A stretch of 64,000 nucleotides of DNA. Source: a virus. Numbering within the stretch: position 1 is the stretch's first letter; the number at the start of each line of letters is the position of its first letter. The position numbers and the translations under genes were made by a program. The notes under the pieces are model-generated. The model was not told where the DNA came from, did not search any database, and worked only from the letters and a program-made list of their open reading frames with translations. The stretch spans positions 132,808 to 196,807 of the IMG/VR virus record IMGVR_UViG_3300017774_005745, one strand, 5' to 3'. This document shows, one piece after another, positions 1-64,000 of the stretch.

Positions 1-149
1 CCGGATGAGGTTCTCCGCATCCATCTGAATGCGATGGACGTCACTGTTCGTCGCAGTGTTTTTCCACTGAACATGACGAGCCATGAAGCTCGCAGTCTTG
101 AGGAGGAAGTACAACGCTCTGAATGCGAGCCTGCTGTTGTCCGTTGTGA
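1..149 (-). CDS. Hypothetical protein, runs off the window edge (MITTDNSRLAFRALYF...)
   Basis: Manual translation: open frame from GTG at ~149 to the window start. Confidence 0.4.
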
Positions 150-160
150 TCACGGCAGCC

Positions 161-406
161 TCAGGTCTTCACGATGACGAGTTCAGGGAGCGTGACCTGC
201 TCCCCCTTCTTGAACGCCTCCATCTCCGTCGAACTGAGCTGGAGCAGGAGGGAAATCCGAGCGTTCAACCCGACGTACAGCTGCAGGGTGTCCGCGTATG
301 AGGCAGGGATGTTGGTGTACAAGGAACCTCCGTTCTTGTACGCCACGGTGACGGTCAGCTTTTCGGTTGACGGCATACAGCCTCCTTTAAACGGGGTGAG
401 AACCAA
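161..406 (-). CDS. Hypothetical protein (start may be 376)
   Basis: ORF track; part of a minus-strand gene run. Confidence 0.5.
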   Translation of the reverse strand: MVLTPFKGGCMPSTEKLTVTVAYKNGGSLYTNIPASYADTLQLYVGLNARISLLLQLSSTEMEAFKKGEQVTLPELVIVKT

Positions 407-462
407 GAGAATGACCTTCTCGATTCAACCTTCTTATCCCGCTCAAAGGAGGCTTTTTGCTC

Positions 463-957
463 TCACAGTGGCGTCTTTTCGATGCTGCCGGTGGTGGTCG
501 TCGTTGACGGCCCCTTACGCAGCGTGTTCTTCAGACCTGCTCTGGCGATGGCATCATCGAGGTTTGCGTTCACTGTCTTCATCAGACCCTGCAGAAGCTT
601 TGCATCGTTGTTGGAATCGGCTTCTGACATAGCCCCGATGTGTTCGAAGAGCACCTCCAGAGAGGGCTCGATTCCGACGTGAATACACGCCTCCCAGAGA
701 ACCTCATCCAGGTAGAAGACCTGTCGAAGAGCCAGGAGACCCGTGTAGACGGAGGAAAGCTTCGGCACTGCTACTTCTGCCAGATACACCTCGACAGATA
801 CGTTGCTGGCATCGGCTCCTGCTTTGACTGCCTCCGGAGAGTTGTCGACCTTGAACTTCTCTGGGTGTGCTTCGACCATCCTCAGAAGCACAGCTCGAAG
901 CGCAACAAGAAAAGTATCCCTGTTGCGTGCGATGTCAGCGGATGACAGAGGGCCCAT
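463..957 (-). CDS. Hypothetical protein
   Basis: 164-aa ORF, coupled to the upstream gene. Confidence 0.6.
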   Translation of the reverse strand: MGPLSSADIARNRDTFLVALRAVLLRMVEAHPEKFKVDNSPEAVKAGADASNVSVEVYLAEVAVPKLSSVYTGLLALRQVFYLDEVLWEACIHVGIEPSLEVLFEHIGAMSEADSNNDAKLLQGLMKTVNANLDDAIARAGLKNTLRKGPSTTTTTGSIEKTPL

Positions 958-1355
958 TAGCAGCCTCGGAACTTCTTCTCTTCCTTCGGAACCTTGGGCT
1001 GCTCTTCGGGAAACGCCGTGTCCATGAACTCGTAGACCTCTTGAAGCGTGATGCTCTCGAAACCAAGCGTCTTGAACGCGTTGGTGACCGTCTCGTTGAG
1101 GACGAGGACCTGCTGCAGGAGGACCTTGTCCAGGAAGTGGTCGGCGAACTTCACCGCGTACTCTGCCGTCCTGGTGTCAGGGTGGAAGTGTCCTGGGTTG
1201 TGGAGGGACTGAAGAGTGATGCTGTTCACGAGTGCGGCGTGAAGCTCCGCCGCCTTCTGATGGTAGGGCATGGTTCTGAAGTTCTTCCGCGCGACTTCCT
1301 TCGTGTAGGGGTCCGTGAGTGACTGTTGTTTGTTCTGGACGAGGAGGCTCTGCAT
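957..1355 (-). CDS. Hypothetical protein
   Basis: 132-aa ORF with AG-rich RBS. Confidence 0.6.
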   Translation of the reverse strand: MQSLLVQNKQQSLTDPYTKEVARKNFRTMPYHQKAAELHAALVNSITLQSLHNPGHFHPDTRTAEYAVKFADHFLDKVLLQQVLVLNETVTNAFKTLGFESITLQEVYEFMDTAFPEEQPKVPKEEKKFRGC

Positions 1356-1432
1356 GTGATTGCTCTTTCTCTCTCAGGATGAGAGTCCTGCGGGGTGGGT
1401 ACTTCGAGGGAAGGTATGTGAGCGCAATCAAA

Positions 1433-1462
1433 GAGGCGGCCCCAGTTTCCCAGGGCCGCCTC
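1433..1462 (-). terminator. Intrinsic terminator-like hairpin
   Basis: GAGGCGGCCC...GGGCCGCCTC followed by TTTGATT on the minus strand. Confidence 0.6.
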
Positions 1463-1655
1463 CAACTACGCTTTAGACTAGTTTTATTTGGTTTAGGTAC
1501 AACTGTTGGCTTACAGCTATGAACTATGACGGGTTCTCCGAGACGTTTTATTATTAGACGCGACAGCTACCAAGCCTGCCTTCGAGCATTTCCAGACTCT
1601 CATTTCTCGGCAAACGTCTAAATCCGAGACGCATCTCCAGAACCATACTCTGGAA

Positions 1656-2069
1656 TCAGATTACAGTACTACGGAGTAGAAAACGCATGTACTCCTCCTT
1701 TGGGACTTTCTTGAGGAAGGAATCACCCATGAACGCTTTGTCTCTCCTTCTGTTGTTTTCGATGGAGTTATTCAGCAGGGCTTCGCTGAGGGTGAGTCTT
1801 GTCTCGAAGTAGCCCGGAGACACGCTACGGTGTTTTCTACCGTCGTGAGGAGCTCTCGGAATGGGCCACGAAACCAGGGGAACCAGCCGAGACCGTACCT
1901 TGTAGCTCTGTGCCACATCCGCAAGGACCATGCATCGACTACACACCTTGAGCTTCAGTTGGAAATCGAAATGAGTGTGTAGTGCATCAGGAACGTTCGA
2001 CTGCTGGTTCATGAGGATGTCGAACGCTCTACACATGAAGAGCGGGTTGAACCGACTACTCAAAGTCAT
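1656..2069 (-). CDS. Hypothetical protein (3' part of the tracked 278-aa ORF)
   Basis: ATG at 2069 follows the stop of 2077-2478. Confidence 0.45.
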   Translation of the reverse strand: MTLSSRFNPLFMCRAFDILMNQQSNVPDALHTHFDFQLKLKVCSRCMVLADVAQSYKVRSRLVPLVSWPIPRAPHDGRKHRSVSPGYFETRLTLSEALLNNSIENNRRRDKAFMGDSFLKKVPKEEYMRFLLRSTVI

Positions 2070-2076
2070 GAACACT

Positions 2077-2478
2077 TCAGACCTCCACGCGGTAGTACGG
2101 CATCCCTCCAGGAAGCGCGGGCCACATCTCCTTGGGCATGAGGCAGGTGACCTTCTTGGTGGCCATTCCGAGCACCATGAGAGCCTCCATGTCGTGGTGC
2201 TCTCCCCACTGCTCACCATCGAACCGCATGCAGGCTCGGAGGAAGGACATTCCTCCACCCTTGGTTGCGTAGAACTCTTCGGGGAGCTGTCGAAGCAGCG
2301 TCTCGATGTCCTTCGACTTCTCTTCGAGCCGAGAAGGGTGAAGAGCGAAAGCGTGGATGACACCAGGCACCAGCACGGACCCTTCCGGAGGTCTCTTGGA
2401 GTGGGCAAGTTCCTCTTCGTTGTACAGGCAGTACATGAGGATGTTTTCCACATTCTTCGACGTGAGTTCGATGACCAT
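2077..2478 (-). CDS. Conserved phage hypothetical protein (GGGxSFLxAC...GxQW...PGGMPY motif)
   Basis: Motif recalled from phage hypotheticals; RBS GGAGG. Confidence 0.65.
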   Translation of the reverse strand: MVIELTSKNVENILMYCLYNEEELAHSKRPPEGSVLVPGVIHAFALHPSRLEEKSKDIETLLRQLPEEFYATKGGGMSFLRACMRFDGEQWGEHHDMEALMVLGMATKKVTCLMPKEMWPALPGGMPYYRVEV

Positions 2479-2524
2479 TTCTTACCTCCCAAGTAGGGAA
2501 AGAGAAGTTTGATTACCTCTCAAA

Positions 2525-2770
2525 CTACTTATACTCGTGATTTGCGATGTTTTTGATGAATCGCGAACCACACGGAAGGCACATGTAGAAAGGACGATGA
2601 CCTGTCAGAGGATACATTCCTCCGTACATGGTGGGACTCCTTCCAGAGTACATCTGAATGTCTACTGAGATGTAGGGGTCTCGGACATGACGCTTTCCTT
2701 CGAGTCCTGGGACGTCGACGAACGTATCTACGAACTCCTTCTGACACACCGCACAGGTTCCCCCACTCAA
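2525..2770 (-). CDS. Small Cys-rich (CxxC...CxxC) protein
   Basis: ORF track. Confidence 0.5.
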   Translation of the reverse strand: MSGGTCAVCQKEFVDTFVDVPGLEGKRHVRDPYISVDIQMYSGRSPTMYGGMYPLTGHRPFYMCLPCGSRFIKNIANHEYK

Positions 2771-2979
2771 TTGAGCATCCGAATGCAGTACATCCGTGAG
2801 TGTCCTTCTGCTTCACACTCTTTGATGAGCTCGGCCTCGTTCCAGATGAGGAGCGCGAGGACGGCAATGACGATAATCGCAATGATGATTGCGAAGAGCA
2901 CGTCAGTGACTTTTTTGAGGAGTGACTTTCGGGATTTCAAGCAGAAAACTCCAATCTCTGTCCTTGAGCGTGTTCCCAA
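2767..2979 (-). CDS. Small membrane protein (start uncertain)
   Basis: Hydrophobic stretch VLFAIIIAIIVIAVLALLIW. Confidence 0.4.
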   Translation of the reverse strand: MGTRSRTEIGVFCLKSRKSLLKKVTDVLFAIIIAIIVIAVLALLIWNEAELIKECEAEGHSRMYCIRMLN

Positions 2980-3433
2980 GGAATTTCTTGAGGACTCTTT
3001 TTACCTTCCAAACGCCTTTTCGCCAATCTTTCCCTGAGCGCATCTTCTCGTAAGGGTCTCCTCCCCATACATAATGATGCCTTTGAGAACGTTCTACGGC
3101 TTCCTGAACGTTGGGAGAGATGCGTCTTGCAAGCGCGAGCTCTAATTGAGCGACTCCGCAATCCTCTCCTTTTGTAAAGTCGTTTAGAATCAAATGGGAC
3201 GCTTCGTGAAGGACATCGAGCACGTCTTCCATCGACCTCACTCCAGATGGATGGATAGGGAGGAAGACGAACTGATGAATCTTCTGGATGCGAATCGCTT
3301 CTGCGTTGCTGGGTGCTGCTCCAACGCTAAAATGCTTGATACCTTCGATATCTCCGTCGTACTCAACGAAGTTGACGTTGAAAGTGAGAAGAAGTGTCTT
3401 CACCTTTTTGAGGTACTTTTGATGTTTATGCAT
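2903..3433 (-). CDS. Hypothetical protein
   Basis: 176-aa ORF. Confidence 0.55.
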   Translation of the reverse strand: MHKHQKYLKKVKTLLLTFNVNFVEYDGDIEGIKHFSVGAAPSNAEAIRIQKIHQFVFLPIHPSGVRSMEDVLDVLHEASHLILNDFTKGEDCGVAQLELALARRISPNVQEAVERSQRHHYVWGGDPYEKMRSGKDWRKGVWKVKRVLKKFLGNTLKDRDWSFLLEIPKVTPQKSH

Positions 3434-3438
3434 AATGA

Positions 3439-3468
3439 AAGAGGGGCTCTCAATTGAGAGCCCCTCTT
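3439..3468. terminator. Perfect 30-bp palindrome, probable terminator
   Basis: aagaggggctctcaa/ttgagagcccctctt, immediately downstream of the BRO gene. Confidence 0.6.
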
Positions 3469-3484
3469 CATCCTTTCAGAACGC

Positions 3485-4711
3485 TTACTTCGTGCTGGGG
3501 TTGTGCTCGCGGTAATCCGTGGGCTCCGGCAGTGTGTTGATCTCACTCTGCGTCGGGAACCCGAGTGCCTTGAGAACTCCCGTCACCACACTCGGACTCC
3601 AGTAGTTGCGCCACACGAACTTGCCGTCTTCCATCACGAACCAGGTCGTCATTCCCACGCCGAAGATGCTGAAGACGGGGAGGTTCTCCTTGTCGAGGAA
3701 AGTTGCGATTCCCTTGAAGTAGCCTCCTCGCTCCTTGATGAGCTTCTGGATTTGAACATTGGGCAGCTCGTGTCCGAGGCCATTCACGAACTTCTTGATG
3801 GGGTCTCGCACCTGGTCTGCCGTCTTGTTCACGAGGTTGCCGATCTCCTCCGCAGAGAGGTAGTCGGTGAAGTTCGGGTGCTTCTGGTGACCAGTGAGGA
3901 AGAACCCACGAATCTGGTCGAAGTTCGGCGTGAGCGAGGACGCCTGGACGTTCGACACCGGAACCATCTGCGTGGCGTCCTTGTACGAGACACGACCGCT
4001 GACGGTACCGATGTTCACGACGTCCCTGAGAGACTCTGCCTTGTACTTCTGGAGCTGAGTCTCGCGAACGGAGTCGAGCGTTGCTCTGATGTCGGCCTTC
4101 GAGAAGACATTCCACTTCTTCCCGAACTCCAGCGTCTTCATGAGCATGTCGAGCGCCGTCTCCCCCTTCGGAGACACGTCGAGAGTGAGCTGCTTTGCCT
4201 TCGGAGCAGCACGCACAGCGGCTTTCTTGACCGTGGGAGCGCTCTTCTTGGGAGCTGACTTGGGAGCAGTCTTCGTGGCCGGAGCAGCGACGATGGTCTT
4301 CGTATCGTTCTTTTCGGACATGGTTTCCTCTTGTGAGTTTTGCTGGGGGACGACGTCTGGGATCTGAGCGAGCAGCTCTTGGCGAAGCTTTTCTGCAACT
4401 TCGGACTTACTCTTGAAGATGACCTTCATCACACCCTTCATCGTGAGGAAGCTCATGGAGTTTGCAGAGCTGGTGTCGAAATCAGGCAGAAACTTTCTGA
4501 TTTGCGCCAGGTACAGGGCGTCGAGAATGATTTTGTCATCCTTCTCGAACTCATCGGACCACGCCCCTGAGATGTGGTCAGAGAGCTTCTGACCTTCCTT
4601 GGTGTACCCCAACACATTGCCGATGACTTTGGTGGGGGTAACCCAGACACCCGAGGGCATCTGGATGAACTTGATGCTGATGACTCCGAAATTCACTTCT
4701 TTTGTACGCAT
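3485..4711 (-). CDS. BRO-N domain DNA-binding (antirepressor-like) protein
   Basis: N-terminal WV..KVIGNVLGY...FLTMKGVMKVIFKSKSEVAEKL pattern; K/A/P-rich linker. Confidence 0.65.
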   Translation of the reverse strand: MRTKEVNFGVISIKFIQMPSGVWVTPTKVIGNVLGYTKEGQKLSDHISGAWSDEFEKDDKIILDALYLAQIRKFLPDFDTSSANSMSFLTMKGVMKVIFKSKSEVAEKLRQELLAQIPDVVPQQNSQEETMSEKNDTKTIVAAPATKTAPKSAPKKSAPTVKKAAVRAAPKAKQLTLDVSPKGETALDMLMKTLEFGKKWNVFSKADIRATLDSVRETQLQKYKAESLRDVVNIGTVSGRVSYKDATQMVPVSNVQASSLTPNFDQIRGFFLTGHQKHPNFTDYLSAEEIGNLVNKTADQVRDPIKKFVNGLGHELPNVQIQKLIKERGGYFKGIATFLDKENLPVFSIFGVGMTTWFVMEDGKFVWRNYWSPSVVTGVLKALGFPTQSEINTLPEPTDYREHNPSTK

Positions 4712-4746
4712 GAATCAGCCCCTCCTTAGGGCTTCAGGTGAGACTA

Positions 4747-4953
4747 CTACTTGGGGCTGACACGGCCTGATTTCAACTGTTTTTTCAACGCTTTGTTCTC
4801 TTTGATGAGCTCCGTGACCCTGTCGATCCACCCGATTTCGATTTCGATGGCGATTTGGACGAGGGCCTGTTTGACGACGGGGCGGAGCTTGAGGTTGTAG
4901 ATGCTTGAGTAGATTTCTTGCTTTCGCTTTCGAGTTTGCGAACTGCTATACAT
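4747..4953 (-). CDS. Hypothetical protein
   Basis: ORF track; overlaps 4785-5138. Confidence 0.35.
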   Translation of the reverse strand: MYSSSQTRKRKQEIYSSIYNLKLRPVVKQALVQIAIEIEIGWIDRVTELIKENKALKKQLKSGRVSPK

Positions 4954-5138
4954 TTTGTATCCCCCTCCAGGCAGCCTGCTTCGTGTTCGACGCAGAAATA
5001 ACCGGTCCCCTCACAGTCCTCGCAGTCGACTGTTTCTGGTTCTTTGCACTTACAGGAGAGGCTGGTCTCGAAGCAGCCGTCGCAGCGAGTGCCTCCTCCA
5101 TTACAGTCGAAGTGATCCTTGATGACGCACTTTTTCAT
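4785..5138 (-). CDS. Cys-rich hypothetical protein
   Basis: Multiple CxxC motifs including CEDCEGTG. Confidence 0.45.
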   Translation of the reverse strand: MKKCVIKDHFDCNGGGTRCDGCFETSLSCKCKEPETVDCEDCEGTGYFCVEHEAGCLEGDTKCIAVRKLESESKKSTQASTTSSSAPSSNRPSSKSPSKSKSGGSTGSRSSSKRTKR

Positions 5139-5449
5139 TAGTACCCCAAGAACTTCTTGCGAAGTTCGACGAACACTTCGAGTTCTTCGTTGTTTGGTTT
5201 CTGGTCAGCAAGCGCCCCTGCGAGCCTCGTGAAGTCGAGGTTGAGGAGCGTGTTGGGATTCGGAAGCTGGTTGGTCCAAATCTTCAGAAACGCATCGCAC
5301 TCTTCTTTCGAAGCACCCGCCTTGGTGAGAACACGTCGAAGGCGGATACCCCTCACAAGCTTACTGGCCTGTGCTTGCCCCTTGGCGTCGCCTGCGAGGT
5401 CCTGAGGGAAGAACTCATCAACAACCCTTCCCTGCTTGGAGTACTTCAC
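5138..5449 (-). CDS. Hypothetical protein
   Basis: ORF coupled to its neighbours. Confidence 0.6.
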   Translation of the reverse strand: MKYSKQGRVVDEFFPQDLAGDAKGQAQASKLVRGIRLRRVLTKAGASKEECDAFLKIWTNQLPNPNTLLNLDFTRLAGALADQKPNNEELEVFVELRKKFLGY

Positions 5450-5955
5450 TGGCGTGCCTCCTGGGGCTTTGGGGGCTTCGTCATGATGATTCTGTGCTTG
5501 CCGACCTGTTCCTCGTTGATTACCTGGACGATGGCCATCGCGTTCTCCTCATTTGGGTGAGGATTGAAGGTCCAATCGTCTGGTGCCCCTTTGAACCCAA
5601 AGAAGTACGCGATAGCTATCATCGCAGTAGGGGTCGGGAATCCGAAGGCAGTGGCCACCGTGAGATGGCGCAAATCGACTTGGATTTCCGTCATCGGAGT
5701 TGTTGGATCGTCCGCACTCTGTGAGAGTGCCTTGATTCGATCGACGGTGAAACAGATGTAGTACTCGACCGTCACGCCACTCGGGTCAGCAAGAGGGACA
5801 ACTCTGGAGTGTTCTTTGCCATCCAGAATACCAGCAAGCTTCTGCTGAGTGCGGGGTTGTGTTGTATCGAGAATGTTCTCCTCTCGATTCGAGTACTCTC
5901 GAAGTTCAGCGAGAACAGGTTCGGCAGGACTTCCTCGAATGATGGCAAAATGCAC
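5446..5955 (-). CDS. Hypothetical protein
   Basis: RBS AGGAGAGG, GTG start. Confidence 0.6.
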   Translation of the reverse strand: MHFAIIRGSPAEPVLAELREYSNREENILDTTQPRTQQKLAGILDGKEHSRVVPLADPSGVTVEYYICFTVDRIKALSQSADDPTTPMTEIQVDLRHLTVATAFGFPTPTAMIAIAYFFGFKGAPDDWTFNPHPNEENAMAIVQVINEEQVGKHRIIMTKPPKPQEARQ

Positions 5956-6019
5956 GACCTCTCCTTTTGACCCACGAAGGGTCTAGATGAAGACAGGATG
6001 TCTTCTGTTTTCTTATACC

Positions 6020-6523
6020 TTACTTCTTGCTCTTCTTCGATGGGCCGTAGTCCTTGGAGCTGAACTCCTTGAACCTCAGTTCCATCTCTTTGTTGAGCCT
6101 TCTCCAGATAGCAGGACTGATGAGAAGTTCAATCTCTCTCGAAGAGCTGTAGTACCTTCTCTGGACTCCAATCCAGATGCCCGCCTCTTTGTAGATTCCT
6201 TTTGCCCCGAAGACAGGACCAACTCGGAAGTCTAGTTTCTGACCGGCGCTATCTACGAGGTCAATCTGTGTATCGCGAACACCTTCAGGGAAGAAGTCTC
6301 CCCAAACTCCCTTATCCACTTTCGGAGCCTTATCGTACTGCTCCTTTGCCTTCGGATAGTACTTCTTCCAGGCTGCGTCTTCGAGCTTCCGAAGTGGGCC
6401 GCATGCGGCAATCGCATCGTCCCACTCCTTACGGCGCTTATTGTGCTGCTCCATCTTCCTTTCGAGCTTTGTCAGTTTTACCTTTTCGCTTGCTGGCTTC
6501 GAGCTCTTTGAGTCTTTGGTCAT
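6020..6523 (-). CDS. Basic hypothetical protein
   Basis: ATG at 6523 within the tracked 6020-6670 ORF. Confidence 0.55.
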   Translation of the reverse strand: MTKDSKSSKPASEKVKLTKLERKMEQHNKRRKEWDDAIAACGPLRKLEDAAWKKYYPKAKEQYDKAPKVDKGVWGDFFPEGVRDTQIDLVDSAGQKLDFRVGPVFGAKGIYKEAGIWIGVQRRYYSSSREIELLISPAIWRRLNKEMELRFKEFSSKDYGPSKKSKK

Positions 6524-6710
6524 GATTGCTTTTCCATTGCATGAACTCGACGAGCATCCAATGGACTCGGGTCCCGACTTCCTTGGACCCTCCCATAACG
6601 AATCCCTCGACGAGCTGTGAGACAAAGTACCTTTTGAATTTATCGTAAGACCAGAGAAGGAAGTCCTCACTCTCGTCTTTGTATTCTAGTTCTCTACTAT
6701 AGATCGTCAT
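6438..6710 (-). CDS. Hypothetical protein
   Basis: ATG at 6710 within the tracked ORF. Confidence 0.45.
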   Translation of the reverse strand: MTIYSRELEYKDESEDFLLWSYDKFKRYFVSQLVEGFVMGGSKEVGTRVHWMLVEFMQWKSNHDQRLKELEASKRKGKTDKARKEDGAAQ

Positions 6711-6912
6711 CGTCCTTAGTCTCCTGCTCTTTGACTTTGGGGAGTTTTTCGTACGCCTTACAGAAGGCGCATCCAGCACGATGCGCTGCTGCTGCATGCC
6801 GTGCTGAAGGGTAGTCGTCTATGTAGGGGTCATGCTCTTCGTAGTGCAGTCGAAGAGCATGCATTGCGATGTCAATCTGAGCGTCTGGCCACTGGATTAG
6901 GTGTCGAGCCAT
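6697..6912 (-). CDS. Hypothetical protein
   Basis: ORF track. Confidence 0.45.
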   Translation of the reverse strand: MARHLIQWPDAQIDIAMHALRLHYEEHDPYIDDYPSARHAAAAHRAGCAFCKAYEKLPKVKEQETKDDDDL

Positions 6913-7148
6913 TCGATTTGAGTTCTCCCCTCGTGTCCGTGGATGTTCTCTACCACTTGGATAGAGTCGTACACGTTGACCGCTCCGTAGTGGCTGAACC
7001 AGGTCAGCGCGATCTTACCTCCGCTGAACATGACGCCCTCTGCGACGATTCCTGTGCCGCTCGTCCCAGTGGCGTCTTCCATTCTGTTGAGCACGAATCG
7101 CTTGGCGAAGCACTTCTTGACTGTCGGTGTCTTTGTTTGTTCAGTCAT
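6897..7148 (-). CDS. Widespread phage hypothetical protein (RF.L.R.ED.SG.SGTG.VAEG motif)
   Basis: RFVLNRMEDATGTSGTGIVAEGV...HGHEG motif recalled from many phages. Confidence 0.7.
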   Translation of the reverse strand: MTEQTKTPTVKKCFAKRFVLNRMEDATGTSGTGIVAEGVMFSGGKIALTWFSHYGAVNVYDSIQVVENIHGHEGRTQIEWLDT

Positions 7149-7260
7149 TGAGCTCTCAGAAAGTCTACGGTGTACATGAGGGCAGGCTGAGGTCCCAGCA
7201 GAAGGAAAGCGATCCCGAAGAAGAGAATTGCCTTGAGGAACTTCCGTAGGATGTCAGACA

Positions 7261-7506
7261 TCAAACCTCTGCTCCCGAGTACAGGGAGTCCTGGCAGTTC
7301 TGGCACGTCTTCGAGCGTGCGTACTCTCTCTTCGAGACTTCATTCTTGAATGTGAACGGAGGAGTCTTTCCGCACATAGAACAGTTGTCTGTGTTCTTGT
7401 TGGAGGACTCTCTGGTTTTCGCCTCATCCAGGATTTTCTGAAAATCACCCATCGTGAAAGTCACTGTCTTCAATGATATCTCCATGTCCGACAGTAAGGA
7501 GGGCAT
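7261..7506 (-). CDS. Small Zn-finger-like protein (CSMC...CQNCQD)
   Basis: ORF track. Confidence 0.5.
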   Translation of the reverse strand: MPSLLSDMEISLKTVTFTMGDFQKILDEAKTRESSNKNTDNCSMCGKTPPFTFKNEVSKREYARSKTCQNCQDSLYSGAEV

Positions 7507-7846
7507 CCTCTACTCTCGAACGAAAGTCTGAGACCCATTTCGTCTGTGCTTGGGTCGGTGTTGAGGTTTCGACGTCGAGCCACTCCCCGAGGAGTTTCTC
7601 AAGTCTGGTTTCTCTTCTCTTCACTTCCAAAAGCTCCTGCGCGAGCCTCTCCCTCTCTCTGAATATTCTCCCGAGAGCCTCTTGAACTGCGGAGACAAGT
7701 CGGTCATTCGTCAGACCGAGTCGAACCATCTCAGAGTGAGGATGACATGTCGGAACAACAGCAATGACTGTTCCGTCCTCTCCTCGGATGTATGATTCTT
7801 TCGTCGCTGGGAGGTGGCACTTTGGATATGCGCAGGGGTGATCCAT
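7445..7846 (-). CDS. Hypothetical protein
   Basis: ORF track. Confidence 0.55.
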   Translation of the reverse strand: MDHPCAYPKCHLPATKESYIRGEDGTVIAVVPTCHPHSEMVRLGLTNDRLVSAVQEALGRIFRERERLAQELLEVKRRETRLEKLLGEWLDVETSTPTQAQTKWVSDFRSRVEDALLTVGHGDIIEDSDFHDG

Positions 7847-7866
7847 GCCTACTTCTTACTACGAAT

Positions 7867-8151
7867 CTAAACCGCTGCATCCATCGCAGATTTCATCCTC
7901 TCATACATCTCTACTGCTTCGTTATAGTCTTCCAGGGTCATTGTTCTCATTGACGGGAAGAATGGAAAACCATTGATGGACCTATTTGGCACAGCCTTCG
8001 ATATTTCTTCGTATAGGACAGACACTCTCTTGTCCTTCATTTCTTTGAGTATCTTCTTCGACGCAAAGGCAAGCGGCATGAATATGATAGGAAAGAGCGA
8101 CTCTTGTCCCTTCGGGATTTGAGTTGAGAACAGATACCTATTTTGGATCAT
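7867..8151 (-). CDS. Hypothetical protein
   Basis: ATG at 8151 overlapping the end of the upstream gene. Confidence 0.5.
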   Translation of the reverse strand: MIQNRYLFSTQIPKGQESLFPIIFMPLAFASKKILKEMKDKRVSVLYEEISKAVPNRSINGFPFFPSMRTMTLEDYNEAVEMYERMKSAMDAAV

Positions 8152-8449
8152 GCCCTTCGCCACTTCCTTGATTTGTTCCGGAGTCAGGATGTGGTTTGTT
8201 TTTGTTGAACTCTTCGATGACTTTGTTGAACTCTTTTTCGCAGTCCCAGCAGTACTGGAACGAGCCTTGGTACTGACGGACGGCTTTTTCTGCATCTGAG
8301 AACGCGACGTACGAGACGGAGACATACGGATCACCTGCCATTCTTCCAGGATGTGGATACGGCATGAACCTCGGATTTCTCACCTGCAAGTCGATGAGGA
8401 CTTTGCATCGGTCGCAGTAGAACCCCATTCTGACTTTGTCCCAGCTCAC
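8138..8449 (-). CDS. Cys-containing hypothetical protein
   Basis: ORF track; 4-nt overlap with upstream gene. Confidence 0.5.
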   Translation of the reverse strand: MSWDKVRMGFYCDRCKVLIDLQVRNPRFMPYPHPGRMAGDPYVSVSYVAFSDAEKAVRQYQGSFQYCWDCEKEFNKVIEEFNKNKPHPDSGTNQGSGEGHDPK

Positions 8450-8832
8450 GTAACTGTTCTCCCTCCAGGAGCGAGTCCCGGAAGAGTGTCTCCATCGAGT
8501 CTTGTATAGAGATGAAGAGTGAAGCTGTGCAGATTCACGTAGTCCTCTTCATGAGGGAGCAACTGTACTGCGAGACGTTGTCTACCGATGAAGAGGTCCT
8601 TCACGCTTTTCAGGTCCTGCCACGAAGGCAGCCGATTGGCGTAGGAGAAGCTGATGTGCAGCCAGACTGATTTGTCCTCGAAGTGGTTTTCGACTGTCGC
8701 AATGACACGAAGACCATCTCGGTATGCAAATGCTTTGGTAATTTCGGGTGGAAGGGGGAACTGAGAAGTGTCTATCTCACTCCAGCCGACGGGGAGTACT
8801 TTCGGAAGTACATCTTGAATGCGGTAGGACAC
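8446..8832 (-). CDS. Conserved phage protein (DUF7694-like)
   Basis: WLHISFS...LPSWQDL..VKDLF...QLLP.EEDYVNLH..TLHL motif (recall). Confidence 0.6.
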   Translation of the reverse strand: MSYRIQDVLPKVLPVGWSEIDTSQFPLPPEITKAFAYRDGLRVIATVENHFEDKSVWLHISFSYANRLPSWQDLKSVKDLFIGRQRLAVQLLPHEEDYVNLHSFTLHLYTRLDGDTLPGLAPGGRTVT

Positions 8833-8840
8833 TACTCTCC

Positions 8841-9086
8841 TTAGAGGGGCCCTCCTGGCGTCTCCTTTCCTTCTTGAGAGCGCGTAGCAGAGCCAATGGG
8901 GTGGTAAGCTTCATCTTTGTTAGTAAGCGTGGAAGACGACCCAAGCTCTTTTCCAGAAGTGAACTTCTTGTCTTTTCGAACGACCTTCGGACCGTAGAGT
9001 GCCTTGTATTGCTTCTCTGAGAAGGCAGTCTGTTCTGCAATCTTTACGAGCTCATCGGCGAAGGCAGCAAAGGTCGTTCGGAGCAT
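8841..9086 (-). CDS. Small protein with N-terminal FxxELxKIA motif
   Basis: MLRTTFAAFADELVKIA. Confidence 0.6.
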   Translation of the reverse strand: MLRTTFAAFADELVKIAEQTAFSEKQYKALYGPKVVRKDKKFTSGKELGSSSTLTNKDEAYHPIGSATRSQEGKETPGGPL

Positions 9087-9089
9087 TAC

Positions 9090-9674
9090 TCAATTATACT
9101 CATCCCTCTTCGGAAGGCCACGATAATCGATAACTTCGAAGTTATTGGCCTCGACTGCATCTTGAATGAGCTTCATGAATCCCGTCGACTCCTTAACGAG
9201 TTCGTGGACGGTTTTATGCGCTTCCAAGCTCGACTTCGTGCTGTTTGCCGTCTTGACCATCTCAACGACGGTCTCTGTGACTTTCTTTGTCAAAACCTCA
9301 CAGATAAGTCCGCCTTTGTCGTCCTCCTTGCTCGTCTTTGCGAGGGCCATGACAGAGGCCTGTACGTACGAACGCAGAAGCGCATCGAAGCATGGATTCG
9401 AGCAGAATCCCTTCAGGATGATTCCATCGTCCAGTGCTTCTTCGTCGTCCTTGATGTCCTCGACTCCACGAAGAATCATCTCAATCGACTCCTTCATGAA
9501 CTCCTCTTTGTATCCTTGCGCCTCCGCCTCTTTCAGGAGGGACTCGAAGTTCTTGCGAGAGTTCTCCTGATGATGCTTCGCAGCATCAGGAGGCATCTTC
9601 TCTCCAACAGTTTTGAGATACTTCTCGTGCGCAGCTTCGAGTGCCTCAAGGAGGGCAGGTTTTTCGTTTGCCAT
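9090..9674 (-). CDS. Helical hypothetical protein
   Basis: ATG at 9674 with RBS. Confidence 0.6.
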   Translation of the reverse strand: MANEKPALLEALEAAHEKYLKTVGEKMPPDAAKHHQENSRKNFESLLKEAEAQGYKEEFMKESIEMILRGVEDIKDDEEALDDGIILKGFCSNPCFDALLRSYVQASVMALAKTSKEDDKGGLICEVLTKKVTETVVEMVKTANSTKSSLEAHKTVHELVKESTGFMKLIQDAVEANNFEVIDYRGLPKRDEYN

Positions 9675-9778
9675 AGATGTTCCTGTGATTGGTTGTAAAA
9701 AAAGAAGCAACCTACAGGGGGAGGGGAGGACCCGTAGGTTGCTTCCGGGGACACCTATACGAGGGTCCCGCTATATTC

Positions 9779-10600
9779 TTATGCCACCGTATTCGTGGAG
9801 TCTTCCGATGGACGAATCATACCAGTAAAGAGTCCAGTGAGGGTAAAGTCTTTCCTTCCTTCATCGACCTGGTCTTGACGGTCCCACAGCAAGGTGCCGC
9901 TCTCGTCCTTCGAAGGCTCGAACGTCAGGATGGTGCTCTTTCGAAGCTTTCCCGTCTCAAGGTAGACCAGGATGGCGTCTTTTCTTGGGATTCTTTCCAT
10001 GATGTGCGACGGGATTTCTACCTTCGAGATGTCCGCGCCATCCTCAATCTCCATCCCCGCCAACTGGAGAGTCGCCACGGTAGCCGCTCGAACGTAGGCT
10101 TCGTCGATCTTCAGAAAAGCGACTGCACTTGTCTTTTTACAGAGGTATCGGAGATACGCGGCAAATATCTCTTTTGGCTTCGCCTTGACCACCTTACACA
10201 GTCCATCGACTACCTTTGCATCAATCTCCTCTTTGTCTTTGAGGTTGAAGATAGAGGCAGCGGCGACCCTCATGCTTTCGATAGACGCCTGAATGTCCGT
10301 GCTGCCCTTCATTACGAGGGGCACCATCGAGAGGAGCATTTCATTTGAGTACGTGTTCGGAACGAGAAGACATGCGATGCCGCCAGGGTCAGCCGCAACC
10401 TCATCGTCGGTGACCTTTGCGAACGAATCGGGGTCGACCAACCAGCTCCTCACCTCAGGGGGAATCTCCATCTTCCTGCTTACGACGAAGCTCACAGGAA
10501 CGATGGACTTCTTCTCGTTGAAGAGCTCCTTTGCCCTTCCGACGAGATGCTCTTGGAACTTCAGGCAGTCCTCAAGTACGTCCTTCTTATTCTCGAACAT
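9779..10600 (-). CDS. Hypothetical protein
   Basis: 273-aa ORF. Confidence 0.7.
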   Translation of the reverse strand: MFENKKDVLEDCLKFQEHLVGRAKELFNEKKSIVPVSFVVSRKMEIPPEVRSWLVDPDSFAKVTDDEVAADPGGIACLLVPNTYSNEMLLSMVPLVMKGSTDIQASIESMRVAAASIFNLKDKEEIDAKVVDGLCKVVKAKPKEIFAAYLRYLCKKTSAVAFLKIDEAYVRAATVATLQLAGMEIEDGADISKVEIPSHIMERIPRKDAILVYLETGKLRKSTILTFEPSKDESGTLLWDRQDQVDEGRKDFTLTGLFTGMIRPSEDSTNTVA

Positions 10601-10610
10601 AGTGTTCTCT

Positions 10611-11183
10611 CTAGCGACGAGGGCGCTTTCCCTTACTGGTGTCGCTGTATTTGATTCGCTGTCCGTCTTTGTATTCTTTTCTTTCCTTCTTTGCCTGGGA
10701 CTTCGAGACGTGCGACGTATGCACTTCGTTGAGGAAGTAAGTCGAGGCTACTACGACCTTGTCCTTCTTGGAGAGATGGACGAGTTGGATTCCGGCTGAC
10801 TGCGCAAACTCCGTAATCTTGACGTCTCTGTACAATTCTCCAAAGACGATTCTCTTGATACCGGCATTTGCGATGAGCTTGAAGCAGTACCAGCAGGGAC
10901 TGGCGGTGACGTAGAGGTCAGACCCATCGATACGAACCCCATTCTTAGCTGCTTGAATGATGGCATTCGCTTCTGAGTGAACCGTGCGTACGCAGTGGTC
11001 ATTCTCCATGAGACAGCCCACGTCAGAGCAGTGAGGTTGTCCAGAGATACTCCCATTGTATCCGGTAGAGAGAATCATCCGGTCTCGGACGATAACGGCT
11101 CCCACTTGTTTTCTCGGACAAGTTGCCCGAGTCGAGACAGTGGTAGCTACTTCCATGAAGAACAAATCCCAAGAAGGTCTCAT
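10611..11183 (-). CDS. dCMP deaminase (ComEB-like)
   Basis: RATCPRKQVGAVIV, TGYNG, HSEANA, PCWYC zinc-deaminase motifs. Confidence 0.92.
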   Translation of the reverse strand: MRPSWDLFFMEVATTVSTRATCPRKQVGAVIVRDRMILSTGYNGSISGQPHCSDVGCLMENDHCVRTVHSEANAIIQAAKNGVRIDGSDLYVTASPCWYCFKLIANAGIKRIVFGELYRDVKITEFAQSAGIQLVHLSKKDKVVVASTYFLNEVHTSHVSKSQAKKERKEYKDGQRIKYSDTSKGKRPRR

Positions 11184-11374
11184 TCTGGACTCGGCAGTCC
11201 AAAGAGGAAACCAGGACCATTTCCTTCTTCGTCTCTTGAGACTTCGACTTTGCTTCCGTCATTCAAGGTGAAGAATGGAAAACCATCCCCATTGACTCCG
11301 GTCTTGACGATCTTTTTCCCCTCCAAGTGCTTCATGTACTTCTTCATGTACTCGTTTCTGCTTGTCATCACCAT
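11180..11374 (-). CDS. Small hypothetical protein
   Basis: ORF track; SRDEEGNGPG motif. Confidence 0.55.
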   Translation of the reverse strand: MVMTSRNEYMKKYMKHLEGKKIVKTGVNGDGFPFFTLNDGSKVEVSRDEEGNGPGFLFGLPSPE

Positions 11375-11682
11375 GTGCTGGACTCCTCGAACCAGAGAGA
11401 TGCCAAATACGCGACGCTCGCTTCTTTGTGTTCGTGCTTAGGCTCATACGAACGTTGGATTGCCGAGAGATGACGAATGGCAGTGACGAGGTCGATGTCT
11501 TTCTTCGACACCAGTCCCGTAGTATTCAGACCGTTGAAGAACCACGAACGTTGAAACTGTAGCCACTTGTTTTGGCTGTTCCTGTTTCGAAATTCTTCAG
11601 GAATCTCTTCATACTTCGGCATCAGGTGGGACACAGATGCAGGAAACACCTCCAAGGCCCGTGTGATTGGTTGCGGCGTCAT
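11368..11682 (-). CDS. Conserved phage hypothetical protein
   Basis: WFFNGL...YEPKHEHK..VAYLASLWF motif (recall). Confidence 0.6.
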   Translation of the reverse strand: MTPQPITRALEVFPASVSHLMPKYEEIPEEFRNRNSQNKWLQFQRSWFFNGLNTTGLVSKKDIDLVTAIRHLSAIQRSYEPKHEHKEASVAYLASLWFEESSTW

Positions 11683-12008
11683 GATTTTTTATCCTTGAGT
11701 TGTTTTCCGAGCGCAACTCCCATCGCAAACGCTTTGTCTGGGCCTGGGAGAGTCTTACCGAAGATGGGGTGTTCGACGTTGAACAACTGGATAGTCTTAT
11801 CCAGCGTCTCTTGGTCGCAGTAGCCAGTGAGGTAACCGAGAGTTTCTGAGAACTGGTCCTCACTCCAATCGAAAGACTGCATCGTCATCTTCTTGAAGAG
11901 ATCCGTTTCCTCCTTACCGCATTGCATCGCCGCGTCGAACCAACTTCTCAGATTCATGAGAATGTTACTCTTCCACAACATCCTCTTTCTCTTCTTCTCT
12001 TCACTCAT
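11679..12008 (-). CDS. Hypothetical protein
   Basis: ORF coupled to its neighbours. Confidence 0.6.
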   Translation of the reverse strand: MSEEKKRKRMLWKSNILMNLRSWFDAAMQCGKEETDLFKKMTMQSFDWSEDQFSETLGYLTGYCDQETLDKTIQLFNVEHPIFGKTLPGPDKAFAMGVALGKQLKDKKS

Positions 12009-12292
12009 GGTGGTGGAAGCCCCTCATCTCCGAAGTGGATGTCATAGACAACGATGTCTTGATGGATTGCTTTGTGCGTTTCGTACATCTCAATTCGATT
12101 CACCCAGTGAAAACCAGGAAGGCCCCAGAGGGTGTTATTTGAAGATCCTTCAACGATAGTAAGAATGAATTCGTTCTTACCGGAGGATCTGAGCTTCACT
12201 GCGTGCTCGTGGGTGATTGGCCCTTTACACGGACCAAACTCCCTCAAGAAGGTACTCAACTTCTTCTTCATGGGTTTGAACGAAAGTGACAT
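12005..12292 (-). CDS. Hypothetical protein
   Basis: ORF track. Confidence 0.5.
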   Translation of the reverse strand: MSLSFKPMKKKLSTFLREFGPCKGPITHEHAVKLRSSGKNEFILTIVEGSSNNTLWGLPGFHWVNRIEMYETHKAIHQDIVVYDIHFGDEGLPPP

Positions 12293-12303
12293 GTTAATGA
12301 AAA

Positions 12304-12339
12304 AGACGGAGTGTACACTAATTAGTGTACACTCCGTCT
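12304..12339. terminator. Perfect 36-bp palindrome, probable terminator of the AAA gene
   Basis: agacggagtgtacactaa/ttagtgtacactccgtct followed by TTT on the minus strand. Confidence 0.65.
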
Positions 12340-12357
12340 CTCCTTCATGCGGGAGTG

Positions 12358-13857
12358 TTACTGCTTGGACGCCAGAGACGCAGGAAGCGTCTTGGACAGT
12401 TCCTTGGCGACCTTCGAGACGAGCTCGGCAGGAATGACCTTGTCGAGGTTCGGACCGTACGACGCCAGAAGCTGACCGACCGCGACTTCTTGACCGATGG
12501 CCCTTCCGAAGATCTCCATCGCGGAAGGTTGCGGCTTGGTGTTGGGGTTGAGGAGCTCCATCTGCGAGAGCATCGACTTCGCTGCCTCGACGAGGTCCTC
12601 ATCCGTCAGCTTGAAGCTCTCCGAACCCTTCGTGCGAGTGACAGCAGCCAGCTTGCTGCGCTCGACCACTTCTCGGATGATGGCAGGAATCTTCCCCTGC
12701 AGCATGTTTCCGACGCCATCGAGGTTCGTTCCCTCCTCGATGAGACCGCGACCGTACAGGCGAACCAGACGGGTGACCGCGACGTCGTCAGGAGGACGAA
12801 CGGGAATCACGGCATCGAGACGACCCGGACGGAGCATGGCCGGGTTGATGAGCTCGACGTGGTTGGTGGTGAGGACGACGATGATCTCCGACGACTTCGT
12901 GTCGACGCCGTCGATGGTGTTGAGAATGCCGTTCATGTCATCCGAACGACCTCCCTTGAGCACCTGGTCGATGTCCTCGGCGAAGATGACAGCCGGACCG
13001 TACTGCTTGGCGAAGAGAATCGCACGCTGCAGGTCCTTCACCGTCTCCAGGTAGATGAACGTCCACCCGTTGTTGACTGCCTTCTTGGCGCTGACGTACG
13101 CCGTGAGCGTCTTGCCGGTGCCGTACGGGCCTTCCAGCAGAATGCCGCGCTTCAGGGGGATGGAGAGCTCCCGGCACTTCGAGGTGAACTCGATGGGAGT
13201 GAACACCGAGTTCTGCACCATCGTCGCCACGTCCTTCGAGAACACGAGCTCATCTTCCCGCACCTTGCTCGTGTCGATGAACTTCGGAGCGTGAGCCGTG
13301 GGATCGAAGTCCTCCGGGCTGATCTCCGGGAACGAGACCTTGATGGCCTTGGCCTTGTAGATCGACTCTTCCTGGACGATCTTGCGAGTGGCAGCGGCCA
13401 GGTCAGAGACTTCCTTCTTGAATCGCTGCTTCACTTCACCGCCGATGATGAAGATCTGGCGACCCTCCTTGATGCCCGTGTACGTCACGAGGTACCCATC
13501 GACGCCGGGGATCTGCACCCGTCCCCACGGAACCTGAACCGTCTCCTCGTGGGAGATGGCCACGCCGATCATCGTCGGCGGCTTGGGCCCGAAGAACCCA
13601 GGAGTCGGAATCATCCCGACGAAGCCGTACTTCCTGGCCATCGCCTTGTGGAACGCGAACGCACCATCGAGCGGGAACGCATCGACCTGCTCGTTGATGG
13701 CGACGACTCGCTCATCTTCGACCTTCATCCTGCGGAGCCACTCGATGCCCTCATCCATCGACATGCCTTCAGGCAGGGTGATCTGACTTCCACCACGAAC
13801 GACCGACATGTCCTTGAACTTCGTTTCCACTTTGGAATCCTTCAATGCTTCAGCCAT
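12358..13857 (-). CDS. AAA+ ATPase (classical clade, no protease domain)
   Basis: Walker A GPYGTGKT, Walker B VIFAEDID, SRH TTNH...PAMLRPGRLD. Confidence 0.9.
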   Translation of the reverse strand: MAEALKDSKVETKFKDMSVVRGGSQITLPEGMSMDEGIEWLRRMKVEDERVVAINEQVDAFPLDGAFAFHKAMARKYGFVGMIPTPGFFGPKPPTMIGVAISHEETVQVPWGRVQIPGVDGYLVTYTGIKEGRQIFIIGGEVKQRFKKEVSDLAAATRKIVQEESIYKAKAIKVSFPEISPEDFDPTAHAPKFIDTSKVREDELVFSKDVATMVQNSVFTPIEFTSKCRELSIPLKRGILLEGPYGTGKTLTAYVSAKKAVNNGWTFIYLETVKDLQRAILFAKQYGPAVIFAEDIDQVLKGGRSDDMNGILNTIDGVDTKSSEIIVVLTTNHVELINPAMLRPGRLDAVIPVRPPDDVAVTRLVRLYGRGLIEEGTNLDGVGNMLQGKIPAIIREVVERSKLAAVTRTKGSESFKLTDEDLVEAAKSMLSQMELLNPNTKPQPSAMEIFGRAIGQEVAVGQLLASYGPNLDKVIPAELVSKVAKELSKTLPASLASKQ

Positions 13858-13992
13858 GGATTGAACTTCCCCTCAGTATTCGTTTCACTTGGAAAAAAGA
13901 AGACACTACAGAATGTAGTTGTACACGCTCCAGTTAGGAGTTAGAGCTCTCTTGAGCTTAATTCTTATATCTACAAATCGACTATTTCTTGC

Positions 13993-14343
13993 TCACTGTG
14001 AGCTCAGAACTACAGAGGCAGTTCTGTTTCTTACGGGCGGGTCTTGAGTGGGAAATGGCGTTACTCCATTTACCTCTTCGAGTGCAGGCCTGAGCCGGTC
14101 TCTCACGTCTGTGAGAGTGGCGAGACATTCAGCACCCGTGTACGTCGACTTTTCTGCAATTCCGACTGCGTGTCGAACAGTAGCGTTCGCGACTTCGATC
14201 CTCTGTCGAAGTACGACGTTCTCAACGACGAGAGCCGCGAGAACTGCTCCAAGAAGAAGATACCACGCCTTTACCGCTAGAGTTTTGAGTGTCTGCACTT
14301 TCAGGCTCCAGTTCGAACTCTCTATCGATGTACGACATAGCAT
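13993..14343 (-). CDS. Membrane-anchored hypothetical protein
   Basis: Hydrophobic segment WYLLLGAVLAALVV. Confidence 0.45.
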   Translation of the reverse strand: MLCRTSIESSNWSLKVQTLKTLAVKAWYLLLGAVLAALVVENVVLRQRIEVANATVRHAVGIAEKSTYTGAECLATLTDVRDRLRPALEEVNGVTPFPTQDPPVRNRTASVVLSSQ

Positions 14344-14563
14344 CTTTCCAGCCTTCTCGGTATCGCTCTGCTTCTTTCTTTAGAACGGATCTCCATTCTT
14401 CTTTTGGAGTTTCTTTTCTCTGTCTCAGCAGAGCGATCTTTGCGTCTGACTTCCCTGTGTACATGTGAGTAGGGGAAGTCATCCACTCTCCCGTTCCCTC
14501 ATCTTTTCTTTGGAGGACGAAGATAGCTGTCTCCAAATCCAGAATCGAATCTCCTGTGTCCAT
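14222..14563 (-). CDS. Hypothetical protein
   Basis: ATG at 14563 in the tracked 14222-14920 frame. Confidence 0.35.
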   Translation of the reverse strand: MDTGDSILDLETAIFVLQRKDEGTGEWMTSPTHMYTGKSDAKIALLRQRKETPKEEWRSVLKKEAERYREGWKDAMSYIDREFELEPESADTQNSSGKGVVSSSWSSSRGSRR

Positions 14564-14672
14564 TATTTCCTCTTGCAACTTTTTACGAACGGCGTACTCT
14601 ACGTCAGACTCGCGGCTTAGAGGTTCTCTGGTGAGTCCTCTATTGGATGATGGGAGGGCCTCTAAGCTGCGG

Positions 14673-14990
14673 TCATGTGTCTCTGGCTTCTTTGTATGTG
14701 GCTTGGACTGGGTCGAACTTCTCTGCTTGCTTCTCCTCGACTCCCCGGAGCTTGAGCATCTTCTCAGAGAGGATGTCGAAGTCTCCGTAATACATCCCGG
14801 CGTAGTAGACCATGTCTTCGTGGACTGCAAGGAAGGCATCGTCTCCTTCCGGAAGGCCGATTCGAACATTACAGAGATAGGTGACTTGCACCCACTCAAG
14901 AGGCCCCAGAAGGGGCCCATCTTTTCCCCAGTCCTCCATGTCTTGTTCTGGATCTTCTCGACCGTGGAAGAGGTGAAGGTAAACGCTCAT
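14673..14990 (-). CDS. Conserved hypothetical protein (LHLFHGR..P..DM.DWG..GP)
   Basis: Motif recall; coupled to upstream gene. Confidence 0.6.
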   Translation of the reverse strand: MSVYLHLFHGREDPEQDMEDWGKDGPLLGPLEWVQVTYLCNVRIGLPEGDDAFLAVHEDMVYYAGMYYGDFDILSEKMLKLRGVEEKQAEKFDPVQATYKEARDT

Positions 14991-15532
14991 TTCTTCTTTG
15001 CGCCTTTCTTAGCCAATTTGGCCACCTTCAGTTGCTGTTTGTTGAACTTGGCTTCTTGCTCCTCAAGCCAGTCCCAACTGTTCATCTGAGAGATTCCTGT
15101 GGCGGTGATGAAGAGTCCCCCACCACCGAACTCGTTTACTCTGCTCTTGTCGCACCAACTCGCCCAACTGAGGCTAATTGATTTGTCTGGGTGGAACTTC
15201 TTCAAGTACGCCTGAAGCAGGAGTTCTACTTCTGAAGGGTCAGCCGCTTCTTCCGACTCGAAGTAAATGGTCTGCTTTGCTTCATCTCCTACGTACGAGA
15301 CCGTAAAAGACACGAAGTCTCTGAAGTCGTCGATTGTGCCCGCAATGGGGCCGAGTGCTTCTTTGAGTCCCTGGAGCTCTTTGAATTCCTCAGGACTCTC
15401 TTTCGGGTCCGGATTGTCCTGGTACAGCTCTGCGTAGTTATTCAACTTCAGAATCATGTCTTGCATCCAGAGTTTCTCCTCTTTGGATGCAAACTCAATT
15501 CCGATGCACCACTGCGTGTAGTTGTTCGCCAT
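14987..15532 (-). CDS. Hypothetical protein (MANNYTQW family)
   Basis: Strong RBS AAGGAGAGG. Confidence 0.7.
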   Translation of the reverse strand: MANNYTQWCIGIEFASKEEKLWMQDMILKLNNYAELYQDNPDPKESPEEFKELQGLKEALGPIAGTIDDFRDFVSFTVSYVGDEAKQTIYFESEEAADPSEVELLLQAYLKKFHPDKSISLSWASWCDKSRVNEFGGGGLFITATGISQMNSWDWLEEQEAKFNKQQLKVAKLAKKGAKKK

Positions 15533-15567
15533 CGCCTCTCCTTTCTAAATCGTTGGTCCGTATAGTA

Positions 15568-15575
15568 CTTATCCC
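15568..15575 (-). promoter_or_regulatory. Copy of the recurrent GGNATAAG upstream motif (also at 433, 6012, 9778, 31998, 53072)
   Basis: Intergenic and oriented with minus-strand genes. Confidence 0.5.
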
Positions 15576-15626
15576 ACCGTACACTGATAACTTGACACCT
15601 CGATTTGAGTGTGGTGACTTCGCAAA

Positions 15627-15923
15627 ATGGAAATCGCCTACGTCGGAGATGAGTACGTCGCTTGGGTACCGTTCTTTGAGAAGCGTCTGAGTCTGCTCCC
15701 AAAGCAGAGTGGGCTGCTCTTTTACTCGGTCTTCTGGAGTCCCAGCTTCAACGGTAAGTGCCAGGTACTCAACTTTGTCCTCGGGTTGCAGAAAGACGCC
15801 GGGCTGACGAGAGACGTTGGGGAGGCGCTTATTCAGCAAGTCCTGAAGGATGCTCCCATCAATATGGTTCCATTTACTCCGAACGTAACGGTGTACGTGG
15901 GGAGCCCTGGACCCGCCCTGTGA
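15627..15923 (+). CDS. Hypothetical protein
   Basis: First gene of the plus-strand block. Confidence 0.5.
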   Translation: MEIAYVGDEYVAWVPFFEKRLSLLPKQSGLLFYSVFWSPSFNGKCQVLNFVLGLQKDAGLTRDVGEALIQQVLKDAPINMVPFTPNVTVYVGSPGPAL

Positions 15924-16114
15924 CCAAAGTACTCAAGAACCTCATCCGACTGCGGTCGAAGCGTATGACGCAGTCAGAGCTCGCCAGGAAGCTCGGGGTG
16001 TCTAGACAGCAGGTCTACAACATCGAGAGCGGTAGACAGGGCCACCCATCCATTCAAACCATTGAAAGGTATGCTAAAGCGGTAGGTGCTAAAATTCTTG
16101 TGGTTCCTCGTTGA
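15920..16114 (+). CDS. Cro/C1-type (XRE) HTH regulator
   Basis: MTQSELARKLGVSRQQVYNIESG...PSIQTIERYAKAVG; GTG overlapping upstream TGA. Confidence 0.85.
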   Translation: MTKVLKNLIRLRSKRMTQSELARKLGVSRQQVYNIESGRQGHPSIQTIERYAKAVGAKILVVPR

Positions 16115-16139
16115 CAAGTCCCCTCGTAGTACATACTGT
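16111..16139 (+). promoter_or_regulatory. Sigma70-like promoter
   Basis: TTGACA-N17-TACTGT. Confidence 0.6.
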
Positions 16140-16147
16140 GTCTGTAC

Positions 16148-16483
16148 ATGCCCACCGACGATAGAAACCCGCTCCTCATTCCAAGCGCCAAAGAACCCGT
16201 TCGTCAAAGGGGCTGTCCCGTCTGTAACTCCGATCGATTTGTCGGGAGAAATCTCGGAGGGATGATAAAGTGGACCTGCCACGCATGCGGGAACATCTGG
16301 CACGGCGGCCTTCCACAGCAGCCAGAGGATCCGACGGTCCCAAAGGCTCCCGTCGACCCAATGGATAAGCCCGTCATGGACTTCGTGAAAGACAAACAAG
16401 GAAATGCGGTAGAGGTTCGCAGGAGAGTGAATCTTACTCCTGAGTTTAAGAAGGGTCTTCCAATTCCAGAAGGAGAAGAATAA
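16148..16483 (+). CDS. Zn-ribbon protein
   Basis: CPVC...CHAC. Confidence 0.65.
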   Translation: MPTDDRNPLLIPSAKEPVRQRGCPVCNSDRFVGRNLGGMIKWTCHACGNIWHGGLPQQPEDPTVPKAPVDPMDKPVMDFVKDKQGNAVEVRRRVNLTPEFKKGLPIPEGEE

Positions 16484-17328
16484 TGACGGACGAGAAGAGA
16501 GAGACTGTTGTATTCGGTTCAAACGAAATCAGCGCAGAGCAGAAGAGTGCGTACCAGGCGAAGATTGCAGCAGCGAAGTCTGGTATCAATTCTCTGAAGG
16601 GTGTCGACCCCGTCGGAGGAGAGAAGACCTCGATGCCCGACTTCGCTAAACTTCGCGAAGCCAACTCGGCGAAGAGGTCAAACTCTCCATGGGAAGAGGG
16701 AGTCAATCCCCGTCCTCCTGGTTCTCCTATCCTGAGCCCTCATACTCAGCAGCAGCTCCAGCAGATTGCAGCAACTGCCCCTGCAGAGGCTCCGAAGAAG
16801 GAAGAGCCTGCTCCTGAGAAGGAAGAGGTGAATGTCTTTGATGCGCTCGACTTTGATGGGATGAAGAAGAACGAAGCAGAGCGTCTGCTCGACAATAAGA
16901 AGAGACGCGAAGACATCGAGTCACGCTGTGAGCCGATGAAGTTCGAAGACCTCCTCTACAAGAATGAAGTTCGCCAACGCGTGCCTATTCTCGAAGGCAA
17001 GTTCGAGCCCCTCTTCAGGTCTTTGACTCCCTCTGAGTCTCTCTTCGTCAAGAAGTTCATTGCGGAAGAGCAGTCTGTCTCTGACCAATACTTGATGGAG
17101 AAGTACAGCCTCTGTCTTCTCACGGCAGCTCTGGTCGACATCAACAACAAGCCGCTCCCAGACCATCTGAACGCAGACGGTGACGTCGACAAGACCCTCT
17201 TCCAGAAGAAGCTCAAGGAAGTGATGAAGAAGTCTGGCTACATCATCGCCGACTTGTCGCTGAACTACCAGTGGTTCGACATTCGCGTGAGGAAGCTCAT
17301 TTCGCTCGACGGCGTAAAAAATGGCTAG
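16483..17328 (+). CDS. Hypothetical protein, possible tail assembly chaperone
   Basis: 281-aa ORF ending at a slippery A AAA AAT site. Confidence 0.65.
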   Translation: MTDEKRETVVFGSNEISAEQKSAYQAKIAAAKSGINSLKGVDPVGGEKTSMPDFAKLREANSAKRSNSPWEEGVNPRPPGSPILSPHTQQQLQQIAATAPAEAPKKEEPAPEKEEVNVFDALDFDGMKKNEAERLLDNKKRREDIESRCEPMKFEDLLYKNEVRQRVPILEGKFEPLFRSLTPSESLFVKKFIAEEQSVSDQYLMEKYSLCLLTAALVDINNKPLPDHLNADGDVDKTLFQKKLKEVMKKSGYIIADLSLNYQWFDIRVRKLISLDGVKNG

Positions 17329-17756
17329 AGTCCGCAGAGGGTTGGGTAAAGGCTAACCTCCTCTACGACTTCGCTCTTAGTTCAGGTCGCCTTCCCTCTC
17401 CGGACTCCATCAGAGAAGCACTGTTCATCTCAGTTTGGTGGAGACGACAGGAAATAGAAGCATCAAAGCTAAGAGTCCTTGCCCAAGGCCTTGCAGCTAT
17501 CTCAGACGCAGGTAATCACCAGGTCATCTCTGAAGCGTACAAAGCAGCCATCGAGTCACTCTTTCCTCACACAGCCAAAGCAGCAGAGCCGAAAGACAGA
17601 GCGTTGCTCGACAAGATGGAGAAGGAAGTCAAACAAGGTCCTCTGTTCTTTGCGCCCATCTCGATGTCTTCAGCAAAGGCCTCAATCAAGAAGATGAACG
17701 TTCCAGACGACTTCAAAAAGAAGCTCAACGAGAAGTCAAAGAAGAGAAATAAATGA
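17271..17756 (+). CDS. Hypothetical protein, possibly the -1 frameshift extension of 16483-17328
   Basis: Lies in the -1 frame; no convincing start codon or RBS. Confidence 0.55.
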   Translation: MVRHSREEAHFARRRKKWLESAEGWVKANLLYDFALSSGRLPSPDSIREALFISVWWRRQEIEASKLRVLAQGLAAISDAGNHQVISEAYKAAIESLFPHTAKAAEPKDRALLDKMEKEVKQGPLFFAPISMSSAKASIKKMNVPDDFKKKLNEKSKKRNK

Positions 17757-18115
17757 ACCTTCAACTAAAGAGTTTCTCACAGGATGTTGACCTCGCCGAA
17801 CCGGACAAGATTCTGTACTACCTTGTCTTCCAGACTGAGTCCGGGAACGCGATTCGTCTTCCTGTGCAGAAAGAGACCACTGAAGAGCTAATCCGATTGG
17901 TCTACAAGAAGAAGATTGCTGCTGCAGAGGAACCGTCTCCAGAGCCTGAGGCAGTTCCCGAGGAACCTCGCGAAGAGACGGATGAGGAGTATGACGACGA
18001 CATGGCGTTCGATGAGAATGGCGACCCCATCGAAGCTGCGAGCGTCTTCCAGGACGAGGCCCCTTACGAGGAGCAGGAAACTCCAGAATCAGAGGAAGAG
18101 GTTCCTTCTCTATGA
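17753..18115 (+). CDS. Acidic hypothetical protein
   Basis: ORF track. Confidence 0.6.
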   Translation: MNLQLKSFSQDVDLAEPDKILYYLVFQTESGNAIRLPVQKETTEELIRLVYKKKIAAAEEPSPEPEAVPEEPREETDEEYDDDMAFDENGDPIEAASVFQDEAPYEEQETPESEEEVPSL

Positions 18116-18561
18116 TGATTCGGTCACTCTGTAACTCCTGCATGCAGCCATTTGAAATCTCAGTAGAGGTAGCTGAGGTTTCTTTGGTGAAGGAGATTAC
18201 GGATGACGCGGGCCTGTTCTGTCCATGCCCAAGGCTTTGCGGCGGGAAGATTAACCTCGTAGGCGACGCAACCATCGAGGAGATGTCCAAAGATAGACGC
18301 CTCAAAGACCCGATGCGTATCTCTGGACGAGAGTTGTACCGTGCCGTAAATGGGTTAGGTCTTCCAGATGAGTTTCCGAACTCTACAGAAGTTATCTCAT
18401 CTTTCATTCAGGGCGGAGTTGAAGAAGTAGACATCGAGGAGTTTCAGGGAAAGTTCTTCATACACGAACTGAAACTCAAGAACGGAAGCGTACTTCATTT
18501 AGGCGCTGGTCTGAAAGGCGCTCAGGTTTTGAAGATTACCCGAGGTTCCCATGGCAGATGA
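18112..18561 (+). CDS. Cys-containing hypothetical protein
   Basis: CNSC...CPCPRLC. Confidence 0.6.
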   Translation: MMIRSLCNSCMQPFEISVEVAEVSLVKEITDDAGLFCPCPRLCGGKINLVGDATIEEMSKDRRLKDPMRISGRELYRAVNGLGLPDEFPNSTEVISSFIQGGVEEVDIEEFQGKFFIHELKLKNGSVLHLGAGLKGAQVLKITRGSHGR

Positions 18562-18895
18562 CGTTCTTGCAGAGGCTCTTGCTCGCGTAGAGTTCAAGGT
18601 AGACCTCTTGATGAAGCACCTGCAGGTCAAGACGCCGCTGCCGATGGCATTCGGTGGGCACACCTGCCCGGCATGCAACACCCCCGTAGAGTATCAAATC
18701 GACGTCATGAAACAGGTCGTTACTCGAAAGTGTGCCTGCACTACAGGCAAAATCGTATTCAGCATCTCCTTCCCACAGCCTGGAGAATCAAATGGCGGAA
18801 AAGAAAACAGCACAGGGTCTCCCAACATCGAGGGAGCTCTCAAAGACTTCGAATACATCCTTGGAAATGACAACAAGAAAGGTAAAGGCGGCTAA
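18551..18895 (+). CDS. Zn-ribbon hypothetical protein
   Basis: CPAC...CAC. Confidence 0.55.
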   Translation: MADDVLAEALARVEFKVDLLMKHLQVKTPLPMAFGGHTCPACNTPVEYQIDVMKQVVTRKCACTTGKIVFSISFPQPGESNGGKENSTGSPNIEGALKDFEYILGNDNKKGKGG

Positions 18896-19061
18896 GTTCG
18901 TCAATGTTGCCATGGTTCAATGGATTGATGACGATGGGGTTGAGCACGTGAGTCTCGCAGTGGTTGGAGACAACAACGTCCAACTCATCAACCCCCAGGT
19001 CGTTGGAATGGCGGGCTCGTGGTTGAAGACGGGTATCTTCGAGAAACTGAAGGGTGAGTAA
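18867..19061 (+). CDS. Small hypothetical protein
   Basis: ATG at 18867 in the tracked 18732 frame. Confidence 0.5.
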   Translation: MTTRKVKAAKFVNVAMVQWIDDDGVEHVSLAVVGDNNVQLINPQVVGMAGSWLKTGIFEKLKGE

Positions 19062-19439
19062 ATGGACATCACGAAACTGAAGCCTCGCCGAGATTGGACC
19101 CTCGTTCTTGCTGACCCGAGAAGAGTAGCAACGCAGGGCGGTATCTTCCTCCCCGGTCATGAGACCGGCGTTGAGAAGGTCACAGAAGGTGCTGGCCTCA
19201 TCATCGCCGTCGGCCCCGGCGAGAAGAACGCAGGTCTCAAGATTGAGAAGGGTGACCGTATCCTCTATCGAGCGTTTCTGAAGCACGCGAATCGGATGGA
19301 GACGGACGAGGTATGGGAGAATGGGGAAGCAAAGTGCTACTTCCTGATGAACTCTGATGATATACTCGGAGTGATGGCTCCAGGAGTTGACGTTGGTGTA
19401 TTTTCCGGACGCCCGGAAAATCGAACGGAAGGAAGATAA
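19062..19439 (+). CDS. groES: GroES/Cpn10-like co-chaperonin
   Basis: LKPRRDWTLV...GGIFLP...G.IIAVGPG...GDRILY...MNSDDILGV. Confidence 0.8.
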   Translation: MDITKLKPRRDWTLVLADPRRVATQGGIFLPGHETGVEKVTEGAGLIIAVGPGEKNAGLKIEKGDRILYRAFLKHANRMETDEVWENGEAKCYFLMNSDDILGVMAPGVDVGVFSGRPENRTEGR

Positions 19440-19441
19440 CC

Positions 19442-19885
19442 ATGGCTTGGATTGTGCTCGACCTCGATAACACTCTTGTCCAGAAGCAGCAGGACCCAAA
19501 CACCGGCATGGATGTGACTTCCCTCGTCGATGGCTCTGTAGAGGCAATGCAGCAACTCGCCTCGGAAGGTCATCGACTCACTGTCCACACTTCGCGCTTC
19601 GCTCCAATGCCGGACGCACGAAGGAACCAACTCAGAGAAGAGATTCACGCTGAGCTTACTGGCTTTGGATTTCCTGAGATGGAAGTCTGGACTGGAACAA
19701 CCAAGCCCGACGCTGACATCTTCATTGGCGGCAATAACGTCTCATTCGAAGGGGATTGGGGAATGGCTCTCGCCCATACTCAGTCCATGCTCGAAGCCCG
19801 TGGCTTGGTCGAGATTCCGATGGACGACGGGATGATGCCTGAAGAAGGGTATCCCGAAGAAGTTCCTCAGGAGGAGATTCAATGA
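19442..19885 (+). CDS. HAD-superfamily phosphatase
   Basis: LDLDNTL (DxDxT), TSR, KP.ADIFI motifs. Confidence 0.75.
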   Translation: MAWIVLDLDNTLVQKQQDPNTGMDVTSLVDGSVEAMQQLASEGHRLTVHTSRFAPMPDARRNQLREEIHAELTGFGFPEMEVWTGTTKPDADIFIGGNNVSFEGDWGMALAHTQSMLEARGLVEIPMDDGMMPEEGYPEEVPQEEIQ

Positions 19886-20442
19886 ACTCGACGATGATGA
19901 ACCCCAAGGCGTGGGTTGAGGTTGTTCCTGATTACATCAACAACGAAGGCCAGCGGTCCGCAGCGAACTACCTCAAGGCAGCTCAGCAATTCGAAGTCGA
20001 GACGAACCCTCGCTACGTGAAGGGTCACGACAATGACCCGAAGAACGGAGAAGAGACGTACTGCAACATCTACCTCTGGGATGTGACCAAGGCGATGGGT
20101 GTTGAAGTGCCTCACTGGGTTGACCTCGCCACTGGGGTGGAAGTCCCTATGGGGAAGGGAAAGGAGCTGAGCGCCAATGGCGTCGTTGACTGGTTCACTA
20201 CTCACGGAATGGCGCACCAGTGGATGCAATGCTCGAAGATGAAAGCAATGCTCCGTGCTTCCATTGGGTATCCTTCTGTCGTTCTTTGGAAGAATCCAGG
20301 CGCTATCGGACACGTGGCAATGGTTCTCCCAGGAGTGGACTTCACTCACATTGCTCAGGCAGGCAGCGTGAACTTCTTTGACGGAGACTTGAAGAGAGGC
20401 TTTGGGAGTGCCGGTCCCTTGCTCTTCTTCACGCACGACTAA
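19882..20442 (+). CDS. NlpC/P60/CHAP-like cysteine hydrolase, possible lysin
   Basis: TYCN and GHVAMV catalytic Cys/His pattern. Confidence 0.6.
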   Translation: MNSTMMNPKAWVEVVPDYINNEGQRSAANYLKAAQQFEVETNPRYVKGHDNDPKNGEETYCNIYLWDVTKAMGVEVPHWVDLATGVEVPMGKGKELSANGVVDWFTTHGMAHQWMQCSKMKAMLRASIGYPSVVLWKNPGAIGHVAMVLPGVDFTHIAQAGSVNFFDGDLKRGFGSAGPLLFFTHD

Positions 20443-20585
20443 TGAACGAGAGAGCGCGTCTGAACGTCAGAATCCCCGCTGACCTTCTTGAGTGGGCAAA
20501 GAAGTACGCCAAGAAAAAGAATACGACCGTCACTCAACTACTCATTGATTTCTTGACGAGAGAACGAGAGGCGTCCAATGGCTAA
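20442..20585 (+). CDS. Ribbon-helix-helix (Arc/CopG-like) protein, 47 aa, absent from the ORF track
   Basis: Manual translation MNERARLNVRIPADLLEWAKKYAKKKNTTVTQLLIDFLTRE. Confidence 0.7.
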   Translation: MNERARLNVRIPADLLEWAKKYAKKKNTTVTQLLIDFLTREREASNG

Positions 20586-21129
20586 CCCTCCCTCCATTGG
20601 AGACTCGAAGACGAAGTTTCAACGTATTCGACAGATGTACGACTTGCCGACGGATAGAGAGTCAATCGTAAAGAGAGTCCAGTCCATCCTGGAACTGGGA
20701 GGGGTTCAGAAACTCTCCATCGAACTCGGCCATCCGATTCAAGTTGAGCGGTTGATAAAGCCAGGAGCAGAGACACCTCAAGAGCTTCCAGAAGAGTCTG
20801 AGTTTGCCCGTGCGATGAGCTCTGAGATTACGGACCTTCCTGTCGATGGGTTGGATCCCTTCACGTATCTCTTCAGTGCGTTTCAGACTATCTCCGCCAA
20901 GCAGATGAGAGCAGTTGTCTTCCTGGTCGCGGATACGAATGTCGTCAAGAAGTGGTTGTCCTTGCCGAGCATGGTCGTTCTGACGGAGTTGTTCGGTGTT
21001 CGAGTACACGTAGAATCACAAGTCCCACGTGATGTAATCCTCATGGTCGCAGAAGAGTTAGACACAGACTCGCCGAGTACCTTGTCAGTTCGACTCGTAA
21101 TGGATGATGTAAAAGGAAAGAAGAAATGA
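20578..21129 (+). CDS. Hypothetical protein
   Basis: ORF track. Confidence 0.65.
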   Translation: MANPPSIGDSKTKFQRIRQMYDLPTDRESIVKRVQSILELGGVQKLSIELGHPIQVERLIKPGAETPQELPEESEFARAMSSEITDLPVDGLDPFTYLFSAFQTISAKQMRAVVFLVADTNVVKKWLSLPSMVVLTELFGVRVHVESQVPRDVILMVAEELDTDSPSTLSVRLVMDDVKGKKK

Positions 21130-21659
21130 AACCAATCGTCGAGAAGATTCTAAAGAGCGGGCTCGTTGATAAGGGAATGGTCGAGCTTCTGGAGAAGTGG
21201 GGAAACCTCCCGAACGGTTCATCAGACTTGGTCGACAACGATGCTCTGGTGAATGCGACCCGAGTTCAGCTTCAGAAGATGGCTCAGGAGTTCGGAGACG
21301 CAGTATCAGACCTTCAGTTGATTCGAGAGACTCAGCTGGACCTCGACCGTCTCCGCTGGCCTACGAAGGTCACGATTCAGGAGAAGAACGTCTTCGACAT
21401 CCCTGCAGTAATGGACCGAATGGGTCGTCTCTACTTTCGAATTCAAGACGTGAGAGAGGACTGGTTTGTTCCTGGTTACCTCATCACTCGAAAGCAATTC
21501 AAGCCAGAAGAGGGCCTTGAGATGCTCGTTTGGGAGCGGATCCTCGAATCAACCGTACTGTTTACTGGTGAGAGCAAGATCGCAGTTCAAGTGACCGTTG
21601 CCCCGTCGGAGTTGGTTGAGACTTCCTTGCCTAAGGAGAACGACAATGGCTCAGTGTGA
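21126..21659 (+). CDS. Hypothetical protein
   Basis: ORF track, coupled. Confidence 0.65.
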   Translation: MKPIVEKILKSGLVDKGMVELLEKWGNLPNGSSDLVDNDALVNATRVQLQKMAQEFGDAVSDLQLIRETQLDLDRLRWPTKVTIQEKNVFDIPAVMDRMGRLYFRIQDVREDWFVPGYLITRKQFKPEEGLEMLVWERILESTVLFTGESKIAVQVTVAPSELVETSLPKENDNGSV

Positions 21660-21963
21660 GAACTGTGGCTCCAAGGGCCATGACATGCGGGACATGGCCT
21701 CTGACGCCGAGAAGAAGATGTTCATCGGCCCTTGCTGTGTGAGTGCGAACAGCGCTCAGATGTTCGAGAAGTCAGAACTGCACTATGGATTGGAGATTTC
21801 GTCTCACATGGGCGTTCGGGCGTATGCTACGTACAACGGACTTTCCGTTGAGTTCAAGAAGAGCAAAGAGGAGATTCAAACATGGCTCCAAGAGACGAAA
21901 GAGGAAGTCCAGCCGAATCCAGTGGAGAGCCAGACGAGCAGCGAGAGCCAGATCCGGAATTGA
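21646..21963 (+). CDS. Hypothetical protein
   Basis: ATG at 21646 with RBS AAGGAG. Confidence 0.55.
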   Translation: MAQCENCGSKGHDMRDMASDAEKKMFIGPCCVSANSAQMFEKSELHYGLEISSHMGVRAYATYNGLSVEFKKSKEEIQTWLQETKEEVQPNPVESQTSSESQIRN

Positions 21964-22089
21964 TATCTCCAGAAGACCTCTCCTCTGCCCCGAAGGACAG
22001 CCTCCTTCAAGAGCTTCTGGGATTCAACACTTCAGACATCGAGACAAACTCCCCAACATGGGCGTCGGTATTTCGAAACGAGCAAAAAG

Positions 22090-22380
22090 ATGAACCTGAG
22101 CCAGACGGAAGTTCGAGCTGAGATTGCGGAGAAGTCTCGCGACCTGGAGGTGTTCGTAGAGGCGCGGAGACTGATTCGACAGAGAGTAATCGAAGTCTCG
22201 GATTCAGAGAGTAGCCTTACTCCGTTGGTACGTTGGTCCGGAACAGATGCAGTGCTTGGTACGCTCGACCTGTGCATCCACTCAATGGAACGCACCATCG
22301 AAGAGTTGAAGGGTATTCTATCGCGTCTTGACTCCGAGACCCCTTTCTTGAGGCTTGTTGGGAATGAAGAAAAAAACTGA
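22090..22380 (+). CDS. Coiled-coil hypothetical protein
   Basis: ORF track. Confidence 0.55.
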   Translation: MNLSQTEVRAEIAEKSRDLEVFVEARRLIRQRVIEVSDSESSLTPLVRWSGTDAVLGTLDLCIHSMERTIEELKGILSRLDSETPFLRLVGNEEKN

Positions 22381-22903
22381 AGAAGAAGTCGCAGAGGCAC
22401 TCCGACAGTCTCAGATGGTGGAGCCAGTGTCTTCTGATAGGACCTGGTCTGGGTGGGCCTTCTTGTGCAGGCTACTGCCCGGCCAGGAGAAGAACTGGCT
22501 GAAGACCGTTGAGAACATTCTCCGTTGGGCATCGAAGAGAGACCATACGGAGCTCTTCATTGCTCGACAGTACCTTCTCAAGAACGACAAGGTCGTGTTC
22601 GGTTGGTTCGTAGAGCTGAAAGTCAAGAACGCGAAGGAATTGAAGGAAGCGTCAGACGGCTTCTGCGCTCTACTGAAGCGTTCGGAGAAGGTCGAGGTTC
22701 CGAAGAGGAAGCCATCAGCGAATAGCCCTCGACTGACTGTAGTGAGCTCGTCCAAGGACTCAAAAGGTAATGTGGTCGAAGAAGTAACGATGCCTTTGCC
22801 TAACATGAGCGGTAAAGATATGAACGTTCCTTCCAAGCCTATCTGGAACGAGAATCTCGGAAGATTCGTTGGCGGACAAAAAGGTGCGAAAGGTATTTCA
22901 TGA
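22364..22903 (+). CDS. Hypothetical protein
   Basis: ATG at 22364. Confidence 0.6.
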   Translation: MKKKTEEEVAEALRQSQMVEPVSSDRTWSGWAFLCRLLPGQEKNWLKTVENILRWASKRDHTELFIARQYLLKNDKVVFGWFVELKVKNAKELKEASDGFCALLKRSEKVEVPKRKPSANSPRLTVVSSSKDSKGNVVEEVTMPLPNMSGKDMNVPSKPIWNENLGRFVGGQKGAKGIS

Positions 22904-23565
22904 AGCCGACAAGCTTTGACCCATCTATCTCGGAGTCTCACGTTGACTTCGACAAGCTCTCAGACCCTCGCGTCCGTGAGGCTACTGAACGAGCCCGTAA
23001 GACGCAGGATTCGTCCCCAGATGCGCTTGAGAAACGTCTCGGATCCACTCCAGAGATTCGAGCGAAGTACAAGATTGAGGTGATGTTCGACCAGCATCGA
23101 ACCTCTGTCGGTCCCAACCTCCTGGGTCTCCAGATTTGGGAGAGCGGGAAGAAGTTCCATGGAGGAGGAGATGAGCTTCTCTATTGGTGCATGGACACAG
23201 AGTCCAACCAAGGGTGCAAGCAGCCCATTCCTGGGAACTTCGTCAAGGGACCTGTAGGAGTCTGTCCCTCGTGCAACAAGGGAATCCTGATGGAGCGTGC
23301 CGCCCACATTCGAGTCCTACGAGTGACTACAAAGGTCCTTGCAGATGAGATTGTGAACGTGTTCCGCTCTCTCAACTCTAACGCAGACATCTATCTCAAG
23401 TACGCGAAAACGGATGCCCACTACATGGCAATGGCGCGTTCAAAGGGTCCAGATGTAGCGAGGCGTTTGAAGGGTATGCACATCTATCCTCTTAAGAATA
23501 TCTTGAAGGATACGTCTTCCGGTGCAGACCTTTCTAACCGTTTCTACGCCTTCTTGACTTCGTGA
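22900..23565 (+). CDS. Hypothetical protein with Cys cluster
   Basis: ORF track. Confidence 0.65.
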   Translation: MKPTSFDPSISESHVDFDKLSDPRVREATERARKTQDSSPDALEKRLGSTPEIRAKYKIEVMFDQHRTSVGPNLLGLQIWESGKKFHGGGDELLYWCMDTESNQGCKQPIPGNFVKGPVGVCPSCNKGILMERAAHIRVLRVTTKVLADEIVNVFRSLNSNADIYLKYAKTDAHYMAMARSKGPDVARRLKGMHIYPLKNILKDTSSGADLSNRFYAFLTS

Positions 23566-23569
23566 CGCC

Positions 23570-24346
23570 ATGCTTCAACCGCTACTCCCATCTTTCCTCA
23601 GCGAGCTTGAGAAGATTGCGGCTGACGGAGATTTGGTTCTGTATCATGGGACCAAGCCCTCCCTCATTCCCAAAATTCTGAAGGAGGGTCTAAATCCAGA
23701 GATGATGGGCACTGGATGGGAAGGAGCCCCTACCGAAAGGGAAGGTAAGGCAACGTCTCTATCCTCTCTTAGGCACCACGCTGCTGCCTACTCTGGTCTC
23801 GGAGCAAGGTCGGATGGGACAGGCTTCTTGAGCAGCCTCTTCGGTAAGCATCCTGTGTTGGAGATTAGAATTCCGAAGAACTCCGTGCTTCTGAAAACAA
23901 TTAAGCAACAGATAGCAGGAGATGGGAGAGGTGGCTTCGACGAATGGCACTCGTCGAAGGTGATACCACCCAGATTCATTAAGAAGCTGTCTTCGGTGCA
24001 AGAGCGTCCCGAGTTCCCGAAGTCTGTCCGTGAGAGATTCTCGATAACCAGTTGGGGTGACTTCGAAGAAGCACTCAAGCGTCCTGCATTTCAGAGGAAG
24101 GCTCTCGCCTCTACCGAAGACCCAAGGCTGAAGTCGTACATCGAGAATCTCTCCCTCCTGCACAATTCAAAACAGACGAAAGCCACCATCGGCAGTTTCG
24201 CGAATCCCGCGAAGGAGTTTGAAATCAAGAAACTCCGGAACGGTCGATTCGGGTGCTCGTGTAACGACTGGAGATACGTTCGGTCGGTTAACGGGACAGA
24301 CTGCAAGCACATCAAGAGATACAAAGAACACGTAGGAGCAACGTGA
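23570..24346 (+). CDS. ADP-ribosyltransferase-like (H-Y-E, Tpt1/PARP-like) domain plus C-terminal SWIM finger; N-terminal FxxELxKIA motif
   Basis: LYHGT...ILKEGL, AAAY, DEW, IPPRFI; CSCNDW...CKH. Confidence 0.7.
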   Translation: MLQPLLPSFLSELEKIAADGDLVLYHGTKPSLIPKILKEGLNPEMMGTGWEGAPTEREGKATSLSSLRHHAAAYSGLGARSDGTGFLSSLFGKHPVLEIRIPKNSVLLKTIKQQIAGDGRGGFDEWHSSKVIPPRFIKKLSSVQERPEFPKSVRERFSITSWGDFEEALKRPAFQRKALASTEDPRLKSYIENLSLLHNSKQTKATIGSFANPAKEFEIKKLRNGRFGCSCNDWRYVRSVNGTDCKHIKRYKEHVGAT

Positions 24347-24347
24347 C

Positions 24348-24935
24348 ATGGCTATTCCTAAGGAAGAGGAACAGGCCAACGCGAACAAGAAGAGGATAGA
24401 CGACCTGACGTCTGTTCTTTTAGGGCTCGACCGTGCTTCGATTACAGAGCAGGCGTCCAAAGTCGCCAAGCACATTCAGAAGCCATTTCAGATTGTAGTG
24501 TGCGGGGCCGCTGGAGCTTCCAAGACTACTTTCTCCAATGCTCTCAGTTCTGTCTTAGATATTCCTTCTTTTGATTTCGATGAGTACATCCAAGGCGGAT
24601 GGACACAAGATAAAGCGAAGTACCAGGGTAGGATTCTCGACGGTCTCGACTCTCTCTGGGATGACCTGTCGAAGGCTTGGATTGTTGAGCATGTAGAAGC
24701 TTGCTCTCCTACCTTTCTACGTTCTCTAGACCCTAAATGGGCGATTCACCTACGTCCGGAAAAAGAACAACTGAAAGCAGTTGCGCAGACCCGAGACTTG
24801 GTATCGAATGAGTCAGACGGAGTACGTGCGCAACGAGCGATATCAACTTCCAGAACTTCTCTTACCCACTTCGAGTCCGCCCCAGGTAACGTAGTTGCTT
24901 CCGGTACTGGTTGGGTTCTAAAGGAACTCCGATGA
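24348..24935 (+). CDS. P-loop NMP kinase-like protein
   Basis: IVVCGAAGASKTT Walker A; WIVEH. Confidence 0.65.
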   Translation: MAIPKEEEQANANKKRIDDLTSVLLGLDRASITEQASKVAKHIQKPFQIVVCGAAGASKTTFSNALSSVLDIPSFDFDEYIQGGWTQDKAKYQGRILDGLDSLWDDLSKAWIVEHVEACSPTFLRSLDPKWAIHLRPEKEQLKAVAQTRDLVSNESDGVRAQRAISTSRTSLTHFESAPGNVVASGTGWVLKELR

Positions 24936-25819
24936 ACTCTGAAACCTTTCTATCCTTCTCAGACGAGCTTCAGAAGATTGCTGCTCGTCGAGGGCTAAAA
25001 GAAATCAGAAAAGCTGTCGCAGGAGGTAACATCGAGAGAGCAAGCTCTCTTGCAAAGACTCCTGGAGTGCTGAAGCCAACAGCCCACGGTTCTGAGATTA
25101 AAGACCTGGGCCACGGCGGGGAGGGACTGGCGACTATGGTCGCCCACCCTCAACACGGCGTTGCGGTAAGAAAAATCTACAATCCAAATGCCGTTACTGA
25201 TAAGCTCGTTGCGCGTAAAGAGCGAGCAGCGGAGCTTACGAAGAACAATCCGAACGTCGCTAAAACATACAGCGCCTCTAACACTCCAGGAGGTAGCCGT
25301 GCCCATATGATGGAGTACGTGCATGGCTCCGAAGTAAAGCCATCTCCTCAGAACTACCAAGCAGTAAAGAACACCCGTCAGTCTCTTCAGAAAGACCTCA
25401 AACGAGGTGGAATGGTAGCTCAAGATGTTCGACCGCAGAACATGATTCAAACTCCCTCCGGTCAAGCAAAGCTCGTAGATTACATCCCAGGAAAGACTGG
25501 TGACTTCGAGTCTGGGAACACCCGTAATCGAGTAAACCAGCAACTCAAGGCGCAGGGACAGTCTACTCTTCCAAAGAGTGCAATCTTAGGCACTAACCAA
25601 GCTCCAGAGATGCTGAAGGGAGTTTCGTCCCACATGACTTCATCTGGACTTCTCAAAGGACAGGCATTTAGAGGAGCAACTCCTGGACACGCAATGCCGC
25701 GTGGCAATACCGCTGCGACGAAGGTCACTCCAATGCCCTCTGCCGCCCCTCCAGTCCCTCCTGCACCAGCAGCAAATTTAAATGCTCCAACAAGGGCGGT
25801 AAGAGCTCCTCGAATCTAA
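24932..25819 (+). CDS. Protein kinase-like protein; N-terminal FxxELxKIA motif
   Basis: LGHGGEG, VRK, MEYVHG, DVRPQN, KLVDY; ATG at 24932 with RBS. Confidence 0.7.
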   Translation: MNSETFLSFSDELQKIAARRGLKEIRKAVAGGNIERASSLAKTPGVLKPTAHGSEIKDLGHGGEGLATMVAHPQHGVAVRKIYNPNAVTDKLVARKERAAELTKNNPNVAKTYSASNTPGGSRAHMMEYVHGSEVKPSPQNYQAVKNTRQSLQKDLKRGGMVAQDVRPQNMIQTPSGQAKLVDYIPGKTGDFESGNTRNRVNQQLKAQGQSTLPKSAILGTNQAPEMLKGVSSHMTSSGLLKGQAFRGATPGHAMPRGNTAATKVTPMPSAAPPVPPAPAANLNAPTRAVRAPRI

Positions 25820-25952
25820 AAACACCCACATCCATCATCCCATGGTTGGTCCTGTCACCGATGTGGGTGGTCACTTCTTCGTAGAGGTGCGCACGTAGTT
25901 AGAAGCAACATTCTTCTACTTCCTTTTACCTTTCTTTCTCGGAAATTAGTGC

Positions 25953-26222
25953 ATGAAAACTTTCAAAGAAACACTCGAAGAAGTAAGACGCCTCAAAGGC
26001 AGAAGGATTGTCTTGCGTCATCTCGCCGACCTTTTGGAGAGCGAGTTCCTCGCCGCTTCAGATGAAGCACTACCGAAACATCTCCTACTGTCCGAAGATA
26101 AGGTTCCAGTCAGTGCTGATGTATTTGACAGCGTAGTTGCAGACCTGTTGAGCGAAATAAAAGACATTGAAGACAAAGTTCATGATATCGATCAACTCAC
26201 TCTAACGCCCCCTAAGGGGTAA
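25953..26222 (+). CDS. Hypothetical protein
   Basis: ORF track. Confidence 0.55.
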   Translation: MKTFKETLEEVRRLKGRRIVLRHLADLLESEFLAASDEALPKHLLLSEDKVPVSADVFDSVVADLLSEIKDIEDKVHDIDQLTLTPPKG

Positions 26223-26235
26223 CACAGGATACACC

Positions 26236-26775
26236 ATGTCAGATTCACGAGCACTCGGGGTTGTCTCACTGAAGAACAATATCGACGCGAAGAGACAGGC
26301 CATTCGTGAAGAGAAGAAGCGCCGCCTGATGAACAAGGGAATTAGCGAGGAGCGCGCTGAGGAGATGGTCTCCATGCAGGAGCATGACAACGTCTCGGAC
26401 GAGAAGAAGATTACACGTCTTGAGAACCTCTTCATCCAGACGTTCCAGGGCCTCCAGAGAGACATCCTTGCCCTCCGCCACAATGACGGCGTCATTGCAG
26501 ATGCGATGGACATCAACCTCAAGGCAATGTCCAAGAGCCTGGAGAAGGCAGGAGTCAGCAAGGAGCAGCAGGGCGAGATTATCAAGGAAGTAGAGATGGA
26601 GCTGCGTGAAGAGCAGCGGAAGAAGCTTGAGGCCCAAGAGATGGCTCGAAAGATGTCAGAAGACCAGCTTGAGAAGGAGCGTATGGACGCTCTTGCGAAG
26701 GAAGATAAGGGTCTCCAGACTTCCGAGCCAGAGGGTTCTGAGATTCCGACGGAAGCTTCTGTCTTCGGGGGCTAA
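26236..26775 (+). CDS. Coiled-coil hypothetical protein
   Basis: ORF track. Confidence 0.65.
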   Translation: MSDSRALGVVSLKNNIDAKRQAIREEKKRRLMNKGISEERAEEMVSMQEHDNVSDEKKITRLENLFIQTFQGLQRDILALRHNDGVIADAMDINLKAMSKSLEKAGVSKEQQGEIIKEVEMELREEQRKKLEAQEMARKMSEDQLEKERMDALAKEDKGLQTSEPEGSEIPTEASVFGG

Positions 26776-26776
26776 A

Positions 26777-26808
26777 AAAGAAGGGCCTCCAAAAGAGGCC
26801 CCCTTTCT
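26777..26808. terminator. Bidirectional terminator between convergent blocks
   Basis: aagaagggcctc-caaaa-gaggccccctttct. Confidence 0.55.
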
Positions 26809-27857
26809 TAATCTACTGTAACCGTTCTCTTGTACTCAGTGAGATTGACCATCGCTTCCTGGCCCTTCTCTTCTGCAATCTCGTCGATAGCGAACTCGCT
26901 CAACGAGGCGAGAACTTCCTTGAGGCCCTCTTTGGCGGCCTCAGTCGAGTTGATGCCAGCCGCACTCTTCTCGAAGTCAATCTTTCCATCACTGAGGTAG
27001 GCGTACTTCTGTTTCAAGTCGTCCAGTACCTTGGTGATGTCTGATTTTCCGAAGTCCAGTGCCTTGAACGTTTCAAAGGCATCAAACAGCGGCTTGAGAT
27101 TCTTCGGGTTGAGCTTCCCCTGCTTCTTCAGGAGCTCATTGGCGTGCGCAGCAGCCTCGCCAAGCGCTTTGTGCATCAACACGGCAGTCTCTTGAATCCA
27201 CTCCTGCAAGTCTCCCTGGAGCTTCTTGTGAGCCTCCAAGGCCTGCTCAGGGCTAACAGCAGTGAGGGAATCAGCCGCAGACACCTTGAAGAGACGCCAC
27301 TCGAACCTGAACTTCTCCTGGAGCTTATCCTCCGTTGGGAATGCGTTCTTGTTCTTTTGATACTGGCGGTCTCTCCAGTCTTTGATGGCGTCTTCCGCTT
27401 CCTTCTTTTTGACAGGGTCAGGGTCTGCGAGCTTTGACAGCTTCTCATCGGCGAGCAAGTCTGCCTGCTCGTTGAGGACGTTGGTCTGCTTGTCTCTGAG
27501 CTCAGGGTAGTTCTTCAGGAACTGTTCCACTTCTTCGTGGTACTTTCCTTTGAGGTCCGTGAGCTTCTTTTGAAGACTCTCTAGGACTGGATATCGAACA
27601 AAACGTGCTCCAGCAATGGGGAAATCTGCGGAGCACGTCATGAGAGCGGAGCGGGCGGCACTTTCAATCTTCTGGATCTTCTCGATTGATTCCTTCGGCA
27701 TCAACTTCTTGTGTCCCAGGTGGAACGCATTTGGGTTGATTTGATGAAGGAACAAATCATCTTTATCCAGCTTCTTGTGTGCCGCCCATCTCCCGATATC
27801 GAGGTCGAAGAGAATTCCCTGCTTGAAGAGAACATCTTCGATACTCTGGTCGCTCAT
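26808..27857 (-). CDS. DUF3150-like protein
   Basis: ILFDLDIGRWAAHKKL...LGHKKLMP...IESAAR; module context. Confidence 0.6.
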   Translation of the reverse strand: MSDQSIEDVLFKQGILFDLDIGRWAAHKKLDKDDLFLHQINPNAFHLGHKKLMPKESIEKIQKIESAARSALMTCSADFPIAGARFVRYPVLESLQKKLTDLKGKYHEEVEQFLKNYPELRDKQTNVLNEQADLLADEKLSKLADPDPVKKKEAEDAIKDWRDRQYQKNKNAFPTEDKLQEKFRFEWRLFKVSAADSLTAVSPEQALEAHKKLQGDLQEWIQETAVLMHKALGEAAAHANELLKKQGKLNPKNLKPLFDAFETFKALDFGKSDITKVLDDLKQKYAYLSDGKIDFEKSAAGINSTEAAKEGLKEVLASLSEFAIDEIAEEKGQEAMVNLTEYKRTVTVD

Positions 27858-28063
27858 TTTCTTCCGATCGTTACCTTCTCAGCCTGCGGTGCGATGGAGG
27901 CTTCCGGGAGCTTCTCTTTGGAGACGACCACGCCGAGCGCCTTCTCAAGCGCTTCCGTCTCCTTCAGGCAGCTCCCATCCTTGAACCCCTTGATGGGCTC
28001 GATGTCAGTGTTGCCACTCCCATCGTTTGGAATGGTGACACAGATGACCTTCTCAGTTGCCAT
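27854..28063 (-). CDS. DUF2997-like small protein
   Basis: I.NDG.......GF.DGSC...T.ALE.ALG.V. Confidence 0.7.
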   Translation of the reverse strand: MATEKVICVTIPNDGSGNTDIEPIKGFKDGSCLKETEALEKALGVVVSKEKLPEASIAPQAEKVTIGRK

Positions 28064-28071
28064 GTTTTACC

Positions 28072-28860
28072 TCAATCGAGTTCGATGACTCGTCCGTACT
28101 TCGTGGGAGCAGTTGCTGGAGAATACGACGGGGCCGAGGACTTGGGAGTGTTGTCAATGAGGACCGCTCCAAGTGACTGGCCATTCTTGTACTTCTTGAA
28201 GAGGATGTTCCCCTCCTCAACAACCAAATCAGTGTGCTTACAGCGGCGCTCAGACTGTCCCTTCTTCTTGAAAATCCAACCGGGACAGTTGCAGGCAACA
28301 GAGCCATCAGCCCGCAGCACCGTTGTATACGTTGCTTTGACTCCTGCAACCTCTTTCTGCGACTGCATCTGCCACTGAAAGATCTCCTTCGGCTTCTCAG
28401 TGGGCTTGGTTTTCTTTTTCTTCGGAGGCTTGTTCTTGGTTACAGTTTTGCTGATGGTGAGACCCATGTTTCCCTTCGTGAAACCGGTATTTGCCTCGAC
28501 TGGAGAAAGAGACAGGTGTGGTTTGAGTTGGACAGGGTACTTTTCCGCCAGCTCTTTTAGAGCCTGCATTTGAGGGGCAGTGATTGGCATGCTGGAGGCT
28601 GGCGCAAGGGTGACCTCCCCACACGGATTCTTGTTACCAAAGAACTCATCGCCCAATGCTTGCTCGTACGCCATGACTTTGTACTTATACTTTATGTGCT
28701 CGATCATGACATGGAGTGACGGGGTGTCCTTCAGTCCGATGAGATGACTGAGTTCAATCTCCATCTGGTTCTTAAGCTGTTGTGCCAATTCCGCTGCACT
28801 AGGCTTCTTCGTTGCCAAAGAGCCTAGTGCAGGGAACTTACCTTTGTTGAAGAAAGGCAC
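28072..28860 (-). CDS. SWIM zinc-finger protein
   Basis: CNCPGW...RRCKH. Confidence 0.65.
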   Translation of the reverse strand: MPFFNKGKFPALGSLATKKPSAAELAQQLKNQMEIELSHLIGLKDTPSLHVMIEHIKYKYKVMAYEQALGDEFFGNKNPCGEVTLAPASSMPITAPQMQALKELAEKYPVQLKPHLSLSPVEANTGFTKGNMGLTISKTVTKNKPPKKKKTKPTEKPKEIFQWQMQSQKEVAGVKATYTTVLRADGSVACNCPGWIFKKKGQSERRCKHTDLVVEEGNILFKKYKNGQSLGAVLIDNTPKSSAPSYSPATAPTKYGRVIELD

Positions 28861-28862
28861 GG

Positions 28863-29309
28863 TCAGGTGTACTTCGTTGCGAAGAGCTTGATGGTTCCGT
28901 CCTTCTGAACCTCCCGCTTCATCGCATACCCCTGGCTCTTCAGCTGCTTCTCAGTGACCTTGGCAGTGTACTCTTGCAGCACCTTGTTCTGCTTGGCGGT
29001 GCTGTAGTGACTGCCCTTGTCGTAGTCGGAGATATACGCAACGTACTTGCCGTCCTCCGTCCTCTGGTAGCCGATGTCATTGGAAGCACTCCCCACGTGC
29101 TTCCGACGAATGATGATGTGACACGGAGGTGCGTAGTTCGGGTTGCTCTTCGAGAGACTCGACCTGTCGTCTCCGTGGTAACCCTGGAGCGATGCCCCAT
29201 CATCGTGAACTTCCACATGCCCCTCACCGAAGAGGGTCTCCAAAGCAGCAACAAGCTGCTTCTCGTTCTTCTGGAGGAAGTTTACTTTGATTTCTGTGAA
29301 GTGACTCAT
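28863..29309 (-). CDS. DUF1257 (Ycf35-like) protein
   Basis: MSHFTEIKV...LVAAL, GYHGD, DIG, I.DY; ATG at 29309. Confidence 0.75.
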   Translation of the reverse strand: MSHFTEIKVNFLQKNEKQLVAALETLFGEGHVEVHDDGASLQGYHGDDRSSLSKSNPNYAPPCHIIIRRKHVGSASNDIGYQRTEDGKYVAYISDYDKGSHYSTAKQNKVLQEYTAKVTEKQLKSQGYAMKREVQKDGTIKLFATKYT

Positions 29310-29314
29310 GTCCT

Positions 29315-30913
29315 TTAGACCTCGATTGCCCGTCCGGTGGACGATGGCTCGTTGTTGGAGGATGTGGTTTCTTTTCTCGGGCCTGCGTTCGCAGGACGCG
29401 TTCTGCTCTTGCACCACTCCTGCATGGCTTCGATTTCCCTCTTCATCATCTTCGACAGCGGCACTGTTGACTTGATGGCAGCGAGGACATCTTCTGACGC
29501 CATCTGTCTCCTCTTATTTGAGAAGGCGGTGAACAGGGCCTCGTTCACGATTGCCTCAATCTCCGCGCCAGAGAACTCTTCCGTCTCTGCAGCGAAGAGA
29601 CTGATATCACCCTTCTTGAAGGCTTCCAGCCTCTTTCTCTTCTTGAGGTGGATGTTGAAGATCTCCACTCTCTCTTCGTTGCTTGGAAGAAGGACGGAGA
29701 ACGTCTCATCGAATCTTCCCTTTCTCAAGAGCTCCGGAGGAAGGGCAGACACGTTGTTGGCAGTCGCATACACGAACACCTGCGACTTCTTCTCCTGCAT
29801 CCAGGTGAGGAAAGTTCCGAGAACTCGTGCGCCAACTCCAGAGTCCAAGCTCCCACCTCCTGAACCTGCGAAACCCTTTTCGATTTCATCCAACCAGAGG
29901 ACGCATGGCGAGACAGCCTCTGCCGTCTCGATGACTCTGCGAGCGTTCTCTTCTGACGCGCCCACGAGGCCAGCGAAGATTCGGCCCATGTCGCACCGAA
30001 GGAGAGGAAGTCCCAGTTCCTCGCTGATGGCTCGTGCCCCGATGGACTTTCCAGAACCCGGAGGACCAACCATCAGAATGCCCTTCAGAGGGTCGAGCCC
30101 GTAGGTGGCAGCCTCCTCGGTGAACGCATCCTTTCGAATGGAAATCCAAGTCTTCAGATTTGCCATTCCACCGATTTGAGACAGACCTGCCTTCCCTGGA
30201 GGGTAGTAGGTCAGCAACCCCGTCTTCTTGAGGGTCGAGCACTTCTCCTCCATGACGAAGGAAGGGTCCCACTTCTCAGTGCCGCCCGCTTTCTTGGTTC
30301 GAATGACGCACAACGCGAGAGCATTCTCTGCCTCTGTCGTGGTGAGACCCTGAGAAGCTTCGATGAGATGCTTTCGCACATCCTCAGGAGGCTTCATGTC
30401 TGTCTTGCCCGTGATGTTCGTCACGATGGCATCCAGCACGTGCCCCAGCTCCTCTTTGTCTGGGAGCGTCATGTCGACAACAGCGAAGTCCTTCTCAACC
30501 TCCATCGGGAGCTTGAGAACGGGACTGACGATTACCAACATTCGTCCCGTGCTCTTGAAGATTGGAATGAGCTCAATCAACCGCGACTGCACTCCTGGGT
30601 CGTCCAGGAAGTGGTGCATCAGAGGAAGAACTGCGATGACCGACTTGTTGGCCTTCATCGCCATCAAGTAATCGAGAACACCGCCCGGAGACTCGGTCTC
30701 CGGAACGTATGACCCGGAACCGCTGTTCATCTTGATGCCCTTGGTGAGCGTCCAGATGAGATAGTCCCTCTTCACCTCACCTGCCATCGCTTCGATTTCT
30801 TTGAAGGACCTCGTGTACTCCGAGCTCCTCAGGAAGATGGCCGGATATCCGGCTTTCGCCTTCTCAATCAGTGTTGCTTTGGTGCTGTTCACTTTGTTCC
30901 TTTCGCGGAGCAA
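29315..30913 (-). CDS. Ycf46-like AAA+ ATPase
   Basis: IGGMANLK, GPPGSGKS, LWLDEIEK, TANN...LPPELLRKGRFDE; inactive N-terminal AAA-like domain. Confidence 0.88.
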   Translation of the reverse strand: MLRERNKVNSTKATLIEKAKAGYPAIFLRSSEYTRSFKEIEAMAGEVKRDYLIWTLTKGIKMNSGSGSYVPETESPGGVLDYLMAMKANKSVIAVLPLMHHFLDDPGVQSRLIELIPIFKSTGRMLVIVSPVLKLPMEVEKDFAVVDMTLPDKEELGHVLDAIVTNITGKTDMKPPEDVRKHLIEASQGLTTTEAENALALCVIRTKKAGGTEKWDPSFVMEEKCSTLKKTGLLTYYPPGKAGLSQIGGMANLKTWISIRKDAFTEEAATYGLDPLKGILMVGPPGSGKSIGARAISEELGLPLLRCDMGRIFAGLVGASEENARRVIETAEAVSPCVLWLDEIEKGFAGSGGGSLDSGVGARVLGTFLTWMQEKKSQVFVYATANNVSALPPELLRKGRFDETFSVLLPSNEERVEIFNIHLKKRKRLEAFKKGDISLFAAETEEFSGAEIEAIVNEALFTAFSNKRRQMASEDVLAAIKSTVPLSKMMKREIEAMQEWCKSRTRPANAGPRKETTSSNNEPSSTGRAIEV

Positions 30914-31244
30914 GGAGCTCCCAGAAAAACTTCAACTCCCACTCGATTGCCTTCTCCCTCGTTTTGAAGACATGAATGTCGTACTTCTCTTCTCTGCTGC
31001 AAATGATTCGTCCGAGGATGCTCTCCTCGATAGTGATAGACTGGCGAAGTGCCAACGAAGGGTCATAAGCAGATCGAACCGTCCATCCCTTCTCGTCTGG
31101 GAACTCCTCCCACTCCACATTCGAGGCTCGACAAGAAGTACTGATCTCTCCTCCAAGAGACTCAGCAAACTCCTCGATTCCTTCTTGATGCACAGTTCGA
31201 ATCGTCCCATCTTCATCTATCTGAAGTTCTACTTCCTTCTTCAC
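30864..31244 (-). CDS. Hypothetical protein of the Ycf46 module
   Basis: IDEDG.I..V...RASNVE...F.TRE.AI.WE motif. Confidence 0.55.
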   Translation of the reverse strand: MKKEVELQIDEDGTIRTVHQEGIEEFAESLGGEISTSCRASNVEWEEFPDEKGWTVRSAYDPSLALRQSITIEESILGRIICSREEKYDIHVFKTREKAIEWELKFFWELLAPRKEQSEQHQSNTD

Positions 31245-31947
31245 TGAGCTCCTCCTCTGTAGCAGGTCTGAACATCTGCTCCTTTTGAAGCGTGGTGAGG
31301 TGCGCTTGTATCCAGTCGTATGGATTCGAGACGCTACTCGCTGCCTCTTTGATTTTGGTGATGAGCTCAGGCTTGAGAGTAGCGACCACCGGGTGCTTAC
31401 CCTTCACGAACGTATCGAGAGCCCAAAGAACTGAAATTGAGATGGGAGATGGAGTGGGGTCTTTTGTCGTCTCGTAGTTCCATTCAGATACTGCATCCTC
31501 CGCCCAGAGAAGGTCCAGTCTCATGATTTCCCCTGTCGGGTGGTCTGGAGAACAGTTCTTCGGGTCACTCACAGAGAAGTGGTAACGGCATGCAGCCGGT
31601 CTCCTCTCGTAGATAGAGCATTGATTGTCTTTGAGGAAGGCGCACGGAATGTTCTTTGAGAAGTAAGACCCGTGGGTCATGCCTGGGTAGTCTACTTCTT
31701 TTGCGCCCATGACGAGTGTGTCGATGAGAGACGGAAGTAAAAGAAGAGAGCGCTCATCGCTAAGAAGATACTCTGCGATGTTTATCCCTTCTACATTCAA
31801 GCTGAGGGAAAGGAGAGAGCAGCACGCGCTACAGCCCTTCGAACACGTGACCGGCAGTTCTTCTCGTTTCGCGTTATTCGCAGAAACGATTGTGTCGAGC
31901 TCGGCAGTTAGCCGTCGCAACTCTCTCGTAAGAGGGATAGAATTCAA
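31213..31947 (-). CDS. YkgJ/UPF0153-like Cys-cluster protein
   Basis: CSKGCSACC, CAFL.DNQCSIYERRPAACR. Confidence 0.8.
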   Translation of the reverse strand: MNSIPLTRELRRLTAELDTIVSANNAKREELPVTCSKGCSACCSLLSLSLNVEGINIAEYLLSDERSLLLLPSLIDTLVMGAKEVDYPGMTHGSYFSKNIPCAFLKDNQCSIYERRPAACRYHFSVSDPKNCSPDHPTGEIMRLDLLWAEDAVSEWNYETTKDPTPSPISISVLWALDTFVKGKHPVVATLKPELITKIKEAASSVSNPYDWIQAHLTTLQKEQMFRPATEEELSEEGSRTSDR

Positions 31948-32085
31948 GAAGGTCTCTCCAAGTAGGAAGAAAAGATAGACGAGTGTCTCGTCAACCTCTT
32001 ATGCCACCAGAACGCTCATTTTGAGCATCTACGGTTGGGTCGAACGGTCTTGCCATGTCCTGACCTCGGGTACTATAACTATGCA

Positions 32086-32493
32086 GTGCCTAAGAGCGAA
32101 TACCTCGCCAGAAACCTGGTGAATCACGTACTGTGCGGTCCAGGGTCCCTAAACCCTCAATCTGCCTTTCCGCAGCCTTCTGTTCTGTATGTGGCTCTCT
32201 TCACCGTTTCACCAACAGCCTCCACGGCGGGGGTTGAGGTAATCTCTGGAGGCTACTATAGAGTTGTCGGAAACTTTGCCCCTTCGAGTCTTCAAGGAAC
32301 GTCCTCAAACAACATCGTCATATCGTTCCCAGGGGCTTCTTCAAACTGGGGTACTGTCGTCGCCTTTGGTGTGTTTGACTCTCTAACAGTCGGTAATTTG
32401 CTGTTCTTCGACGCTCTAACTGTTCCGTTATTTGTCGGGACAGGAGAACAGATGTCATTCCCACCAGGGGCCCTCACTGCTAGAGAGATGTAG
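32086..32493 (+). CDS. Virion tail/fibre-associated structural protein (KS.YL...YVALFT...Y.R family)
   Basis: FP.A...WGTV..FG.FD....GNLLF motif typical of phage tail proteins. Confidence 0.7.
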   Translation: MPKSEYLARNLVNHVLCGPGSLNPQSAFPQPSVLYVALFTVSPTASTAGVEVISGGYYRVVGNFAPSSLQGTSSNNIVISFPGASSNWGTVVAFGVFDSLTVGNLLFFDALTVPLFVGTGEQMSFPPGALTAREM

Positions 32494-32603
32494 TTTCATA
32501 GAAGAGTTGACTTCCCACTGCACCTTAACCTATTTTTTGATGTACTCTTGAGTCTCATCTTTTTGAGATTTCATCGTAGAACCCGCACAACTGGAGAACA
32601 CAC

Positions 32604-33056
32604 ATGGCTCGTTACGTGGCTGAGATGAACCGTACTGCTTCTACCACCCTTTCCGTCGGCTCAGTCAACGCGCCCGGCGCTTCGATGCGCAGAGTCAAGG
32701 TCTATGACTTCCTGTTTGGTTCGGAAGCCACTCCTGCGGACAACGCATTCCTGTGGCAAGCACAGCGTTGCACGACTGCCGGAACTGGCTCTGCCGTGAC
32801 TCCTCTGGCTCTCGACCCTGCTGACGCCGCATCTGTGGCAACCGCTGCAGAGAACCACACCGTTGACCCTACCCTCACGGCCAACGCCATCCTCTTGAGC
32901 ATTGCGCTCAACCAGCGTGCCTCGTTCCGTTGGGTCGCGGCACCGGGTGGTGAGCTTGTGATTCCTGCCACTGCCTCGAACGGAATTGCGTTCCGCACTC
33001 CGACCGCTGGTGGTCTCGTCGCTGTGACCGCAACGGTTCACTTCGAAGAGCAGTAA
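32604..33056 (+). CDS. Ala/Thr-rich putative structural protein
   Basis: RBS GGAG; beta-rich composition; context. Confidence 0.65.
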   Translation: MARYVAEMNRTASTTLSVGSVNAPGASMRRVKVYDFLFGSEATPADNAFLWQAQRCTTAGTGSAVTPLALDPADAASVATAAENHTVDPTLTANAILLSIALNQRASFRWVAAPGGELVIPATASNGIAFRTPTAGGLVAVTATVHFEEQ

Positions 33057-33081
33057 TCAGTAAGGCAAGGAGACAGCAAGA

Positions 33082-33345
33082 ATGAGTCGCGCTCAAAAAG
33101 GCTACTTGATTATCACAGACCCAAATGCGAGTTCCCCATTTGAGCGTGACACATTCACTTGCAGCCATTGCCAGAAGGTAGTCATTGTAGAGTTTAAAGC
33201 CAACCCCGACGACCTCGGAGGTTTCTGTAGACTCTGCATGAAGAGTGTTTGTCCGAACTGTGTTGGAAAAGGATGCCATCCCTTCGAGAAGAAGTTGGAA
33301 GAGATGGAGGCAAAAGACCGGTTCCAGAGGTCTCTGGGAGTGTGA
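33082..33345 (+). CDS. Cys-rich small protein
   Basis: CSHC...CRLC...CPNC. Confidence 0.55.
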   Translation: MSRAQKGYLIITDPNASSPFERDTFTCSHCQKVVIVEFKANPDDLGGFCRLCMKSVCPNCVGKGCHPFEKKLEEMEAKDRFQRSLGV

Positions 33346-33349
33346 TTCA

Positions 33350-33673
33350 ATGTCATCGCTTGCATCTCTAAACGCTCGTTTCGTTGATGCAGGCGGACCC
33401 GACGCCTTTTACTTGAGTGGTGAACCAGAGGAATTCCGAACGGGAGTCGGAATCACGATGGAGTGCCCGTGCGGAGGTCTCCCTTCCTGCATCGGTGACC
33501 TCTACGTGTCTTTCACCAATCCCCTCGATGGCGGTCCCTTCCTCGACATTACCGGACACCAACGAAACGGTGAAACACTGGACTCTATCACCATCAGCGC
33601 AAGAATTGTTCGTCTCGGAGGGTGTGGTTGGCGAGGTTGGGTAGAGTCTGGTCACGTTGTGACAGAGGGCTGA
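33350..33673 (+). CDS. DUF6527-like protein
   Basis: CPCG...F.NP.DGG...T.S..I...CGWRG.V..G. Confidence 0.55.
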   Translation: MSSLASLNARFVDAGGPDAFYLSGEPEEFRTGVGITMECPCGGLPSCIGDLYVSFTNPLDGGPFLDITGHQRNGETLDSITISARIVRLGGCGWRGWVESGHVVTEG

Positions 33674-33677
33674 AGTA

Positions 33678-33971
33678 ATGGCGTCCGGAACTGGCTCTAC
33701 AACAATTGCCTTTGGAGGCTTTCCTGGGAGCAATGAGGCATCCGTCGTTGTTACGGGTATTGCCGCCATTAGTGGGAGCGCAAGAGTTGAAGCATTCTTC
33801 ATGCGCAGCACAAGCTCAAACCACACAATCAACGACCACTCTTACGCCGCTCTTTTGACTGGTCTGACTTGTGGTGATGTAGTGGCTGCGACTGGATTTA
33901 CTATCTACGCCCGTAGCCTGGAAAAACTCACAGGCGAATTCACACTCCAATACGTTTGGGTGGACATCTAA
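33678..33971 (+). CDS. Putative structural protein
   Basis: ORF track; context. Confidence 0.6.
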   Translation: MASGTGSTTIAFGGFPGSNEASVVVTGIAAISGSARVEAFFMRSTSSNHTINDHSYAALLTGLTCGDVVAATGFTIYARSLEKLTGEFTLQYVWVDI

Positions 33972-33980
33972 GGATTCATC

Positions 33981-35423
33981 ATGGCCCTCGATTCAAAGAT
34001 TGTTGGAACTTCTTCGGGTAACGGCGCAGAGGTAACCGCTGACAACAACCTCAAGGTGGTCACCCCTACGGTTCCGTCGCAGGCGGGGTTCGTCAAGCTC
34101 GTAGGCGAATTGTCTGCATCGGGCGACCCCTACGGTCTTCTGAACGAAGCCGTCCGTACGTCAGCCCAGGGACGTATCGCTGCGGGTCAGCCCGTCGCAT
34201 TGATGAACGAATTTTTCAACAACACCACGTTGAACTCGGCCATCATGCAGGCCCCGGTCACGACCATGACCGTGACGGTAGCCGGTGGTACTCTCAACTT
34301 GAACGCCTCGGCCATCACGACCCTCAACACCGTGGCTCGTGTCTCGACGTATCCCCACTTCCCGTTCTACGCGGACATGGCGACGTACACCACGTTCGAC
34401 GCTTTGCTCACCCAGCCGCCCCAGAACAACTGCGTCATTGAAATGGGCTTTGGTATCGCAACAGCGAGCGCCACCCCTACAGACGGCGCGTTCTTCCGAT
34501 ACACCGCCACAGGCACTCTCGTCGGCGTCATCAACACGAACGGTGCGGAAATCACCACCGCGTCGATGACTGTTCCGACTGAAGGCGTGATGTCCCGGTA
34601 CAAAATCGTTGTCGAGAACGACCGAGTGTTCTTCTCAATCAACGGCGCGGTCCAAGCGGTGTTGGCGACCCCCAACACATCGGGCTTCCCGACTTACTCG
34701 CCTTCGCAGCCCTGGTTTGCCCGTGTCATCAATACGGCTATTGCTCCGACTCTCGCGAACACGCTCAAGATTGGTTACCTCTGCGTCGGCCTCCAGGATG
34801 CAGGTGGTCTGCTCATGGACGTCGGCACGCTCGCCGCGTACTCGGGTCGTCATGGTGGGCAGGGTCAGACCGGCTACACGGTCGGCTCCACCGCCCTCTA
34901 CACCAACTCGCTTGCCCCTGGTGCTGGTGCCGCGATTGCCAACGCTACGGCCGGTGCTGGTGCTCTCGGCCTCGGTGGTCAGTTCGCTGTCCTCCCGACG
35001 CTCACCGCCAACACGGACGGTATTCTTTGCAGCTACGCCAACCCGGTACCCTCAGCGGCCGTCCCCGGTAAGACGCTCTTCATCAAGGGAATTAAAATCC
35101 AGGGCATCGTAACGACCATCTTGGCGGGTGGTCCGGTCTACTACGCATACGCTGCATGTTACGGCCACACCAACGTCTCGTTGGCGACCACTGAATCTGC
35201 GACAGCCAAGGCTCCTCGGCGTATCCCGCTTGGGTGGGAATCCTATGCCGCCACGGCTGCTGTAGGTACTCTCGGTTCGGCGAACGGCGTGTATATGGCG
35301 TTCAATAACCCCATCCCTGTCCTTCCGGGCGAGTTCTTTGCTATCTCAGCCAAAAACGTCGGTACCGTCACAACGACTGGCGTCATCACCATCCTCGTCG
35401 CAATCGACTCAGTATTCATCTAA
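33981..35423 (+). CDS. Putative fibre/receptor-binding protein with lectin-like beta-sandwich
   Basis: 480 aa, G/A/T-rich; Y.I...V.F.ING..V pattern. Confidence 0.65.
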   Translation: MALDSKIVGTSSGNGAEVTADNNLKVVTPTVPSQAGFVKLVGELSASGDPYGLLNEAVRTSAQGRIAAGQPVALMNEFFNNTTLNSAIMQAPVTTMTVTVAGGTLNLNASAITTLNTVARVSTYPHFPFYADMATYTTFDALLTQPPQNNCVIEMGFGIATASATPTDGAFFRYTATGTLVGVINTNGAEITTASMTVPTEGVMSRYKIVVENDRVFFSINGAVQAVLATPNTSGFPTYSPSQPWFARVINTAIAPTLANTLKIGYLCVGLQDAGGLLMDVGTLAAYSGRHGGQGQTGYTVGSTALYTNSLAPGAGAAIANATAGAGALGLGGQFAVLPTLTANTDGILCSYANPVPSAAVPGKTLFIKGIKIQGIVTTILAGGPVYYAYAACYGHTNVSLATTESATAKAPRRIPLGWESYAATAAVGTLGSANGVYMAFNNPIPVLPGEFFAISAKNVGTVTTTGVITILVAIDSVFI

Positions 35424-35448
35424 CAACGCAAGAGAGGCCGCGAGGTTC

Positions 35449-35471
35449 TTTCAATCTTAGACCTAAGATTG
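35449..35471 (+). terminator. Inverted repeat
   Basis: ttcaatcttag-ac-ctaagattgaa. Confidence 0.4.
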
Positions 35472-35495
35472 AATTGAAAAAGGAGAGGTGAAACT

Positions 35496-38400
35496 ATGTC
35501 GCTTCTCCTTTCCGGGGCAGGTGGTTCAACTCCTCCCTTTAACCCGGCATCGGGTTTTCCTTACGTTCAAAACGCAGACCCAGTAAGAGTTCCGAGCAGA
35601 GCAACTGCTGCTCTTCTTACTACTGCTGTCTTTCTGACTCTCGGCCCGCCTCCAGTTAATCCTGGAAACGGGTTCCCATATCCAAAATACCCAGACAGGG
35701 TTGATGCGAAGAAGCGCAATCCTGCAGCACTGAGTCAGCAGGCGTGTGCGTTTGTACAGCCTGCTGAATTCGATACTGCTCTTCGTTTCAATTCACATGC
35801 TGATAGGATTGAGAACTCGGGAGCTCCAGGTAGCTTTGGGTTAGCTACTGCTGCTTCATACTCGGTCAAATCGCTCTTCTATGTACCGCACGACACCGTG
35901 TTCGGTGGCGGCGACAGCATCCTTTGGTGTGTTGAAAATACAACGACTTTCAACCACATACTTTCGTTTAACAACGCGAACCAGCTCAGGTGGTTCGACA
36001 ACAGTGGTGTGTTCCAGACGATTGGAACCCTCCGGCGAGGCGTCTGGTACTACATCGTCGTCGCGGTCGGAGCAGACGGGGGCGGTGGGACCGGCCCCAT
36101 CACGATGTACTGGGGACCTGTTGGGTCCGCTCCGACAACTTATAACTCAACCGGAAGCCCAAACGTCGGGTTCGTTCCGGATCGATTCACGGTCGGCTCG
36201 TGGGCTCAGAGCTCTGTTGAATTCCTCCCAGGCGTTCTTGTAACGGGCGTTCAGCTTTGGAATAGGACTCTTACTCTTAGCGAAGCGACTAGTGAGGTAG
36301 CACAGCTCGGACCTCACAGTTTTACCAATCTCCTCGTTGATTGGAGACTACGGAAATCGGCCTCGGTCACCGATGCTGTCTCCGTTACAACTCAGTCGGG
36401 CTCAAACCCCGGAGGTGCGGGGGTCTGGGAAGAAGAGCGCGGACCCTTCATTGTCTATGACCCCGAACGCGGGCATCCGTGGCCTCAGCCGGTAGACCCA
36501 GTACGTCCAGCAAAGCCACGTCTCGATGGTGGCTCTGCATTCGTATTCAACCCGGTCGCGGCTCCTGTATTTGATCCGAGCACTGGTTTCCCATGGCCGC
36601 AGCCGTCTGAACCAGTCAGAAAGAAGAGTACAACCTCCGAAGGGTTTAACTCTCTTGTTCTCTTTCAAGCGGCCCCAGTCGTCACTATCGGTTGGGAATC
36701 TTCATTCCCAGACTTCGTACGAGGTGCAGCAAGACAAGTAAACCTTGGTGGGTCCTCTCACGTCATTGTTGAGAGAGAGCCTTCTACTGACTGGTTGCCG
36801 ACTTTCCCCGACTTCACGAGGAAAGCTGCTTCTCCTCTAAACGTCGGCGGCTCGTTTAGAGCTCACGTCGAGTACGAGCCAATTGTTGATTGGCTTCCTA
36901 CTTTCCCAGACTTCACGAGACGGCTCCGTCCTCTTCCAATTCTTGGAGGAGTGTTCCGTACTCACTTGGAGTACGAGCCGAGCACGGACTGGCGACCGAC
37001 CTTCGACGACTTTGCTCGTGCGAAGAAGCCTCTTCCGATTCTTGGTGGTCCGTTCTTTACGTACTTGGAGAGAGAGCCAAATCTCGATTGGTCTCCGACT
37101 TTCCCAGACTTCGTAAGAAAAGCCCCGAGACCCGTAAACGAGGGTGGTGAGTTCCTTCTTAACGTTGGAAACTCTCCACCTGCTCCGACTCTCTCCTGGC
37201 AGCCTGTATTCCCTGACTTCGCAAGGGCAGCACCTCGTCCTGTAAATCAGGGAGGTGCTCCAACTCTTGTCATTCAAGAGCGCGAACCAGTACTCGACTG
37301 GCTCCCGACATTTGCAGACTTCACGAGAAGGAAAGCCAGCCCGGTTAATGAGGGTGGACAGCGTCTCATCAATAGAGACGTCGCCCCGTCTCTCTCGTGG
37401 GCTCCAAGCTTTGCAGACTTCACGCGGTCACTGCCTCGTCCACTGAATGTAGGTGGCACGTTCAGAACTCATCTTGAGCGTGAGCCTGTTCTCGACTGGT
37501 CACCGACTTTTGCTGACTTTGCTCCAGGCAAGAAGCCTCTTCCGATTCTCGGAGGAAACTTCTTTGTTGCTCCTGAGCGTGAGCCAATCGTCGACTGGTT
37601 GCCGTCCTTCCCTGATTTCGCGAGAGCAAAGGCTCGTCCGATCAACGAGGGTGGCTGTGAGTTCGTAGGTCGTCCAGAGGCTCCTGCGGTCTCTTGGCTG
37701 CCGGTCTTCCCTGATTTCGCAAGAGCAGCACGGAGACCGGTTGGAGAAGGATTCAACGCGTTCGTCAAGTTGGAGCGCGAGCCAGCCGTAGATTGGCTGC
37801 CTTCCTTCCCGGACTTTGCAAGAGCTCGGAAGCCTCTTCCGATTCTCGGCGGTCTGTTCCGAACTCACCTCGAACGTGAGCCGCAACTCGATTGGCTCTC
37901 GACGTACCCGGACTTCCCTGCACGAGGTCCACGTCGCCCAGTTCAAGAAGGTGACGTCACTTTCCAGAGATTCACTCCGGCCACGGTTGCGGAGCTCTGG
38001 TATCCGACATTCCCAGATTTCGCCAGAAGAGCACCAAGAGCGCTCAACACTGGTGGAGTCTCTTGGGCATACTTTGAGAGAGAGCCAGTTGTTGATTGGC
38101 TCCCGATATTCCCCGACTTCGCACGTAGAGCACGTCCTCTCGTCTCTGAGGGAATTGTTGCCTTCGTCAAGCTGGACGTCGTTCCTCTCGCGTGGAGTCC
38201 TGAGTTTGCGGACTTCACAAGAAGGAAGCCAGCACCAGTCAATGTTGGTGGCGCGTTCTACACGCATCTTGAGAGAGAGCCGGTCGTTGACTGGCTTCCA
38301 ACTTTCCCTGACTTTGCTCGGAAGGCAAAGCCACTCACTCACCAGTTCTATGCTTTCGTAAAACTTGAGCGTGAGCCTGCTGTTGATTGGTTGCCGTCGT

Positions 38401-39206
38401 TCCCGGACTTTGCGAGAACAAAGAAGCCACTCACACATCAATTCTACTCGTTCGTCAAACTTGAACGAGAGCCGGATGTTGATTGGTCTCCGTCCTTCCC
38501 AGACTTTGCTCGTAGCCCTCCTCGCCCTCTCAACGTAGGTGGGCTGTCCTTCGTCGCGCCAGAGCGCGAAGCAGATGTTGAATGGCTACCAGTCTTCCCA
38601 GACTTCGCACGTGCTGCGCTTCGTCCTGTTAACGAAGGCGGTGCATTCTTCGTCAAACTGGAGAGGGAGCCAGACGTTGAGTGGCTCGCCACATATCCAG
38701 ACTTCGTTCGTGCAGCACTTCGTCCCGTAAACGTTGGCGGACTGACATTCCTCCAAGTCCCTCCGCGTGCTCCAGACGTTGACTGGCTCCCGACGTTCCC
38801 AGACTTCGCAAGAAGCAGACTGCCTCTTGTTCGTGAGGGATACTTTGTCCTCGGGCCAGCAATCGCTGCTCCGACTCCTCGCTTCCTGAGCGGCAGCTAC
38901 ACAGGTGTGTTGGTTGTAACTGGGATGCTGGGATACCAGGTCAAGGCCACACCGACAGGTCCTGGACTGCTCAGGCCGCAAGTATTCTCTGGAAGACCTG
39001 GAGACTACGAGACACGTACTGCTACTCGAACCATTGACTCTATCAAGGGTCGCGATGGAGCTCGTGAAGAGCGCCCAGTAGAGGAAGTGCGTTTCTCCCC
39101 GCTCACTCCTCAGCGTCCTCCAGAAGAGCCAGAAGAGGAAGCACCGACGACTCCTCTGACCCCGCAGGAGATTCTCAATGCTCTCAAGGGCAGAGGTAAA
39201 AAATAA
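35496..39206 (+). CDS. 1236-aa protein with LamG-like domain and 22 WxPxFPDFxR repeats
   Basis: GVWYYIVV...ITMYWG...VQLWNRTLT.SE LamG pattern; tandem ~33-aa repeats. Confidence 0.8.
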   Translation: MSLLLSGAGGSTPPFNPASGFPYVQNADPVRVPSRATAALLTTAVFLTLGPPPVNPGNGFPYPKYPDRVDAKKRNPAALSQQACAFVQPAEFDTALRFNSHADRIENSGAPGSFGLATAASYSVKSLFYVPHDTVFGGGDSILWCVENTTTFNHILSFNNANQLRWFDNSGVFQTIGTLRRGVWYYIVVAVGADGGGGTGPITMYWGPVGSAPTTYNSTGSPNVGFVPDRFTVGSWAQSSVEFLPGVLVTGVQLWNRTLTLSEATSEVAQLGPHSFTNLLVDWRLRKSASVTDAVSVTTQSGSNPGGAGVWEEERGPFIVYDPERGHPWPQPVDPVRPAKPRLDGGSAFVFNPVAAPVFDPSTGFPWPQPSEPVRKKSTTSEGFNSLVLFQAAPVVTIGWESSFPDFVRGAARQVNLGGSSHVIVEREPSTDWLPTFPDFTRKAASPLNVGGSFRAHVEYEPIVDWLPTFPDFTRRLRPLPILGGVFRTHLEYEPSTDWRPTFDDFARAKKPLPILGGPFFTYLEREPNLDWSPTFPDFVRKAPRPVNEGGEFLLNVGNSPPAPTLSWQPVFPDFARAAPRPVNQGGAPTLVIQEREPVLDWLPTFADFTRRKASPVNEGGQRLINRDVAPSLSWAPSFADFTRSLPRPLNVGGTFRTHLEREPVLDWSPTFADFAPGKKPLPILGGNFFVAPEREPIVDWLPSFPDFARAKARPINEGGCEFVGRPEAPAVSWLPVFPDFARAARRPVGEGFNAFVKLEREPAVDWLPSFPDFARARKPLPILGGLFRTHLEREPQLDWLSTYPDFPARGPRRPVQEGDVTFQRFTPATVAELWYPTFPDFARRAPRALNTGGVSWAYFEREPVVDWLPIFPDFARRARPLVSEGIVAFVKLDVVPLAWSPEFADFTRRKPAPVNVGGAFYTHLEREPVVDWLPTFPDFARKAKPLTHQFYAFVKLEREPAVDWLPSFPDFARTKKPLTHQFYSFVKLEREPDVDWSPSFPDFARSPPRPLNVGGLSFVAPEREADVEWLPVFPDFARAALRPVNEGGAFFVKLEREPDVEWLATYPDFVRAALRPVNVGGLTFLQVPPRAPDVDWLPTFPDFARSRLPLVREGYFVLGPAIAAPTPRFLSGSYTGVLVVTGMLGYQVKATPTGPGLLRPQVFSGRPGDYETRTATRTIDSIKGRDGAREERPVEEVRFSPLTPQRPPEEPEEEAPTTPLTPQEILNALKGRGKK
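36690..38865 (+). repeat. 22 tandem ~33-aa coding repeats (EREP.VDWLP.FPDFAR...P...GG)
   Basis: Counted by eye in the translation. Confidence 0.85.
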
Positions 39207-39282
39207 TGCTCCGGGAGGGACTCGAACCCTCAATACTGGCGGATTTTAAGTTCGCTGCCTCTACCGGTTCGGCTACCGAAGC
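39207..39282 (-). tRNA. tRNA-Leu(TAA), short variable region
   Basis: Acceptor GCTTCGG/CCGGAGC, loop CTTAAAA, T-loop TTCGAGT. Confidence 0.8.
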
Positions 39283-39283
39283 A

Positions 39284-39925
39284 TCATCCCCACTTTGAAA
39301 TCCACGGGGTCAAGTCTGCTTTGAACGCGCACCAACAGAGCTGAACTGTCTTGTCTTTGCCTACGTACTTGGTTCGAATCATCTCGGCGACGGCATCGAT
39401 GTTTGGGCACTTGGGAGACGGGCCTTCGTAGTCCATGTACGAGTACCAGGTGCTTCCATCTGTTCTTTGCTTGTACTCAAGAAGAGTGACGGCGTGACCT
39501 GCTGAAACCCAGGTGTCTTTTACTATCCAAGTTACGACAAGACCTTTGACGGATGTGATTTCCGTCATCAATCCGACTTTGATGCTCTTGTCGATTGCAG
39601 CGACCGTGAACGACATAAAGTCATCACAGTCGAACTCTGATTCTGGTTGCGGCTCGACACCAGCGAAGATCTGTTGAACACGCTCAGGAGAAGAAACAGC
39701 ATCTCCTAGGGTTCTCCAAGAGTCTGCTCTCCACCGGTCTCCGCCTCCAATGAACGTGACTACGTCATTGAGAGACGCGAACACACGGATGGGGACGTTC
39801 TTGAATTTCTGTTCCCAGATGAATCGATAGAACAGAGACCAGTACTTGAAGATACCGAATCGAAGGTGGCAGTACGAGAAAAAACGAACAAGGAAGACCC
39901 AAACAGAGAAGAGAGCATTCTTCAT
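39284..39925 (-). CDS. Hypothetical protein
   Basis: 213-aa ORF with RBS GGAGG. Confidence 0.65.
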   Translation of the reverse strand: MKNALFSVWVFLVRFFSYCHLRFGIFKYWSLFYRFIWEQKFKNVPIRVFASLNDVVTFIGGGDRWRADSWRTLGDAVSSPERVQQIFAGVEPQPESEFDCDDFMSFTVAAIDKSIKVGLMTEITSVKGLVVTWIVKDTWVSAGHAVTLLEYKQRTDGSTWYSYMDYEGPSPKCPNIDAVAEMIRTKYVGKDKTVQLCWCAFKADLTPWISKWG

Positions 39926-39946
39926 GTTTCCTCCAAGACCGTGAAA

Positions 39947-40030
39947 CGGAGAGCAGAGGATTCGAACCTCGGCCGACTTGCATCAACCACCAGTTTTCCA
40001 AACTGGTTCCCGACCACCGGGTTACTCTCC
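39947..40030 (-). tRNA. tRNA-Ser(GGA) with non-canonical 8/4 fold
   Basis: 8-bp acceptor GGAGAGTA/TGCTCTCC, 4-bp T-stem, long variable arm, G discriminator. Confidence 0.8.
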
Positions 40031-40038
40031 AACAGAAG

Positions 40039-40125
40039 CGGAAAGGGTGAGATTCGAACTCACGATACCCTTCCGGGTATGCCGGTTTTCAAGACCGGTG
40101 CCTTGAGCCACTCGGCCACCTTTCC
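40039..40125 (-). tRNA. tRNA-Ser(TGA)
   Basis: Canonical cloverleaf with long variable arm. Confidence 0.93.
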
Positions 40126-40130
40126 AACCT

Positions 40131-40334
40131 TCACTTCTTCTCTGGTGCTTCGATTCCAAGAATGACTCTCGCCTCACGAGCTTCTTCGTCTCTAACACGC
40201 TTCTCTTCTTTGTACTTCTCCAGCTCTTTCAACGCATGACTACCAGAACACCAGCAGTTGTCATCCCACTTACCTGACGAGCACTTGCTGGTGTGTCTGG
40301 GTCCCTCGTACCTGCCAAGCACGAGGTCACTCAT
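40131..40334 (-). CDS. Small hypothetical protein
   Basis: ATG at 40334. Confidence 0.4.
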   Translation of the reverse strand: MSDLVLGRYEGPRHTSKCSSGKWDDNCWCSGSHALKELEKYKEEKRVRDEEAREARVILGIEAPEKK

Positions 40335-40878
40335 TATCATTCTCCAGCTCAGTGTGCCAGTAACTAACTGAAGCAAGCCACTGCTTCCAAGCGTCTGGCA
40401 TGCCCTTCTGCCACATGAAGGTCATTCTGATGGCCTCTGGGAGCTTGCCAGGCTTCGCTGGCTTGTTGAGAAGGGGCATCTTCGCCTGCTCTGGGGTTCG
40501 ACCCGCCTTGGTCTGATTACAGGGCGTACAGCTCACAACGACGTTCTCCCAGGTTGTCTGGCCGCCCTGAGCCTTTGGAATGACGTGGTCGTATGTGAAA
40601 TCAGTTCGAGGGACCTTCACACGGCAGTACTGGCATGTCCCTCTGTCCCGGAGATAGACGTTCTCGCGTGAGAACTTAATCGCTCTCTTCTTGCCTTTGA
40701 TGGCCCTGAAGAATCGAATCACAGCGGGCATTCGAATCTCGAAAGTCACTGACCGAATGAGCTTGTCTTCGTACTCATCGACTACTTCTACCTTTCCATC
40801 AAATAGAAGTGTGACGGCACGCTGCCACGTAATCTTTCCAATCGGCTCGTACCCTGGACTCAAAACTAGCGTCTCCAC
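40327..40878 (-). CDS. HNH endonuclease (McrA-like)
   Basis: RD..TCQYC...TYDHVIP..QGG..TWENVV.SC..CN..K. Confidence 0.9.
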   Translation of the reverse strand: METLVLSPGYEPIGKITWQRAVTLLFDGKVEVVDEYEDKLIRSVTFEIRMPAVIRFFRAIKGKKRAIKFSRENVYLRDRGTCQYCRVKVPRTDFTYDHVIPKAQGGQTTWENVVVSCTPCNQTKAGRTPEQAKMPLLNKPAKPGKLPEAIRMTFMWQKGMPDAWKQWLASVSYWHTELENDNE

Positions 40879-40905
40879 TGTGTCTCCTTTCTTGAAGTTA
40901 AAAAA

Positions 40906-40984
40906 TACCCTAGGAGGGAGTCGAACCCTCACGCCGAAGCAGTGGATTTTGAGTCCACCGTGTCTACCGTTCCACCACCAGGGT
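40906..40984 (-). tRNA. tRNA-Leu(CAA)
   Basis: Cloverleaf, loop CTCAAAA. Confidence 0.9.
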
Positions 40985-40987
40985 ATC

Positions 40988-41668
40988 TTAGTACGTCACT
41001 ACTCCATCTACGATGTTGAAAACGAAGGGCTCTCTACGGGCCATGTCCTTGTGCCCGACTCTATACCCCATCGAGCAATTCACAAGAACGGAATCACCAC
41101 GCTTCCAGACTCCGGTGTCTTCGTGAATGTGACCAAAGCACGTGACCTTTGGTTTCTTTTTGTCGATGGCGCGAAGGAGTTCCTCACATCCGACTCGCTC
41201 TCCTCTGACTACCCTGTCTCCGTAGCCATGCGGTGGACCATGGACGAGGAGAACATCAATCCCCTCCGGAATCTTCTCCCACTTCTTCGCAATCTCTTGT
41301 CCGCGAAGGAGATTGAATGCCCAGTCGTGCCACCATGGCTGCCAAGGAGAACCGTAGAAACGAACACCATCGATGGTTGTCTCTTGGTCTTGGAGATACG
41401 TAATTCCTGGACCTCCAATGATAGTGTTGGCTTCGAAACTACGTTTGTCTTCGAAACAGAAGTCATGATTTCCTGCAATCACGACTTTGTGTTTCTGAGG
41501 TTGCGCAACCAACCATTGGCGGAACTCGATGAGTTGCTCGATGGTTCCGCCAATGGTCAAGTCTCCAGAGACTGTCAGAACATCAGCCTCCGGAGTCATG
41601 ATGGGAGGTCGCTCGTGAGGTACACCCTTCTGCGTGATGTGGATGTCTGAGACAGAACAAATCCTCAC
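40988..41668 (-). CDS. Calcineurin-like metallophosphoesterase (MPPED/239FB-like)
   Basis: SDIH, GDLT, AGNHD, HGPP, FGHIHE. Confidence 0.9.
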   Translation of the reverse strand: MRICSVSDIHITQKGVPHERPPIMTPEADVLTVSGDLTIGGTIEQLIEFRQWLVAQPQKHKVVIAGNHDFCFEDKRSFEANTIIGGPGITYLQDQETTIDGVRFYGSPWQPWWHDWAFNLLRGQEIAKKWEKIPEGIDVLLVHGPPHGYGDRVVRGERVGCEELLRAIDKKKPKVTCFGHIHEDTGVWKRGDSVLVNCSMGYRVGHKDMARREPFVFNIVDGVVTY

Positions 41669-41832
41669 GTCTGCTCCTTTATTTCTTTTCTCAGTTGCGC
41701 CCGAAGAGCGGACTTCTGACTCTTCTGCCCAGGGATGGTCTTCCTTGAGATGCAGCAAGGACAGTAGTGCTGTTTCTTACCGCCTCGACCTTTGACACGG
41801 TCAATCGGAACCGTCTTGGCGTACGCTTTCAT
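41665..41832 (-). CDS. Small basic protein
   Basis: MKAY...CPCC...K.ALRA. Confidence 0.45.
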   Translation of the reverse strand: MKAYAKTVPIDRVKGRGGKKQHYCPCCISRKTIPGQKSQKSALRAQLRKEIKEQT

Positions 41833-42038
41833 AGGCCAGGGAGGGGCTCCACTCCCTGACTCTTCTTTGAGAAGTACTCCTGCAACTGAGCTCTGAAGTT
41901 CTCTTCGGGAGTCTTTTCTCGGTTCGGCCAGAAGCAAGGGTACCCAGTGTGGGACCAAACGATGTTCTCGATATCGTCTTCTGAGGGTTTGATGTTGAAC
42001 TTCGCCGCTTCCTCAAGAACGACCTCATCTACTCTCAT
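41829..42038 (-). CDS. Small hypothetical protein
   Basis: W..TGYPCFW motif; RBS GGAGGAG. Confidence 0.55.
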   Translation of the reverse strand: MRVDEVVLEEAAKFNIKPSEDDIENIVWSHTGYPCFWPNREKTPEENFRAQLQEYFSKKSQGVEPLPGL

Positions 42039-42050
42039 GCACTCCTCCAA

Positions 42051-42132
42051 TGCTCAAGAAGGGATTCGAACCCTTACGGTTTTACCCGCCAGCTTCTAAG
42101 GCTGGTGCGGCTACCAGTTACGCCACCTGAGC
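42051..42132 (-). tRNA. tRNA-Leu(TAG)
   Basis: Cloverleaf, loop CTTAGAA. Confidence 0.92.
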
Positions 42133-42138
42133 TTCGTG

Positions 42139-42210
42139 TACCGACAACTGGGATTGAACCAGTGACCGTCGCCGTGTAAGGGCGCTGCTCTGCCGCTGAG
42201 CTATGTCGGT
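42139..42210 (-). tRNA. tRNA-Val(TAC)
   Basis: Cloverleaf, loop CTTACAC. Confidence 0.92.
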
Positions 42211-42213
42211 ATG

Positions 42214-42285
42214 TCGTAGGTGAGGGAGTCGAACCCACTCCATTCAGCTTATGAGACTGATGCTCGGTGCCACCGAGTACCTACG
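42214..42285 (-). tRNA. tRNA(CAT), atypical D-arm (Met or Ile2)
   Basis: Acceptor CGTAGGT/ACCTACG, loop CTCATAA, 1-nt acceptor-D linker. Confidence 0.7.
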
Positions 42286-42535
42286 GTCCTGCTCTCTTCG
42301 CTGCTTCCTTCATTTGCTTCTTCATCCACGTCAACATCTCATCGCCGTCTTTGGTAATCATCTCTTCAATTGGACTGTCCCAATTGTTATCGAGAATCAC
42401 GCGACAGTGAAAGGCACCTTTGGGGTCTCTCTCCGGACGCCAACTTGCGTCTACTGTGAAGCGCCCAACAGAAGCCTTAAAGAAATCTGCAGTCAGCAGC
42501 TCTGTCTCTGTATCGTACATCTCTCGTAGTGCCAT
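42281..42535 (-). CDS. Hypothetical protein
   Basis: ATG at 42535. Confidence 0.5.
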   Translation of the reverse strand: MALREMYDTETELLTADFFKASVGRFTVDASWRPERDPKGAFHCRVILDNNWDSPIEEMITKDGDEMLTWMKKQMKEAAKRAGP

Positions 42536-42536
42536 A

Positions 42537-42611
42537 TAGCGGGCCCAGGAGTCGAACCTGGTATCGCGTGGGTTATGAGCCCAGCATGGTGCTCCGTTCC
42601 ACTCACCCGCC
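42537..42611 (-). tRNA. tRNA-Met(CAT), probable initiator
   Basis: Three consecutive G-C pairs at the base of the anticodon loop; weak G1-U72 pair. Confidence 0.75.
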
Positions 42612-42616
42612 AAAAC

Positions 42617-42871
42617 TTACTTCTTCCAATGATGCTTCAGGTACTTTTTATAGGACAGCGGTTTCTTTTTCAAGGCCCGAAGCATCCTTTCGAGCGTTTC
42701 TTTCAGTTCCTTGACTGACTCTCCATGTACTCCAACTGCGTTCTCCGTGATGAGAGTTGGACCCTTTTTGGGTGGCTCGTAGTATGCCTCGTGGATGCCG
42801 AGGCTCCCATCCTTGTACTTCACGATTCGGTGGTTCCAGTAAAACGGCGGCAGCTTCTCTTTCTTTTTCAT
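42617..42871 (-). CDS. Conserved phage hypothetical protein (WNHR...IHEAYY)
   Basis: ORF track. Confidence 0.6.
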   Translation of the reverse strand: MKKKEKLPPFYWNHRIVKYKDGSLGIHEAYYEPPKKGPTLITENAVGVHGESVKELKETLERMLRALKKKPLSYKKYLKHHWKK

Positions 42872-42872
42872 A

Positions 42873-42946
42873 CGACCTCACCAGGAATCGAACCTGGGAC
42901 CCCCGACTTAGAAGGTCGGTGCTCTATCCATCTGAGCTATGAGGTC
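42873..42946 (-). tRNA. tRNA-Arg(TCT)
   Basis: Cloverleaf, loop CTTCTAA. Confidence 0.93.
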
Positions 42947-42953
42947 ATGCTAT

Positions 42954-43026
42954 TGTGCCCACCAGGATTCGAACCTGGAACCTACCCGTTATGAGCGGGC
43001 AGCTCTAACCGTTGAGCTATGAGCAC
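42954..43026 (-). tRNA. tRNA(CAT), elongator Met or Ile2
   Basis: Canonical cloverleaf, loop CTCATAA. Confidence 0.9.
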
Positions 43027-43039
43027 TGACTACGGACTC

Positions 43040-43498
43040 TCAGTGAAAGCCGAGAGTGCGAAGTTCTTCGAAGTTCAGTTCGAACTTTTGGCCCGGCTTC
43101 AGGTGGTTCTTGATTCGAGTCAGATCGTTGATGAGGAACTTCTGACGGGCCATTCTCCTGCCCATGCTTTGAACGTTCGTGATGTCGTTCTGGAGAGCCT
43201 GGATGAGGTTCTGTGAGAAGTGCATCGGTTTCCCTGCACCGGCTGCATTTCCCAGAGAGTTCGACATCTTGTTCGAGTACTCGGAGATCTTGACCGCATC
43301 TTCTCCGGCCTCGATGATTTCCTGGGGATCGATCTCACGCCTCATGGCGATCTCTTCGATACCCTTCAAAAGCTCCTCCGACCTCTTCTTGGCTTCTTTG
43401 ATCCTCGTGGTCACCGCCGCGATGACCTCTGCACCAGTTTTGTTGAAGACCAGGTGGGTGAAGTGAAGAGTCGAAGCGCCTTCATCATCCTTGTACAT
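43040..43498 (-). CDS. Hypothetical protein
   Basis: ATG at 43498 with RBS AAGGA. Confidence 0.6.
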   Translation of the reverse strand: MYKDDEGASTLHFTHLVFNKTGAEVIAAVTTRIKEAKKRSEELLKGIEEIAMRREIDPQEIIEAGEDAVKISEYSNKMSNSLGNAAGAGKPMHFSQNLIQALQNDITNVQSMGRRMARQKFLINDLTRIKNHLKPGQKFELNFEELRTLGFH

Positions 43499-43629
43499 GT
43501 ACTTCCTTTCGTTGTTGATACAGAAAATGGAGCCGGTTTCGAACCCGGCAGTAACACCACTTTGACTAGAGTGATGTCGACTGTGCGCGGCAACCGTGTC
43601 ATTGAGCGCCAACTATCCGCACATCCAAG

Positions 43630-44000
43630 TGGAGGTGGGGGGAATCGAACCCCCGTCCGAAAGCCTTCTGTTCTTCGATACTACGTGCGTAGCCAGTATC
43701 CCCTGGCTGGTACAACGGTTTGTCCCTCTTCTATTTACCCCGAACAAGGCTGAGGACGTCCTACGTTCAGCAGTACCCTGTGCTGTGCCTTCCAGTTACC
43801 GGGTCATCTTACTGGAAGACATCCCTGCTGCTATTACGCAGCGGCGCGGAATTCCGGTGCCGAAGCACCGATCATCCACGCCGGGAGCTCAACGTTGTCG
43901 TTGGCTTTTATTGGTTTTCCCACGAAGAATTAACGAGCTTCGTAAGCAGCTCGGCACGCATCTCGAACGTCTATGCCTCCGTCGAAGCCAGGTCACCCCC
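43630..44000 (-). ncRNA. ssrA: tmRNA (tag ANDNVELPAWMIGASAPEFRAAA)
   Basis: 5' GGGGGTGA..TTCGAC; 3' GGTTCGATTCCCCCCACCTCCA; G3:U pair; AATAAAA-GCC resume context. Confidence 0.93.
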
Positions 44001-44005
44001 TAAAA

Positions 44006-44317
44006 CTACGAACCCAACTGCTTTCTTGCCTCATCGACATCTACAACAACAACTTCGGAACCTGCAAGCTTGGTCTTGATTTCTTCTTCAGGACCCCACC
44101 AGCATTCGCAGCCCCACACGATTTTACCGTTGTCGAGCTTGATCTTCGGGTTCACACGTCCCAGACCTCTCAAGAGAGGTCCCATACCGCCTGCCTTCTC
44201 GTCTGGGACTTCGTGTCCTTCGTACGTGCCGTATCCGAAGAATGAGACGGTGCTTCCTTCACTCCCAAGGATGGCACCGACTCGGTCACCTATTTGCAGT
44301 TTGGCGTTCATGTTCAC
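44006..44317 (-). CDS. Conserved phage hypothetical protein (NPKI.LD.G..VWGCECWWG)
   Basis: Motif recall. Confidence 0.65.
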   Translation of the reverse strand: MNMNAKLQIGDRVGAILGSEGSTVSFFGYGTYEGHEVPDEKAGGMGPLLRGLGRVNPKIKLDNGKIVWGCECWWGPEEEIKTKLAGSEVVVVDVDEARKQLGS

Positions 44318-44628
44318 TCACAGGTACATCGGAGAGGAATCTTCTGTTGCTTCAGACAGATGCAGTTCTCCTCCTCAAACTTGTCTACTCCCGAGTCCCC
44401 GCAGAGACTTTTGCAGGACTCCGCAGTCATCTTCGGCGGAGGAGCAGGCGGCAGCGGTCTGTTCAAGAACAGATAGATGCCCGCAACCAAAGTGCAACCA
44501 ATGACAATGGTCATCGACACGATGTAATACGCACGCGTCTGCGCCTGTTTGTGTTCATAGATATCTTTCTCAGTCCAGCTCACGGTGGGTTCCTTTGTTG
44601 TTTGAAGAGAGGATACCTGTTCTCCCAA
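44314..44628 (-). CDS. Small membrane protein
   Basis: One TM segment and a Cys-rich tail. Confidence 0.5.
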   Translation of the reverse strand: MGEQVSSLQTTKEPTVSWTEKDIYEHKQAQTRAYYIVSMTIVIGCTLVAGIYLFLNRPLPPAPPPKMTAESCKSLCGDSGVDKFEEENCICLKQQKIPLRCTCE

Positions 44629-45062
44629 TCATCAATGAGAGCAAGTAGGCTTTTCTGTTTCCGACGAGCTTTGATATCGTCTCTTGAAAACGCGACGCCG
44701 TAGTAACTACGGTTCGCGAAGGTAAATCTTTCCCAAGTGAGATCAACGACTACGTCGCCTAAGACTGCCCACGCATGTGGAAATGGGATGAGTCCTTGTG
44801 CGTACCCTTCTACGTAGACAAGCTTATTGCTCCTGTCATTGAGGACAAGCCTCTGTGCATTGGCGTAGCAGAAGCCCTCTGGAAAGTAATCACGTCTCCT
44901 AGCCCGGCGAACGAGTTCAGACTCGGCTGCGTCGAGCTTCCTAAAGACGTACGGTCTACCTTTGTTCAAGACGTAGTCTTCGAGACACGAGAAGTTAGTA
45001 CCAGGTTGCTTGTTCCTTACTGCATCTGCCAGAGCAACAACCTGACTCAGGTATTCTTTCAT
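44580..45062 (-). CDS. Transglutaminase-like/conserved hypothetical protein
   Basis: CYANA...YVEGYA...HAW. Confidence 0.6.
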   Translation of the reverse strand: MKEYLSQVVALADAVRNKQPGTNFSCLEDYVLNKGRPYVFRKLDAAESELVRRARRRDYFPEGFCYANAQRLVLNDRSNKLVYVEGYAQGLIPFPHAWAVLGDVVVDLTWERFTFANRSYYGVAFSRDDIKARRKQKSLLALIDDWENRYPLFKQQRNPP

Positions 45063-45065
45063 ATC

Positions 45066-45353
45066 TTAAAATATGTCGAAGAATCTCTTGAGACGGTTGA
45101 CCGGGCGGTTGTACTCTTTCTCCCTCTCCTCCCCAACCTTGAGTGCCACCTGGAGTATGGTGTTTAGAGCATTTAAACGTGACGCCTCTACCTCTGCTTG
45201 AATCCTGTCATACGTTCGAGCAAACTCTCTCTCGGCCTCTTCCTTCTCTTGTCTTACTTTATCAAGAGCAGATACGACTTCATTGACGTCTTCTGACGAG
45301 ATGTTCTTCTCTTCGAGAATGTCTCGAATGACTTTGACTTTGTCTTCTTTCAT
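45066..45353 (-). CDS. Coiled-coil hypothetical protein
   Basis: ATG at 45353. Confidence 0.5.
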   Translation of the reverse strand: MKEDKVKVIRDILEEKNISSEDVNEVVSALDKVRQEKEEAEREFARTYDRIQAEVEASRLNALNTILQVALKVGEEREKEYNRPVNRLKRFFDIF

Positions 45354-45354
45354 G

Positions 45355-45425
45355 TGCTCCCGACGGGAATTGAACCCGTGCCTCACCCTTACCAAGGGCG
45401 TGCTCGACCTTCGAGCTACAAGAGC
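45355..45425 (-). tRNA. tRNA-Thr(GGT)
   Basis: Cloverleaf, loop TTGGTAA. Confidence 0.9.
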
Positions 45426-45489
45426 AAAGTGGCGACCCCCAGGTATCCTCTGAGGGCCGCCGATAGTTTCGTTGGAAGAAACCGTTTCG

Positions 45490-45642
45490 CTGTCTTTGAG
45501 ACCGACGCTAAGACTTCCTTTTAGCTCTTAATCCCCACGCCTTATCATTGGGCCACTCGACCACATGGAGGTCGAGACCGGAATCAAACCAGTATCTTGG
45601 GGTGCATACGGAAGTAACTTAATTCGGAGTCTCGTTACACAG
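45490..45642 (-). ncRNA. Circularly permuted tRNA-like RNA #2 (YrlA-like)
   Basis: T-arm ACTGG-TTTGATT-CCGGT, acceptor hairpin CTCGACC-TCCATGT-GGTCGAG, D-arm, long closing stem. Confidence 0.75.
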
Positions 45643-45673
45643 AAAGCTTGAGCTTGGAGCTACACCCATGAGT

Positions 45674-45774
45674 GTCCAATACACGCTGCTTTGCCTCACC
45701 AGTTGGGCTACCTGGCCGTAATAGGCCAGGGGAAGAGTCGAACTTCCATCTTTAGCAGAGTGTGGTTAACGGAC
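45674..45774 (-). ncRNA. Circularly permuted tRNA-like RNA #1 (YrlA-like)
   Basis: T-arm GGAAG-TTCGACT-CTTCC, acceptor hairpin CCTGGCC-TATTAC-GGCCAGG, D-arm with GG, closing stem GTCCG/TGGAC. Confidence 0.75.
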
Positions 45775-45776
45775 GT

Positions 45777-45812
45777 AAGCTTGAGACTTTGAACTTCAGC
45801 TTGAGCTTGTGC
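45777..45812 (-). repeat. AAGCTC/AAGCTG/AAGTTC/AAGCTT hexamer array (again at ~45643-45655)
   Basis: AAGCTCAAGCTGAAGTTCAAAGTCTCAAGCTT. Confidence 0.6.
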
Positions 45813-45840
45813 TCCAAATCTTTAGAGGACTACCGTCGGC

Positions 45841-46578
45841 TCAGGGAGCAAAGATGAGTTCGACGATGACACCAGTCGCAGCATCGACAACATCTGCCTG
45901 GTTTGCCTCTTCACGAGCAACCTTGACCGCTCGTTGCATCTTCTCGACTCTCTCCTGGAGCTGCTTCTTCCTGTCTGCTGGAATGGCTCCGGAGAAGTGA
46001 ATGGTCTTCCACGTCCCGACTGTGATGTCTTCGGTGACCTTGACCGTCTGTGCTGGGTGTTCCTTGGTCGGTGGAACGATGACTTTGTAGTCTTCCACCT
46101 TCTTGGTCTTGATGGTCTCCACAGGCTCAGAGCGGTACAACCCCTGTCCTTCATCGAACTGCCACACGGTATCCTGAGGAAGCGTGGGGAGCTTGCCGAT
46201 GAACTCTGCGATGGAGACGAGCTTCTTCTCCAGCCACAGCAGGTGGGTCGCAGGGATGTCCTTTGCGAGAATCTGTCCATCGACAGTGATGTCTGCCACT
46301 GCCGAGCAGTTCGTGGAGTCCTTGACCGCCGTGATGTTGAAGATTTCCTTCATCAGCGCGACAGTCGTGGAGATAGCTTCCTCCACCTTGACCGTGACTT
46401 TCTTCGACTCAGACGGGAGCTTCTCTCCGCTGTCGTCCTTCGGCTGGTACGTGCGAGAGAGACCGATGACCAGCTCGGGCTTCTGCACGTTGCGGTAGAG
46501 TTCCGTGAACTGGTCCTCCCGCTTTCCCTTGACCGTCTTCTCGATGGCCAGGATTTGGTTCAGCTTCTTGCCAGCCAT
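45841..46578 (-). CDS. Conserved protein, DUF7873-like (KLNQI.A.EK...SRTYQP.D..GE.LP.E)
   Basis: Family recalled from bacterial genomes; not searched. Confidence 0.75.
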   Translation of the reverse strand: MAGKKLNQILAIEKTVKGKREDQFTELYRNVQKPELVIGLSRTYQPKDDSGEKLPSESKKVTVKVEEAISTTVALMKEIFNITAVKDSTNCSAVADITVDGQILAKDIPATHLLWLEKKLVSIAEFIGKLPTLPQDTVWQFDEGQGLYRSEPVETIKTKKVEDYKVIVPPTKEHPAQTVKVTEDITVGTWKTIHFSGAIPADRKKQLQERVEKMQRAVKVAREEANQADVVDAATGVIVELIFAP

Positions 46579-46581
46579 GGC

Positions 46582-46767
46582 TTACAGGTCCGATGCACGA
46601 AGCGTCGAACGGTCGTTCGCCTTCGCACGAGCCGCTGCGTTCTTGATGAGGTTGTGAACGTACGCGTTCAGACCCTCGACGAACTCGTCACCCGAGCGCA
46701 TCTCCAGCTCCTTCACGACGTCCTTGACCTTCGAAACAACGATGACCGATTCCAGTTCCTTCGCCAT
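46582..46767 (-). CDS. Bacterial-type histone-fold protein (Bd0055/HBb-like)
   Basis: IVVSKVK..VK...MRS...F.E.L...V..LI..A..RAKAN.R.TLRA.DL with the RxTxxxxD signature; RBS GAGGAG. Confidence 0.85.
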   Translation of the reverse strand: MAKELESVIVVSKVKDVVKELEMRSGDEFVEGLNAYVHNLIKNAAARAKANDRSTLRASDL

Positions 46768-47141
46768 TGTGACTTCTCCTCAGTGTGAGTGTTGGACTGC
46801 TACTGATAAACCATCCGCCGAGTTCGTCTAGCCGGAATGTCTTCGGCAGTACTTGGTCTTACGGCATTGGTCTTTCGACCGCCTTTACATGAACGAGTTC
46901 CGAAGAAGAGCAATGTCCTACTAAAGTAGCAGACATCACCAGGTCTTAGAGCGACTAAGTCCCGTGTTTCCGATTTCTACCGTCCGTCTGGAGTTTCCTC
47001 CAGGTGTGGGGGTAATTATCTCGGACCACTCCTCGTAACATGAACCTTCCATTCGCAACCATGGATGAATCGGAAGGGTTTGCCCGACCAGGCTTCAAGG
47101 AAAGTTACTTTGTCTCGAACTCAGCAGACAGACTTGTTCGC

Positions 47142-48137
47142 TCAATCTCGGATCTTCAGAATCCGTTGAACGAGAATCGCTTTACCGCCAGGAATCTTTG
47201 AAGCACCGATGATGTCGAGACCTTTGCCTGCGTACTTTCGAAGGTCTTCGATGGACTGCGACATGAGTTGTTCGAAGCTCATGTTGTCGAACTTCTTCCA
47301 ACCCTTCTTGGATTTTCTTGGAGGAGCACTTCCTGCGTCTGCTTCTTGGCTCTTCTCAGAGGAAGGTGAAGTGTCTTGCTCCTCGACTGCGTCTTTCATT
47401 GAGTCTCGTTCATCTTCGAACGACGTAGAAGGCAAAAGCTCATCGTTGTGGTTGCCAAGTACCTTATACCGACACACACGCATCTTTTGTTGACCTGCGT
47501 CATACGGAACGCAGACAACGTCAGCGGGGTCTACTTCACATACGACCATCCGTCCGCCGCTGTGGAAGCTCTTCGCATACGCAAGAGCTCCGACATGGAA
47601 CCCTTCGTGGCATGCGGTGTTGGGGTCGTCGGAGACTTTGTTACGGTCCATCTCCAGGATCGCACCGGGTTTGTTCACGAAGGTCCCAGAGTGGACATCT
47701 TTGTAGTCCGAGCGCACAGCCTTGTACGTAAGGAGCCTTCCCTCCTTCGTAAATGGAATCCCTCCGTGCTTCAAGAACTCCCAGAGCTGGTTTACGGAAC
47801 GGTATGAAGGATTCTTCTTCAGACGCTTCCAGAAGTTCAGCAGTGAGGAAGGGTCCTCGTTGTTCGTTGCCATCTCCTGAATCCGCTGGTTGAGGGATTC
47901 TGGGATTTTCTCATCACCGAGGTAGAACTCGTTGTTCTTGACCTTGAAGTCTCCCTTTGCCCAAGACTCGATCGACTTCTTGAGGGAGAGGTGGTTAGGA
48001 ATGTCATCCCACTTCTCTTGGATAACTGCATTACGCAGTTGCAGGAAGTTGGCTGCTCCCTTCTTCACTGTGTGCGACTTTCCCTCCCAGATGACTGTTA
48101 TCGATTCCTTCGTCAGTGTGAACGGAGGAGCTTCCAT
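47142..48137 (-). CDS. rIIB: rIIB-like protein
   Basis: NPSYRSVNQLW.FL...T..G..L.YK.VR, D...AC..G.HVG, VV.VP.D...KMRVC.Y. Confidence 0.88.
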   Translation of the reverse strand: MEAPPFTLTKESITVIWEGKSHTVKKGAANFLQLRNAVIQEKWDDIPNHLSLKKSIESWAKGDFKVKNNEFYLGDEKIPESLNQRIQEMATNNEDPSSLLNFWKRLKKNPSYRSVNQLWEFLKHGGIPFTKEGRLLTYKAVRSDYKDVHSGTFVNKPGAILEMDRNKVSDDPNTACHEGFHVGALAYAKSFHSGGRMVVCEVDPADVVCVPYDAGQQKMRVCRYKVLGNHNDELLPSTSFEDERDSMKDAVEEQDTSPSSEKSQEADAGSAPPRKSKKGWKKFDNMSFEQLMSQSIEDLRKYAGKGLDIIGASKIPGGKAILVQRILKIRD

Positions 48138-50259
48138 TTTTGATCTCTTTTCTGAACTTCTCATCGATGAGATTGAAGTAATCGAGCCACTGGTCGGAGA
48201 ATCCGCCAGTCCAAAGCGAGTGAAGATTGCTCATCATTGCGAGGAGCGGATACTTGACTCTTATTGCGCGCCGTCTTGGGAGTACTTTCGACTCCCACAG
48301 CTTACTCGCTGTAACGTAGTCATAGAGACTCTTGATTCTATACTCATCTACGTCTTTTCTGACTTTCGGCGCAGCTACGGAGTCCTCCAGATACTTTCTG
48401 AGGATGTTGTCTTGGTTTAGTCTATTGATGAACTTCATCATGACCGACTTCTCGTTAGTGCCGAATCCTCTACCTATGCCAGCGTGATGCTCCCAATCCG
48501 CCTCATCAAGATGCGCAAGAGTCCTTGGGTCTTTGATGTCTGCTCGAACTGCCTTCTTCACCCACTCTTCCATGGGAATGCCGAGACCTGGAGTTGAGTA
48601 AGTTACGGGATTCTTCTCCGTCGTCTTGAACCCGTAGATAGTAGGCACCTCTCTACCAGTGATGATTGAGAGAGTTTGTAGAATGTTCAGCTCTTCTCTG
48701 AAGTGGCCGTACTGCCAGACTTCGAACTCCTTGATGATGACGAAAGGACTCGACGGCTTCGGGGGAACTTCAGCGGCTTCCCAGTTTCGAGACTTCGGGT
48801 GTCTCCACCCGCCTCTACCTACGAGTGTGAACGTCTTGAGACGGTGTTTCTCATTTACGACGGGACCGTTTGACCTCCTCGTAGAAACAGGTTTTTGCCA
48901 TGTCAAACTAGACGTCGTTGAGATGGGAATCCCGGTGAGACCGCTCTTCGCGAGCAGGTCGTCGAGTTCTTTTCGAACGTCACCCCACGGGGTCTTTGAG
49001 TCTTTTCGTACGACGATGTAGTCCCATCGGTTGAGGGTAAACCCCTTCAAAGAGCGATGGTCATCTCTCAGCAGTAGTCTGTTCTCTTGAGAGAGGTCTA
49101 CGTCTCGCTCCGCTATCTTCATGCGCGTGATTTCGAACGTCAGGGGAGTATCCTTGAGCGGGACTCTCTGCATGACGTACTGCTTCCAACCTACAGGGAC
49201 TGGGAGATTCATCTCTGCCAGGATTCTACACCGTACCAAACGCTCCCATGCAGACGTAGACGTCTTAGAGGCTGCGTCGATGGTCTTGGTGACGAATTCC
49301 TCGATGAGCTTCTCAAACTTCTCTATCAGCGCCTTCTTGGTGCTCTCTCCGTACTTCAGGCTCTCACGGGAGGCACTTATCTGAAGTTCTCCAATGTTGA
49401 AGTTGAGAACTCCTCCCATGCTCGACAGGAAGCTCGGGATTCCAACGGACGACCCAAAGCCACCGAGCTGCGCGAGGTCTATTGGATAGCCGATACATCC
49501 CATTCTCGCAATCCAAGTACCACGAGTGAACACCCACGCGCCCTTGTCCAGTTGAAGTTCCTTACCTGTGTAATACCCTCCATTGGAGCATGAGACGATG
49601 GCCCCATGTTCAGACTCTGACAGGGTGTCCATCTTCAGAGCTGGAATGCTGATGTTGATCTTCGGCTGCGGAAAGAAAAAAGCAAAGAGTCGCTTGGCCT
49701 TCTCGTAGAACTCTCCGATGTCCGAAGACTTCACTGCGATTTCAATCGTTACTCCAGTGCTCTCTCCGCACGGCTCTTCATGAAGAAGATTGATGACTCC
49801 CTTATCGGACTCATCGAGAACCGCTACATAGGTTCTCTTTACACCACCGTGAGACGAGATGACGGTGAAACTGTCCGAGTAGGCGAAGCCGCTCTTGGAG
49901 CCGATTCCCATCATTCCTACTGCAGAGTCACTGTCTCTCTTCGTGCTTGCTCCATACTGGGCAAAGACCTTGAAGATTCCTTCGGAGGAAAGGCCAGGCC
50001 CTTTGTCTTTGATTTGAAGGGTGGGCTTTGCGTGGGTGGGTAGTACGACCTCAATTGGCTCGTTCCCTCGACCTGCTTCCTTTTGGGCATCCCATGCGTT
50101 CGCACTGTACTCGCGAAGCACCGCCATGATTTTGTCCGAGTACAGTGTGTCTCGGAGAATCGTCATGATGTGCGCGGAGTCGTCGATAGAGATACCAAAC
50201 GACCCAGACGTCTTGACACCGCTCGTTGTGAGTGAGCGGTCCTTCGTATTTGGGATCAA
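48031..50259 (-). CDS. rIIA: rIIA-like protein with GHKL/HSP90-type ATPase domain
   Basis: LY.DKI.AVLREY.ANA.DA, I.D.G.GL, YG.STK, G..GIGSK; adjacent to rIIB. Confidence 0.9.
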   Translation of the reverse strand: MIPNTKDRSLTTSGVKTSGSFGISIDDSAHIMTILRDTLYSDKIMAVLREYSANAWDAQKEAGRGNEPIEVVLPTHAKPTLQIKDKGPGLSSEGIFKVFAQYGASTKRDSDSAVGMMGIGSKSGFAYSDSFTVISSHGGVKRTYVAVLDESDKGVINLLHEEPCGESTGVTIEIAVKSSDIGEFYEKAKRLFAFFFPQPKINISIPALKMDTLSESEHGAIVSCSNGGYYTGKELQLDKGAWVFTRGTWIARMGCIGYPIDLAQLGGFGSSVGIPSFLSSMGGVLNFNIGELQISASRESLKYGESTKKALIEKFEKLIEEFVTKTIDAASKTSTSAWERLVRCRILAEMNLPVPVGWKQYVMQRVPLKDTPLTFEITRMKIAERDVDLSQENRLLLRDDHRSLKGFTLNRWDYIVVRKDSKTPWGDVRKELDDLLAKSGLTGIPISTTSSLTWQKPVSTRRSNGPVVNEKHRLKTFTLVGRGGWRHPKSRNWEAAEVPPKPSSPFVIIKEFEVWQYGHFREELNILQTLSIITGREVPTIYGFKTTEKNPVTYSTPGLGIPMEEWVKKAVRADIKDPRTLAHLDEADWEHHAGIGRGFGTNEKSVMMKFINRLNQDNILRKYLEDSVAAPKVRKDVDEYRIKSLYDYVTASKLWESKVLPRRRAIRVKYPLLAMMSNLHSLWTGGFSDQWLDYFNLIDEKFRKEIKNGSSSVHTDEGIDNSHLGGKVAHSEEGSSQLPATA

Positions 50260-50290
50260 ACGGTTTCCTATTTCAAGAAGTAAATAAGAT

Positions 50291-50433
50291 GAAGTTCCGA
50301 GTGTACAACGCGTTCGTTTTATGAGGCTGCTGCTCTACCACTGAGCTACGTAGGTCAGGGACCTACGGCAGGATTCGAACCTGCGACCCGCAGCGTGACG
50401 TTTTGCGTGTGTGCGCTGTACTGCCGGAACTTC
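50291..50433 (-). ncRNA. Circularly permuted tRNA-like RNA #3, retains CTCATAA loop
   Basis: T-arm GCAGG-TTCGAAT-CCTGC, hairpin CGTAGGT-CCCTG-ACCTACG, D-arm GCTC-AGTGGTA-GAGC, closing stem GAAGTTCCG/CGGAACTTC. Confidence 0.85.
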
Positions 50434-50436
50434 AAG

Positions 50437-50509
50437 TGGACCTGGCCGGGATCGAACCGGCGACTTCCAGCTTGCAAAGCTGGCACTCTCCCAGCTGAGT
50501 TACAGGCCC
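50437..50509 (-). tRNA. tRNA-Ala(TGC)
   Basis: G3:U70 pair, loop TTTGCAA. Confidence 0.93.
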
Positions 50510-50586
50510 TAATCCGGGGGTTCGAGAGGTGAAAGGTCCAAGGCCTCTCTTTTTAACGGACACCCCCGGTGGTCCGTACGGGGGTA

Positions 50587-50829
50587 TTACCGCTGTTCTT
50601 CAATAACTTTGCCCTTGATGTCTTGGTCCTTCAGACGTTTCAGAGCCTTTTTCGCCTCTTTCTCTTTATCGAATTCGAACCATATGTCTCGGATTCCAGT
50701 TGAGAGAAACGTCCCTGACCCAACGGAAGGCTTCCCAACAAATCCGTGAATGGCGGAGTCGTACTCCTCTCCGTACTTCGACACTGAGTAAGAGGCGTTG
50801 AGGATGAACACCGTCTTCGTTGCGGGCAA
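50587..50829 (-). CDS. Hypothetical protein
   Basis: GSG......RDI.F motif. Confidence 0.55.
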   Translation of the reverse strand: MPATKTVFILNASYSVSKYGEEYDSAIHGFVGKPSVGSGTFLSTGIRDIWFEFDKEKEAKKALKRLKDQDIKGKVIEEQR

Positions 50830-50859
50830 CTGTTTCTCCTTGGTTGAGTACTTTCCTCT

Positions 50860-51276
50860 TTATACTTCAGACAGTCCAAGAAGCACAATCGGATTCTCTG
50901 TCGGGTTGAACTGCCACCGCCGCGTCTTGTACCCGGACTTGGCGGAAAGAGCAGCAATCATTCTAGCAGTTCCTGCTGGATTCCAACTATGGACGACGAC
51001 CATCTTGGGAAGTTGGTGAGCTTCCAACCACTCGGCGATGTAGAGAGCTACCTCGTACCCAGTCTCTTCGAGCACCGCCACGTTCCCAGTATCAGCGGAG
51101 CTGTAGTGGGCCTCCATGAGGTCGTGGTCCAAGAACACAACATCCCAAGGACCTTCGTCACGGAGTGCTGCTCTGGCCTGGTTCGCCGTGTAGACGTGCT
51201 TCACGTCATACTTGAAGAGATGGAACTTGAAGGATTCGTGCCGTCTGAGGTCGTCGTCAAGGACTAGGATCTTCAC
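50860..51276 (-). CDS. Cyclic-phosphate-processing receiver-like domain protein
   Basis: ILVLDDD..R, VFLDHDL, GYEVA, VVHSWNP.G..RM. Confidence 0.75.
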   Translation of the reverse strand: MKILVLDDDLRRHESFKFHLFKYDVKHVYTANQARAALRDEGPWDVVFLDHDLMEAHYSSADTGNVAVLEETGYEVALYIAEWLEAHQLPKMVVVHSWNPAGTARMIAALSAKSGYKTRRWQFNPTENPIVLLGLSEV

Positions 51277-51423
51277 TGGTGTCTCTCTTCTGAAAGAAGT
51301 CGCAATCTCCCTCACACATGACGTAAGGACCCATCCCTCCACCGGCCAGACCGTACCCGAAGATGGTGTTAGAACCACACTTAGGGCACACCGTGGGGAG
51401 TTCCACAACTGGTGCTTCGTCAC

Positions 51424-51654
51424 TCACTTGAAGTCTTTCCGGCGCATGACGGCTTTCTCTTCGAGTTCGTAGACGACGACTTTGCTGATGGTCCAGTCCA
51501 CTTCCTTGAGAGACGTCTTGAAGGCTCGCTTGAGGAAGCCCACTCCTTTCCAGATTGTCCCTCCCTTGCCCCAGCGTATCCCACCGTAGCCTTGGTTTCT
51601 TGTCGCGAAGAGGCCATCTTTTCTTCTGACCTTGAAGACTCTTTTGTCTTTCAT
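51424..51654 (-). CDS. Small hypothetical protein
   Basis: ORF track. Confidence 0.55.
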   Translation of the reverse strand: MKDKRVFKVRRKDGLFATRNQGYGGIRWGKGGTIWKGVGFLKRAFKTSLKEVDWTISKVVVYELEEKAVMRRKDFK

Positions 51655-52031
51655 TTCTCTTTCTCGTAAGTGACGGTGGCGTTCTTTCCGTTTCGAACCA
51701 TGTTCGCGAATCGATACCCCTTCGGAGGCTTCAGATTGGCTACGAAACCGGCAATACCTTGGTACGGGTCTACCTCGAACTTCAGCACAACCTTCGCAGG
51801 TTGTTTGGCCTGCTTCTTTTTGTCAGCCACTTTGCTCCCTTTTGGCCATTTCCATACATAGGGTAGAAAAACGTGCCTACCCTTTGTTGAGATTGGCTCA
51901 TTTGAGATTGTCGAAAACTCGGCGACTGTGACCGTTTCGGTTCTTCCATTTGCCCACTTCATGACAAGCGTGTCGCCGATTTTAATTCGTCTTTGGTACT
52001 CCACATAAGTCAGCTCTTTCAGCTTTCTCAT
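51651..52031 (-). CDS. Hypothetical protein
   Basis: ATG at 52031. Confidence 0.45.
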   Translation of the reverse strand: MRKLKELTYVEYQRRIKIGDTLVMKWANGRTETVTVAEFSTISNEPISTKGRHVFLPYVWKWPKGSKVADKKKQAKQPAKVVLKFEVDPYQGIAGFVANLKPPKGYRFANMVRNGKNATVTYEKEK

Positions 52032-52141
52032 ATGCCGTCCCTCGGGATCGAACCGAGATGGCTCCGTCTTCAGCGGAGTGCATGGACCACCATTGCTAGA
52101 GCGGCTAAAACCAAAGAGGGTTAGCTCTTTGGTCACTACGA

Positions 52142-53017
52142 CTACGCCTGCTTGGAACGCGTGCTGCCGTTCGGCGAGTTCTGCATCATCTGAAGCTCCG
52201 AGAGCGTCTTCTGCGAACCAGACGACTCCAGGGCCTTCTCGGCGATGCTCTTCACGTTCTTCTCGGACTCGGCGATGCGAGCTTCCGCAGCCAGCAACTG
52301 CGCAGCGAGCTTGTTGTTGGTCTCGGTGAGCTGGTTGATCTTCGAGATGTTGATGGCGTTCTCCGTTGCGCGGTCCTTCTCCAGGAGCTGCAGCCTGTGC
52401 TCGTAGTCCCTCTTGATCGCACCAGCCGCCGCGAAGGCCGCGTCCTTCTTCTCCGCTTCGAGCTTCTCGGGGAAGGTGGTGACCTGTGCCTTGAGGTTCA
52501 GGAATTCGGTCTCCTTGGCCGACAGCTCCTCGCTCCGCTTCTTCCACTCACGTTCGAGGTCATCCTGGCGGTTCCGCTCTTCCAGCTTCTTGATGCGGAT
52601 CTGCTCCGCCAGCTCATCCTGCTGCTGACGAGTCTGCTGCTGGAAGTTGTACTCGCGCTCTTCCTGGTTGCGCGCGAGCTCCTGGTCATGAGCCGTCTTC
52701 CGCTCTTCCAACCGAGCATCCTCCTGGCTCAGGAGGGCCTGCAGTTCTTCGAGGTCACGAAGGACGGACTCCTTCTCGAAGAGCTGCTCCAACTCCTGCT
52801 TCTTGAGCTCCACGGCCTGGCTGACCGTTTGGAACTCGTTGACGTTCTGCGCCACCTGCTGGCTGATGTCATTCAACGTCCTGCCCACCGCAAGACCGAC
52901 TTCGGTCAGCTTCTTCACAGCGGTGTCCACCGTGAGGCTGGTGGCGCTCTTGACCGTCTGCTCTGCCTTCTCCTTGTTGAACGTTTCCGTCTTCGTCGGC
53001 GTCTTCTTCTTGGACAT
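52142..53017 (-). CDS. Long coiled-coil protein
   Basis: Heptad-rich E/K/Q/R sequence; strong RBS; GC-rich codons. Confidence 0.8.
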   Translation of the reverse strand: MSKKKTPTKTETFNKEKAEQTVKSATSLTVDTAVKKLTEVGLAVGRTLNDISQQVAQNVNEFQTVSQAVELKKQELEQLFEKESVLRDLEELQALLSQEDARLEERKTAHDQELARNQEEREYNFQQQTRQQQDELAEQIRIKKLEERNRQDDLEREWKKRSEELSAKETEFLNLKAQVTTFPEKLEAEKKDAAFAAAGAIKRDYEHRLQLLEKDRATENAINISKINQLTETNNKLAAQLLAAEARIAESEKNVKSIAEKALESSGSQKTLSELQMMQNSPNGSTRSKQA

Positions 53018-53114
53018 TTGTACTTCCCCTCATCGGTTGGTTTGAAGGCGAACGGTATGTCCGCCAAAACCCTTATACCTTGAAGGGCTGACATCTTGGT
53101 TTTAAGCTAAAAGT

Positions 53115-53268
53115 TGATCCACCCGAGTGAGCAATCCGTAGGTCTCTTTCGAGACGGCTTAATAGGCCGGTGCCTTACCAGTTAGGCTACCTCCTCATAT
53201 GTGAGGAGGGTTGGATTCGAACCAACATAAGACGATTGCGTGTGAGGACTGTTCGGCCGGGTGAATCA
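53115..53268 (-). ncRNA. Circularly permuted tRNA-like RNA #4, retains an anticodon arm (ATT)
   Basis: T-arm GTTGG-TTCGAAT-CCAAC, hairpin CCTCCTC-ACATAT-GAGGAGG, D-arm, CCGGC-CTATTAA-GCCGT, 12-bp closing stem. Confidence 0.85.
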
Positions 53269-53269
53269 G

Positions 53270-53342
53270 GGCGATGTACGGGAGTCGAACCCGTATAACG
53301 AGATCCACAATCTCGTGTCCTTGCCATTAGACGAACAACGCC
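53270..53342 (-). tRNA. tRNA-His(GTG)
   Basis: G-1:C73, loop TTGTGGA. Confidence 0.9.
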
Positions 53343-53478
53343 AAATACCCATTGAGACTGCCGTTTTCATCAGGTCGTGTTTTGAGCAACTACGGCAACT
53401 CCATCACCAGGTCTCTCTCCTGCTGAAACAGATGTCTTTCGACTCTGCACCCACCTGCCTTACTAAAGTCTCAATGGA

Positions 53479-53549
53479 TGCGCCCGGAAAGAATCGAACT
53501 TTCGTTTATCGCTTATCAGGCGATCGTACTACCATTGTACTACGGGCGC
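53479..53549 (-). tRNA. tRNA-Ile(GAT)
   Basis: Cloverleaf, loop CTGATAA. Confidence 0.9.
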
Positions 53550-53554
53550 TTACT

Positions 53555-53764
53555 TCACTTCTGCAGCCACTGCTGAAAGATAGGTCTGAGATCGTACGTT
53601 CTCTCTGACGCTTCTTTACTCTTTCGCCACTCCTGGATGTGCGGTCTACAGAGACGGTACCCAAACTCAGCAAGGCGAGTACAGCCATTCTTCCCACACG
53701 GTTCCACTCCCTCGCTGAGTTTTACTGGCTCTGTACTCTTTTGATTACTCAATATTGGTACCAT
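53555..53764 (-). CDS. Small Cys-containing protein
   Basis: ATG at 53764. Confidence 0.4.
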   Translation of the reverse strand: MVPILSNQKSTEPVKLSEGVEPCGKNGCTRLAEFGYRLCRPHIQEWRKSKEASERTYDLRPIFQQWLQK

Positions 53765-53937
53765 TGAAATTCGCAGAAGCCAAATCCAAGCACTCCGATC
53801 GGACCGTCGTACCACATGTCGTGTCTTCCGAAGTGCCACTCTTTTCTTGGCAGAGTCTGGAACCAGACTTGAAACGTTTCTCCAACTAGTCCGACTCCAT
53901 GGTATCCATACTTATTAGAACTGAACTCTATTTTCAT
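53749..53937 (-). CDS. Small aromatic-rich protein (WYDGP)
   Basis: ORF track. Confidence 0.5.
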   Translation of the reverse strand: MKIEFSSNKYGYHGVGLVGETFQVWFQTLPRKEWHFGRHDMWYDGPIGVLGFGFCEFQWYQY

Positions 53938-54224
53938 GCTTTCCTCAGAGACTGCTCAGAGTATTTAAGGATGTATGGTTTTGACTTGAGCTCGCCCTTT
54001 GGGAATCCCCTCTTCCCAAAGAACGCAATATAACAGTCCCAAATACCTAAGAAGGTATCCCACCAAGTTGCAACGATGACTCCGTACTCCCGTCCAGTCA
54101 TGATTCCGAATTCTGCGGCTTCGGGGTCATCTTTGTCTGCATGCTGCAGGATGACTCTGTCCCCGGCTTTGAACTTGGCAGGGTGGGTTGGCTTTGGAAA
54201 GTGGACCTTCCTGGGCTCTCTCAT
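53934..54224 (-). CDS. SH3-like/hypothetical protein
   Basis: KFKAGDRV motif. Confidence 0.55.
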   Translation of the reverse strand: MREPRKVHFPKPTHPAKFKAGDRVILQHADKDDPEAAEFGIMTGREYGVIVATWWDTFLGIWDCYIAFFGKRGFPKGELKSKPYILKYSEQSLRKA

Positions 54225-54571
54225 TCCAGGTCAATCTTTCGAACAGGCACTTCTTTCTTCACGAGCTCGACGATCTCCTCATGTCCCTTGATGGCTTCTT
54301 CTTCTGTGCTGTAGCGCCTGCAGTGAGTCCCGCCCCAGTCTGTCTCACCGTCCGCCTTTATGCCAAAGGACATGGTCTCGAAGATAATAGGAGCTTCAGA
54401 AGAAAGTCCGTGGTCGATACCAAGCCACACAGTCGAGACAAACGAACCATCGTGAAACTTAGTCTTTCGAATCTCCCTGTACTCCTTCTGTGAGCTAAGA
54501 AGGGCCATCTGATGCATGTCTATCTCGACGCCCTTCTTGTCGAAGTACATTCCTATCTTTCGCTTCAGCAT
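54221..54571 (-). CDS. Conserved phage protein (VSTVWLG.DH...IFETM.F)
   Basis: Motif recall. Confidence 0.65.
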   Translation of the reverse strand: MLKRKIGMYFDKKGVEIDMHQMALLSSQKEYREIRKTKFHDGSFVSTVWLGIDHGLSSEAPIIFETMSFGIKADGETDWGGTHCRRYSTEEEAIKGHEEIVELVKKEVPVRKIDLE

Positions 54572-54573
54572 GT

Positions 54574-54777
54574 TTACTCTCCGTATACAGGTTCGAACCT
54601 GGACACTTCTTTTCCATCGATCTTGACGGTTCCAAAGAAGAGGTGACCTGGGCGGACCCATACTCTGCCATCTTTGAGACTCCTATAGACGACCATCTCT
54701 TCGAGCGTCTCGGAGTGTTTGGCTTCCTTTGAGATGACTTCGTACAGATTCCCCGACTTCGTGTGGCGGTACTTCAT
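54574..54777 (-). CDS. DUF1653 protein
   Basis: YRH.K.GN.YEV...A.HSET.EE.VVY..L....WVRP...F. Confidence 0.85.
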   Translation of the reverse strand: MKYRHTKSGNLYEVISKEAKHSETLEEMVVYRSLKDGRVWVRPGHLFFGTVKIDGKEVSRFEPVYGE

Positions 54778-54995
54778 GAGTGCGACCCGATGAATACCTG
54801 GTGACCGCTCTCCAGGGTCAGAACCTGCACATCGCAGACTCCGAATGGGGAACCGCCTTCAAGCCAAGGAATCCAAAGTCCCTTGAAGGAAGGAGGAACG
54901 ACAGCGAGCCAGTCTTCGTCCCCACCGTTGGTAGAGAGCGTTCGATACTCTTCGGGGGCATCCTCAAACCGCCACACCCAGATTGCTTCCTTCAT
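54774..54995 (-). CDS. Conserved small protein (S..GGDEDW)
   Basis: ORF track. Confidence 0.6.
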   Translation of the reverse strand: MKEAIWVWRFEDAPEEYRTLSTNGGDEDWLAVVPPSFKGLWIPWLEGGSPFGVCDVQVLTLESGHQVFIGSHS

Positions 54996-55143
54996 TCAAT
55001 CATCCCTTGCTCTTTCTGTTCCTTCTTTGTCATCGCGCGAGCGTTACAGACACAACACTTGTAGCCATCCCACCAGTGATGACAGTGAGTCTTGTCATTA
55101 CTCTTGCTACAGTAACCCTCAGCAGAAGTTACTTTCTTCTCTT

Positions 55144-55341
55144 TCACTTTCTTCTGTTTCTTAGCCAAGAAGACACTCCCTTCTTCGCATCCTTGAGGGT
55201 ATCAAAACCCATCGAAGCGGTTACCTTTTTATTGTGGTGTGCAACGAACGACCACTTTCGATCTCCCCAGTCATTGTATCGAATAGTACCGCCTAGCTTC
55301 TCATCACCAACCACTACCTTTGTGTTGATGCGTTTGCTCAT
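55144..55341 (-). CDS. Small basic protein
   Basis: ATG at 55341. Confidence 0.5.
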   Translation of the reverse strand: MSKRINTKVVVGDEKLGGTIRYNDWGDRKWSFVAHHNKKVTASMGFDTLKDAKKGVSSWLRNRRK

Positions 55342-55342
55342 A

Positions 55343-55416
55343 TCGGGAAGACAGGATTCGAACCTGCGGCCCTCTGGTCCCAAACCAGATGCTCTACCAA
55401 GCTGAGCTACTTCCCG
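55343..55416 (-). tRNA. tRNA-Pro(GGG)
   Basis: Cloverleaf, loop TTGGGAC region (TT-GGG-A). Confidence 0.92.
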
Positions 55417-55426
55417 TTTACAACAG

Positions 55427-55498
55427 TGACCCTACCGGGATTCGAACCCGGATTCACGCCGTGAAAGGGCGGTGACCTAGCCGTTAGTCGATAGGGCC
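55427..55498 (-). tRNA. tRNA-Glu(TTC)
   Basis: Cloverleaf, loop CTTTCAC. Confidence 0.92.
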
Positions 55499-55504
55499 TA
55501 CTTC

Positions 55505-55678
55505 TCAGTCGTCGTATCCCCAGTAGCGTCGGCGGGGCTTCGTCTCAACATCTTCTGGGTCTTTCTTCAGCCGTCTTTTGAACTCCGTTCTCTCGGCTCG
55601 GTTGACTTCCTTCTTCAGGTTTTTCCGAACTTTTACTCTTCCTCGAATGAACGTTCCAAACTGTTGACCACGCTTCAT
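55505..55678 (-). CDS. Small basic protein, 57 aa, absent from the ORF track
   Basis: Manual translation MKRGQQFGTFIRGRVKVRK...YWGYDD. Confidence 0.5.
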   Translation of the reverse strand: MKRGQQFGTFIRGRVKVRKNLKKEVNRAERTEFKRRLKKDPEDVETKPRRRYWGYDD

Positions 55679-55730
55679 GACAACCTCTTGTGAGGGTTAT
55701 GTCATGGTGTCCTCCTGTCGAGTGTACGTG

Positions 55731-55803
55731 CTCCTCGGCCTGGGATCGAACCAGGGACCTACGGATTAACAGTCCGCCGCTCTACCAGCTGAGCTACCGA
55801 GGA
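55731..55803 (-). tRNA. tRNA-Asn(GTT)
   Basis: Cloverleaf, loop CTGTTAA. Confidence 0.93.
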
Positions 55804-55931
55804 ATAGAATCACGATGCTCTACTTTGCTTGTACATCTCCCATCTGTCGAGAACCAACAAGGGCGGAGCTACCAAAAGGAGGATGAGTCCGAGCTTCCAT
55901 CCAAAATCCAAAGGCGGGTATTTTGTTGAGT

Positions 55932-56306
55932 TCATTGTGCGGTCTTTGAGAGAACGGAGTCTATGACGTTGATGAGGTCTTGTCGTGAAATCGGCTTTGA
56001 GAGAACCGCAATTGCTCCTGCCTCTGCTGCCTTCTGCTGCTGACCTCCATACGTTCCTGTGAACACAATGACAGGAATATGAGAGGTTGCCGGGTCCGCC
56101 TTCAGTACCTTCATCATCTCAATCCCATCCAGCACGGGCATGTTCAAGTCGGCAATGATGACGTCAGGTTTAAACTGTCGCGCCATGCCAAGCCCTTCCA
56201 GACCGTTCTTTGCTTCGAAGATACTGTGGCTTAGTCGAATCAAGAAGAGCTTCAAGAGAAGCTGAACAGACTCGTCATCTTCGACAATCAGGATTTTCTT
56301 GGACAT
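55932..56306 (-). CDS. Stand-alone CheY-like response regulator
   Basis: ILIVEDD, IIADLNMP.LDG, T-G, KP: all canonical receiver residues present. Confidence 0.92.
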   Translation of the reverse strand: MSKKILIVEDDESVQLLLKLFLIRLSHSIFEAKNGLEGLGMARQFKPDVIIADLNMPVLDGIEMMKVLKADPATSHIPVIVFTGTYGGQQQKAAEAGAIAVLSKPISRQDLINVIDSVLSKTAQ

Positions 56307-56336
56307 ATGCACACTATACCACGATACGACAACAAG

Positions 56337-56408
56337 AGCCCACAGAGGGATTCGAACCCCCGACCCACGGTTTACAAAACCGTAGCTCTACCACTGAGCT
56401 ATGAGGGC
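56337..56408 (-). tRNA. tRNA-Thr(TGT)
   Basis: Cloverleaf, loop TTTGTAA. Confidence 0.92.
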
Positions 56409-56492
56409 AGCTCCAAGTTCTTCCCTGAGGAGACTGAACTTGGAAAGTCATTCGCAAGCGAGAGTCCGGACATTGTCCCGCTTCTCAGGTAA

Positions 56493-56565
56493 CTGGGGCA
56501 CTAGGGGTTGAACCTAGAACCTATGGAGTCAAAGTCCATCGCTCTACCAATTGAGCTATACCCCA
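56493..56565 (-). tRNA. tRNA-Gln(TTG)
   Basis: U1-A72, G73, loop CTTTGAC. Confidence 0.92.
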
Positions 56566-56571
56566 ATACAG

Positions 56572-56898
56572 CTAGTGTCGAACGACTTTCTTATGTCGCT
56601 GACCGAACTCAGGCATTCTCTTGACGGCAGCGACAAGCTTCGACACCGTGTTTCTATCTTCGGTAGTGAGCGCCTCTAGCTCGTCTTCTGGCATCTTCTC
56701 TTGTTGGAGGTCTTTTCTGAAGATGAGCACGCAAGCACAGTTGAAACAAACGCTGACGTCTCCTTCAGATGGTGCGGTGTTCTCCCCCTCTGAAATCATC
56801 GTAGACATGTGGAGGGGGATTCCACACTCTGGGCAGATTTCAGCGATTTCGTGATTTTTGTAGTTAGTCAACGGTTCCCCAAGACAAGAGGTCACCAA
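56572..56898 (-). CDS. Zn-ribbon hypothetical protein (start uncertain)
   Basis: CPECG...P..GD.SVC..C. Confidence 0.55.
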   Translation of the reverse strand: MVTSCLGEPLTNYKNHEIAEICPECGIPLHMSTMISEGENTAPSEGDVSVCFNCACVLIFRKDLQQEKMPEDELEALTTEDRNTVSKLVAAVKRMPEFGQRHKKVVRH

Positions 56899-57265
56899 CG
56901 AATGGAAGCCACTCTTGTGGCATGTAACAGTTCATGGGTGCTCCTTTAAACATCGGAGCAATTTGCTCGTCCTTGTATCCAGCAAGCCCACACCCAATGC
57001 GGGTCACTTGAAACATGACCTGCCGATGGAAGTACGCGTACTGGATGAATACGTCAACGTGCGGCTTGATGAGCTCAAGAGGCAGAGTCTCTATCTTCGC
57101 ATCCTTTGTTGGGATGGCATACGACATACCCTGTCGACCGTGGCCGACTCCCATCACCGCTCCCTTGTACCTCTTGGCAAAGACAGCAGCCCCTGCTCCA
57201 TGAATTCCTGCGAGATTACTTCCGAAGACAAAAACAAAATCATCTTTCTTGTGCGGCATGTCCAT
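56864..57265 (-). CDS. A1S_2505-family phage protein (FVFGSN..G.HG.GAA), macro-like fold suspected
   Basis: FVFGSNLAGIHGAGAA, SYAIPTK, FQVTRIGCGLAG. Confidence 0.8.
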   Translation of the reverse strand: MDMPHKKDDFVFVFGSNLAGIHGAGAAVFAKRYKGAVMGVGHGRQGMSYAIPTKDAKIETLPLELIKPHVDVFIQYAYFHRQVMFQVTRIGCGLAGYKDEQIAPMFKGAPMNCYMPQEWLPFVGDLLSWGTVD

Positions 57266-57266
57266 G

Positions 57267-57339
57267 CTGGAGAGGAAGGACTTGAACCTTCAACTTCACG
57301 GGTCAGAGCCGTGCGTTCTACCAATTGAACTACTCTCCA
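57267..57339 (-). tRNA. tRNA-Gln(CTG)
   Basis: U1-A72, G73, loop CTCTGAC. Confidence 0.92.
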
Positions 57340-57447
57340 AACTGCACCCCGGTTTCGCTGGGGCTTGCGGCATTCCCATTGTGACTCATCTCAGAATCAC
57401 CTAGCCTATCGCTCTTCGCAAGGTCTGGGTTTGCTGACGTTCTTGAG

Positions 57448-57699
57448 TTACTCGATGACTTCGTTCAAGTCCACGTAGTAACAAACTCCGAGCTTGAACT
57501 GGTTGAACGCATCCGGATTGGTCACAGTCATCTGCAGCTCCCCAGATGGAGTCCAACGAGACCATTCCTTATTGGCCTTGTCGTTCTCGTCGCTCCCATA
57601 CACAGGCTGAAGCCGGATGAACTTCGTCTCCACTGCCTTGCCCGTGATGCTGGTTCTGTCTGACACTTCGATACAACGCATCTTCGCACGAACGCCCAT
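57448..57699 (-). CDS. Conserved phage protein (VRAK...N..W...TPSG...M.V.NP)
   Basis: Motif recall. Confidence 0.7.
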   Translation of the reverse strand: MGVRAKMRCIEVSDRTSITGKAVETKFIRLQPVYGSDENDKANKEWSRWTPSGELQMTVTNPDAFNQFKLGVCYYVDLNEVIE

Positions 57700-57717
57700 T
57701 TGAAGTCTCACTTCAAA

Positions 57718-57742
57718 AAGAGCCACCTACCTCGTAGCTCTT
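57718..57742 (-). terminator. Hairpin plus T-run
   Basis: AAGAGCTAC...GTGGCTCTT TTT. Confidence 0.45.
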
Positions 57743-57909
57743 GTTTACCTCTAAGTCCCTTAGGCAGAGTATCCTGAAGACCTAAGGGCTTCAACACACA
57801 AATGCATTTGTGTATTCATGGCCCCTCTGCCTTCGCACCTCTCTCTGGTTTCAAGCAAAGATGGTGCGGATACTCCGTCTACACCTCACGATGTAGAATT
57901 CTCGTATAG

Positions 57910-57983
57910 GCATCGATGTCGGATTTGAACCGACGATCTCCCGCTTCAATGGCGGGCGCGTTTCCAGGCTCCGCTAATCGACG
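57910..57983 (-). tRNA. Atypical tRNA-like gene (loop CATTGAA, A33, C73)
   Basis: Complete cloverleaf but non-U at 33 and Gln determinants absent. Confidence 0.65.
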
Positions 57984-57998
57984 TTCTACTTGAGACAG

Positions 57999-58069
57999 AG
58001 CGGGTAGAGGGAATCGAACCCTCGTCAATAGCTTGGAAGGCTATGGCTCTACCATTGAGCTACACCCGC
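57999..58069 (-). tRNA. tRNA-Gly(TCC)
   Basis: Cloverleaf, U73. Confidence 0.93.
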
Positions 58070-58787
58070 AAAAACGCCCGAGGCGATAACTCCGCTAGTC
58101 GGGGAAGTGGTTGATGGATTGACTCTCCGTCCCTTAGGCAGGAAAGTCGGTTTGTGCTCGTAACTGCACAGAGCGCGACCTCTGTGTCCTCAAGTGGTTT
58201 ACCGGTAAATACCCGGCCTAACCTCCGCCGTGCGTAAACGGGAAACTATCCGCAGCGCTTTTGGCTACTGTTCCTTACCCGTCGTCCGTGTGATGAGGGC
58301 TCCGTTCCGGGAGTCCTCACGGCTCGCTTACACCACAGTCCCAAGCGCCTCGCATCGCATAATCATTTTATCGGTCTCAATCTCTATCTAAGGTTCTAGG
58401 AGTATATGCTTCGCTGCAGTTTGAATTCGACACCGAGAGACGCGACCTCTCTCTTCTTCCGTCTCCTTGGACTCGTCATGGACAGTCTTTTCGAAAGGTG
58501 TCATCCCTTCTAGTGGCAGATAGCCGCAAGACCTCACTAAGAGCTGGGAGAAATATAGGATGTGCTTAGTCCTCAGTACATTTTTGAATATGTCGATTAC
58601 GGTATGGACTCTTTGAAAGGTATTAATCCTTTAGAAAGAGTAGATTGTCATAACGTAGGTACTCGGCACATTTGAATGCACCTCGGTGATGGGACGACGC
58701 CCACTCGCTTACACCAGGCAATCAAACAAACTCGCAGCCTTCATTTAGAGGTCTATTCAGACCATTGGAGTCTCCAAAAGATAGATG
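58070..58787 (-). ncRNA. Large structured ncRNA, probable GOLLD
   Basis: ~715-nt ORF-free span bounded by tRNA-Lys and tRNA-Gly; blocks such as TAAATGAAG..GATTGCCTGGTGTAAGCGAG, AACAGTAGCCAAAAG, TAAACCACTTGAG, CTAGCGGAG..TCGGGCG match my recollection of GOLLD. Confidence 0.65.
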
Positions 58788-58860
58788 TGGGACCAGTGGG
58801 GCTCGAACCCACGACCCTCTGATTAAAAGTCAGACGCTCTACCAACTGAGCTATGATCCC
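58788..58860 (-). tRNA. tRNA-Lys(TTT)
   Basis: Cloverleaf, loop CTTTTAA. Confidence 0.94.
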
Positions 58861-58863
58861 AGA

Positions 58864-59106
58864 CTATCCAACGATGTCTAGGTAGCTCCAAATGTTGGCG
58901 TCTGGAGCTACCTTGTGTTTGCGTAGCAATTTCACGATGGCGCTCCTTTCAGATACTTCGATTTGGTGGTCTTTTACGACTGCGGGCCAGAGATAGGCCA
59001 ACTGCTTTCCGAGAGCTCCGTTGAACGTCTCGCTGTTCATGTAGAACCACTCACTCCAAAAGTGAATCAACTCCACCTTCTTCTTATCGCTTAGAGGGTT
59101 CGTCAT
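58864..59106 (-). CDS. Hypothetical protein
   Basis: ORF track. Confidence 0.55.
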   Translation of the reverse strand: MTNPLSDKKKVELIHFWSEWFYMNSETFNGALGKQLAYLWPAVVKDHQIEVSERSAIVKLLRKHKVAPDANIWSYLDIVG

Positions 59107-59344
59107 TTTCTTTCATTGCCTGTTGGAGGAACTTGGTCAACACGGCGATGCAGAACTCCTCATCCATTGCCTCTGTGTCGGCTTTTACGAAGCCGTCTCT
59201 CACCTTCTGGAAAGTAAGAATCCCAAAGACGTTGGAATTCTCCAAAGGGCTACCTGGTTTTGCTGACCAGTTCTTAGCCTCCCAGTGGATGTCCATCGCA
59301 TTTGGATAGAAGAACACCTGGGTGCTTCTGATTTCGTATTTCAA
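59084..59344 (-). CDS. Hypothetical protein
   Basis: TTG overlapping the upstream TGA. Confidence 0.45.
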   Translation of the reverse strand: MKYEIRSTQVFFYPNAMDIHWEAKNWSAKPGSPLENSNVFGILTFQKVRDGFVKADTEAMDEEFCIAVLTKFLQQAMKENDEPSKR

Positions 59345-59529
59345 GTAATGAAATCCTTGTCGAAGTTTCCTGGAATGACTGCGTACCGGACTTCTGACTT
59401 CAGTGCTTTGTTGATGTCGTTCAGATCCTTGACGATCTTTAATGCGGCCTTCTTCGTCCACTTCGCCTGCTCGTACTTCTTTGTTTCGAGATTCAACACA
59501 CCCCAACCTTCTACTTTTGTGTCTGTCAT
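59341..59529 (-). CDS. Small hypothetical protein
   Basis: ORF track. Confidence 0.5.
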   Translation of the reverse strand: MTDTKVEGWGVLNLETKKYEQAKWTKKAALKIVKDLNDINKALKSEVRYAVIPGNFDKDFIT

Positions 59530-59530
59530 G

Positions 59531-59603
59531 TGGGTCCGGTCGGACTCGAACCGACCACCGTCGCCTTAAGAGGGCGCTGCTCTACCAGATGAGCTACGGA
59601 CCC
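59531..59603 (-). tRNA. tRNA-Lys(CTT)
   Basis: Cloverleaf, loop CTCTTAA. Confidence 0.92.
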
Positions 59604-59684
59604 AGAATGCTCTCAGACGACTACTCTGAGAGCACTGCCACTTCGATTCAGTTTTCAATGAACTCTCAGAACAGTATCTGAGTG

Positions 59685-59767
59685 TGGGGATGCTCGGACT
59701 TGAACCGAGTTGTTCCGAAGACGTCTGATTTACAGTCAAACTGAGTGACCTTACTCTCAACATCCCC
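59685..59767 (-). tRNA. tRNA-Tyr(GTA)
   Basis: Loop CTGTAAA, long variable arm. Confidence 0.88.
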
Positions 59768-59771
59768 ATCT

Positions 59772-59843
59772 AGCGGCCGGAGGGAATTGAACCCTCGCTC
59801 TTCTGCATGGCAAGCAGACGCTCTACCTCTGAGCTACGACCGC
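59772..59843 (-). tRNA. tRNA-Gly(GCC)
   Basis: Cloverleaf, loop TTGCCAT. Confidence 0.92.
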
Positions 59844-60128
59844 ATTCTTCTCTACGATGTCTCGCTCCCAGTCAACAAGAGTTGCGAATGCTTCTTCTTT
59901 TGTCTTGTACTTCTCTGTCGTGAGTCCCGACTGACAGTCCCATCCTGTGTAGTCGTGCCATCCTCTTGCTGCGAACCACTCTCCCGACTTCATCTCAAGA
60001 ATCCAAGTATAGTCTGGCTCGTCCTTTTCATGACGGTTGTCGATGGCAAGAGCGATAGAAGCGACGTCCTCGTAGCTCCAATCCTGGCCATTGTTTGAGA
60101 GAGCTGCCTGTAGATTGTAGTCTTCCAT
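59823..60128 (-). CDS. Conserved hypothetical protein (GWHDYTGWDCQS)
   Basis: ATG at 60128; its 3' end overlaps the start of tRNA-Gly. Confidence 0.6.
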   Translation of the reverse strand: MEDYNLQAALSNNGQDWSYEDVASIALAIDNRHEKDEPDYTWILEMKSGEWFAARGWHDYTGWDCQSGLTTEKYKTKEEAFATLVDWERDIVEKNAVVAQR

Positions 60129-60129
60129 G

Positions 60130-60203
60130 CACGGCAGACAGGATTCGAACCTGTAGCGTCGAGTTTTGGAGGCTCGTACCCTTACCAGTGGGGCTTCTGC
60201 CGT
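60130..60203 (-). tRNA. tRNA-Trp(CCA)
   Basis: Loop CTCCAAA, G73. Confidence 0.85.
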
Positions 60204-60407
60204 AGAGGTGAGGTTGGGTTCGGGGCCATCCAAGGGAGAGGTTCACAGACCTCAAAACACTCTCGGATGACCCTTAGCCAATTGTTGGATTGAAGTTTTG
60301 ACCTTGCTTGGGGTACGCAAAAACAGGGAGTGCATACCCGTGTTTCTGCTGCCAAGGTGAGAGTCCGGCGAACATCGAAGGGCCGCTCCAGGTCTGACTG
60401 CAGAAAC

Positions 60408-60436
60408 ACAGTATCGAGGTTGCGACGGGTCGTCAA
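60408..60436 (-). promoter_or_regulatory. Sigma70-like promoter heading the tRNA/ncRNA region
   Basis: TTGACG-N17-TACTGT; same -10 as at 16134. Confidence 0.6.
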
Positions 60437-60449
60437 GGGGTATTCTGAC

Positions 60450-61358
60450 TTAATCGTCGAGGTCAACGATGCGCTTGTAGGTGTGCGCCTCTACCTTGTT
60501 GCCTTTCTTCGACTCCTTCTCTTTGCTCTTGGTTTCGGACACTTCCTGGAAGAAGGAAGCGAGCGTTGCCTCCTCCTTCGCTGTAAGGCTCTTCGGACTC
60601 TCCTTGAACTTCTTAAGGAGATGGAGAAGCTGACCTGAGACACCCTCGGGTATTTTCGCTGCCTTGCTTTTGGTACCTTGGTCGTCCTTCACTTCCTGCA
60701 TCTTCTTTTTGAACTCTTCTGCTTGCTTCTTCGCCTTGTCCTTAATCTGCTCCAAGAACTTGGACGCTTCGTTCTTCTTGAAGTGGGCCTCGACTCCCAT
60801 CCCAAGGATGACCTTCGGTGCGGGTGCAGGGACTACCTCAACCGTCGTCGCCTTCTCCTTGTTACTGGCTCCTTCGAACTGCACCCAATGAATCTTCCGA
60901 CCCTTCGTCTTCGCGTACTCAACGCAGGAGCCAGTGCCTCCGGGAGTTCCATCCCATACTGCAGCAAGCACGTCGGAAGAGTCGACCATCCACTCATTCC
61001 GGGCGTGCATCTTCTGAGAGGAGTAAGCGCCTGGAGAAATTACATAAGCTCCGTGCGCCTTTGAGAGGATGTCGCTGTACTTTGTCTGAGCGTGAAGGGG
61101 CCAGACGGATTCCTGTCCATTGAAGGGAATCGCTGCAATGAACTTAATCTTCTTCTTGATACAGAGTTCTGCAGCCCACTGGTCCACACCCAAGGCCATT
61201 CCAGTAATGACGAAGTCTGGCTTGAGCTTCTCAAAGGCCGCATCAAGACCGGCGATAACCGAGTTGTAGATTGGGTTAGGTATCTTATACCCGCCGAGCT
61301 TGTCGGGCCGATGGCCCGTGATGGATACAATCATATCAATGCCCATGCTTGAGGCCAT
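60450..61358 (-). CDS. SLOG (YspA/DUF1273-like) protein with basic C-terminal extension
   Basis: ITGHRP, GMALGVD, RNEWMVD.SD...AVWDG..GGT. Confidence 0.88.
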   Translation of the reverse strand: MASSMGIDMIVSITGHRPDKLGGYKIPNPIYNSVIAGLDAAFEKLKPDFVITGMALGVDQWAAELCIKKKIKFIAAIPFNGQESVWPLHAQTKYSDILSKAHGAYVISPGAYSSQKMHARNEWMVDSSDVLAAVWDGTPGGTGSCVEYAKTKGRKIHWVQFEGASNKEKATTVEVVPAPAPKVILGMGVEAHFKKNEASKFLEQIKDKAKKQAEEFKKKMQEVKDDQGTKSKAAKIPEGVSGQLLHLLKKFKESPKSLTAKEEATLASFFQEVSETKSKEKESKKGNKVEAHTYKRIVDLDD

Positions 61359-61830
61359 ACAACCACGCCAGAGCCATGTTCGTGAATGACGCGTTCTCTG
61401 TTACTTCTTTGCCAATCCAACGAGGAAGAGGGTCTGGAATGGCTCCCTTTCCTTCCGCCTCTTCCCACTCTGCAATCCAGAACCAGGTGTACGTCCCCTC
61501 GACAGGAAGCATGATTCGATCGACCTCCCAACCATCGAACTCGAATCGCCACTTCTTCAAGTACGTCGGCGAGAGCGCAAGCATCTCCAGAGCGTCTTGA
61601 GCAGGGATAGAGTACTCGTACTCTGCTCTTGCCTCCAGGCCCGGTCCCTTCACACAGAACTTGTAACGAGCCTCCTTGTCTGGTCTGCCGTGGTCACGAA
61701 CAGTGACGCGAATAGCTGGTGGCTCCTTGGTGAAGTATCCAGCTTCGATGATTCTCGATTCCCCCATCTTCTCATCAGACGGAAGATGCTCAGGAAGCAC
61801 CAGGAATTTTCGCTCACGTTCAATGACCAT
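61336..61830 (-). CDS. CYTH-domain triphosphate tunnel metalloenzyme
   Basis: ERERKFLV (ExExK), K.K, R.EYEY.I, WEVD, IAEWE. Confidence 0.88.
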   Translation of the reverse strand: MVIERERKFLVLPEHLPSDEKMGESRIIEAGYFTKEPPAIRVTVRDHGRPDKEARYKFCVKGPGLEARAEYEYSIPAQDALEMLALSPTYLKKWRFEFDGWEVDRIMLPVEGTYTWFWIAEWEEAEGKGAIPDPLPRWIGKEVTENASFTNMALAWLYGLKHGH

Positions 61831-62140
61831 GGACTTCCTCCTTGTACTTTGAGAGCGTTTTTAGCGCCCGAGGGCTAACTTGCTTTGGAGACACGACGAG
61901 AATTCTGTCACTGTAGACAATCGTGCTCGGCTTCTGAAGGTTCTTTCCACCCCATGACGTGTCGATTCCAATGACTCGAAGCGTCGGGTACGCACGCGTA
62001 GCCCCGTACGCTTTTGACATTTTGATGTCGAGCACCTTTGCGTAGTTCATCCCGGCGCTTCTTCCCCACGCCTGAGCGTAGACGATGAAGTCTCCTATTG
62101 AGACGACTCGCCCCGACTTGTCTTTGAATTTGGAAGCCAT
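61820..62140 (-). CDS. Hypothetical protein
   Basis: ORF track. Confidence 0.6.
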   Translation of the reverse strand: MASKFKDKSGRVVSIGDFIVYAQAWGRSAGMNYAKVLDIKMSKAYGATRAYPTLRVIGIDTSWGGKNLQKPSTIVYSDRILVVSPKQVSPRALKTLSKYKEEVHGH

Positions 62141-62467
62141 TTAGAGTTTCCCCATACTGACGATGTGACAGTCTGTGAGCATATCCGTACCCGGCATGAC
62201 TCTGAGCTCATAACCGGGCTCATCTTTGAAGTTTCGACTCAAGCACAGGTCACCCATGTTGGAGGCCAGTCTCACTCGAAACTTCGTTCCTGCTTTGAAC
62301 GACTGTCCATCGTACAACTGGACATTCTTGGTCAGCGTAGCGTACGCCTCGAAAGGGAAGTGGTATGGATGCCTCTCATCCCCCTTCTTCTCCATGTCTT
62401 CGTAGTGCCGAGTCTTGTACGTATTGATGCCAGCGAAGATAACGTCAAACAGTTCTTTGTCGGTCAT
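62141..62467 (-). CDS. Hypothetical protein
   Basis: ATG at 62467. Confidence 0.55.
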   Translation of the reverse strand: MTDKELFDVIFAGINTYKTRHYEDMEKKGDERHPYHFPFEAYATLTKNVQLYDGQSFKAGTKFRVRLASNMGDLCLSRNFKDEPGYELRVMPGTDMLTDCHIVSMGKL

Positions 62468-62763
62468 GGAACTTCCCAGTTCAGGTAGTCTGCTATCACG
62501 TCTCCATGGCAGATACGAGGCTTGCAGAAACATCCGAGTGTTTTTCCTTTGAGCGCGTGGACTCTCTGTCGGAAGATTGGGTCTATTCGAAGTCGGAATC
62601 TAAACCACTCTTCGTAGTTCAGAGCTACCTCAAGTCTTCGAGACTCATCATGTAGGGTAAAGGGATTTCCGAAGTACCCATCTTGCCCTTTACCTGCTCT
62701 CCCTACGTACACGTCGTAGGGAGACCTTTGGAGATTCACTACGAGGGTTCTTGGAGAATACAT
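62464..62763 (-). CDS. DUF4326 protein
   Basis: VVN....YDVY.GR....FGNPF...L.GK.LGC.CKP..CHGDV. Confidence 0.88.
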   Translation of the reverse strand: MYSPRTLVVNLQRSPYDVYVGRAGKGQDGYFGNPFTLHDESRRLEVALNYEEWFRFRLRIDPIFRQRVHALKGKTLGCFCKPRICHGDVIADYLNWEVP

Positions 62764-64000
62764 TCCTCGACCTTCTTGTCCGTCCTCACTTCGATGAATC
62801 GAGGGAAGATGAGGGCATTTGTGTCGTCTCCCTGACTCTGGAAGAACCGTTCCGTATACTCGACCTTCCAGACCATCGGAAACTTCTTCGGGTCTGACCA
62901 CTCTTTGATTTGTTCCTTGGAGAGACCAGAGGCTACGTTACAGATGTAGACCAATTCGCCTTCCTTGTTCCTCTGGTAGAGGGCGACGCTCTTGATTCCC
63001 TGTTCGTTGCTCTTCTTGGTGCTGCGCTCTCCATGGCCCGCCTCTGGGTCCCAGATAGCAATGAAGTCATCCTCGAAAGACGGCTTCAGCTTGGAACAAG
63101 AGGCAGCGGGCCGGTCTGGCTTGCCTTTGAAGTTGTAGCCTTTGTCTCCGTAGATTCCTTCTGGGTCTACGACCACGAAGCCCTCCCACTTGTTGTGTTT
63201 GGCAATTGTGATGGCCGCCATAGGGGTAGGGAATGTGCCTGAGTCGAAGAACTGTACCGGCACGAGAGTGTCATCGGCGTACTCAAGCTCGTGGATGAGG
63301 GAGTACCTCGATCGCACAGGACTCTGAGTTACCAGGTCTTGGCCATCCCAGAACGCGATATCCCAGATGTAGAAGCTGGCTGACTTATCTGCCTTCTGTC
63401 TTTGAAGACTCTCAAGAGTGAGAGACTTCGTAAGACTCTGAATGGCAGCAAAGTCATCTACTCCTTTTCTATCGACAACAAGCTCACCCAGGAGAATTGA
63501 GTTCTGGGGCATTACTTTTGCCGCAGCTTCCACAATGTGCGGAAACCTGTCGTTCCACGTAAGAGAGGTCCCCACCTCATCGTCGTGCTGACGCATCATG
63601 CGTCTTGAGTAGATGAGAGGGTGCCTGCTCCCTCTAGTGATGACGTAGGCCAGGCCGTTTCTCTTTCGAGCGTAAAGAACGTTCCCTGCTTCCGCCTTCT
63701 TGGTAATGCCAGCACCCATTGAGTTGTCTGGTTTGTAAAAGCACAGGTTGTTGGGCAGGTCATCGAAGTTGATGGTCGACTCTGCTACATCGAGAGCAGT
63801 TCCATTCACGAACTCTCGATACCCCTCGCGGTGCTTGAGAAGGGCCATTCTCTTGGCCCGTTCCAGTGCTGCTTGTTCTGGGGTCTTCTCGTTTGATTTG
63901 CCCTTATTGATGGCTTCACTGACTTCTTGGGCGACTTGCATTGCCCCGCCCAACTGTCCCCAAACAGTGGTAATGACGCCTTTTAGCGCACTTACACGCC
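62739..64000 (-). CDS. ATP-dependent DNA ligase, 5' end beyond the window, possible N-terminal WGR domain
   Basis: RKRNG (motif I), LLGEL, FYIWDI, WEGFVV, KLKP, OB-fold FPRF..VR.DK; frame stays open to the edge (..VITTVWGQLGG). Confidence 0.85.
   Translation of the reverse strand, partial: RVSALKGVITTVWGQLGGAMQVAQEVSEAINKGKSNEKTPEQAALERAKRMALLKHREGYREFVNGTALDVAESTINFDDLPNNLCFYKPDNSMGAGITKKAEAGNVLYARKRNGLAYVITRGSRHPLIYSRRMMRQHDDEVGTSLTWNDRFPHIVEAAAKVMPQNSILLGELVVDRKGVDDFAAIQSLTKSLTLESLQRQKADKSASFYIWDIAFWDGQDLVTQSPVRSRYSLIHELEYADDTLVPVQFFDSGTFPTPMAAITIAKHNKWEGFVVVDPEGIYGDKGYNFKGKPDRPAASCSKLKPSFEDDFIAIWDPEAGHGERSTKKSNEQGIKSVALYQRNKEGELVYICNVASGLSKEQIKEWSDPKKFPMVWKVEYTERFFQSQGDDTNALIFPRFIEVRTDKKVEECILQEPS

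What the first reader, a model, noticed from the sequence alone, without database searches (positions are those of the whole stretch)
45490..46767. Candidate system: histone, DUF7873-like gene and two tandem permuted tRNA-like RNAs each preceded by an AAGCTC array
Seen: directly behind the 245-aa conserved gene are two units. Each reads T-arm, then acceptor 3' strand, a short loop, acceptor 5' strand, then D-arm, all closed by a long stem, which is a tRNA opened in the anticodon arm and sealed at the acceptor end. Each unit is preceded by AAGCTCAAGCT hexamers (KLKL in one frame, SSS in another). In unit #2 the sealing loop is T-CCA-TGT, placing discriminator plus CCA exactly where a mature 3' end would lie. 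Known: this permuted order is the YrlA (Y RNA-like) architecture that partners Ro60/TROVE proteins. No TROVE gene is visible in this window. Inference: the DUF7873-like protein may be an uncharacterised partner of these RNAs, with the hexamer array as its binding site, in a transcript that also carries a histone.
Basis: partly seen in the sequence, partly recalled or inferred. Interest (0 to 1): 0.9.

Follow-up and report, generated by a model that had tools for sequence, protein, structure and literature searches.

The report
Twin tRNA-mimic RNA paired with DUF7873
This phage carries a gene of unknown function (DUF7873) followed by one folded RNA of about 385 bases with two back-to-front tRNA look-alikes, and the same gene-RNA pair recurs in hundreds of bacteria and phages, which points to an undescribed RNA-protein partnership built on tRNA mimicry.

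Summary
Behind the DUF7873 gene (45841-46578, minus) lie two permuted tRNA-like modules (45659-45776 and 45511-45614). Each is preceded by a six-base CU-periodic tract. Unit 2 has T-CCA directly after its acceptor 3' strand.

They are the two heads of one ncRNA of about 385 nt (about 45431-45815). With my own covariance model, 166 of 172 DUF7873 loci from phages, IMG/VR contigs and five or more bacterial phyla carry such modules directly downstream on the gene strand, usually two. Stems covary strongly, and so does the tertiary 19:56 elbow pair.

In 121 genomes of one actinobacterial family, the RNA (75) and the protein (76) occupy the same 75 genomes.

It is built like YrlA but is not a YrlA: it scores 26-35 bits against a threshold of 69, lacks the Rsr motif, and has no TROVE gene in the phage or next to any cassette.

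The 61-aa protein has a histone fold but is not a conserved member of the cassette.

DUF7873 has no recognisable fold relative. Binding, transcription and processing remain untested.

This scan has noted the same cassette before on other DNA. I found nothing about it in the searchable literature or in Rfam 15.

The parts
46582..46767 (-). 61-aa histone-fold (DUF1931/bacterial-histone-like) gene. Its stop lies 3 nt before the DUF7873 start. It is specific to this phage and is not a conserved member of the cassette.
   Evidence: ORF. phmmer against PDB: 9qt0 E 1.6e-6, 8fvx (Bd0055 class) E 3.7e-3. No homologue in 172 other DUF7873 loci and none in the closest relative L101.
45841..46578 (-). DUF7873 protein gene (245 aa), the conserved protein partner.
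   Evidence: Pfam PF25283, 299.5 bits. 1149 homologue clusters. AF2 model with pLDDT 82: four long helices plus long beta hairpins. No convincing fold match.
45775..45810 (-). 5' hexamer tract (CUCAAG CUGAAG UUCAAA (GU)CUCAAG CUUA) in front of head 1. It corresponds to the family consensus AAGCUGA-AxCUGAA-GCUxAxx-CUGA.
   Evidence: Sequence. Alignment A6 columns 31-60. Periodicity statistics.
45659..45776 (-). tRNA-mimic head 1 with its closing stem. The core is 45683-45760: T-arm GGAAG/TTCGACT/CTTCC, sealed acceptor CCTGGCC-TATTAC-GGCCAGG, and the D-arm GCCCAACTGGTGAGGC typical of head 1.
   Evidence: Rfam YrlA 34.7 bits. Own model R1 52.2 bits, E 2e-12. Fold.
45615..45663 (-). Second hexamer tract (GCUCCA AGCUCA AGCUUU) and the linker that forms the 5' strand of head 2's closing stem.
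   Evidence: Sequence. Alignments A6 and A8. Linker model R2.
45511..45614 (-). tRNA-mimic head 2 with its closing stem. The core is 45529-45606: T-arm ACTGG/TTTGATT/CCGGT and sealed acceptor CTCGACC-T-CCA-TGT-GGTCGAG. The D-loop carries GA instead of GG, which matches U56 in the T-loop.
   Evidence: Rfam YrlA 26.4 bits. R1 69.3 bits, E 3e-17. 19:56 covariation.
45431..45510 (-). 3' strand of head 2's outer stem (UCUUAGCGUCGGUCUC, the counterpart of the family's CUUAAACGUG..GGCGUG block) and a terminal terminator-like hairpin (45431-45461).
   Evidence: Alignment A6. Terminator-like site.
45354..45425 (-). Ordinary tRNA-Thr(GGU) that follows the RNA. It is a neighbour and not part of the cassette.
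   Evidence: ARAGORN. Rfam tRNA 59.2 bits.

Best explanation
The two modules are the two heads of a single non-coding RNA of about 385 nt. The layout is: hexamer tract, tRNA-mimic head 1, hexamer tract and linker, tRNA-mimic head 2, conserved 3' strand, terminal hairpin. This RNA forms an obligate genetic pair with the DUF7873 protein.

Shown here: each head keeps a tRNA elbow (T-loop/D-loop, including the 19:56 pair) and a 7-bp acceptor stem sealed by a loop that starts with a discriminator base and often with CCA. The anticodon arm is replaced by a long stem with conserved internal loops. The RNA and the gene co-occur almost perfectly in bacteria and phages.

Inferred: DUF7873, probably as an oligomer, binds this RNA at the hexamer tracts and/or at the conserved internal loop of head 2's stem. 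This would give a Ro60-independent particle in the style of Ro60-Y RNA. The heads would be recognised, and possibly opened, by tRNA enzymes (RNase P at the acceptor 5' end; 3' trimming and CCA addition), as shown for M. smegmatis YrlA. Through them the particle would dock onto some part of the tRNA or translation machinery.

In this phage the cassette sits in the tRNA/tmRNA region and would serve the same cellular role during infection.
For: Anatomy.

Conserved synteny: YrlA-like hits lie directly behind DUF7873 in Gordonia, Arthrobacter, Rhizobium, Ralstonia and Klebsiella phages. In six whole phage genomes the best or only hit is that one. Own model R1 finds modules downstream on the gene strand in all 12 annotated phage loci, 78 of 80 IMG/VR loci and 76 of 80 bacterial loci. 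In 98 of 125 tabulated loci there are two modules, with the first core starting a median 80 nt after the stop and a median gap of 71 nt. All 136 hits in 648 kb of bacterial loci lie downstream of the gene.

Structure under selection: 91.7% of cells are paired, against 65.5% in shuffles and 41-51% when slid. 613 cells carry double changes, against 200 in shuffles. T-arm and acceptor stems are 99.5-99.7% paired. RNAalifold on 59 loci recovers both heads and head 2's long stem with covariation. Tertiary pair 19:56: GG/C in 177 modules, GA/U in 2, GC/G in 1.

Reciprocity: in 121 genomes of one family, the linker model R2 hits 75 genomes and DUF7873 hits 76. The 75 are the same genomes, each with one copy, and the RNA lies about 130-270 nt downstream. 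The odd one out is a 64-aa fragment.

Trans-acting RNA: in Herpetosiphon the RNA is 1.8 Mb from the gene and has its own -10 box and intrinsic terminator. In one virus it lies 8 kb away behind a perfect TTGACA-17-TATACT promoter. In a Microcoleus phage an IS element separates the gene from the RNA.

Independence from Ro60: there is no TROVE in the phage, none beside any cassette, and none at all in 13 of 36 carrier genomes. The Rsr motif is absent.

Precedent for processing: M. smegmatis YrlA, which has a 7-bp acceptor stem, is cut by RNase P and receives CCA (PMC4201824). N-CCA follows the acceptor 3' strand in 34 of 98 head 1 and 30 of 98 head 2 modules.
Against: There is no datum on binding, and no clean datum on transcription or RNA ends. 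The runs I could lay were contigs only, and their RNA status is doubtful.

The DUF7873 model resembles no known RNA-binding fold, so an RNA-binding role rests on gene context alone.

23 of 36 carrier genomes do hold a TROVE-like gene elsewhere, so a functional link to Ro60 is not excluded.

Pairing between the two hexamer tracts fits in register (79% of cells) but shows no covariation beyond shuffles, so their state, helix or single strand, is unresolved.

A Streptomyces subclade has replaced head 1 by a plain hairpin, so the twin-head design is not essential everywhere.

An earlier check within this scan priced the 'protein binds RNA' reading at only 22/100.
Confidence: 0.55

Rival explanations
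1. The RNAs are ordinary Y RNAs of the YrlA class that work with the host's Ro60/Rsr. DUF7873 would be merely a conserved neighbour, or an accessory of that system.
For: The build is the same as YrlA, and the YrlA model aligns end to end. Tandem Y RNAs from one precursor are known beside rsr (PMC4201824). 23 of 36 carrier genomes have a TROVE-like gene somewhere.
Against: Scores of 26-37 bits lie far below the gathering score of 69. The GNCGAAN0-1G motif is absent from this window. It occurs in 3% of head 1 flanks, which is the chance level, and in 16% of head 2 linkers. TROVE is never adjacent and is absent from 13 of 36 carrier genomes and from the phage. Presence and absence track DUF7873 exactly.
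Confidence: 0.12
2. The RNA acts on DUF7873 expression and is not a partner in a particle. It could be a 3'-UTR element whose tRNA-like heads recruit RNase P to define and stabilise the mRNA 3' end, or an RNA regulator or antidote of the protein.
For: The RNA lies 50-100 nt behind the stop codon on the same strand in more than 95% of loci. There is usually no clear U-tract terminator between gene and RNA. tRNA-like 3' processing signals are a known device (general knowledge).
Against: The RNA is unlinked from the gene and has its own promoter and terminator in Herpetosiphon and in one virus. It survives separation by an IS element. About 330 nt of conserved sequence, two different heads with distinct discriminator bases, and covarying long stems are far more than a processing signal needs.
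Confidence: 0.15
3. The modules are working permuted (split) tRNA genes, or a two-piece tmRNA-like RNA that is cut, given CCA, charged and used on the ribosome.
For: The gene order is that of permuted tRNA and permuted tmRNA genes. There is a 7-bp acceptor stem with an encoded discriminator plus CCA. Partial sub-threshold hits to tmRNA models fall on the heads. The location is among phage tRNA genes.
Against: There is no anticodon loop: the anticodon stem runs on into a conserved long stem. CCA is encoded in only about a third of heads. G3:U70, the Ala identity pair of tmRNA, occurs in 5 of 126 heads (pair 42-150). No conserved reading frame or stop codon is seen in the linker (reading of A6). 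The phage has no RtcB and already has a full tmRNA at 43627-44000. Head 1 is dispensable in a Streptomyces subclade.
Confidence: 0.07
4. The RNA is a decoy. Its heads soak up enzymes or toxins that attack the tRNA elbow or acceptor end (nucleotidyltransferase, acetyltransferase or nuclease toxins, or RNase P), and DUF7873 helps or guards it. In phages this would be counter-defence.
For: The heads keep exactly the parts of tRNA that such enzymes read and lack the anticodon. The cassette is carried by many large phages next to their tRNA sets.
Against: In bacteria the cassette is single-copy, lies among housekeeping-type neighbours and is not in recognisable defence islands. There is no PADLOC hit. 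It is present in 62% of sampled species of one family, which fits a cellular housekeeping or stress role better.
Confidence: 0.1

Closest known systems
YrlA (Y RNA-like A, Rfam RF02553) with Ro60/Rsr, especially the M. smegmatis type (Chen et al. 2014, PMC4201824; structure preprint 10.1101/312249)
   Same: Both have a tRNA-mimic domain in permuted order (T-arm, loop-sealed acceptor stem, D-arm) on a long stem that replaces the anticodon arm. Both have a 7-bp acceptor that in M. smegmatis is cut by RNase P and extended with CCA. Two RNAs lie in tandem in one precursor. Both are encoded next to a dedicated protein gene and occur in bacteria and phages.
   Different: The partner gene is DUF7873, not a TROVE protein. 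The Rfam score is half the threshold or less. The GNCGAAN0-1G Rsr motif is missing. Both heads are full tRNA mimics joined in one conserved RNA of about 330-400 nt. That RNA has CU-periodic hexamer tracts and its own conserved internal loop (GAUCGAC / CUUAAACGUG in most members; AAUUAAG / CUUAGCGUC in this phage clade). The RNA lies downstream of its gene.
Two-piece (circularly permuted) tmRNA with SmpB
   Same: The gene order is permuted, with T-arm, acceptor 3' strand and CCA upstream of the acceptor 5' strand. The pieces would be held together by base pairing after processing. The sequence following the acceptor 5' strand of head 1 occupies the place of the tmRNA tag region. Both have a small dedicated protein partner.
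   Different: There is no G3:U70, no resume codon, no tag frame or stop, and no pseudoknot set. DUF7873 is unrelated to SmpB by Pfam. The phage has a separate canonical tmRNA.
Permuted tRNA genes of red and green algae (my own recollection; not checked in a paper here)
   Same: The 3' half is encoded upstream of the 5' half, with the acceptor ends joined by a short spacer.
   Different: Those genes yield real tRNAs with anticodon loops after circularisation at a bulge-helix-bulge site by the eukaryal/archaeal splicing machinery. Here there is no anticodon loop and no such site, and the hosts lack that machinery.
   Same: The idea that tRNA-like Y-type RNAs may serve as platforms for proteins other than Ro60.
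   Different: I could not read that paper because it is not held. Whether it names this protein family or this RNA is therefore unverified.

Membership tests
YrlA (Rfam RF02553) | Covariance-model score at or above the curated gathering score (69 bits) | tested here: not met
   34.7 and 26.4 bits in the window. 22-38 bits in relatives from phages and bacteria.
YrlA (Rfam RF02553) | tRNA-like domain: T-arm, D-arm and acceptor-like stem closed by a loop, on a long stem | tested here: met
   Covariation. 19:56 tertiary pair.
YrlA (Rfam RF02553) | GNCGAAN0-1G motif near the 5' end (likely Rsr contact; PMC4201824) | tested here: not met
   Absent from both units of the window. Found in 3/99 head 1 flanks (chance 4%) and 16/99 head 2 linkers.
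YrlA (Rfam RF02553) | Encoded within about 4 kb of a Ro60/TROVE gene on the same strand (criterion of Chen et al. 2014) | tested here: not met
   No TROVE in the complete phage. None next to the cassette in 36 bacterial genomes, and 13 of those have none at all. No TROVE among 102 neighbouring proteins.
YrlA (Rfam RF02553) | Bound by Rsr in vivo | not testable with these tools
   Needs immunoprecipitation.
DUF7873 (Pfam PF25283) | Whole-protein score above the curated cut-off (27 bits) over the full profile | tested here: met
   299.5 bits, profile positions 2-234 of 244. All invariant columns of a 35-sequence alignment are present.
tRNA gene (normal or permuted) | Anticodon stem closed by a 7-nt anticodon loop, or ends that can be joined to give one | tested here: not met
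   The anticodon stem continues into a conserved, covarying long stem. ARAGORN and the Rfam tRNA model do not call the units.
tmRNA (one- or two-piece) | G3:U70 alanine identity pair in the acceptor stem | tested here: not met
   U:G at the third acceptor pair in 5 of 126 distinct heads (columns 42-150). The window heads have C3-G70 and U3-A70.
tmRNA (one- or two-piece) | Tag reading frame with resume codon and stop; match to tmRNA covariance models | tested here: inconclusive
   Only partial matches of 11-25 bits to tmRNA models, falling over the heads. No conserved frame or stop is seen by eye in alignment A6. No formal coding test was run.
Bacterial histone / DUF1931 fold (the 61-aa protein) | Sequence similarity to solved members | tested here: met
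   phmmer: 9qt0 (DUF1931) E 1.6e-6 over residues 4-60; 8cmp and 8fvx (CBFD_NFYB_HMF bacterial histones) E 3e-3. No Pfam hit at E below 0.07.

The most novel reading that the evidence does not exclude
DUF7873 and the twin-headed RNA form a widespread, Ro60-independent ribonucleoprotein. A DUF7873 oligomer would read the six-base repeat track, one repeat per subunit as TRAP-type proteins do. The two different tRNA-mimic heads would be opened by RNase P and finished with CCA, and would then present tRNA-like ends to the translation or tRNA-maturation machinery. This would be a new class of tRNA-mimic particle, present in most Streptomyces-like species sampled and borrowed by large phages.
Probability: 0.35. 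Interest if true: 0.88.

Novelty: new variant of a known kind. Interest (0 to 1): 0.8.

Why it matters
If the pairing is functional, this is a second major family of bacterial tRNA-mimic RNA-protein particles beside Ro60-Y RNA.

- The RNA is not in Rfam 15, and the protein has no known fold relative.
- The cassette was found in at least 585 bacterial genome stretches from one-per-species collections and in more than 200 viral contigs.
- It occurs in 62% of the sampled species of an antibiotic-producing actinobacterial family, where genetics is easy.

It gives a directly testable handle on three questions: what tRNA mimicry is used for outside translation; why large phages carry such RNAs among their tRNA genes; and what DUF7873 does.

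It also corrects annotations. Several phage records annotate small ORFs or a 'suppressor tRNA' over this RNA.

Tried and rejected
- **Bacterial contexts by exact protein.** I used the search for related loci and the genome search instead.
- **Function of DUF7873.** Nothing came from Foldseek against PDB (no hit at E 1e-3 or better) or VIA-align wide (best Z 8.6, only generic helical bundles). BFVD gave one weak match (E 1.6e-4, TM 0.17) with no informative description. A profile against PDB sequences, the ESM Atlas (only DUF7873 clusters), PHROGs, NCBIfam and PADLOC also gave nothing.
- **Literature.** 'DUF7873' gave 0 papers. Searches on YrlA plus phage and on tRNA-like plus Streptomyces gave nothing on this cassette.
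- **Expression.** The metatranscriptome X6 laid nothing. X22 (RNA status only a guess) holds just 45386-45605, with one mismatch. X13 is a cDNA-labelled library that may be DNA. There, a relative's 110-nt contig over the linker has depth 887, against 35 and 16 for its neighbours. These are weak hints only, and conserved sequence shared by relatives could inflate that depth.
- **Sorangium hit rejected.** I first took a third model hit near the Sorangium TROVE gene for a canonical YrlA. It is the junction of two identical tandem tRNA genes.
- **Hexamer tracts as the two strands of one helix.** They fit in register (79% paired against 18-33% when slid), but covariation does not exceed shuffles, and the CUGA to CUCA changes are uncompensated. 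The result is inconclusive.
- **Histone as a cassette member.** Rejected.
- **Conserved protein neighbours in bacteria.** None was found.
- Two genome-search runs failed on a wrong 'of' argument and were repeated correctly.
Full report
**What is in the window.** The window is the last 64 kb of a complete 196.8-kb phage record with direct terminal repeats. It is rich in tRNA genes (28 tRNAs and a tmRNA, all on the minus strand) and carries rIIA/rIIB. On the minus strand the order is:
- a 61-aa ORF (46582-46767);
- three bases later, a 245-aa ORF (45841-46578);
- 415 ORF-free bases;
- tRNA-Thr (45354-45425).

The 245-aa protein is a full-length DUF7873 (PF25283, 299.5 bits). The 61-aa protein matches solved DUF1931 and bacterial-histone chains (9qt0 E 1.6e-6; 8fvx E 3.7e-3), so the 'histone' label holds at the level of fold family.

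**The observation.** Unit 1 (45659-45776) has T-arm GGAAG/TTCGACT/CTTCC, then acceptor CCTGGCC, loop TATTAC, GGCCAGG and a D-arm. Unit 2 (45511-45614) has T-arm ACTGG/TTTGATT/CCGGT, then CTCGACC, T-CCA-TGT, GGTCGAG and a D-arm. Each is closed by a longer stem in the minimum-energy fold. The Rfam YrlA model aligns over its whole length to both, at 34.7 and 26.4 bits. This is significant for the 600 bases searched but far under the gathering score of 69. Each unit is preceded by a tract of six-base repeats that begin with CU or YU. The phage has no TROVE and no RtcB gene.

**Is the link to DUF7873 real?** tblastn found DUF7873 in 75 phage records infecting Actinobacteria, Cyanobacteria and Proteobacteria.
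- In all 12 records inspected, the gene is followed by 250-580 unannotated bases.
- Rfam's YrlA model hits that gap in seven of eleven.
- In six whole phage genomes of 67-307 kb, the best hit is the one behind DUF7873, and in four of them it is the only hit.

I then built a covariance model (R1) of the permuted core from 11 modules.
- It finds modules on the gene strand directly downstream in all 12 annotated phage loci. In the Microcoleus phage they lie behind an inserted HEARO/IscB element.
- It finds them in 78 of 80 IMG/VR loci and 76 of 80 bacterial loci.
- In the bacterial loci, all 136 hits in 648 kb lie behind the gene.
- Two modules are the rule: 98 of 125 tabulated loci. The first core starts a median 80 nt after the stop, and the gap between cores has a median of 71 nt.
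- The exceptions are informative. One contig is too short. In two viral loci the pair lies 8.4 kb further on, behind a perfect TTGACA-17-TATACT promoter. Of the three Herpetosiphon loci, whole-genome searches of two species show the pair sitting 1.8 Mb from the gene or on another contig. In H. aurantiacus it lies between a glycosyltransferase gene and a chloride-channel gene, with its own TACAAT box and an intrinsic terminator.

So the RNA can be an independent, trans-encoded gene.

**Reciprocal test.** I built a sequence model (R2) of the family-specific stretch from the D-arm of head 1 through the linker. It was run over 121 genomes sampled from the family of one carrier, and PF25283 was run over the same 121 genomes.
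- The RNA is in 75 genomes and the protein in 76.
- The 75 are the same genomes, always with one copy each, and the RNA lies about 130-270 nt downstream on the same strand.
- The single protein-only genome has just a 64-residue fragment.
- 45 genomes have neither.

Neighbouring genes in bacteria are heterogeneous and look like housekeeping genes. tRNA genes are absent from the four bacterial loci scanned. The association is therefore not a by-product of phage tRNA clusters.

**The RNA is under structural selection.** On 126 distinct bacterial modules, 91.7% of cells pair, against 65.5% in shuffles and 41-51% when slid. There are 613 doubly changed cells, against 200 in shuffles. The T-arm and acceptor stems are 99.5-99.7% paired, with many compensatory changes. 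RNAalifold on 59 full-length loci recovers both T-arms, both 7-bp acceptor hairpins and both D-arms. It also recovers a two-part long stem closing head 2 that covaries strongly. That stem frames a conserved internal loop, GAUCGAC opposite CUUAAACGUG. In this phage and its closest relative the loop reads AAUUAAG opposite CUUAGCGUC.

The tertiary elbow pair covaries too. 177 modules have C56 with GG in the D-loop. The only two with U56 (unit 2 here and its closest relative) have GA. One module with G56 has GC. This explains unit 2's odd T- and D-loops and argues for a true L-shaped fold.

The two heads are distinct paralogues. Head 1 has discriminator A in 82 of 98 cases and an almost invariant D-arm, UAGCCCAA..GGYAGAGGC. 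Head 2 has U or G in 90 of 98. N-CCA follows the acceptor in about a third of each.

**The hexamer tracts.** They are a family feature, with consensus C-U-(G/C/U)-A-R-N. Three or more CU dinucleotides in exact six-base register occur in 43% of 5' flanks and 40% of linkers. The figures are 0.4-1.5% in shuffles and 0% in 3' flanks. The two tracts can pair with each other in register (79% of cells). However, covariation does not exceed shuffles, and frequent CUGA to CUCA changes are uncompensated. I therefore cannot say whether they form a periodically interrupted helix or act as single-stranded repeats. In about a fifth of the Streptomyces-family cassettes, head 1 is replaced by a plain hairpin, while the tracts, the linker and head 2 remain (partial R2 hits; folds). 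The tracts and head 2's stem are thus the most constant RNA parts.

**What it is not.**
- *Not a YrlA by that family's own criteria.* The score is too low and the GNCGAAN0-1G motif is absent: none in the window, 3% of head 1 flanks (chance level) and 16% of head 2 linkers. No Ro60 gene lies nearby. 13 of 36 carrier genomes lack any TROVE match, and in the others it lies elsewhere.
- *Not a tRNA gene, whole or split.* There is no anticodon loop, and the stem continues as a conserved helix.
- *Not tmRNA-like in function.* There is no G3:U70 (5 of 126 heads) and no conserved frame, and the phage has a normal tmRNA.
- *The histone-fold gene is not part of the unit.* No homologue lies within 3-4 kb of DUF7873 in 172 other loci. 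The closest relative (71% identical DUF7873) has other small genes there. The 'histone H3-like' gene upstream in a Pseudanabaena phage shows no similarity.

**Mechanism.** What is shown is an obligate genetic pairing between DUF7873 and a structured, twin-headed tRNA mimic that can act in trans. The rest is inferred.
- I consider it most likely (0.55) that DUF7873 binds the RNA, by analogy with Ro60-Y RNA.
- The tracts or the conserved internal loop would then be the binding site.
- The physiological role is unknown.

The AlphaFold model of DUF7873 (pLDDT 82; four long helices with long beta hairpins) has no convincing relative among solved or viral predicted structures, so it offers no help. 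Read data gave only weak hints of an abundant RNA over the linker and head 2.

**Prior knowledge.** Rfam 15 has no family for this RNA other than the sub-threshold YrlA resemblance. 'DUF7873' occurs in no searchable paper. The YrlA and jumbo-phage papers I read speak only of Ro60/TROVE partners. This scan has flagged the same cassette on other DNA many times, and its follow-up agents reached the same reading. One later check accepted the observation but priced the binding claim at 22/100, partly because a crude word-pattern test found the RNA beside only 17.8% of genes. My covariance-model tests (166 of 172 loci; 75 of 76 genomes) speak clearly for the pairing as a rule. The binding claim remains untested.

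Noticed in passing
window 50323-50397 and 53162-53237 (minus strand): Two further single permuted tRNA-mimic modules in the same phage score 51.0 and 55.0 bits with my model R1. They are not next to DUF7873. Other agents of the scan have reported on them.
   Followed up: no
window 43627-44000 (minus strand): Phage tmRNA (Rfam 140 bits) with an unusually long 23-aa tag, ANDNVELPAWMIGASAPEFRAAA. The related viral contig L102 has a similar tag that starts with the same ANDNVELPA.
   Followed up: no
window 46780-47135: About 350 ORF-free bases lie between rIIB and the histone-fold gene. No Rfam family reaches threshold there.
   Followed up: no
L017 (Microcoleus phage My-WqHQDG) 3441-4952: A HEARO RNA (129 bits) plus a 425-aa ORF is inserted exactly between the DUF7873 gene and its twin RNA, which follows at 5074-5392. 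By my reading this is an IscB-type IS element.
   Followed up: partly
L019 (Klebsiella phage vB_KpM_FBKp24) 3352-3652: The record's 'tRNA-OTHER / Sup-TTA' feature (3512-3591) overlaps head 2 of the twin RNA (R1 81.7 bits at 3551-3652). It is probably a mis-call of the tRNA mimic and not a suppressor tRNA. Small 'hypothetical protein' ORFs annotated over the RNA in Gordonia phage Fryberger, Vibrio phage D517 and Pseudanabaena phage PA-SR01 are probably spurious too.
   Followed up: partly
L042, L049 and about 14 of 75 genomes: A Streptomyces-family subclade has lost head 1. A plain GC-rich hairpin sits between the two hexamer tracts, while the linker, head 2 and DUF7873 are kept.
   Followed up: partly
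L189 (Sorangium sp. So ce1128, G019:C1:10741500-10747500): The TROVE/Ro60 gene of this genome lies amid at least 13 tRNA genes, including identical tandem copies. The junction of those copies mimics a permuted module and fools both YrlA-type models.
   Followed up: partly
G014 (Herpetosiphon aurantiacus) and G030 (Myxococcus xanthus AM003): Several additional single R1 hits (40-55 bits) are scattered in these genomes away from DUF7873. I did not inspect them; they could be further tRNA mimics or tandem-tRNA junctions.
   Followed up: no

What the first reader, a model, noticed from the sequence alone, without database searches (positions are those of the whole stretch)
46582..46767. Phage-encoded bacterial-type histone
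Seen: a 61-aa protein with the VVSKVK start and the RAKANDRSTLRASDL end. Known: this matches the Bdellovibrio Bd0055/HBb class of bacterial histone folds (RxTxxxxD signature). Inference: it may coat or protect phage DNA, or compete with host nucleoid proteins. Its co-transcription with the DUF7873-like gene and RNA modules is unusual.
Basis: partly seen in the sequence, partly recalled or inferred. Interest (0 to 1): 0.7.

Follow-up and report, generated by a model that had tools for sequence, protein, structure and literature searches.

The report
Phage gene for a miniature histone
A complete 197-kb uncultured tailed phage carries a real, conserved 61-codon gene for a miniature bacterial/archaeal-type histone. 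It most resembles the four-subunit DNA-wrapping histone of Leptospira; phage histones of this kind were already catalogued by computer in 2025, so it is a good new example and not a new kind of thing.

Summary
Window 46582-46767 (-) is a 61-aa ORF with a GAGGAG ribosome-binding site. It is under purifying selection (dN/dS 0.18-0.45) and conserved at 61-92% identity in at least 8 metagenomic protein clusters. AlphaFold2 (pLDDT 90.8) gives a truncated-alpha3 histone fold. The record is a complete phage: 196,807 bp, 123-bp terminal repeat, large terminase, rIIA/rIIB, 28 tRNAs and a tmRNA.

The protein belongs to the alpha3 histone superfamily but lies nearer the face-to-face (FtF) tetrameric histones HLp and HTkC than the HBb/Bd0055 dimer. 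A clade profile scores 56 and 54 bits against them, versus 39 for HBb. It keeps HLp's tetramer-interface residues (R47/N51/R53), where HBb has S/D/R. Tetramer formation could not be tested because the complex predictor was unavailable.

The order rIIA-rIIB-histone-DUF7873 is conserved in this phage clade. However, DUF7873 with its downstream Y-RNA-like elements occurs without a histone in most relatives and in 75 cultured phages. The histone is therefore an accessory insertion, not an obligate partner.

Caudoviricetes FtF-like and Bd0055-like histone-fold proteins were catalogued from IMG/VR by Liu et al. (hLife 2025) and remain untested. This scan has already reported similar 61-aa phage histones on other DNA. 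The clade is unusually non-basic (pI about 6.6).

The parts
46582..46767 (-). 61-aa alpha3 (FtF-like) histone-fold protein CDS. Predicted alpha1 spans residues 11-20, alpha2 27-50, and a one-turn alpha3 58-60.
   Evidence: ORF; PDB phmmer HLp E=1.6e-6, HTkC 1e-5, HBb 3e-3; AF2 pLDDT 90.8; Foldseek HLp TM 0.87/0.94; dN/dS<1.
46776..46781 (-). Shine-Dalgarno GAGGAG, 8 nt upstream of the histone ATG.
   Evidence: Read directly from the sequence.
46768..47141 (-). 374-nt intergenic region between rIIB and the histone. Its proximal ~100 nt are conserved in the 92% relatives. No sigma-70-like promoter and no Rfam match were found.
   Evidence: Alignment A4; fold z-score only -1.7; promoter scan found none; Rfam E-value scan.
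45841..46578 (-). DUF7873 protein (245 aa), which starts 3 nt after the histone stop. Fold and function are unknown.
   Evidence: Pfam PF25283 E=2.7e-89; AF2 pLDDT 86; no convincing PDB match.
47142..48164 (-). rIIB homologue, upstream neighbour.
   Evidence: phrog_609 RIIB E=6.7e-66; PF26926 Phage_T4_rIIB on the orthologues in relatives.
48031..50259 (-). rIIA homologue with an N-terminal GHKL ATPase-like domain.
   Evidence: phrog_612 RIIA E=2.4e-95; HATPase_c_3; tblastn to annotated rIIA genes of cultured phages.
45511..45776 (-). Two tandem Y-RNA-like (YrlA-like) elements downstream of DUF7873 (45659-45776 and 45511-45614). Each is preceded by AAGCTCAAGCT.
   Evidence: Rfam RF02553 at 34.7 and 26.4 bits, below the gathering score of 69, E=2.5e-5 and 6.4e-3; exact motif copies only at 45645 and 45798.
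45354..45425 (-). tRNA-Thr(GGT), which closes this same-strand gene string. A terminator-like hairpin lies at 45431-45461.
   Evidence: ARAGORN and Rfam; terminator scan.

Best explanation
The ORF is an expressed accessory gene of a ~197-kb tailed phage. It encodes a miniature histone of the truncated-alpha3 family, face-to-face (FtF) subfamily. Shown: the gene is real and under purifying selection, it has the alpha3 histone fold, and it is closest to HLp and HTkC. It also retains the residues that contact DNA in HLp and those that build HLp's dimer-dimer interface. Inferred: like every histone fold, it must pair head-to-tail into a homodimer, since the genome has only one such gene. Two dimers then most likely join through R47/N51/R53 into an HLp-like homotetramer. 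That tetramer would bind DNA without sequence preference through the alpha1 S-K-x-K and K19 face and the l1/l2 loops, bending or wrapping a few tens of base pairs. More speculative: the gene sits in the accessory, tRNA-rich arm just behind rIIA/rIIB, so it is probably made during infection to organise or shield replicating phage DNA, or to remodel the host nucleoid. Its near-neutral charge argues against a bulk DNA-neutralising, packaged protein.
For: Fold: AF2 pLDDT 90.8, with alpha1 11-20, alpha2 27-50 and a 3-residue alpha3. Foldseek gives HLp 9qt0 TM 0.87/0.94 and rmsd 0.8 A, then HTkC, then HBb.

Subfamily: phmmer scores HLp 31 bits, HTkC 29 and HBb 21. The clade profile scores HLp 56.3 bits (E 2.5e-14), HTkC 54.2, HBb 39.1 and nucleosomal archaeal histones about 16. 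HLp tetramer-interface residues R49/N53/R55 (PMC12701072) correspond to R47/N51/R53 here; they are present in 95/88/98% of 101 singlet relatives, while HBb has S/D/R. In a quick ML tree, 9 of the 10 phage-clade rows group together (SH-aLRT 90) on the HLp/HTkC side of a split from HBb (SH-aLRT 84).

DNA contacts: HLp residues S14/K15/K17/K21/T57 correspond to S12/K13/K15/K19/T55, which are invariant in the phage clade. The RD clamp R53-D60 is invariant.

Real gene. Phage. Single copy.
Against: Two of HLp's six interface positions differ: S52 is A50 and T61 is S59, and position 59 varies within the clade. The clade is unusually non-basic, with net charge 0 and pI about 6.6, against a median of +3 and pI 9.5 for 90 other family members. 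It also lacks the lysine-rich N-terminal tail reported for viral FtF proteins, so DNA affinity may be weak or the target may differ. Tree support is weak with only 66 columns. Timing of expression, host, and presence in the virion are all unknown. No sigma-70-like promoter was found.
Confidence: 0.62

Rival explanations
1. It is an HBb/Bd0055-type 'bacterial dimer' histone. It stays a homodimer and bends DNA sharply, like HU/IHF, without forming a tetramer.
For: HBb is a significant sequence and structure match (E 3e-3; 39 bits; TM 0.84). The monomer folds of HBb and HLp are nearly identical. Liu et al. describe a Bd0055-like viral class. Two HLp interface positions are not conserved here.
Against: HLp and HTkC outscore HBb by 10 bits (single sequence) and 15-17 bits (profile). 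R47 and N51, which Schwab et al. and Hu et al. name as the residues dimers lack, are present. The tree puts HBb on the other side of the main split.
Confidence: 0.2
2. The histone-fold protein is a working partner of the DUF7873 / Y-RNA-like RNA module. It would bind that protein or structured RNA (tRNA-like RNAs) and not organise DNA.
For: Translationally coupled spacing (3 nt) to DUF7873 is conserved in relatives at 61-92% identity. The genes lie on the same strand with two YrlA-like elements and a tRNA directly downstream. The near-neutral charge is atypical for a bulk DNA binder.
Against: DUF7873 plus a YrlA-like element occurs without any histone in Arthrobacter phage Mimi. DUF7873 also stands alone in 75 cultured phages, in Actinomycetota genomes, and in close (72-77%) relatives on ~200-kb phage contigs. 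A 54% histone relative sits next to different genes. Spacing grows to 87 nt in L024/L025. The DNA-contact residues are invariant.
Confidence: 0.07
3. It is a protein-protein interaction module aimed at the host. For example, it could co-assemble with a host FtF histone into mixed, defective tetramers, or act as a histone-fold transcription cofactor.
For: Interface residues are retained while basic charge is reduced relative to cellular family members. The nearest named cellular relatives are in Myxococcota and Bdellovibrionota, phyla known to have alpha3 histones (PMC12701072). A 92% relative was binned in a 'Spirochaetes bacterium' MAG.
Against: The host is unknown. No evidence shows that the host has a histone. 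All HLp DNA-contact residues are conserved, which a pure protein-binding role would not require.
Confidence: 0.06

Closest known systems
HLp of Leptospira perolatii, a bacterial face-to-face (FtF) alpha3 histone (PDB 9QT0/9QT1/9QT2; Hu et al. 2025, PMC12701072)
   Same: Same length class (61 vs 63 aa) and same truncated-alpha3 fold (TM 0.87/0.94, rmsd 0.8 A). RD clamp, tetramer-interface residues R/N/R and DNA-contact residues S-K-x-K, K and T are all conserved. It is the best PDB match by sequence and by profile.
   Different: About 36-44% identity. HLp is chromosomal and probably the main nucleoid protein of its host, whereas this gene is a phage accessory gene. Net charge is 0 against about +2 to +3. 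Interface position S52 is A and T61 is S. Loop l1 is shifted by one residue. The oligomeric state was not tested here.
[quoted passage not shown]
   Same: Phage-encoded single-domain alpha3 histone-fold proteins from uncultured Caudoviricetes in IMG/VR, which is also the source of this record. They are predicted FtF tetramers or dimers with no experimental test.
   Different: VFFHFPs are described as having a lysine-rich N-terminal tail of 5-40 aa. This protein has a 10-residue N-terminus with one Lys and two Glu. I could not check whether this exact protein is in their list.
HTkC of Thermococcus kodakarensis, an archaeal FtF histone (PDB 9F2C; Schwab et al. 2024, PMC11390915)
   Same: Second-best sequence, profile and structure match (54 bits; TM 0.86/0.91; 41% identity). 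Same fold and length.
   Different: It is archaeal. It has E where this protein and HLp have N51.
HBb / Bd0055 of Bdellovibrio bacteriovorus, a 'bacterial dimer' alpha3 histone (PDB 8CMP, 8FVX, 9EZZ, 9F0E)
   Same: Same alpha3 fold and RxTxxxxD motif, with the alpha1 lysines conserved.
   Different: It lacks the R and N of the dimer-dimer interface (S and D there). It scores 15-17 bits lower with the clade profile and falls on the other side of the tree split.
'Phage histones' category of Schwab et al. 2024 (e.g. A0A2E7QIQ9)
   Same: alpha3-type histone fold encoded by tailed phages.
   Different: Those carry a C-terminal tetramerisation helix and lack the RxTxxxD motif. This protein is the bare fold and has the motif.

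Membership tests
alpha3 (truncated-alpha3) histone superfamily (Schwab et al. 2024) | Histone fold with an alpha3 of only 3-4 residues and an alpha2 that is 4-5 residues shorter than in nucleosomal histones | tested here: met
   The AF2 model has alpha2 of 24 residues (27-50) and alpha3 of 3 residues (58-60), pLDDT 90.8. The best structural matches are the three solved alpha3 histones.
alpha3 (truncated-alpha3) histone superfamily (Schwab et al. 2024) | RxTxxxxD motif with an R-D clamp | tested here: met
   R53-S-T55-L-R-A-S-D60 is present. R53, T55 and D60 are invariant in the clade and 98-100% conserved in 101 relatives.
Face-to-face (FtF) histones (HLp, HTkC) | Conserved R and N at the C-terminal end of alpha2, plus the loop-l2 R, which make the dimer-dimer interface (HLp R49/N53/R55) | tested here: met
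   R47/N51/R53 align to HLp R49/N53/R55, while HBb has S/D/R.
Face-to-face (FtF) histones (HLp, HTkC) | Closer in sequence to FtF members than to bacterial dimers | tested here: met
   The clade profile scores HLp 56.3 bits, HTkC 54.2 and HBb 39.1. The tree agrees, with weak support.
Face-to-face (FtF) histones (HLp, HTkC) | Forms a stable homotetramer of two dimers | not testable with these tools
This needs AF-Multimer or SEC-MALS.
Bacterial dimer histones (HBb/Bd0055) | Lack of the FtF interface R and N; sequence clustering with HBb | tested here: not met
   R47 and N51 are present. HBb scores below HLp and HTkC.
Viral FtF histone-fold proteins (VFFHFP, Liu et al. 2025) | Lysine-rich N-terminal tail of 5-40 aa ahead of an FtF-like fold | tested here: not met
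   The N-terminus MAKELESVIV has 1 Lys and 2 Glu. The whole protein has net charge 0 and pI 6.56. The FtF-like fold itself is met.
'Phage histones' of Schwab et al. 2024 | C-terminal tetramerisation helix; no RxTxxxD motif | tested here: not met
   The protein ends at D60-L61 straight after alpha3, and it has the motif.
DUF1931 pseudodimeric histones (PF09123) | Two histone folds in one chain; a match to PF09123 | tested here: not met
   It is a single 61-aa fold with no Pfam hit for the window protein. Only weak PF09123 or PF00808 hits appear in 40-45 of 101 relatives.
Nucleosomal (HMf-type) histones | Full-length alpha3 and the four-helix-bundle tetramer interface | tested here: not met
   alpha3 is truncated. 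HMfA, HMfB and HPhA score only about 13-16 bits.

The most novel reading that the evidence does not exclude
The histone-fold protein has been recruited into an RNA-centred module. In this reading it acts together with DUF7873 and the two Y-RNA-like (permuted tRNA-like) RNAs inside the phage's tRNA/tmRNA island, as a histone-fold RNA- or RNP-binding protein and not a DNA organiser. Alternatively, its reduced charge and retained interface let it poison a host FtF histone by forming mixed tetramers.
Probability: 0.08. Interest if true: 0.75.

Novelty: new member of a known kind. Interest (0 to 1): 0.36.

Why it matters
Histones in bacteria were recognised only in 2023-2025, and the only characterised ones are cellular (HBb, HLp). 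Phage-encoded versions have been listed by computer but never purified or tested. This clade offers a clean test case. The protein is a 61-aa bare fold that keeps all HLp DNA-contact and interface residues, yet is nearly uncharged, and it sits at a fixed position (rIIA-rIIB-histone-DUF7873) in complete ~200-kb phage genomes. Showing whether it wraps phage DNA, remodels the host nucleoid or does something else would be the first functional data on a bacteriophage histone. As a genomic observation, however, it repeats a published catalogue and earlier reports of this scan.

Tried and rejected
The 'atlas' fold library was also unavailable.
- The search for related loci with alignments A1 and A2 failed because no stretch was conserved enough. 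With the single protein it found no relative in IMG/VR and only two in GTDB genomes.
- tblastn of the histone against 50,697 cultured-phage records gave no match, so no isolate is available.
- Pfam and PHROGs gave no hit for the histone itself.
- DUF7873 structure: Foldseek against PDB gave nothing at E<=1e-3. VIA-align gave only generic helical-bundle matches at Z<=8.3. The language-model atlas gave no named neighbour. No paper mentions DUF7873.
- A structured RNA or promoter in the 374-nt upstream gap is not supported: fold z-score -1.7, no Rfam hit, no sigma-70-like site.
- Ro60/TROVE and RtcB are absent from this genome.
- The AAGCTCAAGCT motif belongs to the two RNA units only, not to the histone.
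- Host assignment was not possible. The 'Spirochaetes bacterium' label on a 92% relative is only a MAG bin name.

Full report
**Observation.** The minus-strand ORF at 46582-46767 encodes a 61-aa protein that starts MAKELESVIVVSKVKD and ends ARAKANDRSTLRASDL.
- A GAGGAG Shine-Dalgarno lies at 46776-46781, 8 nt before the ATG.
- The TAA stop is followed after 3 nt by the ATG of a 245-aa gene that matches Pfam DUF7873 at E=2.7e-89.
- The word-indexed protein search found 8 clusters at 61-92% identity. All are 61-62 aa with the same MAKE/MSKE N-terminus.
- The exhaustive search of 1.84 billion representatives found 197 proteins at E<=1e-3.
- Nei-Gojobori dN/dS is 0.18 against the 92% relatives and 0.45 against a 61% relative.
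- The gene is single-copy in its genome.

**The replicon.** The window is bases 132808-196807 of a 196,807-bp IMG/VR virus record classed as having direct terminal repeats and 100% complete.
- I found a 123-bp exact terminal repeat and 52.4% GC.
- The record encodes a large terminase (phrog_675, E=9e-65).
- It also encodes rIIA (phrog_612, E=2.4e-95) and rIIB (phrog_609, E=6.7e-66).
- The window alone holds 28 tRNAs and a tmRNA.
- 'Phage-encoded' is therefore sound.
- No cultured phage in a 50,697-record collection has a relative of the histone.

**Fold.** With a 101-sequence alignment, AlphaFold2 gives mean pLDDT 90.8. Alpha1 spans residues 11-20, alpha2 spans 27-50, and alpha3 is a single turn at 58-60. 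This is the truncated-alpha3 histone fold defined by Schwab et al. 2024 (PMC11390915).
- Foldseek against the PDB ranks HLp of Leptospira perolatii first (9qt0, TM 0.87/0.94, rmsd 0.8 A).
- HTkC of Thermococcus kodakarensis (9f2c) comes next, then HBb of Bdellovibrio.
- Eukaryotic and archaeal nucleosomal histones lie far below.

**Which subfamily.** Four lines of evidence place the protein with the face-to-face (FtF) histones, and the fourth is weak.
1. phmmer against PDB sequences scores HLp at 31.1 bits (E 1.6e-6), HTkC at 28.6 and HBb at 20.7 (E 3e-3).
2. A profile of the nine phage-clade sequences scores HLp at 56.3 bits (2.5e-14), HTkC at 54.2, HBb at 39.1, and HMf-type histones at about 16.
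3. Hu et al. 2025 (PMC12701072) show that HLp tetramers are held by R49, S52 and N53 of one chain against F63, T61 and R55 of the other. They state that R49, N53 and R55 are conserved in predicted tetrameric bacterial FtF histones. Schwab et al. say bacterial dimers lack exactly this R and N. Here the aligned residues are R47, N51 and R53. HBb has S, D, R and HTkC has R, E, R. Among 101 singlet relatives these positions are R 95%, N 88% and R 98%.
4. A quick ML tree of 116 rows groups 9 of the 10 phage-clade rows together (SH-aLRT 90). That group lies on the side of the main split that holds HLp and HTkC, while HBb is on the other side (SH-aLRT 84). With 66 columns this is weak support.

**DNA-binding residues.** In the HLp-DNA crystals the contacts are A13, S14, K15, K17, K21, T27, G29, T56 and T57.
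- The aligned residues S12, K13, K15, K19 and T55 are invariant in the phage clade, as are R53 and D60 of the RD clamp.
- This supports retained DNA binding.
- One caveat is charge. The clade is unusually non-basic, with net charge 0 (range -2 to +1) and pI about 6.6. Ninety other singlet relatives have a median of +3 and pI 9.5, and only 11% of them are <=0.
- The histone-fold core is +1, against +3 in HLp, +2 in HTkC and +4 in HBb.
- The 10-residue N-terminus is acidic, unlike the lysine-rich tails described for viral FtF proteins.

**Context.** All genes from 50259 down to 45354 lie on the minus strand, in this order:
- rIIA;
- rIIB;
- a 374-nt gap;
- the histone;
- DUF7873, after 3 nt;
- two YrlA-like (Y-RNA-like) Rfam matches, both below the gathering score (34.7 and 26.4 bits; E 2.5e-5 and 6.4e-3);
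- a terminator-like hairpin;
- tRNA-Thr.

The order rIIA-rIIB-histone-DUF7873 recurs in contigs that carry the 92%, 79% and 67% histone relatives. In the 61% relative the histone-DUF7873 pair, again 3 nt apart, has different upstream genes. In L024/L025 the spacer is 87 nt.

DUF7873 is far more widespread than the histone.
- More than 1,100 proteins match it, including Actinomycetota chromosomes, where a nucleotidyltransferase lies upstream in Streptomyces.
- It occurs in 75 cultured phages of Vibrio, Gordonia, Rhizobium, Klebsiella, Arthrobacter and other hosts.
- It occurs in ~200-kb phage contigs at 53-77% identity with no histone nearby (tblastn).
- A 54% histone relative sits next to unrelated genes.

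The histone is therefore an accessory gene inserted just upstream of a pre-existing DUF7873/RNA module in one phage lineage. Co-transcription is likely, but functional dependence is not indicated.

**Mechanism.** My most likely reading, at about 0.6, is as follows.
- The protein forms an obligate homodimer of the histone fold.
- Two dimers probably join into an HLp-like face-to-face tetramer.
- The tetramer binds DNA non-specifically through the alpha1 and loop surfaces.
- It is used during infection on phage or host DNA.

The fold, the subfamily signature and residue conservation are shown. Oligomeric state, DNA binding, timing and target are inferred. The rivals are an HBb-like dimeric bender (0.2), a partner of the DUF7873/Y-RNA-like module (0.07), and a protein-targeting or host-histone-poisoning role (0.06).

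**Novelty.**
- Liu et al. (hLife 2025, PMC13681535; bioRxiv 10.1101/2024.12.06.627149) searched IMG/VR v4 with Bd0055 and prokaryotic histone-fold profiles. They reported 84 bacterial-like histone-fold proteins plus 289 non-redundant ones in Caudoviricetes. These include 'viral face-to-face' and 'Bd0055-like' classes, all predicted only.
- Schwab et al.'s 'phage histones' are a different type, with a C-terminal helix and no RxTxxxD.
- This scan has already reported similar 61-aa histones in ~196-kb uncultured phages on other DNA, with the same verdict.
- This is a new member of a known, computationally catalogued but experimentally untested kind.
- What this report adds is threefold: the FtF assignment rests on explicit interface residues, the clade has unusual neutrality, and the DUF7873 linkage is lineage-specific.

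Noticed in passing
window 45511-46578 (-); also L002 6190-7258, L006 6190-7271, L016 (Arthrobacter phage Mimi) 2995-4079: DUF7873 is followed within ~100-250 nt by a sub-threshold YrlA (Y-RNA-like) Rfam match in this phage, in its relatives, and in the unrelated cultured Arthrobacter phage Mimi. The gene sits inside tRNA clusters in Mimi and in Vibrio phage D517, and often near RtcB in metagenomic relatives. This genome has no Ro60/TROVE or RtcB. The AF2 model of DUF7873 has no convincing PDB match. It may be an unrecognised Y-RNA/tRNA-like-RNA partner protein.
   Followed up: partly
window 39206-60203 (-): 28 tRNA genes and a full-length tmRNA (43627-44000, 140 bits; predicted tag ANDNVELPAWMIGASAPEFRAAA) all lie on the minus strand, interspersed with small ORFs. 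Relatives carry a tmRNA in the same island.
   Followed up: no
own genome G000:C1:48528-48719 (-), outside the window (L018 1387-1956): The phage also encodes a divergent HU/IHF-family (Bac_DNA_binding) domain (28.1 bits, above the Pfam cut-off; phrog_379 DNA binding protein E=1.2e-5). It therefore carries two unrelated nucleoid-protein folds.
   Followed up: partly
P0009, P0010, P0012, P0014 and 35 other hits of 100-135 aa; L011 2325-2711: The highest-scoring relatives in the exhaustive search are tandem doublets of the alpha3 fold (two matched stretches; P0009 is 128 aa, E=1.1e-24), on bacterial-looking contigs. Both halves keep the R-x-x-x-N-G-R-x-T signature. In the tree, single-domain proteins from Kofleriaceae and Bdellovibrionales MAGs cluster with these halves.
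   Followed up: partly
window 46790-46900 (-): About 100 nt directly upstream of the histone RBS are conserved with the 92% relatives and contain short GC hairpins (GGCGGTCGAAAGACC...). There is no Rfam match and no significant folding z-score.
   Followed up: partly
window 12358-13857 (-) and 29315-30913 (-): Two ~500-aa ORFs in the same arm of the genome match overlapping sets of ATPase-containing PHROGs of unknown function: phrog_10440 (E=4e-140) and phrog_8638 (E=5e-132), and both also match phrog_3757, phrog_30773, phrog_9172 and phrog_10401. They look like related ATPases.
   Followed up: no

What the first reader, a model, noticed from the sequence alone, without database searches (positions are those of the whole stretch)
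50291..50433. Permuted tRNA-like RNA that would give a perfect tRNA(CAT) if rejoined in the anticodon loop
Seen: the order is GCTGC-GGGTC-T-arm-CGTAGGT-CCCTG-ACCTACG-TA-D-arm-A-GCAGC-CTCATAA. Joining CTCATAA to GCTGC gives the canonical ACCTACG TA GCTC AGTGGTA GAGC A GCAGC CTCATAA GCTGC GGGTC GCAGG TTCGAAT CCTGC CGTAGGT. Both halves are held together by a long stem (GAAGTTCCG/CGGAACTTC, GTACAGCGC/GCGTTGTAC), and the element starts 3 nt after tRNA-Ala. Known: YrlA RNAs have this permutation but are described as lacking an anticodon; genuinely permuted tRNA genes matured by splicing, with a junction near 37/38, are known from red algae and archaea. Inference: this is either a YrlA recently derived from a tRNA, a decoy for anticodon nucleases, or a phage permuted tRNA matured by cleavage and ligation.
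Basis: partly seen in the sequence, partly recalled or inferred. Interest (0 to 1): 0.88.

Follow-up and report, generated by a model that had tools for sequence, protein, structure and literature searches.

The report
Phage Y-RNA-like tRNA mimic, not tRNA
This 145-base phage RNA really is a tRNA shape written back to front on a long stem. Its two closest relatives carry a different "anticodon" and an over-long sealed acceptor end, so it is best read as a Y-RNA-like tRNA mimic and not as a working split tRNA-Met gene.

Summary
Window 50290-50434 (minus strand), 2-3 nt after tRNA-Ala(UGC), folds as described, and the rejoined halves are called tRNA-Met(CAU) by ARAGORN.

The permuted-tRNA reading is not supported.
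- Two true homologues, in 189-190 kb phages G009 and G007, keep the scaffold (stems plus unpaired linkers) at 92-95% identity. The tRNA-like core is only 60-66% identical and is kept by compensatory changes (13 of 41 pairs).
- Their 7-mer has A where E1 has U at anticodon position 36, so the "anticodon" is CAA, not CAU.
- Their acceptor hairpins are 8-9 bp, capped by GNRA tetraloops.
- The phage has three ordinary CAU tRNAs and no RtcB or Rnl2-type ligase.

Covariance models link E1 in both directions to YrlA-type Y RNAs that lie 1-3 kb from rsr (Ro60) genes in Streptomyces-type phages. E1's 7-mer aligns to their variable A-rich linker.

A paralogue in the same genome (E4, 53116-53267) has the same scaffold but is opened in the variable loop.

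This phage and the two E1-homologue phages gave no TROVE or DUF2828 match, so the protein partner is unknown.

Verdict: a new variant of a known kind (an orphan YrlA-like tRNA mimic). Other windows of this scan have reported the same kind of element. Interest is moderate to low.

The parts
50436..50509 (-). tRNA-Ala(UGC) directly upstream. Processing of its 3' end would free the 5' end of E1.
   Evidence: ARAGORN; Rfam tRNA 66.7 bits. The homologue in G009 also follows a tRNA-Ala(UGC); the one in G007 follows a tRNA(CAU).
50290..50434 (-). E1, the whole element (145 nt): a Y-RNA-like scaffold carrying a circularly permuted tRNA mimic.
   Evidence: MFE fold, z = -5.6. The family model R2 scores 171.6 bits over positions 1-149, but E1 is one of the three sequences R2 was built from. 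Covariation.
50425..50434 (-). Outer stem, 5' strand (pairs with 50290-50299).
   Evidence: 10 pairs, 100% paired, 2 with changes on both sides (helix 1).
50290..50299 (-). Outer stem, 3' strand.
   Evidence: helix 1.
50413..50421 (-). Inner stem, 5' strand (contains ACAGC). Separated from the outer stem by the 3x3 internal loop GCA/ACU.
   Evidence: 9 pairs, 100% paired, 1 compensatory change (G-C to A-U) (helix 2).
50303..50311 (-). Inner stem, 3' strand.
   Evidence: helix 2.
50395..50412 (-). 5' linker, 18 nt, nearly invariant in the family. May hold a 3-bp mini-hairpin.
   Evidence: Alignment A2; RNAalifold pairs 27-37, 28-36, 29-35. The same motif occurs in the paralogue E4.
50390..50394 (-). 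Anticodon-like stem, 3' strand (tRNA positions 39-43).
   Evidence: 5 pairs, 3 with changes on both sides (helix 3).
50368..50389 (-). Variable-loop equivalent (5 nt) and T-arm (5-bp stem, loop UUCGAAU).
   Evidence: helix 4 (2 compensatory pairs); Rfam YrlA local match.
50349..50367 (-). Acceptor-like hairpin: 7 bp (8 with the first and last loop bases) closed by a 5-nt loop.
   Evidence: helix 5 (5 pairs with changes on both sides). It is 8 bp with a GCAA loop in G009 and 9 bp with a GAAA loop in G007.
50331..50348 (-). U8-A9, the D-arm and position 26.
   Evidence: Invariant in the family (helix 6); matches the YrlA and tRNA consensus.
50326..50330 (-). Anticodon-like stem, 5' strand (tRNA positions 27-31).
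   Evidence: helix 3.
50319..50325 (-). The 7-mer CUCAUAA, the 'anticodon loop' of the finding.
   Evidence: It reads CUCAAAA in both close homologues. It aligns to the variable A-rich linker of rsr-linked phage YrlA RNAs.
50312..50318 (-). 3' linker, invariant in the family.
   Evidence: Alignment A2.
53116..53267 (-). E4, a paralogue on the same scaffold motifs. Its tRNA mimic is opened in the variable loop and keeps a whole anticodon arm.
   Evidence: R2 63.5 bits, E 4e-16, model positions 1-149. Its homologue in G001 has a covarying anticodon stem and a different loop triplet.

Best explanation
E1 is a small non-coding RNA of the YrlA / Y-RNA kind, encoded inside the phage's tRNA array.

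Shown:
- It is a conserved, covarying structure with two parts. The first is a scaffold: two stacked stems, a 3x3 internal loop and two unpaired linkers. The second is a tRNA-shaped module whose acceptor end is sealed and whose chain enters and leaves through the anticodon stem.
- The scaffold is the sequence-conserved part. The tRNA module is conserved only in shape.

Inferred:
- It is transcribed with the tRNA array. No promoter or terminator match lies on its strand nearby.
- Its 5' end is freed by 3' processing of tRNA-Ala.
- The scaffold is the binding platform for a protein partner. That partner could be a Ro60/Rsr-type ring protein of the unknown host or an unrecognised phage protein.
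- The tRNA-shaped module engages tRNA-recognising enzymes or nucleases, as shown for bacterial YrlA (RNase P, CCA-adding enzyme, TruB and DusA; Chen et al. 2014, PMC4201824).
- The likely role is to redirect or buffer RNA surveillance, decay or tRNA-directed activities during infection.

The 7-mer that looks like the tRNA-Met anticodon loop is a one-base variant of a conserved linker. It is not a decoding anticodon.
For: Structure and covariation.

True homologues: G009 and G007 score 163-172 bits against R2, but both are training sequences of that model. They were first found with Rfam YrlA and recognised by fold and alignment.

Conservation pattern: scaffold 92-95% identical against core 60-66%, while rIIA proteins of these phages are about 40% identical.

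Link to bona fide Y RNAs:
- A model built only from five rsr-linked Streptomyces-type phage YrlA RNAs finds E1 at 51.9 bits (E 3e-10), E4 at 45.6, G007 at 40.9 and G009 at 39.3. Tandem-tRNA background scores 26.
- The E1-family model finds those rsr-linked RNAs over its full length at 41-61 bits.
- These RNAs lie 1-3 kb from TROVE genes.
- Rfam YrlA gives E1 42.1 bits, more than it gives any of the rsr-linked phage RNAs (at most 37.8).

Against decoding:
- The anticodon is CAU in E1 and CAA in the homologues. The rejoined homologues would be class I 'tRNA-Leu' with 8-9 bp acceptors.
- E4's loop triplet also differs between close relatives.
- Three normal CAU tRNAs are present.
- No RtcB or Rnl2 ligase was found.
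Against: - No Ro60-type gene was found in this genome: TROVE, DUF2828, DUF7788 and a direct search with the Ro60-like protein of phage G005 all gave nothing. TROVE and DUF2828 also gave nothing in G007 and G009.
- The published 5' Rsr motif GNCGAA(N)G is not present as such in E1. E1 has a GUUCCGG/CGGCAG variant.
- Both the Rfam model and the rsr-linked model align only E1's core and linkers, not its stems.
- The score is below Rfam's gathering threshold.
- The host is unknown, so a host Rsr cannot be checked.
- No expression, end-mapping or binding data exist.
- The exact tRNA-Met loop, a perfect 7-bp acceptor and a second family (E1b) with the same 7-mer leave some room for a Met-specific function.
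Confidence: 0.75

Rival explanations
1. Decoy or sponge. The scaffold displays a whole-tRNA mimic, including the anticodon-loop frame, to bait a host enzyme that attacks or modifies anticodon loops (an anticodon nuclease of a defence system, a VapC-type toxin, or a modification enzyme). This would protect real tRNAs, with E1 as the tRNA-Met-type bait.
For: - All members of the scaffold family keep C32-U33 and A37-A38 around a variable triplet: E1, G007 and G009, and E4 in G000 and G001 with a complete, covarying anticodon arm.
- E1's anticodon stem plus loop plus variable loop equals that of a real viral tRNA-Met. It differs by one base from the resident tRNA(CAU) Met-a.
- The unrelated phages G003 and G005 carry a permuted element (E1b) with the same 7-mer and nearly the same stem strand.
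- The element sits in a large tRNA array of the kind thought to counter tRNA-directed defence.
Against: - In E1 the loop is open: 14 and 18 unpaired nt flank the stem. It is therefore not a closed 7-nt anticodon loop.
- The triplet is not conserved between close homologues, which argues against a nuclease-specific bait.
- E1b was found with a pattern that required the 7-mer, so its existence is partly ascertainment.
- rsr-linked relatives have no U33 at this place.
- No nuclease or host is known.
Confidence: 0.12
2. Genuine permuted tRNA-Met gene. The long stem brings the ends together. A nuclease trims after position 38 and before position 39, a ligase (host RtcB) circularises the RNA, and RNase P plus 3' trimming and CCA addition open the acceptor loop to give a working tRNA.
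For: - The rejoined sequence is a textbook tRNA-Met(CAU) with all tertiary-pair positions canonical (sequence).
- The acceptor loop begins C-C-C, close to N73-CC.
- M. smegmatis YrlA is cut by RNase P and receives CCA (PMC4201824).
Against: - The closest homologues have CAA in place of CAU, and acceptor hairpins of 8-9 bp with GNRA loops.
- The segments that would be removed are the most conserved part of the element. That is the reverse of what is expected for spliced-out leader and trailer.
- There is no bulge-helix-bulge motif, and no splicing endonuclease is known in bacteria.
- No RtcB or Rnl2 in the phage.
- Three standard CAU tRNAs are present.
- The nearest relatives carry an 83-aa ORF at this spot instead of E1.
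Confidence: 0.03
3. Cis-acting element of the downstream mRNA. A stable tRNA-like structure marks a processing site between the tRNA array and the next gene (rIIA here, a 209-aa ORF in G009) and protects the new 5' end of that mRNA.
For: - E1 ends 31 nt before the rIIA start. The G009 homologue ends 10 nt before an ORF start.
- No promoter or terminator match lies between the tRNA and the gene.
Against: - In G007 no same-strand ORF of 60 aa or more begins within about 470 nt after the element.
- Relatives express rIIA without E1.
- The strong sequence conservation of unpaired linkers and the homology to trans-acting Y RNAs are not explained.
Confidence: 0.08
4. Inert relic: the junction of two tandem tRNA-Met genes whose outer halves were lost.
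For: - Tandem tRNA genes give the same T-arm, acceptor, acceptor, D-arm order and many false hits.
- Origin of YrlA-like modules from tRNA dimers is plausible.
Against: - Compensatory changes occur in five of the six helices, and the scaffold is near-invariant across phages whose proteins are about 40% identical.
- No flanking tRNA halves are present.
- Scores are far above the tandem-tRNA background.
Confidence: 0.02

Closest known systems
YrlA (Y RNA-like A; Rfam RF02553; Chen et al. 2014, PMC4201824), partner RNA of bacterial and mycobacteriophage Ro60/Rsr
   Same: - Long terminal stem holding both ends, and a large internal loop.
- A tRNA-like module in the order T-arm, closed acceptor hairpin, D-arm, attached through a short anticodon-like stem.
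- Location in or near tRNA genes in phages.
- Reciprocal covariance-model matches to rsr-linked phage YrlA RNAs.
   Different: - No rsr or TROVE gene in this phage or in the two phages with true homologues.
- The scaffold sequence is its own, and Rfam aligns only the core.
- The GNCGAA(N)G motif is replaced by a variant.
- The anticodon-like stem is a full 5 bp, followed by a 7-mer with the tRNA loop frame (CU-NNN-AA).
- Scores below Rfam's gathering cut-off.
Circularly permuted tRNA genes of Cyanidioschyzon merolae and some archaea (my own knowledge; reviewed in PMC4090602)
   Same: The 3' half lies upstream of the 5' half, a short linker closes the acceptor end, and the junction would fall next to position 37/38.
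   Different: - No bulge-helix-bulge motif and no known bacterial splicing endonuclease.
- Anticodon and acceptor length are not conserved in homologues.
- The would-be removed flanks are the most conserved part.
Phage 'handle' RNAs (stem plus ACAGCAA) beside Ro60-like DUF2828-type proteins. These are reported only in earlier unchecked AI notes of this scan (for example e1-5665627, e1-5353745, e1-5641759).
   Same: - Small RNAs in phage tRNA arrays, some carrying permuted tRNA mimics.
- E1b (G003, G005) has a terminal stem followed directly by ACAGCA, and its phage has a 600-aa DUF7788 / weak DUF2828 protein next to the tRNA array.
- E1 contains ACAGC in its inner stem.
   Different: - In E1 the ACAGC is base-paired (one adjoining compensatory pair) and lies 5 nt from the outer stem.
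- No DUF2828 or DUF7788 protein in this genome.
- I had no consensus of that family to test against.

Membership tests
YrlA (RF02553) | tRNA-like module: T-arm, closed acceptor-like hairpin and D-arm in permuted order | tested here: met
   cmscan aligns model positions 23-85 at 42.1 bits, E 4e-8. The helices covary.
YrlA (RF02553) | Score at or above Rfam's gathering threshold (69 bits) over the full model | tested here: not met
   42.1 bits, local match only. rsr-linked phage RNAs also fail, at 37.8 bits or less, so the threshold is not decisive for phage members.
YrlA (RF02553) | Encoded next to a Ro60/Rsr (TROVE) gene | tested here: not met
   No TROVE, DUF2828 or DUF7788 match, and no homologue of the G005 Ro60-like protein, in the complete 196.8-kb genome. 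G007 and G009 gave no TROVE or DUF2828 match.
YrlA (RF02553) | 5' motif GNCGAA(N0-1)G proposed to contact Rsr (PMC4201824) | tested here: inconclusive
   E1 has GUUCCGG followed by CAG. The 8-mer CGGCAGUA is shared with an rsr-linked RNA (L517), where it takes the place of the motif. The paralogue E4 has GCCGAA.
YrlA (RF02553) | Terminal stem pairing the 5' and 3' ends, with an internal loop | tested here: met
   19 pairs in two helices, 3 compensatory.
YrlA (RF02553) | Physical binding to Rsr/Ro60 | not testable with these tools
   The host is unknown and there are no binding data.
Permuted tRNA gene | Rejoined halves give a canonical cloverleaf | tested here: met
   ARAGORN calls tRNA-Met(cat). 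The rejoined homologues are also called tRNA, as Leu(caa).
Permuted tRNA gene | Anticodon and 7-bp acceptor stem conserved among orthologues | tested here: not met
   CAU versus CAA. Acceptor 7 bp versus 8-9 bp with GNRA loops.
Permuted tRNA gene | Bulge-helix-bulge or other recognisable processing motif at the leader/trailer junction | tested here: not met
   The sequence shows 18-nt and 14-nt unpaired linkers and two 9-10 bp stems, with no 3-4-3 motif.
Permuted tRNA gene | Ligase and endonuclease available | tested here: inconclusive
   No RtcB or Rnl2-type ligase in the phage. The Rnl1 search had no positive control. The host is unknown.
Permuted tRNA gene | Junction-spanning or circular RNA | not testable with these tools
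Tandem-tRNA remnant (pseudogene) | No selective constraint: no compensatory change, flanks decay | tested here: not met
   13 compensatory pairs; flanks 92-95% identical.

The most novel reading that the evidence does not exclude
The E1/E4 scaffold marks a Ro60-independent phage ribonucleoprotein 'handle' that displays complete tRNA mimics. These mimics are opened at different points and keep the anticodon-loop frame. They would act as bait for host anticodon-directed nucleases or tRNA enzymes. E1 would be the tRNA-Met-type bait, its anticodon arm and (flipped) acceptor helix matched to the phage's own tRNA(CAU) Met-a.
Probability: 0.1. Interest if true: 0.7.

Novelty: new variant of a known kind. 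Interest (0 to 1): 0.35.

Why it matters
It removes an attractive but unsupported claim, that of a bacterial-virus permuted tRNA gene.

It documents that large uncultured phages without any recognisable Ro60 gene still keep Y-RNA-like tRNA mimics. In these the scaffold and its unpaired linkers are the constrained part, not the tRNA shape.

That points to an unidentified protein partner. It also gives a defined RNA (E1, its paralogue E4 and two orthologues) with which to fish for that partner.

If the bait reading were true, it would add an RNA-based counter-defence to the known role of phage tRNA arrays.

Tried and rejected
- Nearest relatives by rIIA: L025 and L026 have an 83-aa ORF instead of E1. 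The relative G001 ends before the locus.
After filtering for a complementary acceptor hairpin, the patterns that required the 7-mer left only E1b. The IMG/VR scan that did not require it also gave about twenty other permuted modules.
- Scaffold motif scan: only G007 and G009.
- Donor tRNA search with E1's T-arm and acceptor: no hit. The anticodon arm alone matched one real viral tRNA-Met.
- GenBank phages: only tRNA or core-module matches, with no scaffold homologue.
- A home-made 'stem + ACAGC' scan of the genome was too noisy. Two candidates folded no better than shuffles. Rejected.
- The Rnl1 search was uninformative because no control matched.
- PDB sequence searches with the DUF7873 and cREC_REC neighbours gave nothing useful.
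- Paper searches found no description of permuted tRNAs in phages.

Full report
**What is there**

The window is the right-hand 64 kb of a complete 196,807-bp IMG/VR phage genome with terminal repeats. It carries 28 tRNA genes and a tmRNA, all on the minus strand.

The element, E1 (window 50290-50434, minus), begins 2-3 nt after tRNA-Ala(UGC). It ends 31 nt before the start of rIIA (48031-50259; PHROG and Pfam), which is followed by rIIB.

Read 5' to 3', its parts are:
- outer stem
- 3-nt internal-loop strand
- inner stem
- 18-nt linker
- 5-nt strand of an anticodon-like stem
- 5-nt variable loop
- T-arm
- acceptor hairpin closed by 5 nt
- U-A
- D-arm
- the other strand of the anticodon-like stem
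- the 7-mer CUCAUAA
- 7-nt linker
- the return strands of the two stems

The fold is the MFE (z = -5.6). Rejoining the halves gives a sequence that ARAGORN calls tRNA-Met(cat).

**Is it a recent copy of a tRNA?**

No.
- The best identity of the rejoined sequence to any of the 28 resident tRNAs is 74%, which is the general tRNA background.
- No viral contig holds its T-arm plus acceptor strand.
- One real tRNA-Met in an unrelated viral contig has the same anticodon arm and variable loop. That arm is therefore of a natural Met type.

**Relatives at the locus**

The two nearest relatives by rIIA (55-56% identity) have the same tRNA-Ala and rIIA. Between them lies an 83-aa ORF. E1 replaces that ORF, and only the ORF's last 14 nt or so remain (compared). 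E1 is thus a discrete cassette.

**True homologues**

Scanning 41 rIIA-related phage records with Rfam YrlA and folding the hits revealed two clear homologues, in G009 (188.6 kb) and G007 (190.3 kb). Each starts 1-2 nt after a tRNA: Ala(UGC) in G009 and a tRNA(CAU) in G007.

In the three-way alignment A2:
- The scaffold is 92-95% identical.
- The tRNA-like core is 60-66% identical.
- rIIA proteins are only about 40% identical.
- Of 41 pairs, 98.3% of cells are standard pairs and 13 pairs have changes on both sides. None of 500 shuffles and no slid control comes near this.
- RNAalifold predicts the same helices.
- The anticodon-like stem covaries at three of its five pairs, so it is a real helix.

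**What the homologues say about the 'anticodon'**

- The 7-mer is CUCAAAA in both homologues, against CUCAUAA in E1. This is one substitution, at anticodon position 36, in an otherwise invariant linker.
- Rejoined, the homologues are called tRNA-Leu(caa), yet they lack the long variable arm of bacterial tRNA-Leu (my own knowledge).
- Their acceptor hairpins are 8 and 9 bp, each with one mismatch, and are capped by GCAA and GAAA tetraloops.
- The parts that a permuted-tRNA pathway would discard are the best conserved.
- The phage has three ordinary CAU tRNAs.
- The phage has no RtcB or Rnl2-type ligase.

**Link to Y RNAs**

- Rfam YrlA matches E1's core at 42.1 bits (E 4e-8). This is below the gathering score of 69.
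- Nine related records encode a TROVE (Ro60/Rsr) protein 1-3 kb from their YrlA-like RNA. Some have lengths matching known Streptomyces phages. None of those RNAs scores above 37.8 bits either.
- Model R1, built only from five of those rsr-linked RNAs, finds E1 at 51.9 bits, E4 at 45.6, G007 at 40.9 and G009 at 39.3. Tandem tRNA junctions score 26.
- In that alignment E1's stem strand plus 7-mer lines up with the rsr-linked consensus stem strand plus an A-rich linker. The 7-mers there are CCUUUAA, CCUAAAA, CCAUAUU, CAUUAAA, CCUUAAA and CAUCUAA.
- Conversely, model R2, built from the E1 family, finds the rsr-linked RNAs over its whole length at 41-61 bits.

E1 is therefore homologous in architecture, and in part in sequence, to bona fide phage YrlA RNAs. 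Its 'anticodon loop' is the positional equivalent of their variable linker.

**Membership caveats**

- This genome gave no match to TROVE, DUF2828 or DUF7788, and none to the Ro60-like protein of phage G005.
- G007 and G009 gave no TROVE or DUF2828 match.
- The published Rsr-contact motif GNCGAA(N)G (PMC4201824) appears in E1 only as a variant. E1 shares the 8-mer CGGCAGUA with one rsr-linked RNA at the motif's place.

I therefore file E1 as 'works like, and is related to, YrlA', an orphan variant. I do not file it as a demonstrated Rsr partner.

**Paralogues and the role of the scaffold**

R2 also hits window 53116-53267 (E4) at 63.5 bits over its full length. The shared letters are exactly the scaffold motifs.
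- E4's tRNA mimic is opened in the variable loop instead, and it keeps a closed anticodon arm.
- In the close relative G001 that arm's stem covaries fully, and the loop triplet differs (AUU versus CUU).
- The same scaffold thus carries tRNA mimics in two different circular permutations. Together with the conservation pattern, this marks the scaffold as the constant, presumably protein-binding, part.
- All members keep the loop frame CU-NNN-AA. This keeps the bait/decoy idea alive, although the triplet itself is free.

**A second family with the same 7-mer**

A pattern scan that required CTCATAA found E1b in phages G002-G005 (about 186-190 kb, no rIIA homologue) and in one metagenome contig. 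It lies between tRNA-Phe and tRNA-Ser.
- It shares 5 of the 6 unforced bases before the 7-mer with E1.
- R1 scores it 53.4 bits over the full length.
- Its upstream stem strand has a central A-A mismatch.
- Its phage encodes a 600-aa DUF7788 / weak DUF2828 protein next to DUF7873 and the tRNA array.
- Because the search forced the 7-mer, I treat the identity as only weak evidence for a Met-specific role.

**How it most likely works**

See Best explanation. Covariation and homology are shown. Co-transcription, end formation by tRNA processing, a protein partner on the scaffold and engagement of tRNA enzymes are inferred by analogy with YrlA.

**Earlier notes of this scan**

Other windows have repeatedly reported phage Y-like RNAs with permuted tRNA mimics, and a DUF7873-linked double tRNA-mimic RNA. 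I used these as leads only. The DUF2828 lead was tested here and is negative for this genome. The DUF7873 lead fits the E2/E3 pair at 45511-45776.

**Verdict**

The permuted-tRNA interpretation is not supported. The element is an orphan YrlA-like tRNA mimic with its own conserved scaffold. It is of moderate to low interest, with a small chance of a more interesting bait function.

Noticed in passing
window 53116-53267 (-): E4: a second RNA on the same scaffold motifs as E1, right after tRNA-His. Its tRNA mimic is opened in the variable loop and has a complete anticodon arm. It is conserved in relative G001 (L564 1501-1639) with a covarying stem and a different loop triplet.
   Followed up: partly
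window 45511-45776 (-) and 45841-46578 (-): Two tandem YrlA-like permuted tRNA modules (E2 at 45659-45776, E3 at 45511-45614) lie directly downstream of a DUF7873 gene. They are conserved with compensatory changes in L025 and L026. Earlier notes of this scan describe the same DUF7873 plus double-tRNA-mimic pairing. E3's anticodon-like 7-mer loses U33 in L025.
   Followed up: partly
window 42213-42285 (-) versus 50349-50367 (-): Resident tRNA(CAU) 'Met-a' has the same two acceptor 7-mers as E1's hairpin, with the 5' and 3' roles swapped. Its anticodon arm differs from E1's by one base. Met-a is conserved in a relative that lacks E1 (L025 9603-9675). Unexplained.
   Followed up: partly
window 50260-50290 (-) versus L025 1386-1676: E1 occupies the place of an 83-aa Cys-rich ORF found between tRNA-Ala and rIIA in the two nearest relatives. 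Only the ORF's last 14 nt or so remain in this phage.
   Followed up: partly
window 50860-51423 (-): A 187-aa protein with a cREC_REC domain (cyclic-phosphate processing receiver; Pfam E 3e-13) lies about 350 nt upstream of tRNA-Ala. This domain name points to RNA-repair systems, yet no RtcB or Rnl2 ligase was found in the genome.
   Followed up: no
L442 11980-12066 and 12269-12352 (phage G005): Two CAU tRNAs of 87 and 84 nt have long extra arms. In the first, the extra arm is a hairpin whose loop repeats the Met anticodon-loop letters.
   Followed up: no
L442 7770-9572 and 9575-10366 (phage G005): A 600-aa DUF7788 / weak DUF2828 protein (a candidate hidden Ro60-like protein) is followed directly by a DUF7873 gene and then the tRNA array that holds E1b.
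   Followed up: partly
L024 557-703 (-) (Microbacterium phage BAjuniper): Between tRNA-Pro and tRNA-Asn lies an unannotated chain of tRNA-like pieces: T-arm, closed acceptor with CCA in its loop, D-arm, then a second T-arm, acceptor and D-arm.
   Followed up: no
L023 about 2480-2620 (-) (Xanthomonas phage 10KY502B): An unannotated YrlA-like element has a T-arm, D-arm and variable loop identical to E1's, but a 4-bp anticodon-like stem followed by a run of A. The record is a 43-kb phage.
   Followed up: no
G029 (125,726 bp; same length as Streptomyces phage Annadreamy), L507 1485-1618: This record carries a YrlA-like RNA with the GNCGAA motif but gave no TROVE match, whereas its sister records do.
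   Followed up: no
L021 16236-16307 (relative G001): ARAGORN calls a 72-nt tRNA with anticodon UCA (labelled SeC), a possible opal-suppressor-type tRNA. It is absent from the window's own tRNA list.
   Followed up: no
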